From the IMG/VR virus record IMGVR_UViG_3300020048_000111: DNA of 20,000 nucleotides; one strand, 5' to 3'. Shown here piece after piece: positions 1 to 20,000 of this stretch; position 1 is the first letter of the stretch, and the number at the start of each line of letters is the position of its first letter. Under the pieces are notes generated by a model. It was not told where the DNA came from, searched no databases, and saw only the letters and a program-made list of their open reading frames with translations. The DNA is from an uncultured virus (IMG/VR IMGVR_UViG_3300020048_000111) (taxonomy: Duplodnaviria > Heunggongvirae > Uroviricota > Caudoviricetes). The position numbers were made by a program, and so were the translations under genes.

Positions 1-1
1 A

Positions 2-3000
2 AAAGAATTACGTTTCTTTAAAGAAATCCTTGGTGAGAAATTACACAATGATGTTATAGCTGAAACAAAACCTATTGAAGATGTATACACTAAATATGAA
101 AACAGAATCAACACTGCTCTTGATAAATACATTACTAAGAAAACGAATAACTTAAAATGGCTTTTAGAAAGATTTAATATTCTTAAACAAGAAGAAACAG
201 GATGGAATACAGAGAATATTGATTTGCCGGAAAATATGACAGAGAATGAACTTAATGGACATTTAAAGGCATTGTCTATTAATTTCATGATTGCTAATAT
301 TGAAATGCATAAAATTCTTTATTCAGACCCTTATCAATATTGGGATGAATTAAAGCGTATAAAAGCTTTCAACTCTCCTGCACAACCTTTGGTAAATGAT
401 CCTAAAATGAATGCAGCTTATAATAAGGTGTGGAATAAAGGATTTAAAAAAGGTGAAATAGGATATACAGATTTTACAAAATCTTATTTCTCAACAGGAA
501 CATTTGCTGATGTTATTGGTATAATAGACCTCCCTGATTATAAGGAATATGAAGAAACCAATGGTAGTGGTATTATCACCTTTGGTGCTTATAGAAATTT
601 CAGGATAAGGGCAGGAGAATGGAATGATAATGAGGAAGCTCAATATAGGTATGATGTTGCTTGGGAGAAAAGAGATAAAGCAGAAATAGCAAAAAAAGAA
701 GGAAGAGATGTAGAATCAAAAGCTTATTACGATAGTATATCTGTTGAAGAAGCAATGATACTAGAAGGGAAAAATCCACAGGTACAAAGTGCTTATACGC
801 CATTAAAACCTATTGCCAGAGGCAACAAAGCTAATAAGAGGAATTACAATGATGTTGTGATGGATAAGTATGCTCTCTATCCACTTTCTTATAGGATGAT
901 GAAGAGTGTAAATAAAGCAGGAGGTAAGGAAAATTCAAATGCTATTGCTCTCTATAATAAAATGCAGAATGAGAAATTAGATTATATGGTATTTGAAACA
1001 GGTAGAAAGGTAGGGGCAGAACAACTATCTCCTGTTTATAATGTTGATGGTAGCTTTAATACTTCTCCATACAAAGGAATAGTAAATGTTCCTTTTGAAA
1101 TATTAAGTATTCAGGCAGAAGTTCCTTCACATGATGATAACAATGTAACAAGAGGTAGTCAGATTACTAAACTTGTTACAATGGATTTCATGGAAGCAGG
1201 TGTTCCTGTTGATTTTGATGAGAGTAATAAAAATTTCAGTAAAAGGTATAAAGCTTGGTATGCTCTTTCAGAAGAGGCAAAGAAAGAAATTTCTCCTTTA
1301 TATAAAGAAATAATAAATAATCAGAACCTTCTTGAGGAATTAACACAGAAAGGGTATGAAAATTTATTAAAAACTCTTGGTATAAAAGAAGAGAATGGTG
1401 CTTTCACTATAATTGATCTTTCCAAAACAGGAGAAATGTTAAGGGATGAAATCCTTAAAAGAGAGGTGAATGATAACATTAGTAAAGCTCTCTCATCTTT
1501 CTTAGAAGGAAAATCAGTATTGGAAGCTACTCCTGCATATCAACAAATAAGGAACATTCTTTATTCTATTGCAGATAGGGAAGTTATCTCACAAAAAATG
1601 CCAGGAGGTTCTAAGGTACAAATACCCTCTTTATTCTTTGAAGAACAAAGACTTGGTATAAAAAAGATTGCAGGTAAGAAAGGGTATACATCAGATGTAT
1701 TGAGATTTTACTCAGAAGGAGAGAATAAAACTAATACATGTGAAATAATGATAGGAAGATGGTTTGATAGTCCTCTTTCAGATGAAGAACTTTTAAACTA
1801 TTTGAATAACACACCTGAAGGACAGAAAATTCTTTCCGGACTTGCATATAGGATTCCTACACAGAAACAGAATTCAATTGAAGCATTTGTAATTAAACAA
1901 TTCCTTCCAAAGGAATTTGGTGATAGTGTTGTTGTTCCTGCTGCTCTTGTAGAGAAAACAGGAGCTGACTTTGACATTGATAAACTCTTTATGTATTTGA
2001 AGAATGTTATCATGGGAAAGAATGGATTGGAATTAGTTAATTATTTAACAGATGAAAACTCTACAGTTGGTAAGAGGTATTACAATTGGGTAAAAGAGAA
2101 TGTAGATAAGGATGCTAAGAAATATATAAATTTCCTATCCAAAGGAGCAATAAAGGAACTAAGAACTAATTTTAAAGCTAGATTAGATGAAATAAGTAGT
2201 AGTTATAAAACTGCTATTTCTACAAAGAAAGAAGAACTTTTTGAGCAATATGAAGAATTATTCAATGATGTAGATTATGTTCTGAATGTTCAAATGCAGG
2301 ATAACTACATAATGGAATTATTTGATGAAGGTAAAGAGATATTCTTTAGCCTTTCAGATGAAGCAAGAGCAGACTATTGGGTGTTGAAAGCTTCAATGAG
2401 AATGAATAATATTCAGGGGCCAAAAGAGATTGAAAATTATCTTGCTCTTACACTTCGTAAAATTGAAAGAGGAGAACAATCTGAAGATATTGTTAATTTC
2501 TTAAATATGGCTTCTTTATATGAACAGGAGTTAGAAGTATTAGGTGCTACAAAAGAATATGTAGATGCTTATAAAGCTGAAGCTCTTAGGGTATTTAGAG
2601 AAGGTAAGAATGAAACTATACAGGATATAGGAGAACAATCAAAACAGATATCAGCAAATGTTAAAGCTGAATATATAAATACTAAAGAATCTATAAATGT
2701 ACAGGCAGCAGAAGAAATGGCAGAAATACAAGGGCTTCCTTCTCTTGCAGAATTTAGTAGATTTTCTCTCAATAAACAGAATACAAAGAAAGCACTTGAG
2801 AATGCATACATAGAAAGCAGTGAAACTCTTGTTCTTCATCCAAAGAATTACAAGAGGCTCATTCAACCTAACTCAGCAAAGCAATTAAAAGACCTTGCTG
2901 AAGAAATTACCATTAAAACTATAGGGCATAAATTTGATTATGCTAATATCAATAATATGCTTGATATTGGTTTTATGACAAGGCTTAGACATGCTTTTGT

Positions 3001-5509
3001 AACAGGTAAATATGCTATTGGTATTGCTGCTGTTAATCAAACTAACCATTCTCTCAATCAAAGACAACCTATCTTTATTGATAAAGAAAAGCTTAAATTA
3101 GTAAAAGAAGATGCTCATTGGTTGGGTGATGCCACTATTAGATTTGACAAATATAATAAAATTACTGTTGATGGAAGAGTTGTTCCCACACTCTCTATGA
3201 TAACAAATGCTGATGGACAAGATATATCAGATATCATAGGACAATTTATTGATGGGTATGTTGATATATCCAAAGGGCCTTGGATTATGGAACTTGGAGC
3301 TACACCTAATGTTGCTTCTACTTACCTATTTCTTGCTAAACTTGGAGTTCCTATTGATACAATAGCATATTTTATGAATCAACCTATTGTGCAGGATTAT
3401 TTAAGAACGATTGAGAGTGAGGGGTATTCATGGTTGTTTATTGACAAATATGTAAAAGTTGTAAAAGGTGATTATGCTTCTTCTGTTAAAATTCCTTCAG
3501 AGGGGTGGTCTATTCCTTCTAAGAATGTATTAAAGAATTTAGTAGGAAAGAAGGTAGCAGAAATGAATACAAGTGAATTAGCTAATCAAAGGCTTATGTT
3601 AGATGAGTTTTTGAAATATGCTAAAATGGCTGAACATATGTTCCTGGTTACACAAGGTAGTAACTTTGATACAGCTACATTTAATGATCCTTATTTAGTA
3701 TTCAAGAAATTCAAACAACTTGAAAAAGCACAGAGCACCATTATTAGTAGCATTAATAAAGAAGGAAATGTTATTAGTGGCGTAGATGGACTGTTGAATA
3801 ATTCATTTATTGGTACATTAAAAACAAGAATAGAATCATTAAGGGATGCATTAGCAGAGATATTAAAATCAGATCAACCAAGGGTAAGAGGAATTATTGA
3901 AAAGGTTATTACCCCCTATATACAGATGAATGATAATGATTTTGTTAAACTTGCTCAAAAAGCTGTTAATGATTTATTTGATTATGCTCTTCAGACAGAT
4001 ACAGCTTTAAATGAAGAAATAACAGACATTCTTATTAAAAAAGGAGGTGTTGCAAAAGAGGTGGGAACATTTATACAGCATGTAAAGGATAATAAAGGAC
4101 ATCCTTTACATAATAATATTGTTATTAACCTTATGCAGATTGTTCCTTCAGATAAAGCAGGGGATGCTTCTATAACAAATGTTAAGGTGAAGAGTTTAGC
4201 CAATAAGGTGTATGACCAAAATAACCTTATATTTGCATTTAGAGAGATAAGGGATTATTTAAAAGGCCAGGATAGTAAACTTTATGACAGGCTCATTAGA
4301 CTTGCTGTATTACAATCAGGACTTTCTAAATCTACATTATCTTTTACATCTGTAATTCCTTTTGAAGACTTTGAAAAGATATATAATGAGACACTTTCTT
4401 CTTTGGAAAAAGTACCACATTTGGAACAGTTTTATGAATTAGGTGTGTTCCAAAGAAATAATTGGAATAATGATGATATTGTTCCTCACATAAAAGCAAA
4501 ATACATTAAGTTTCCTGCAGGAGGAGGAAAATACAATCCTTCAATGGCTTCCCTTCCTGACAATGTAAAGAAAGCTACAATAGCCGGAGATATACCTCAA
4601 ATGCTTACACAATCGGTTCTTAACAAAGAAGCTAAATCAGACTACATTGTTTATTCATGGGAGGATATTTCTCTTTCTGCTGAAGATAAAAAACAAGGAC
4701 TCACCACAACAGCAAAGAAAAAAGCTTATATGCGTAGAACAGGTGACTTCTCTTATATACAAAAAGGACTTTTCCAAAAGGTGTATGATGATTTTGGTAC
4801 AGCTTTAATTCACAGGGATTACAAGGGAAAGGAATATTTTGTGTACAAAGCTACAAATGCCTGGGGAAATGGCAATAAAGCAAATGAGTTTTATGCAGAA
4901 GACAGACCTTCAGTGATTGATAATGGTTTTATCCCCATTAACAGTAACCCACATGACAATCATAATATAATAGACCTTTTTCTCAAAGAAACTCCAAAAG
5001 CTAAACAACAAACAAATACATCTACTTATGAAATTAATAAACCAAAACAAATAGGTAATACACAAAAAACTAAAACTTCTTGGGCAAGAAAATCAAATAA
5101 TGGGTATGAAGTATCTACCAAGGGTGATAGTAGGTTTAGTGCTTTTAATGCTAAAATAAAAGCAGAAGGAAACAAAAGTATAGAAGAGATATATCAAACA
5201 GAAGTTAAAGGATACAAATCTATCTCTGAAGGGAAAGGAAAACCACCAAAGACAGGATTAAGTAGAGAAGAATCATATAATCAATATAAAGAATTGTGGA
5301 TACAATGGGCTAATGAAAATCCTAATTTAATGCAAGAATTAGCCAATAAAGCACAAGGAAAAGTATTAACAGATATGTTTGCTAATACAGAAGTAAATCA
5401 AGCAAGAGCCTTATCTGAAATACTAAATGATTTTGATTATTATTCTAATGAGAAAACAAACAAACCAAAAGAATTACCAGCAATTTCACGTTCATCTAAA
5501 AAATGTTAA
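2..5509 (+). CDS. Giant virion-associated DNA-directed RNA polymerase (two-barrel, crAss-like), 5'-partial, with a C-terminal accessory domain
   Basis: The frame is open from base 2 (KELRFFKEILGEKLH...), so the listed TTG at 224 is not the true start. YRIPTQ at ~1847-1864 and catalytic GADFDIDKL (DxDxD at 1967-1981) match the motifs of crAss-like virion RNAPs such as phi14:2 gp66. Later blocks GIAAVNQT and FIDGYVDISK also look conserved. Confidence 0.9.
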   Translation, partial: KELRFFKEILGEKLHNDVIAETKPIEDVYTKYENRINTALDKYITKKTNNLKWLLERFNILKQEETGWNTENIDLPENMTENELNGHLKALSINFMIANIEMHKILYSDPYQYWDELKRIKAFNSPAQPLVNDPKMNAAYNKVWNKGFKKGEIGYTDFTKSYFSTGTFADVIGIIDLPDYKEYEETNGSGIITFGAYRNFRIRAGEWNDNEEAQYRYDVAWEKRDKAEIAKKEGRDVESKAYYDSISVEEAMILEGKNPQVQSAYTPLKPIARGNKANKRNYNDVVMDKYALYPLSYRMMKSVNKAGGKENSNAIALYNKMQNEKLDYMVFETGRKVGAEQLSPVYNVDGSFNTSPYKGIVNVPFEILSIQAEVPSHDDNNVTRGSQITKLVTMDFMEAGVPVDFDESNKNFSKRYKAWYALSEEAKKEISPLYKEIINNQNLLEELTQKGYENLLKTLGIKEENGAFTIIDLSKTGEMLRDEILKREVNDNISKALSSFLEGKSVLEATPAYQQIRNILYSIADREVISQKMPGGSKVQIPSLFFEEQRLGIKKIAGKKGYTSDVLRFYSEGENKTNTCEIMIGRWFDSPLSDEELLNYLNNTPEGQKILSGLAYRIPTQKQNSIEAFVIKQFLPKEFGDSVVVPAALVEKTGADFDIDKLFMYLKNVIMGKNGLELVNYLTDENSTVGKRYYNWVKENVDKDAKKYINFLSKGAIKELRTNFKARLDEISSSYKTAISTKKEELFEQYEELFNDVDYVLNVQMQDNYIMELFDEGKEIFFSLSDEARADYWVLKASMRMNNIQGPKEIENYLALTLRKIERGEQSEDIVNFLNMASLYEQELEVLGATKEYVDAYKAEALRVFREGKNETIQDIGEQSKQISANVKAEYINTKESINVQAAEEMAEIQGLPSLAEFSRFSLNKQNTKKALENAYIESSETLVLHPKNYKRLIQPNSAKQLKDLAEEITIKTIGHKFDYANINNMLDIGFMTRLRHAFVTGKYAIGIAAVNQTNHSLNQRQPIFIDKEKLKLVKEDAHWLGDATIRFDKYNKITVDGRVVPTLSMITNADGQDISDIIGQFIDGYVDISKGPWIMELGATPNVASTYLFLAKLGVPIDTIAYFMNQPIVQDYLRTIESEGYSWLFIDKYVKVVKGDYASSVKIPSEGWSIPSKNVLKNLVGKKVAEMNTSELANQRLMLDEFLKYAKMAEHMFLVTQGSNFDTATFNDPYLVFKKFKQLEKAQSTIISSINKEGNVISGVDGLLNNSFIGTLKTRIESLRDALAEILKSDQPRVRGIIEKVITPYIQMNDNDFVKLAQKAVNDLFDYALQTDTALNEEITDILIKKGGVAKEVGTFIQHVKDNKGHPLHNNIVINLMQIVPSDKAGDASITNVKVKSLANKVYDQNNLIFAFREIRDYLKGQDSKLYDRLIRLAVLQSGLSKSTLSFTSVIPFEDFEKIYNETLSSLEKVPHLEQFYELGVFQRNNWNNDDIVPHIKAKYIKFPAGGGKYNPSMASLPDNVKKATIAGDIPQMLTQSVLNKEAKSDYIVYSWEDISLSAEDKKQGLTTTAKKKAYMRRTGDFSYIQKGLFQKVYDDFGTALIHRDYKGKEYFVYKATNAWGNGNKANEFYAEDRPSVIDNGFIPINSNPHDNHNIIDLFLKETPKAKQQTNTSTYEINKPKQIGNTQKTKTSWARKSNNGYEVSTKGDSRFSAFNAKIKAEGNKSIEEIYQTEVKGYKSISEGKGKPPKTGLSREESYNQYKELWIQWANENPNLMQELANKAQGKVLTDMFANTEVNQARALSEILNDFDYYSNEKTNKPKELPAISRSSKKC

Positions 5510-5512
5510 CAG

Positions 5513-8500
5513 ATGCCTTGTAAAATTCAAATCAGACAGAATATAGTATTTAATGTTCAGCAACTTTCTGACAAATATTTAAGCAACTCTCTTGAAGATG
5601 CTAGAGAAGGAGCTATTAAAATAAATCAGATGTATAATGCTGATGTTGTATCTTTTGGTATGACAGGAGGGGAAGATGTTATTACAGCTAATATACATAT
5701 TCCTGAAGAGGTGGTTGATAGATACTATGAGAATGAGGTTTATCTTGAAGAAGAGGATGCAAGAATTTTACAGAATAATGAAATAGAAAGAGGAGGATAT
5801 ACAGAAGAAGATAGAGGAACTTTTTTTCAATTAGGTAATGATAATGAAATAGTTAAAGAAATTAGAAAAACAAAACCATTTACATTTAATGCTCCTGAAG
5901 GTGAACCATCTATAGAATGGGAGTATTCTACAACTATTGATGAAGATATTTATAATTTTACTGCCGGAATATATAATTATTATAATGAAGATACAGAAAC
6001 TGTAGATAAATACTTTGATATAGATTTTGATGTTAATGGTTCTGATGAATTGGTAGGTAAGAATTTATTTGCAAGAAAAAAACAAATAATTCCTATTATA
6101 AATGCTTTTATGACTAAAGCATCTTCTTATCAATCTGTAGATAAAATTAGATTAACTAGTTCACTTGAACAAGGGCCAAAGAAAGCTCAACAAAGGGCTC
6201 TTTTATATAAACGTGTAATGGATGAATTAGGTTTTCAATTTGATTCATTTGCTGATAATGGTGAAACTGTTCTTTATAAAATGCCACAGCGTAATATGAT
6301 GAATCAAACAGAAGATGTTCCTGCTTCAAAAGCATCTCCTGATACAATAGCAAAGGTGAAAGAAGCATGTGCTAAAATGGGAATTAGTATTCAGGCTCTT
6401 TCTGAGTATATAAAGAACAATCCTAATGTTAATACAAAAGGAATTAATGGTCTTGCCGATTTGGTGAAGGGTATCATTGCCCTATCTGAAGGAAGAGAAG
6501 GTGTAGCATTAACAGAAGAAATGGTACATATAGCAACATCTATTCTTGAACAATCATTTCCAAAAATGGTAACAGAAATGATAAGTAAAATAGACAGGTT
6601 TGCTATTTACAAGAAAGTATATGATTCATACAAAGGAAAATATGTTACAAAAGAAGGAAAACCAGATATAAGGAGAATAAAAAAAGAAGCTGTAGATAAG
6701 CTAATTGCTGAATTAATAATTAACAACAATGAGAATGCAACAGAGTTTCCTGAATTAATGGAAGAACAAAACAGAAGTCTTATTAAAAGATGGTGGGAAA
6801 ATATTCTTGATTGGTTCAGAGGGCAATATAGGAAAACAAATATTGACATATTTAATATTGCTTCCAAAGAGATAATGGAGGGTAATCTCCAATTCTATCC
6901 TAAGGAACAACAAGGAGAAGGAATATATTATCAAATAGAAAAGAATGAAGCTGTAGATAGAATATATAACATCTACAAAGAGAAAGCTAGTAGATTAGAA
7001 TTGTTTCCTGAAGAAACAGATAGTTCAGGTAAGGTAATTAAGAAAAGGCATTACACCTTTGATGGTAAAGAAGTAGCAAGGAGTGTAACAGAGAAAACTA
7101 AGGCAAGTAATAAAATGCCTGAGCGTACTGCTGCTCAATTATTGGATGATGAACAAAAGAGGGATTGGGGATTAGCAGGACATGCTTTTATTCAAAATGA
7201 TATTGAGGTTAACTTGATTGATAAGGATGGGTATGCAAGAGAAGTGTTCCTTGATGAGAGAATAAATAGTCCTCTTGATGAAGAGATTACAGATAAATTA
7301 AAAATCTTTAATAGGGAATTAATAAGAAGTTATCCAAAAGGTACAAGATTCCTTATTGAGTTAAAGGTCATAAATGAGAAAGAGAAGGGGCTATTAGCCT
7401 CTACAGTGGATTTTAAGGCAATAGAACCCACTGCTGATGGAAAAGACTTTAGAATTGATACACTCGATTGGAAATTCATGAATATTAATAAAGATCATGA
7501 AGAAGATGTTCCTTGGTATAAACAAAAAGATTGGAAACCTCAAATGGGTGAGTATTCTAAAATAGATAGGGAATATGGTGTTACCTCTAAACAGATTAGG
7601 AAAGCCAGGATGATTCCCTTCCAAATGAATTATGAATATAGGAATACAAAGAATAAAGAAAAGGTGTTATATGCTACATCTATTGAAATAGGTAAACTTG
7701 ATAGTTTAACAGAAACAAATTTATATTTGCTTCCTGTTCCTACAGATATAGAATCAACAGGAAGTGAGAAGATTGATGCTCTTGTTTCCTCTCTTGATAT
7801 GTATTATGAAAAGCTTGCAAAGATGCCTGTATCTCCTTTAGAGAAGGATATAAAGAAAGGGCAATTAGCAGAATTATCAAAAGCTATTAGGGTGCTAAGA
7901 ATGAAAATGGATTTTGAACCCTTGGCTAATGTAGGAAAGACATTCTTGGAAAATGCTAAAAAAGTGTTGGATACATTAAGGGATGTGGATTATTCTACTA
8001 TGTCTCAAAAGGATATTAATAAAAAGTTGGCAGAACTTCTTGAGTTTAAAAAAAGTGCTGAGAAATTTGCTTCTTTGGATAAGGTGTTTCTTTCTTACTA
8101 TCCCAAAAATACTCTTGATGAACAAGGAAGAAAAACTCTGGCTACATTAAGAAGTATTGCAGGAGCAACAGATGTAATGTTAGAAGATATTGTAGATTTA
8201 CAAAAAGAATATACTGTTCAATTTGCTCTTATAGAGGGAATTACAAAAGAAGAGAATAAATCTACAATTCTTGAGCCGGAGAAAGAAATAGGAGGATTTT
8301 ATAGGATGTTATCAGAAGCTTCCCTTCTTTCTTCAAAAATAATAAATATAGCTACAAACTATATCCTCAATGTAAAGGGAGAAACAAATATTCTTATTGA
8401 AAAAGAAACAAAGAAATTTGGCACTTTATTATTGGCATTAGAGAATATTGCTAAATCAAAAGGAAAAAGTGCTTTTGATTTAATAGCAAAGGTGAAAGAT

Positions 8501-10948
8501 AATGAATTAGTGTTACATGAAAAGGTAGATAAAGAATTCTTAAATAATCTCTCAAAAGCTCAACAGGAAAAGAATAAAGCATTTCTTTTAGAAAACTTAA
8601 ACCTGGAAGCATATAAAAAATTAGCAGAAGAGGTAATAACAAAACAGAATGAAATTATTGAATCTACTCATTATTCCTCTGAAGATAGGGATAATGAGGA
8701 GAGAAAGGTGTATGAAAAAGAGAAAATAAAGAATGCTCTTTCTATTGAGAGTAAATCCTTCAATGGGTACACTAATGGTACATTCAATAGACTTTATAGA
8801 ATGACAATGAAAGCTGATGAGCATCTTTCAGAGAGTTATAAAGAAATGGCAAAGGATAAAGCTGTTCTTGATATGTGGGAGTTTCTTACAGAACTAAATC
8901 AGAAAGCTATTGAAATGGGTTATCTATCTTATGGAAAATCTTCTTTTTTTGCTTTAATAGAGGCTACAATGATCCAAAAATTAAGAGCTTCTAATAATAT
9001 GTTAGAGGAAGCTTCTGATATGTTTAAAGATTTATATTCTGTAAGGATAAATGAAGAACATGCTTATTCTAAATTGGATAAGGAAACAGGACAGATAAAG
9101 AGAGTGATTCCTAAATTGTTTACAAGAACAGATAAAGCAATTAATCAACTCTCACAAGACCTTACAATGGTTGGCCCTTTATGGATAAAATCATTATATG
9201 AATATAAAGCATCTGTAGATATGGAACTCCCTCTTCTCACCTTATTAGAGGTGGAGAGAAATAAAGACCATATTATTGTAGAAAAAGGCGATATAGTATT
9301 TGATGAAAGTGGTAAACCAAGAATAGGAAGAGGAAATACCAATGCAGAAATCTTAGCAACACAAATTGATGATATTGTATATGGACTTAGAGAAGACACT
9401 TCTTCACTTGGAAATGTTGTTATATCCCAAGGAGCAAATGCTGTGTCAAAAAATGAAGAAATAGGAGAAGCAAGAGCAGTAAATATAAGAAAGGGTATTG
9501 AGAATATGAATGCTCTTACACAAAGTTTAGCAGTGGGTTTGAGATGGATGATTATGATTCCCAACTATTTTGGAAATCAGTTTCAATCTTTCATAAATAA
9601 TGGAAAATTATACACCTATTCAGAATACCTTGCTAATCATGGAAAGATGATTACAGGAATAAATCTAACAACAATACAGAAAGGACTTATTGATCTTATA
9701 GTTCCTCTGAATGGTGATCCATATATGGAAGCAAGAAGAAAAATTGCATGGAAACAAGGACTTGCAAAATGGTTAGGAACATGGACAATGCAGGAAGCAA
9801 TGATGTCTTCCAACTACCTTCCTGAAAGAAACCTACAATTTACTAATGCTCTTTCATTTATTGATAATGCAATGGTGGTAGATGGTAAAATTGTGAATAT
9901 AAGACAACATCTTTCAAGACAAGATGAAAGTAGATATAAGAAAGATGAGAATGGTAAATTTATCATGTCTCAAGAGGAACGTAAATCCTATGAAAAAACA
10001 TTTAACGAAAGAGTAAAAGCATTAAAAGATAGCTCCTCTTTAGATAAGATAGCAAAAATTGAAAATGATGAGGTGGTAATTCCTGGTGTTTCAAATAAAG
10101 AATTAGCAAAATTCAGAACACAAATAGTTGAATGGGGAAGAAACTTAAATGGGCAAATGAGTCAGGAGAATAAAGCAGGGTATAGAAGGGATATTCTTTT
10201 AAAATCCTTTGCTATGTTCAGGAATTGGATTATAAGACAATCCTCTGTAAGAGCGCATGATATTATGTATAATACAGAGATTAATGATTGGGAATATGGT
10301 AGAACAAGAGCATTTATGAAAGCATGGATACAGGCCTGTAATTGGAATATCCTAAAAATGATGGATATAATGAATGGTACAGATGAAGGTTTGGCTATTA
10401 TGGATGAAATGCTTGTAAGAAAAAAAGAAGAGTATTATAAAAAGAATGGAAAAGTGCTTGAAATTACCAATGAACAATTTTATGATATGATGAGAACAGC
10501 TCTTTCAAATGAAATGAAAGAACTTGGAACATTATTAGGGCTTATGACAGTGGTAATTGGTGCTAAATTAGCTGCTCCTCCTCCGGATGAAGATGTTCTT
10601 ACAAGAAATAAATACAAATATTTCTTAAAACTCATTAATAAAATAACAGATGAGGTGCGGTTTTATTATAGTCCTGTATCATTCTTGAGTATGACAAGAG
10701 GTAGTTTCCTTCCTGCTCTTGGTTTAATTGGTAAAGCACAAAAAGCAATTACAGCATTAGGAACAGAAACTATAGGTTATATGGGTGATAATGAAAAACT
10801 TATGAAAGACACACATACAGCAAAATATTTCCTGGATATTATTCCTGTAGCTTCACAATTTCAAAGAGATTGGCTTCCATTAATAGACCCTGAATTTGCA
10901 AAAGAAATGGGAATAGTGGTAACAGCACAACCTAGAATTCAGCAATAA
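5513..10948 (+). CDS. Giant multidomain virion/ejection-type protein: GNAT-like insert, zincin-like domain, PD-(D/E)XK nuclease-like domain, helical C-terminal region
   Basis: 1811-aa ORF starting 3 bp after the RNAP stop. TEEMVH (6512-6529) with later KKEAVDKL is a degenerate zincin. HY..SVT..GLAGH..E..TVDF..LDWK (DWK 7466-7474)..QMGEY is a RecB/Cas4-like PD-(D/E)XK pattern. Position next to the virion RNAP is typical of crAss-like cargo genes. Confidence 0.72.
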   Translation: MPCKIQIRQNIVFNVQQLSDKYLSNSLEDAREGAIKINQMYNADVVSFGMTGGEDVITANIHIPEEVVDRYYENEVYLEEEDARILQNNEIERGGYTEEDRGTFFQLGNDNEIVKEIRKTKPFTFNAPEGEPSIEWEYSTTIDEDIYNFTAGIYNYYNEDTETVDKYFDIDFDVNGSDELVGKNLFARKKQIIPIINAFMTKASSYQSVDKIRLTSSLEQGPKKAQQRALLYKRVMDELGFQFDSFADNGETVLYKMPQRNMMNQTEDVPASKASPDTIAKVKEACAKMGISIQALSEYIKNNPNVNTKGINGLADLVKGIIALSEGREGVALTEEMVHIATSILEQSFPKMVTEMISKIDRFAIYKKVYDSYKGKYVTKEGKPDIRRIKKEAVDKLIAELIINNNENATEFPELMEEQNRSLIKRWWENILDWFRGQYRKTNIDIFNIASKEIMEGNLQFYPKEQQGEGIYYQIEKNEAVDRIYNIYKEKASRLELFPEETDSSGKVIKKRHYTFDGKEVARSVTEKTKASNKMPERTAAQLLDDEQKRDWGLAGHAFIQNDIEVNLIDKDGYAREVFLDERINSPLDEEITDKLKIFNRELIRSYPKGTRFLIELKVINEKEKGLLASTVDFKAIEPTADGKDFRIDTLDWKFMNINKDHEEDVPWYKQKDWKPQMGEYSKIDREYGVTSKQIRKARMIPFQMNYEYRNTKNKEKVLYATSIEIGKLDSLTETNLYLLPVPTDIESTGSEKIDALVSSLDMYYEKLAKMPVSPLEKDIKKGQLAELSKAIRVLRMKMDFEPLANVGKTFLENAKKVLDTLRDVDYSTMSQKDINKKLAELLEFKKSAEKFASLDKVFLSYYPKNTLDEQGRKTLATLRSIAGATDVMLEDIVDLQKEYTVQFALIEGITKEENKSTILEPEKEIGGFYRMLSEASLLSSKIINIATNYILNVKGETNILIEKETKKFGTLLLALENIAKSKGKSAFDLIAKVKDNELVLHEKVDKEFLNNLSKAQQEKNKAFLLENLNLEAYKKLAEEVITKQNEIIESTHYSSEDRDNEERKVYEKEKIKNALSIESKSFNGYTNGTFNRLYRMTMKADEHLSESYKEMAKDKAVLDMWEFLTELNQKAIEMGYLSYGKSSFFALIEATMIQKLRASNNMLEEASDMFKDLYSVRINEEHAYSKLDKETGQIKRVIPKLFTRTDKAINQLSQDLTMVGPLWIKSLYEYKASVDMELPLLTLLEVERNKDHIIVEKGDIVFDESGKPRIGRGNTNAEILATQIDDIVYGLREDTSSLGNVVISQGANAVSKNEEIGEARAVNIRKGIENMNALTQSLAVGLRWMIMIPNYFGNQFQSFINNGKLYTYSEYLANHGKMITGINLTTIQKGLIDLIVPLNGDPYMEARRKIAWKQGLAKWLGTWTMQEAMMSSNYLPERNLQFTNALSFIDNAMVVDGKIVNIRQHLSRQDESRYKKDENGKFIMSQEERKSYEKTFNERVKALKDSSSLDKIAKIENDEVVIPGVSNKELAKFRTQIVEWGRNLNGQMSQENKAGYRRDILLKSFAMFRNWIIRQSSVRAHDIMYNTEINDWEYGRTRAFMKAWIQACNWNILKMMDIMNGTDEGLAIMDEMLVRKKEEYYKKNGKVLEITNEQFYDMMRTALSNEMKELGTLLGLMTVVIGAKLAAPPPDEDVLTRNKYKYFLKLINKITDEVRFYYSPVSFLSMTRGSFLPALGLIGKAQKAITALGTETIGYMGDNEKLMKDTHTAKYFLDIIPVASQFQRDWLPLIDPEFAKEMGIVVTAQPRIQQ

Positions 10949-10952
10949 GCAA

Positions 10953-10976
10953 TAATATGGCATTTATGCTATATTA
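10953..10976 (+). other. AT-rich inverted repeat/hairpin immediately after the giant genes
   Basis: TAATATGGCA-TTTA-TGCTATATTA forms a 10-bp stem with one G-T pair. There is no downstream U-tract, so function is uncertain. Confidence 0.3.
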
Positions 10977-11021
10977 ACACTAAAATAAAAAAATAGCAAA
11001 AGGAAAAACAACTAATAAATG

Positions 11022-11029
11022 TATATTTG
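11022..11029 (+). promoter_or_regulatory. Possible Bacteroidota sigma-A -7 element (TAnnTTTG) upstream of the peptidase
   Basis: TATATTTG lies 16 bp before the ATG at 11046 in an A-rich intergenic stretch. No matching -33 TTG seen at the expected spacing. Confidence 0.35.
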
Positions 11030-11045
11030 TAAGAGCAAAGAGCCT

Positions 11046-11519
11046 ATGAAACTCTCAGAACATTTAACATTAGCAGAAGTAATTCGCAGTGATACTGCAA
11101 AGAGAAATGGTATTAGTAATATACCTACAGATAATCATCTTGATAGTTTAAAAATTCTTGCTGAAAAGATATTTGAACCTATAAGAACTCATTTTGATGT
11201 TCCTATTTATGTATCAAGTGGGTATAGAAGTGCAGAGTTAAATAAACTAATAAAAGGAGCCACATCAAGTCAGCATTTAAAAGGTGAAGCACTAGATTTA
11301 GATCAAGATGGTTCTCCTTATGGCATTACAAATGCTAACGTATTTAATTACATTAAAGACCATCTCTCATTTGATCAATTAATTTGGGAAGCAGGAAATA
11401 ATCAAAATCCTGATTGGGTACATGTAAGCTTTAATACTTCATCCGGAGGAATACAAAGGAAACAAGTATTAAGGATGACAAAATTTGGAGGAGCAATTCA
11501 ATACCTACCTTATAAGTAA
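11046..11519 (+). CDS. Peptidase M15A family Zn peptidoglycan hydrolase (probable endolysin)
   Basis: SSGYRSAELN...SSQHLKGEALD...FDQLIWE...WVHVS carries the H-x6-D...H Zn ligands of M15. The start is more likely the ATG at 11046 (MKLSEHLTL) than 11019. Confidence 0.9.
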   Translation: MKLSEHLTLAEVIRSDTAKRNGISNIPTDNHLDSLKILAEKIFEPIRTHFDVPIYVSSGYRSAELNKLIKGATSSQHLKGEALDLDQDGSPYGITNANVFNYIKDHLSFDQLIWEAGNNQNPDWVHVSFNTSSGGIQRKQVLRMTKFGGAIQYLPYK

Positions 11520-11525
11520 TACAAT

Positions 11526-12569
11526 ATGAAGATATCAAAGCAAATAGGTTGGAATGAAGAAAGTAATTTACTTTTTCAAATAACACAATATTTGGAAAGG
11601 CTTACTAGGTTAGTAGCAAAGGTACAGGGTACTGTTGATCCTACTAAAACTTCTGATCTTCTAAATGATAGTGGATTTATAACTATTGCTGATGTCCCTT
11701 CCACTACAAATGAATTAACTAATGATAGTGGTTTTATTACAGGAGCAGGTGTATCTACAAATGAAACTGATCCTCTTTCTTTACATACAGATCAAACTGC
11801 TCCACAAACTCTTGTAAATGGTATTCCTTTATTAGAATCTACAAGAAACATAACAACAGATCATCAACTTGTAGATAAGTATTATGTAGATACAAGACCT
11901 ACAGGAGGTGTAAAATCTTGGTACTTTACAAAAACAGCTTCTGATATAGCAGGAATGTATGTTGCTCAAACAGCTCTTCCTTTAAATGCAATACAGACTA
12001 TTGCTGTAGCAGCAAATGATGGGGAAACTACAATTGCTGAATTTCTCACACCATTAAGTACTCCTGATTATAGAGTAATTGAAGGTATGAGATTTTTTTA
12101 TGTAACAGCAAAGGTGTCTCATGTTAATAAAGTGACACAATTAAGAGGAGAGGTGTGGCTCACTGACTTAAATGGTGCAAATGGTGTATTACTAAGAACA
12201 TCATCTCCTACCATTCCATTAACTATAGTGGATGCAGAATATGTAGTGTCAGTATATGGTGAATCTTTATTTATTGATCATACCACTACAAGGGTGTTAT
12301 TTAAAATAATTGCAATAAAAGAGGTGGGGGGAGTTGCCCCTACAGTTACTCTCACTGTTGATGATGACACATTTTCAAGACTTGATGTTCCTTCTCCTGT
12401 AGGTGTAACTGAATTAATAGCTATAGATGACACACACACTGCTAGTATAAATAATGTAGGTAAAATCAGATATAGGGTGAGTGGTACTAATAGTTATTGT
12501 GATATGGTAATGCAGACAAGTGCAAATACATATGCATGGATTAATATAATACAAAATAACTGGACATGA
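11526..12569 (+). CDS. Tail fibre-like protein with N-terminal IS[KR]QIGW module and NDSGFIT repeats
   Basis: N-terminus MKISKQIGWNEESNLL. Two repeats, TKTSDLLNDSGFIT and TTNELTNDSGFIT, plus LVDKYYVD, resemble phage fibre shaft motifs. The remainder is Thr/Val-rich and beta-like. Confidence 0.65.
   Translation: MKISKQIGWNEESNLLFQITQYLERLTRLVAKVQGTVDPTKTSDLLNDSGFITIADVPSTTNELTNDSGFITGAGVSTNETDPLSLHTDQTAPQTLVNGIPLLESTRNITTDHQLVDKYYVDTRPTGGVKSWYFTKTASDIAGMYVAQTALPLNAIQTIAVAANDGETTIAEFLTPLSTPDYRVIEGMRFFYVTAKVSHVNKVTQLRGEVWLTDLNGANGVLLRTSSPTIPLTIVDAEYVVSVYGESLFIDHTTTRVLFKIIAIKEVGGVAPTVTLTVDDDTFSRLDVPSPVGVTELIAIDDTHTASINNVGKIRYRVSGTNSYCDMVMQTSANTYAWINIIQNNWT
11643..11741 (+). repeat. Two in-frame copies of the NDSGFIT fibre repeat
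   Basis: aatgatagtggatttataact versus aatgatagtggttttattaca, 57 bp apart. Confidence 0.8.
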
Positions 12570-13144
12570 GTGTAAAACATATATCAGATAAATACGAAAA
12601 TTTAGCAGGAGCTCCTCATGATGATATGTTAGGAACAATTCTAACAGGTATAACAGGGGCTAATCAATGGAATGTTAAAAATGTAAATAATACTCTTTAT
12701 CCTCTTCAATTTTTAAGGGATAATAGTACAGATTTTTTCTGTTTTCATGCTCAAAGCCCTCATACAAGAAAACAAGGGGCACTTATAGATAGTATACATA
12801 TTCATTATTTATTAGATGCTGCATATACAGCAAATCAGACTCTTGTATTTGATGTATTCTATACATGGGTGATACCTGGCACTGTTTTTCCTGCATTAGC
12901 AAATTGGACTTCTGTTACAGGAATAAGTATTGTTTTAAGTACAGGAAATTTAGCTCAATATTATACAGGCATTACTTCTCTTGTAGTAAATATTGCTCCT
13001 CCTTCTCCTGAAGGATATGGAACAGGTCTTGTAGTTAGAATAGTTAGAGGAGATGGTACTTACTCTGGAGAGTTAGGAATTTGGTGGGCAGATGCTCATA
13101 TACAAAAAGACAGGCTTGGAAGCAATAATGAAATAAATGATTAA
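12566..13144 (+). CDS. Hypothetical beta-rich protein, probably tail/virion-associated
   Basis: 192-aa ORF coupled to the upstream gene by an ATGA overlap. Alternating hydrophobic strand patterns; no family recognised. Confidence 0.55.
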   Translation: MSVKHISDKYENLAGAPHDDMLGTILTGITGANQWNVKNVNNTLYPLQFLRDNSTDFFCFHAQSPHTRKQGALIDSIHIHYLLDAAYTANQTLVFDVFYTWVIPGTVFPALANWTSVTGISIVLSTGNLAQYYTGITSLVVNIAPPSPEGYGTGLVVRIVRGDGTYSGELGIWWADAHIQKDRLGSNNEIND

Positions 13145-13155
13145 ATTCCTATAAA

Positions 13156-13290
13156 ATGGCAAAAATTAGTAGACAAATAGGTTGGAATCAAGAGGAAATC
13201 ATACTTAATGAAATCCTGAAACAGTTACAGAAATTAACAATGGTGGTAAATCAACTCACTGTAACCACAACAACAACAGCTATACCATAA
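13156..13290 (+). CDS. Small 44-aa protein absent from the ORF track: IS[KR]QIGW module plus poly-Thr tail
   Basis: Manual translation MAKISRQIGWNQEEIILNEILKQLQKLTMVVNQLTVTTTTTAIP*. It fills the gap between genes, its stop overlaps the next ATG (TAATG), and it is clearly homologous to the N-termini of 11526 and 13290. Confidence 0.88.
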   Translation: MAKISRQIGWNQEEIILNEILKQLQKLTMVVNQLTVTTTTTAIP

Positions 13291-13820
13291 TGATCTCACG
13301 ACAAATTGGATGGACTCAAAAATCTAACCTTCTTTATGAAGTGTTAAGAGGGTTTACAAGACTCACAAGTGTTGTATCAGCCAAAATTATATCATTAATT
13401 GTAAACATAATTAATAGTATAACAGGAGAATCTGATACCACTTATGAGGATGCAACCTCTTCCCTTGTAATTATGTATGGAGGAACAGGAGGAGGCACTG
13501 TGCTTGAAAACTTAAATGAACTTGATGTTATATTAGGAGGGCCAGGAGGATTTACAACAAACTTATCAGCCCTTAATGACATAGATATTCTATCCGGAGG
13601 AACAGGAAATCATGCATCAGAATATAGTGCATGGGTTTCTCTTTTGACACTTGTGAACTATCCGGGTAATGCAATAGTTACAACTTTAACAGGGGATTAC
13701 ATTGTATCAGTTGACGGTAAATATATTTTAACAGTTGACGGATTTGTGCCCTTAAATGCAATGAGAACATTAACAGGTGAGCCCGTAGTAACAATTAACA
13801 ATGAATACATAACAATTTAA
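13290..13820 (+). CDS. IS[KR]QIGW-module protein with Gly-rich internal repeats, probably structural
   Basis: N-terminus MISRQIGWTQKSNLL. Three repeats LVIMYGGTGG / LDVILGGPGG / IDILSGGTGN, and a duplicated C-terminal motif TLTGDYIVSVDGKYI / TLTGEPVVTINNEYI. Confidence 0.7.
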   Translation: MISRQIGWTQKSNLLYEVLRGFTRLTSVVSAKIISLIVNIINSITGESDTTYEDATSSLVIMYGGTGGGTVLENLNELDVILGGPGGFTTNLSALNDIDILSGGTGNHASEYSAWVSLLTLVNYPGNAIVTTLTGDYIVSVDGKYILTVDGFVPLNAMRTLTGEPVVTINNEYITI

Positions 13821-13834
13821 AAAAACTTAAAATC

Positions 13835-14347
13835 ATGGCAAACGTACCAATAGTTACAGAAGTAACAAAAGCACAATTAGATGCACTTGTAGCAGCTAAC
13901 GGATTGAATGAAGGATTGCAATATAAGGTAACCGATAAAGGCTATAATGTCCTTGCAACAAGTGCAAGTACTTATATTATAACTGGTGCAATTCCTTACA
14001 AAAAATGGATAGGACAATTAACAAAACTGGCAGGTGTATTCGGATTTATAGAATTTGAAAATACTTTTGGAGAGGCTATATCTTGGAGTCAGTATGAAGA
14101 ACTGGGAGTCCCTACACCTGGATTGTATGTACCAGTTAAGGCAACTCCTTTTGTTGTCGATAAAATATTTTTTCCAAACATATATCTATTATTAGATTAT
14201 TTGCAGTTGGCTGATGGTCAGATGGGGTTAATTACGATAGATGAAGCGTCAGGATTGATAAATGTGAGTGTTATGGATTCAACTGGCGCGCAGACCGATT
14301 CGTGGGGTGTAACTCGTATTTATGTCGAAATAAGGGAGTATTATTGA
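13835..14347 (+). CDS. Hypothetical tail-fibre-associated protein
   Basis: N-terminal VTKAQLDALVAANGLNEGLQYKVTD and YKKWIGQLT...ENTFG...W segments resemble motifs recalled from Bacteroidota phage fibre proteins. A-rich leader. Confidence 0.5.
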   Translation: MANVPIVTEVTKAQLDALVAANGLNEGLQYKVTDKGYNVLATSASTYIITGAIPYKKWIGQLTKLAGVFGFIEFENTFGEAISWSQYEELGVPTPGLYVPVKATPFVVDKIFFPNIYLLLDYLQLADGQMGLITIDEASGLINVSVMDSTGAQTDSWGVTRIYVEIREYY

Positions 14348-14396
14348 TAATACGGCTTAGTTTACCTTGACAACAATTAACATCTATTAATAAAAC

Positions 14397-14657
14397 ATGA
14401 ATATGAAAACAATAACAATTCTTTGGAAAAGATTTTGGGCAGACACACCTAAATTTCTTGTTAAATTCCGTAATTTATGTCTTGCATTAGCAGCTATGTG
14501 TGGGGCAGCTTTGGGTGTTATTTCTCAATATGATGTTGATGTTTCATATAAAGGAATATTAATAAATGTCCTGTTGATAAGCACAAGTATTGCAGCAGGT
14601 TTACAGTTTTCTACATCAGATAAGGATGTTCAACATCTTAGTGATAAAACAATTTAA
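14397..14657 (+). CDS. Holin-like small membrane protein
   Basis: 86 aa with a basic amphipathic N-terminus (WKRFWADTPKF), two hydrophobic segments (LCLALAAMCGAALGVI; GILINVLLISTSIAAGL) and a charged C-tail. Starts M-N-M-K, a possible dual start. Confidence 0.6.
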   Translation: MNMKTITILWKRFWADTPKFLVKFRNLCLALAAMCGAALGVISQYDVDVSYKGILINVLLISTSIAAGLQFSTSDKDVQHLSDKTI

Positions 14658-14668
14658 TACTAAATACA

Positions 14669-14911
14669 ATGATACCAAATAAAAGAGATTTAAAGGGTTT
14701 TGTTAGACTTGATGGTAGTGGGCGCACTGTAAGCAGTTCATTGATACTCAGGAAAAAGATGCCTAAGGTGGGCAAATGGATGGAAGTGCAAACATATGAA
14801 TGTTGCAATTACACAACTACCACAAGCACCTCCACAACTGCTAGTCCTACCACTACTACTACAAGTACCACAGCAACACCAACAACTACAACAACCACAA
14901 CTGTTCAATAA
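14669..14911 (+). CDS. Small basic protein with DGxGR head, CC motif and mucin-like Thr/Ser tail (paralog 1)
   Basis: LKGFVRLDGSGRTV...MPKVGKWMEV...ECCNY followed by 30 aa containing 22 Thr and 4 Ser. Confidence 0.85.
   Translation: MIPNKRDLKGFVRLDGSGRTVSSSLILRKKMPKVGKWMEVQTYECCNYTTTTSTSTTASPTTTTTSTTATPTTTTTTTVQ
14813..14902 (+). repeat. Low-complexity ACN-codon tract encoding TTTTSTSTTASPTTTTTSTTATPTTTTTTT
   Basis: Mixed ACA/ACT/ACC codons in frame within 14669..14911. Confidence 0.9.
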
Positions 14912-14920
14912 TCTAATATT

Positions 14921-15118
14921 ATGGCATACATAGAAAACCCAACACCAAGCCCTTTTCCTAAATGGAAATTGAAATCTTTTGCACGAAGAGATGGTAATGG
15001 AAGAGTAATTCCAGGAAGTAATGTTTCACGTAGAACCATGCCCAAGGGGGGGGATTGGTTTGAAATTCCACCTACACAATGTTGCACAGGTACAACTACA
15101 ACTTTAACACCAACATAA
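14921..15118 (+). CDS. Small protein with DGxGR head, CC motif and short Thr tail (paralog 2)
   Basis: LKSFARRDGNGRVI...MPKGGDWFEI...QCCTGTTTTLTPT aligns without gaps to the upstream gene. Confidence 0.85.
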   Translation: MAYIENPTPSPFPKWKLKSFARRDGNGRVIPGSNVSRRTMPKGGDWFEIPPTQCCTGTTTTLTPT

Positions 15119-15121
15119 GAA

Positions 15122-15526
15122 ATGGCTATTTTTCCTAAAAATATGATGAATAATGCTTCTGGAGAATTAACTCTTGAGAGCATTGCAGGTAAGTTAACTT
15201 GGTTTCATATTGAGTTAAATTTACTACATTGGCAAACAATGAGTCTTGCAGAACATCAATGCACTGGCATTCTTTATGATTATGTGCATGATTTTCAAGA
15301 TTCAACTATGGAGAAACTGATGGGATATGCTAATAGACGTGTAGGTGTTTATAAAATTGATCCATTAAATATGATGTCTATATTAGCTGTTGTAAATGAA
15401 TTATTATCTTTTGCTTCAAGTTTAAAAGCTTATGGAGAAAATAATTCTTATCATGATATATGTAATCTGGCAGATTCATTATCAGGAGAAGCAGCTAAAG
15501 CACGATACTTATTAACTCTCTCCTAA
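15122..15526 (+). CDS. Ferritin/Dps-like four-helix protein (phage DUF5856-like)
   Basis: LLHWQT..AEH...LYD....QD..ME..MG and C-terminal YLLTL resemble the Dps HW-x-H-x-D-x-E pattern in short phage ferritin-like proteins. Confidence 0.72.
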   Translation: MAIFPKNMMNNASGELTLESIAGKLTWFHIELNLLHWQTMSLAEHQCTGILYDYVHDFQDSTMEKLMGYANRRVGVYKIDPLNMMSILAVVNELLSFASSLKAYGENNSYHDICNLADSLSGEAAKARYLLTLS

Positions 15527-15535
15527 GGAATATAT

Positions 15536-15817
15536 ATGGAAGTATATAAAAGAAACTTTCCTAAGATAATGAGAGATAATGATGAGCTCTATTTTGCCCA
15601 CTTGCAAGGAATTATAGAAGCAGTTGACGAGTTTTCTACAATGGAAATAATTAAGCTTGAGGATAAATATCATTTCAGAATCGCACCATCAATTCCTCTG
15701 TATGCTCAACCTCTTCTACATGAAATATTAAAATTGAATACAATTTATGGTATTCAGTTAAATTTAAGCAAGAGCATGAGAATAACAAGTACCATCTCCT
15801 TTTTAATAGAACTGTAA
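15536..15817 (+). CDS. Hypothetical protein
   Basis: 93-aa co-oriented ORF, 9 bp after the previous stop. No motif recognised. Confidence 0.65.
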   Translation: MEVYKRNFPKIMRDNDELYFAHLQGIIEAVDEFSTMEIIKLEDKYHFRIAPSIPLYAQPLLHEILKLNTIYGIQLNLSKSMRITSTISFLIEL

Positions 15818-15832
15818 ATGATAGAATAATTT

Positions 15833-15937
15833 ATGGAAGAAACACAAATAGAAAAAAAAGAAAATTGGAAGCCTCTTAAAAATTATGATAACTATTTTGT
15901 ATCAGATTTAGGATTTGACATAATAATCAATAATTAA
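15833..15937 (+). pseudogene. Truncated NUMOD4 (HNH homing endonuclease) remnant
   Basis: Manual translation MEETQIEKKENWKPLKNYDNYFVSDLGFDIIINN*. It matches the NUMOD4 start (E.WKP...Y.VS.LG) and the N-terminus of 16957, then breaks off after SDLG. Confidence 0.7.
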
Positions 15938-15985
15938 AGTTGATTTCTTTGAAATAAATAAAAATACAAAAAATAATACATTCTT

Positions 15986-16924
15986 ATGAAACTTAAAAAA
16001 ACTCTATTATTAACAAGCTTAATAACAGCAATTGTTGGAGCGTTAATAATTTTATATTATTCAACTAAAACTATTCCTTATGTTGAATATTCTCCTTCAT
16101 TTCAACAGCGTGGAGATGTTCTTACAGAAGATAGAGTTCCTAAGGATATAAGTGATTCTTTATTCATGGTAGAAGTAGAGCAGTTACAATTTAAGGATGA
16201 GGTGAGGAATGAGTTAAATAATAATAAAATTAATTGGGGAGGAGTTGTTGCCAGTGGAGGAATTATTATTAGTGCTCTGTTGGGGATATTAGGATTGATG
16301 TTTAAATGGATAGATAGTAAAAGGTCTATGGATATTTCGGAAGTGAAACTTTCTTTGTCCTCTCTACATTATGAAACAAAACAAATTATTGATTCTAATC
16401 ATACAGAGGTGTTAAAAAAGTTAGATGATAATGCTGAACAACATTCTGTTATTTTTAATAAACTTTCTATTGTAGAAGATTTGACAGTGAGAAAAGACAT
16501 AAAAGAATCCTTTAGGTCTATCAGCAGGAATTACATGCATTATCAAAAAGGAAACATACCTGAAAAATTACAAACATTAATAACAGCACAATCAGAAAGA
16601 CTAATAGAACTATCAGATCAAATAATGACAGAAAATTTTACAGATGCTATATTTGATGTAGCTGTAGTGAAAATTGATCAGCAATGCGAAATAGCGTGTA
16701 GACAAGTGAAAGAACTTTTTGATGAAGAATTTATTTCTTATTATAAAAGAGCACAAGCAAAAGCAATAAAATGTTTTAAACAAAATTTAAAATCAATTGC
16801 TTTTGACCAGGAATTTAATGGAAAATATGATAGATATAAAAGAGCAGGGGAAGCTTTCTTAGACCTTCTAATTCCATTAACAATCGCTGAATACAAAAAA
16901 TTCATTGAAACAAAGCAAAATTGA
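15986..16924 (+). CDS. Hypothetical membrane protein with two predicted TM helices and a ~200-aa helical C-terminal domain
   Basis: Hydrophobic segments TLLLTSLITAIVGALIILYY and GGVVASGGIIISALLGILGLMF; charged helical C-terminus. Confidence 0.7.
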   Translation: MKLKKTLLLTSLITAIVGALIILYYSTKTIPYVEYSPSFQQRGDVLTEDRVPKDISDSLFMVEVEQLQFKDEVRNELNNNKINWGGVVASGGIIISALLGILGLMFKWIDSKRSMDISEVKLSLSSLHYETKQIIDSNHTEVLKKLDDNAEQHSVIFNKLSIVEDLTVRKDIKESFRSISRNYMHYQKGNIPEKLQTLITAQSERLIELSDQIMTENFTDAIFDVAVVKIDQQCEIACRQVKELFDEEFISYYKRAQAKAIKCFKQNLKSIAFDQEFNGKYDRYKRAGEAFLDLLIPLTIAEYKKFIETKQN

Positions 16925-16934
16925 TGTATCTTTG
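16905..16934 (+). promoter_or_regulatory. Bacteroidota-type sigma-A promoter (TTG-N19-TAnnTTTG) upstream of the HNH gene
   Basis: TTG at 16905-16907, a 19-bp spacer, then TATCTTTG at 16927-16934, 22 bp before the ATG at 16957. Confidence 0.6.
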
Positions 16935-16956
16935 AATAACTAAAACCAAACTACAT

Positions 16957-17523
16957 ATGAGCAGAGATGAACAACAAAAAGAAGAAATCTGGAAACCTAT
17001 TAAAGGATTTGAAGACAGATATCAAATAAGTAACTATGGTAATGTAGAGAGTTTAACTAGAGAAGTTACAGAGTATAGACGTACTTATATCCGAAAAGGA
17101 AAAATACTAAATAAGTATTACGATAAAGAAGGGTATTATAAGGTGAAATTATACAAAGGAGATGCAACTTTTAGAAATGCTCCTGTACATAGATTAATTG
17201 CTGAAACATTTTTAGATAATTCTAATAATTATAAGGAAGTAAATCACAAAGATGGTAATCCAAATAACAATTATATAGATAATTTAGAATGGTGTTCAAA
17301 AAATCAGAATGTAAAACATGCTTATGATACAGGATTAAAAAAATTAGAGAATTATACAGGGGAAGGAAATGCATGTTCAAAATTAACTAAAGAGCAAGTT
17401 ATATCCATAAGAGAAGAATATGCAACAGGAACTACATCTTTAAATAAATTAGCTAAGAAGTATAGTGTGGTAATGGGGAATATTCATTCAATCATAAAAC
17501 GTAATACTTGGAAATATGTTTAA
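16957..17523 (+). CDS. Free-standing NUMOD4-HNH homing endonuclease with C-terminal HTH-like DNA-binding region
   Basis: EEIWKPIKGFEDRYQISNYG (NUMOD4); VHRLIAETF...VNHKDGNPNNNYIDNLEW (HNH); SKLTKEQV..IRE...LAKKYSV...TWKYV. Confidence 0.93.
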   Translation: MSRDEQQKEEIWKPIKGFEDRYQISNYGNVESLTREVTEYRRTYIRKGKILNKYYDKEGYYKVKLYKGDATFRNAPVHRLIAETFLDNSNNYKEVNHKDGNPNNNYIDNLEWCSKNQNVKHAYDTGLKKLENYTGEGNACSKLTKEQVISIREEYATGTTSLNKLAKKYSVVMGNIHSIIKRNTWKYV

Positions 17524-18538
17524 AAAACCAATAATAATGTTTACCCAGCCAACAGATAAATTTTTCTTGTGGCAAATTAATTTATACGTAGAATCTTGTT
17601 TAGAAGTTGGATTTGATGAAGATAGAATACATGTTCTTCTTTATAAACCTATAGGAAGGAATTATGATAAACAGTATTGGGAACAACTCTTAAAAATTTA
17701 TCCAAAATTACAAATCTTCGTTTATGAGGATAAAGGAGTACAAAATTTTTTAGGAACTTATATTCCTATATTAAGACCTCATACTTTATGGCAACATTTT
17801 TTAGCTTACCCTGAACTACAAAATGAAACAATTCTTTATACAGATTGTGATATCCTCTGGATAAAAGGAATTGATATAGAGAAATTATTTGATGATGATG
17901 TGTGTTATGTAAGTGATGCAAAATCATATTTAAATGTTTCTTATTTTGAAAGTAAGAGTAAAGATGTTTTACCAACTAAATTTGAAGAATACAAAACAAG
18001 AGATGTAGTTAAAGAACTATGTGATATTGTAGGAATAGATAAAGAAGTGGCTGTAAAGAATAATGATAATACAGGAGGAGTACAATACATACTAAAAAAT
18101 ATAAATGCAGATTTTTGGAAAAAAATTCAAGAAGATGTTATGAAAATAAGAGTACATCTTCTAAATTTTAATAAAGAGTTCTTTGAAAATGAAAATAAAG
18201 GTATTCAAGGATGGTGCACTGATCTTTGGGTATTACAATATAATTTGTGGAAGAAAGAAGGAGGGTGTAAAGTAGTTCCTGAATTAGACTTTGCCTGGTG
18301 CAATGATCCAATTGAAAAACTAAAGATTACAAAAATCTATCACAATGCAGGAGCAACAGGAGATTTCATGGATGGGTATCCTGTGTTTTATAAAGGTAAA
18401 TATCATATGGGAACAGACCCTACACTTGATCCTCATCTAGAGGAAGTACTAACTAACGAAGAATCAAAAAAGCATTGTACATGGTATTATGCTAATAAAC
18501 TCAAAGAATTAAAAAATAAATATAATTTACAATACTAA
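17516..18538 (+). CDS. GT-A fold glycosyltransferase, resembling the HPAT/SERGT1 (GT95/GT96) peptide O-glycosyltransferases
   Basis: DxD motif in ILYTDCDIL (DCD at 17843-17851). Ordered motifs FFLWQ, YIPILRPHTL, GGVQYIL, FWKKI, GWCTDLW, IYHNAG. Confidence 0.65.
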   Translation: MFKKPIIMFTQPTDKFFLWQINLYVESCLEVGFDEDRIHVLLYKPIGRNYDKQYWEQLLKIYPKLQIFVYEDKGVQNFLGTYIPILRPHTLWQHFLAYPELQNETILYTDCDILWIKGIDIEKLFDDDVCYVSDAKSYLNVSYFESKSKDVLPTKFEEYKTRDVVKELCDIVGIDKEVAVKNNDNTGGVQYILKNINADFWKKIQEDVMKIRVHLLNFNKEFFENENKGIQGWCTDLWVLQYNLWKKEGGCKVVPELDFAWCNDPIEKLKITKIYHNAGATGDFMDGYPVFYKGKYHMGTDPTLDPHLEEVLTNEESKKHCTWYYANKLKELKNKYNLQY

Positions 18539-18549
18539 AAATTAAAGAC

Positions 18550-18999
18550 ATGCCTACATTTATTAAAGCCGGATACTGGAAAAAACTTAAATTAGGATTT
18601 GAGGGATGGTTAAATCTTGATGATTTAATTAGAAGTGTTGTTCCTTCCTCATCTATCACTACAGATGAATTAGAGGCTCTACAAGGAGCTAATTCTCCAA
18701 ATGCAACAAATCCTCTTGCCACAATAGATGATGTTGGTGTAGAGCAGATAAATGGGCTTACATTGCTTTCTACAGGGTGGTCATTGGTAAGTGGATTGTA
18801 TGAATACGATTTAGCCCATGCAAACATAACAGCTTCCACATTAGTAGACCTTATTCCTATTAATGCTGATATACAAATAGTGATAGATGCTCAAATTTTA
18901 TCAAGAACAACATCATCTGCAGGAAGTGTAAAAATCTATTCAATAAATGAACCAACAGATGATATAGATGTGACAATAACATTGACAAAACTTTTGTAA
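18550..18999 (+). CDS. Tail-fibre-associated/structural protein
   Basis: GANSPNATNPLATIDD linker and a C-terminal beta domain (TLLSTGW...GSVKIYSINEPTDDIDVTI) reminiscent of phage fibre modules. Confidence 0.5.
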   Translation: MPTFIKAGYWKKLKLGFEGWLNLDDLIRSVVPSSSITTDELEALQGANSPNATNPLATIDDVGVEQINGLTLLSTGWSLVSGLYEYDLAHANITASTLVDLIPINADIQIVIDAQILSRTTSSAGSVKIYSINEPTDDIDVTITLTKLL

Positions 19000-19000
19000 C

Positions 19001-20000
19001 ATGGCTATAGGAAAATTTAAAAGTTTAGTTGGACTTTTCACACATGTGAACCCTTTTCCGGTTCCATCGCTGCAATCATTTGCAAGTGATTTAACCGTTA
19101 TCCAGGTTGGTGCTGATTATTATTTTAAGGCTTTAGTTGGTGAAAATCTTTTAATTACCGGATATGACTTCCCGACTGGATGGACTAAAGGATTTCCGTA
19201 CAAATCGGCTGCAACAATTGATATTTTCGGACAAACAGGTGTTCCGGTTATTTCCTTATTTCAAAACTTTGATTATATAGACCAATTTTTTACAAAGCAT
19301 GTTGCTCAGGTAGTTGATGGGAATGGCGTCGAAACATCAGAGGCTTATGTGAGTGCTATTGTAGCTTATTCCGCACNNNNNNNNNNGCTTGTTGATGCTA
19401 ATCTGACAGCAGCTAATACTTATTTTGCAGTACCGGAAAAAGGTACAGCATATTGGGTATCTCCTACCGGAGCAGATGCAGCAGCAGGATCGGAGGCAGC
19501 ACCCTGGCAAACAAGTGCTAAATATAGTGCCGTAACTGATGGTACTACTATTTATCAGAAATCTGATACCATTGCACCTAATAATTCGAGTGCTATTCTA
19601 CTTTACGCTTACAATAACATAATAAAAGCAATAGGTAAAGCAGTATTTACAAGCGTTCCTAATTCCTATGCTGCAAGGATAAGAACTAATGCAAACACTT
19701 TGCAACGGTTAATTTTGAATTTAAACGGGAGTAGTGCTACTATTGCTCAGGTTAACAGTACGGGGGAATCTCTTGCTGTTAATAGTAAATGGTCAATGAT
19801 ACAGTTGATAATTAATGCAGTATCAAAAGTTAATAATATTATAAGCGGGCATACAAAGTTAATTGATGGTTGTATAATTAAAGGGGATGCTGCTGCAAAT
19901 ATTTTAGTAAACGAGGGTACAGAAAATTACACAATATCAAATAATTTATTTTTAGCTACATCAGATTATTATGGGCTTGATTTAAGTAATACAGGAACGG
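19001..20000 (+). CDS. Beta-helix tailspike/depolymerase-like protein, 3'-partial and absent from the ORF track
   Basis: ATG at 19001 (MAIGKFKSLVGLF...) is open to the window end and stays in frame across the N gap. YWVSPTGADAAAGSEAAPWQT is the typical cap motif preceding pectin-lyase-like beta-helices, followed by Asn/Ile-rich strands (IDGCIIKG, TISNNLF). Confidence 0.7.
   Translation, partial: MAIGKFKSLVGLFTHVNPFPVPSLQSFASDLTVIQVGADYYFKALVGENLLITGYDFPTGWTKGFPYKSAATIDIFGQTGVPVISLFQNFDYIDQFFTKHVAQVVDGNGVETSEAYVSAIVAYSAXXXXLVDANLTAANTYFAVPEKGTAYWVSPTGADAAAGSEAAPWQTSAKYSAVTDGTTIYQKSDTIAPNNSSAILLYAYNNIIKAIGKAVFTSVPNSYAARIRTNANTLQRLILNLNGSSATIAQVNSTGESLAVNSKWSMIQLIINAVSKVNNIISGHTKLIDGCIIKGDAAANILVNEGTENYTISNNLFLATSDYYGLDLSNTGT
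19377..19386. other. Assembly gap (10 N)
   Basis: Ten N characters; the true gap length is unknown. Confidence 0.99.

What the first reader, a model, noticed from the sequence alone, without database searches (positions are those of the whole stretch)
5078..5431. NADAR-like domain fused to the C-terminus of the virion RNA polymerase: possible injected anti-DarT activity
Seen: after a low-complexity K/Q/T/N linker the RNAP ends in a discrete ~118-aa domain, YEVSTKGDSRFSAFNAKIKAEGNKSIEEIYQTEVKG...YKELWIQWANENP...LTDMFA...NQARAL. From memory this resembles NADAR/DarG1-type motifs (E[IV]S[ST]K...LSAFN...S[VI]ExxxQ..K ... D.F ... NxQA). Known: DarG1-type NADARs remove ADP-ribose from guanine in DNA, and virion RNAPs enter the cell with the genome. 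Inference: a counter-defence enzyme delivered before any gene expression and tethered to the polymerase.
Basis: partly seen in the sequence, partly recalled or inferred. Interest (0 to 1): 0.72.

Follow-up and report, generated by a model that had tools for sequence, protein, structure and literature searches.

The report
Mini DarG1-type NADAR on virion polymerase
A crAss-like phage has a small enzyme domain, resembling the bacterial antitoxin that strips ADP-ribose marks off DNA, in a swappable slot at the end of the RNA polymerase that such phages inject; it probably arrives ready-made to undo a host defence, but activity and target are untested.

Summary
Observation confirmed. Window 5078-5431 is a discrete 118-aa domain near the end of a crAss-type virion RNA polymerase (profile hit to phi14:2 gp66, E 3e-42). 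Its model (pLDDT 97.5) matches three NADAR structures best of 48,161 chains (Z 8.9, 7.5, 7.5; next 4.0). Pfam misses it (PHROG 9995, unknown function). Through intermediate relatives it links to DarG1, not to YbiA or T4 gp30.3, and E36, K44, K53 and D99 align with DarG1 E88, K95, K115 and D171. It is a mobile cassette: absent from 68 of 68 polymerase-relative loci, replaced by a SLOG-fold domain in the closest relative (87% identical), yet fused into 32 distant crAss polymerases and two N4-type ones, and stand-alone in phiKZ-like phages. Best reading: an orphan, injected guanine de-ADP-ribosylase (about 50%). Main rival: it processes soluble ADP-ribose products. DarT1 in the host was not tested. 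This scan has noted NADAR-on-crAss-polymerase fusions several times on other DNA; the DarG1-type minimal family is the addition. New variant of a known kind; interest 0.5.

The parts
2..5509 (+). 3' part (1835 aa, 5' end outside the window) of a giant crAss-type virion RNA polymerase gene; the closest relative L001 is about 4,800 aa
1961..1984 (+). GADFDIDK catalytic motif of the two-barrel RNAP (residue 654 of the window ORF)
4991..5077 (+). K/Q/T/N-rich linker; DNA similarity to the closest relative L001 ends at 4983, which marks the left edge of the swapped cassette
5078..5431 (+). 118-aa minimal NADAR-fold domain (PHROG 9995 family), DarG1-type
5183..5185 (+). E36, aligned with DarG1 E88 (and by the same numbering AdfN E36); invariant in 149 of 149 rows
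   Evidence: PMC11543638, PMC11257639
5207..5209 (+). K44, aligned with DarG1 K95 (phosphate-binding lysine) across a one-residue insertion; 99% conserved
5234..5236 (+). K53, aligned with DarG1 K115, the lysine conserved among DarT1-associated NADARs; 98% conserved
5372..5374 (+). D99 at the end of the last strand, aligned with DarG1 D171 (Glu in YbiA, His in gp30.3); invariant in 149 of 149 rows
5432..5506 (+). 25-aa tail ending in a terminal Cys (5504-5506), one of only two Cys in the 1835 aa
5513..10948 (+). Next giant ORF (1811 aa, Cys at position 3), probably the neighbouring cargo protein (inferred from gene order); its first ~260 codons also differ from L001

Best explanation
The domain is an orphan, stripped-down DarG1-type NADAR glycohydrolase that removes ADP-ribose from guanine in nucleic acid, most likely single-stranded phage DNA modified by a host DarT1-like toxin. 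It sits in an exchangeable cargo slot of the virion RNA polymerase, so it is packaged and ejected with the polymerase and is present before any phage gene is expressed. Tethering would place it on the single-stranded template that this polymerase type prefers and that DarT1 modifies. Shown here: the fusion, the polymerase identity, the predicted fold, the residue correspondence and the cassette exchange. Inferred: catalytic activity, packaging and ejection in this phage, retention on the polymerase after ejection, and the target toxin.
For: Fold: the top 3 of 48,161 chains are NADARs, DarG1 first (8bat Z 8.9, rmsd 3.3, 113 aligned; 8bau 7.5; YbiA 2b3w 7.5; next 4.0); Foldseek also ranks 8bat first (prob 0.94, E 0.14, TM 0.59). 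Descent: family to intermediates hhalign 100%, intermediates to DarG1 97.1%, E 6e-11; the intermediate HMM scores >15 bits on 121 of 122 DarG1-family proteins, 5.8 on YbiA, -1.2 on gp30.3 and >15 on 0 of 283 reversed decoys. Three intermediates pass the Pfam NADAR-DarT1 cut-off (P0035; L142 and L144). Residues: 12 columns invariant across 13 sequences that include three DarG1 proteins encoded beside DarT. All phage NADARs tested in PMC11825919 counter DarTG1 and none DarTG2. gp66 is translocated with the DNA and transcribes single-stranded DNA far better than double-stranded; DarT1 showed no activity on dsDNA. The domain is fused to 32 crAss-type polymerases among the best 150 representatives and to two N4-type virion polymerases (P0062; P0067). 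No DarT-like ORF lies in loci L070-L144, so it is not the antitoxin of a neighbouring toxin.
Against: Direct similarity to DarG1 is weak: no Pfam, PADLOC or NCBIfam hit for the window domain; hhalign family vs DarG1 0.8% and 19.7%, E 1e-3. Z 8.9 is only just above the range the tool calls middling. The domain lacks about 50 N-terminal residues and internal segments of DarG1, which may change specificity. Its fusion partners are often SLOG, DUF4326, Macro and 2OG-Fe(II) domains, and the closest relative has a SLOG-fold domain in the slot; Iyer et al. argue from such contexts that phage NADARs mainly act on soluble ADP-ribose derivatives (PMC9503650). None of the 35 plasmids with a DarG1 match is from Bacteroidota, the presumed host phylum (a weak test). 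Giant crAss polyproteins are thought to be cleaved, so the tether may not last.
Confidence: 0.5

Rival explanations
1. It is an active NADAR, but its substrate is a soluble ADP-ribose derivative (an immune signal or an NAD breakdown product), processed together with SLOG, Macro and DUF4326 domains in an injected NAD/ADP-ribose toolkit.
For: The slot in L001 holds a DprA/SLOG-fold domain (Foldseek prob 1.00, E 9e-4, TM 0.47) whose homologues lie directly N-terminal of this NADAR in P0077 and P0042 (E 2e-59, 3e-51). Among 58 carriers scanned, Pfam found DUF4326 in 8, SLOG families in 9 and Macro in 1. Published contextual argument in PMC9503650.
Against: It keeps the DarG1-specific K115 and D171 equivalents; K115 was linked to DNA or DarT1 recognition rather than catalysis. 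Every phage NADAR tested acted on guanine-ADPr DNA.
Confidence: 0.25
2. It removes ADP-ribose from nucleic acid, but the mark is made by another host transferase (an RNA-modifying or pierisin/YarT-like enzyme), for example on the nascent early transcripts, not by DarT1.
For: NADARs reverse guanine-ADPr from unrelated toxins and some reverse cytidine-ADPr (PMC11125620; PMC12945103 abstract). DarG1 was found in only 3 of 400 genomes of one sampled class, whereas this family is widespread in phages.
Against: Its nearest characterised relative is DarG1, not YbiA. No such transferase was identified here.
Confidence: 0.15
3. The domain is a binding module or a passenger: it binds ADP-ribose or DNA without catalysis, or it is cut off during maturation and not delivered.
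For: It is much shorter than solved NADARs (118 vs 168-219 aa) and dispensable: 0 of 68 polymerase-relative loci have it. Cleavage of fused polyproteins is proposed in 10.1101/2020.03.07.982082.
Against: E36 and D99 are invariant and K44 99% conserved in 149 rows. The domain lies upstream of the terminal Cys that 44 of 46 distinct polymerases keep, so it is inside the conserved frame of the protein.
Confidence: 0.1

Closest known systems
DarG1, the DarT1-associated NADAR antitoxin (Geobacter lovleyi NADAR, PDB 8BAT; Pfam PF22397; PMC11543638)
   Same: Predicted fold (Z 8.9, 113 of 118 residues aligned); E88, K95, K115 and D171 equivalents; order of motifs along the chain.
   Different: About half the length; one-residue insertion before the catalytic Lys; below the Pfam cut-off; no DarT gene beside it; fused to a virion polymerase.
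AdfN (T4 gp30.3) and the Bas32/Bas60 phage NADARs, anti-DarTG1 factors (PMC11825919)
   Same: Orphan phage NADAR with the essential Glu and Lys; the same proposed role.
   Different: No detectable sequence similarity to T4 gp30.3; Asp, not His, in the last strand; T4 gp30.3 is a stand-alone gene, not part of an ejected protein. Bas32 and Bas60 were not compared here.
phi14:2 gp66 virion RNA polymerase (PDB 6VR4) and crAss001 cargo proteins gp47/49/50 (10.1101/2020.03.07.982082; PMC10172136)
   Same: Homologous catalytic core with DFDID (E 3e-42); a giant ORF followed by another giant ORF.
   Different: No NADAR is reported on these in the passages read; this polymerase is 22-28% identical to the crassvirus polymerases listed.
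Polyvalent virion proteins and virion-packaged NAD+/ADPr domains (PMC5512222; PMC9503650)
   Same: Unrelated enzyme domains fused into injected proteins, including N4-type virion RNAPs; packaged NADARs predicted in general terms.
   Different: PMC5512222 has no occurrence of 'NADAR' in its main text and PMC9503650 none of 'crAss'; the supplements were not read.

Membership tests
NADAR superfamily | YbiA/NADAR alpha+beta fold | tested here: met
   Predicted model; top 3 of 48,161 chains are NADARs (Z 8.9/7.5/7.5, rmsd 3.2-3.6, 108-113 aligned; next Z 4.0).
NADAR superfamily | Conserved Glu and Lys (DarG1 E88/K95) | tested here: met
   E36 and K44 align with them; 100% and 99% conserved. Mapping is by sequence alignment; no residue-level superposition was returned.
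NADAR superfamily | N-glycohydrolase activity on guanine-ADP-ribose | not testable with these tools
   Needs an assay.
DarG1 / BC4488 subfamily (PF22397) | Asp in the last strand (D171) and the DarT1-associated Lys (K115) | tested here: met
   D99 and K53 are invariant in the 13-row alignment with three true DarG1 proteins.
DarG1 / BC4488 subfamily (PF22397) | Score above the Pfam PF22397 cut-off | tested here: not met
   No hit for the window domain; 2 of 64 family members hit, one above the cut-off.
DarG1 / BC4488 subfamily (PF22397) | Encoded in an operon with a DarT1 toxin | tested here: not met
   No DarT hit among 16 window proteins scanned and no DarT-like ORF in family loci L070-L144. 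The rest of this phage genome is not held.
T4 gp30.3 / AdfN family (PF08010) | Family profile match and His in the last strand | tested here: not met
   No PF08010 hit (where T4 gp30.3 itself scores E 5e-71); hhalign 0.1%; the residue is Asp.
YbiA subfamily (PF08719) | Family profile match and Glu in the last strand | tested here: not met
   No PF08719 hit; YbiA scores 0.4 and 5.8 bits on the family and intermediate HMMs.
crAss-type virion RNA polymerase | DFDxD motif in a core homologous to phi14:2 gp66 | tested here: met
crAss-type virion RNA polymerase | Packaged in the virion and translocated into the host | not testable with these tools
   Shown for gp66 and virion presence for crAss001 proteins; inferred here.
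Anti-DarT factor (Adf) | Restores phage growth against DarTG1 | not testable with these tools
   Needs plaque assays; DarTG1 in the host lineage could not be surveyed.
DUF4326 (PF14216) | Family profile match | tested here: not met
   Atlas features scored 0.84, a lead only; no Pfam hit; weak partial fold matches, TM 0.31-0.36. DUF4326 is a frequent fusion partner.

The most novel reading that the evidence does not exclude
PHROG 9995 is an unrecognised minimal branch of DarG1 that phages use as an anti-DarT1 enzyme in two forms: stand-alone in phiKZ-like and some N4-like phages (in phiKZ a mis-annotated gene behind DNA polymerase gp82, the counterpart of the anti-DarT2 macrodomain AdfM), and fused again and again into two unrelated kinds of injected RNA polymerase. 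There it cleans ADP-ribose off the single-stranded template as the polymerase starts transcription: a pre-loaded, polymerase-tethered DNA repair counter-defence.
Probability: 0.3. Interest if true: 0.75.

Novelty: new variant of a known kind. Interest (0 to 1): 0.5.

Why it matters
DarTG1 cuts phage transcription and replication, so a counter-measure that needs gene expression could come too late; an enzyme carried on the injected polymerase would avoid that. The family is small, missed by Pfam, and present in the model phages phiKZ, PhiPA3 and 201phi2-1, so the idea can be tested without culturing this phage. It would also give a function to a PHROG family of unknown function and show that virion polymerases have exchangeable slots for NAD/ADP-ribose enzymes.

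Tried and rejected
Sequence searches of the PDB with the domain, its alignment and the whole ORF gave nothing significant. Pfam, PADLOC and NCBIfam do not recognise the window domain. The Atlas suggestion DUF4326 (0.84) was rejected on fold and profile. Direct hhalign to three DarG1 proteins or one was not significant; only the route through intermediates was. A viral scan with the single domain found no relative; a 12-row alignment found 62 loci. My by-eye labels for the L001 tail were not confirmed by Pfam, NCBIfam, phmmer or the Atlas; the SLOG-like fold of its first domain came from the model, and its second domain remains unnamed. The script labelled nine insertions 'right after DFDxD'; three of them (P0080, P0115, P0124) lie before the motif, inside the core. 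The motif pattern (119 of 120 DarG1-family proteins, 0 of 2000 shuffles) was written after seeing the alignment and is only a chance control. The tree (187 rows, 125 columns, split domains left out) has modest support and was not used to order events. DarTG1 in Bacteroidota could not be surveyed: no genome handle of that phylum was available, and one paper search gave nothing usable. No RNA holder was listed. No complex was predicted: the open question is substrate, not a protein partner.

Full report
Observation. The window begins inside a long open frame (2..5509, 1835 aa). A profile of 36 homologous core regions hits phi14:2 gp66 (6VR4) at E 3e-42 with GxDFDIDK invariant, so this is the 3' part of a crAss-type virion RNA polymerase. 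Its matches among named phages include human-gut crassviruses, Bacteroides phages and a Cellulophaga phage; the 25 rows listed of 104 are 25-28% identical. The host is presumed to be Bacteroidota and is not shown. The best-matching sequencing runs are aquatic metagenomes.

Fold. An AlphaFold2 model from 64 sequences has pLDDT 97.5 and pTM 0.90. Foldseek ranks G. lovleyi NADAR (8bat) first, weakly (prob 0.94, E 0.14, TM 0.59). The full comparison with 48,161 chains puts three NADARs on top: 8bat Z 8.9 (rmsd 3.3, 113 aligned), 8bau 7.5 and YbiA 7.5, then a drop to 4.0. The Z values are moderate; the gap and the coverage carry the argument.

Which NADAR. Pfam, PADLOC and NCBIfam do not recognise the domain; PHROGs places it in family 9995, unknown function (E 4e-38). 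Of 64 aligned relatives, two hit PF22397 (NADAR-DarT1), one above the cut-off, as do two Bacillaceae relatives. I took three full-length PF22397 proteins from 3 of 400 sampled genomes, confirmed a DarT gene beside each and one as a close 8bat relative (E 3e-82). In a 13-row alignment of the window domain, relatives, intermediates and these DarG1 proteins, 12 columns are invariant. L147 residues E89, K96, K116 and D172 have the spacing of E. coli C7 E88, K95, K115 and D171, the residues needed for hydrolysis or rescue (PMC11543638, passages); they align with E36, K44, K53 and D99 of the domain. Over 149 rows these are 100, 99, 98 and 100% conserved, whereas E37 is 73%. The last-strand residue separates the subfamilies: Glu in YbiA, Asp in the DarT1-associated group, His in gp30.3 (PMC11125620, abstract, introduction and start of results). 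The direct profile link is weak (0.8%; 19.7%). Through ten intermediates it is clear: 100% and then 97.1% (E 6e-11), and the intermediate HMM gives >15 bits to 121 of 122 DarG1-family proteins, to neither YbiA nor gp30.3, and to 0 of 283 reversed decoys. So it works like DarG1 by anatomy, but it is not filed as DarG1: it is half the length, below the family cut-off and has no toxin beside it.

A swappable cassette. None of 68 loci fetched with the polymerase core has the domain (the same HMM scores the window at E 2e-53; two loci are cut before the C-terminus and many are near-duplicates). The closest, L001, is 87% identical over residues 1-1666 and then differs; DNA similarity stops at 4983 and resumes at 6302; its 99.7-kb record has no match to the family. 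In the slot it carries a domain whose model matches DprA, a SLOG-fold protein (prob 1.00, E 9e-4, TM 0.47; that DprA belongs to the SLOG superfamily is recalled). Conversely, of the best 150 of 621 representatives, 72 are over 1000 aa and 32 hold a crAss polymerase core, with the domain last (5), in the C-terminal part (16), inside or just after the core (9) or N-terminal (2). In these 32 the core is 21-37% identical to the window and the domain 43-68%; the nearest domains in the tree are on such distant polymerases. Two carriers are N4-type virion polymerases. Of 62 viral loci, 27 are small stand-alone genes, 15 other ORFs over 1000 aa, 13 crAss polymerase ORFs, 6 separate ORFs near one and 1 mid-sized. 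Among named phages 106 records match, 69 of them Pseudomonas phages, chiefly phiKZ-like, plus N4-like Delftia and Achromobacter phages. One scan of 185,579 genomes found 9 loci (pattern-based, so a floor). Fusion partners in 58 scanned carriers include DUF4326, SLOG, Macro, 2OG-Fe(II) and a second NADAR.

Mechanism. gp66 is translocated with the DNA, transcribes early genes and strongly prefers single-stranded templates (10.1101/2020.03.07.982082, passages); crAss001 virions contain the polymerase-associated proteins (PMC10172136, passages). DarT1 modifies guanine in ssDNA and not dsDNA, and DarTG systems reduce transcription and replication (PMC13309987, passages). Three unrelated phage NADARs counter DarTG1 (PMC11825919 and its preprint PMC11257639, passages). 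The simplest reading is an injected guanine de-ADP-ribosylase (0.5). Against it, the company it keeps fits the argument that phage NADARs mostly act on soluble ADP-ribose derivatives (PMC9503650 and PMC7824862, passages; 0.25). Another nucleic-acid transferase could be the target (PMC12945103, abstract and outline only; 0.15), or the domain could be non-catalytic or cleaved off (0.1). The host-side test is missing: none of 35 DarG1-bearing plasmids is from Bacteroidota, two earlier scan notes report DarT1 not found in that phylum, and I could not check this.

Novelty. Packaged NADARs are predicted in general (PMC9503650), polyvalent virion polymerases are known (PMC5512222, passages, no 'NADAR' in the main text), and anti-DarT1 NADARs are proven. 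A search for Crassvirales, RNA polymerase and NADAR together found 0 papers; searches listed none that, by title or the passages read, describes this family or fusion. The library lacks most subscription papers and no supplements were read. This scan has noted NADAR domains on crAss polymerases at least eight times on other DNA; a word search for the DarG1-type minimal family found no note. Verdict: real, a new variant of a known kind, interest 0.5. The most useful addition is that the family is DarG1-type and can be tested in phiKZ.

Noticed in passing
window 5504-5521; loci L001-L067: The polymerase ends in Cys and the next ORF starts MPCK. Among 46 distinct loci, 44 polymerases have a Cys in the last 6 residues (most have only 1-2 Cys in 2,000-4,800 aa) and 43 next genes a Cys in the first 8; the shorter polymerases also have one at position 3-5. 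This suggests head-to-tail disulfide links, as between gp27 and gp26 of cyanophage A4 (PMC12002296, passages). The scan has noted this many times.
   Followed up: partly
L072:3992-4360 (phiKZ NC_004629.1, behind gp82): phiKZ has a full 122-codon member of this family that opens with ATA overlapping the gp82 stop; the record annotates only the last 38 codons as PHIKZ082.1. In 201phi2-1 the gene is annotated whole as gp143 behind the gp82 homologue.
   Followed up: partly
L123, L130-L133, L116-L118; P0043, P0075, P0093, P0141, P0143: In several carriers the domain matches in two pieces, with 15 to about 250 residues between them; in P0093 and P0141 Pfam finds a SLOG domain in the gap.
   Followed up: no
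L087, L088, P0080, P0115, P0124: The domain is inserted inside the polymerase core, about 200 residues before the DFDxD motif.
   Followed up: no
L137, L138 (cyanobacterial genomes): The domain lies in ORFs of over 2,300 aa with helicase and RNase H-like Pfam matches, plus SLOG in L137: a polyvalent protein outside virion polymerases.
   Followed up: no
L144, L070 (Bacillota): Intermediate members are fused to a macrodomain (Pfam Macro and a partial DarG match in L144): a possible two-in-one anti-DarT1/DarT2 protein; no DarT was found in the L144 genome.
   Followed up: partly
window 5513-6301: The N-terminal ~260 codons of the next giant ORF also differ from L001 while the rest is 84-88% identical: a second variable slot facing the first.
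   Followed up: no
window 14669-15118: Two adjacent small ORFs share a motif (R.DG.GR.....) and end in Thr-rich tails after a CC pair; probably paralogues.
   Followed up: no
window 15122-15526; 16957-17523; 11019-11519: A ferritin/Dps-like ORF (DUF5856, below cut-off; PHROG 858), a NUMOD4-HNH endonuclease and a peptidase M15 endolysin.
   Followed up: no
window about 19375-19390: A short run of N in the last ORF (X residues).
   Followed up: no
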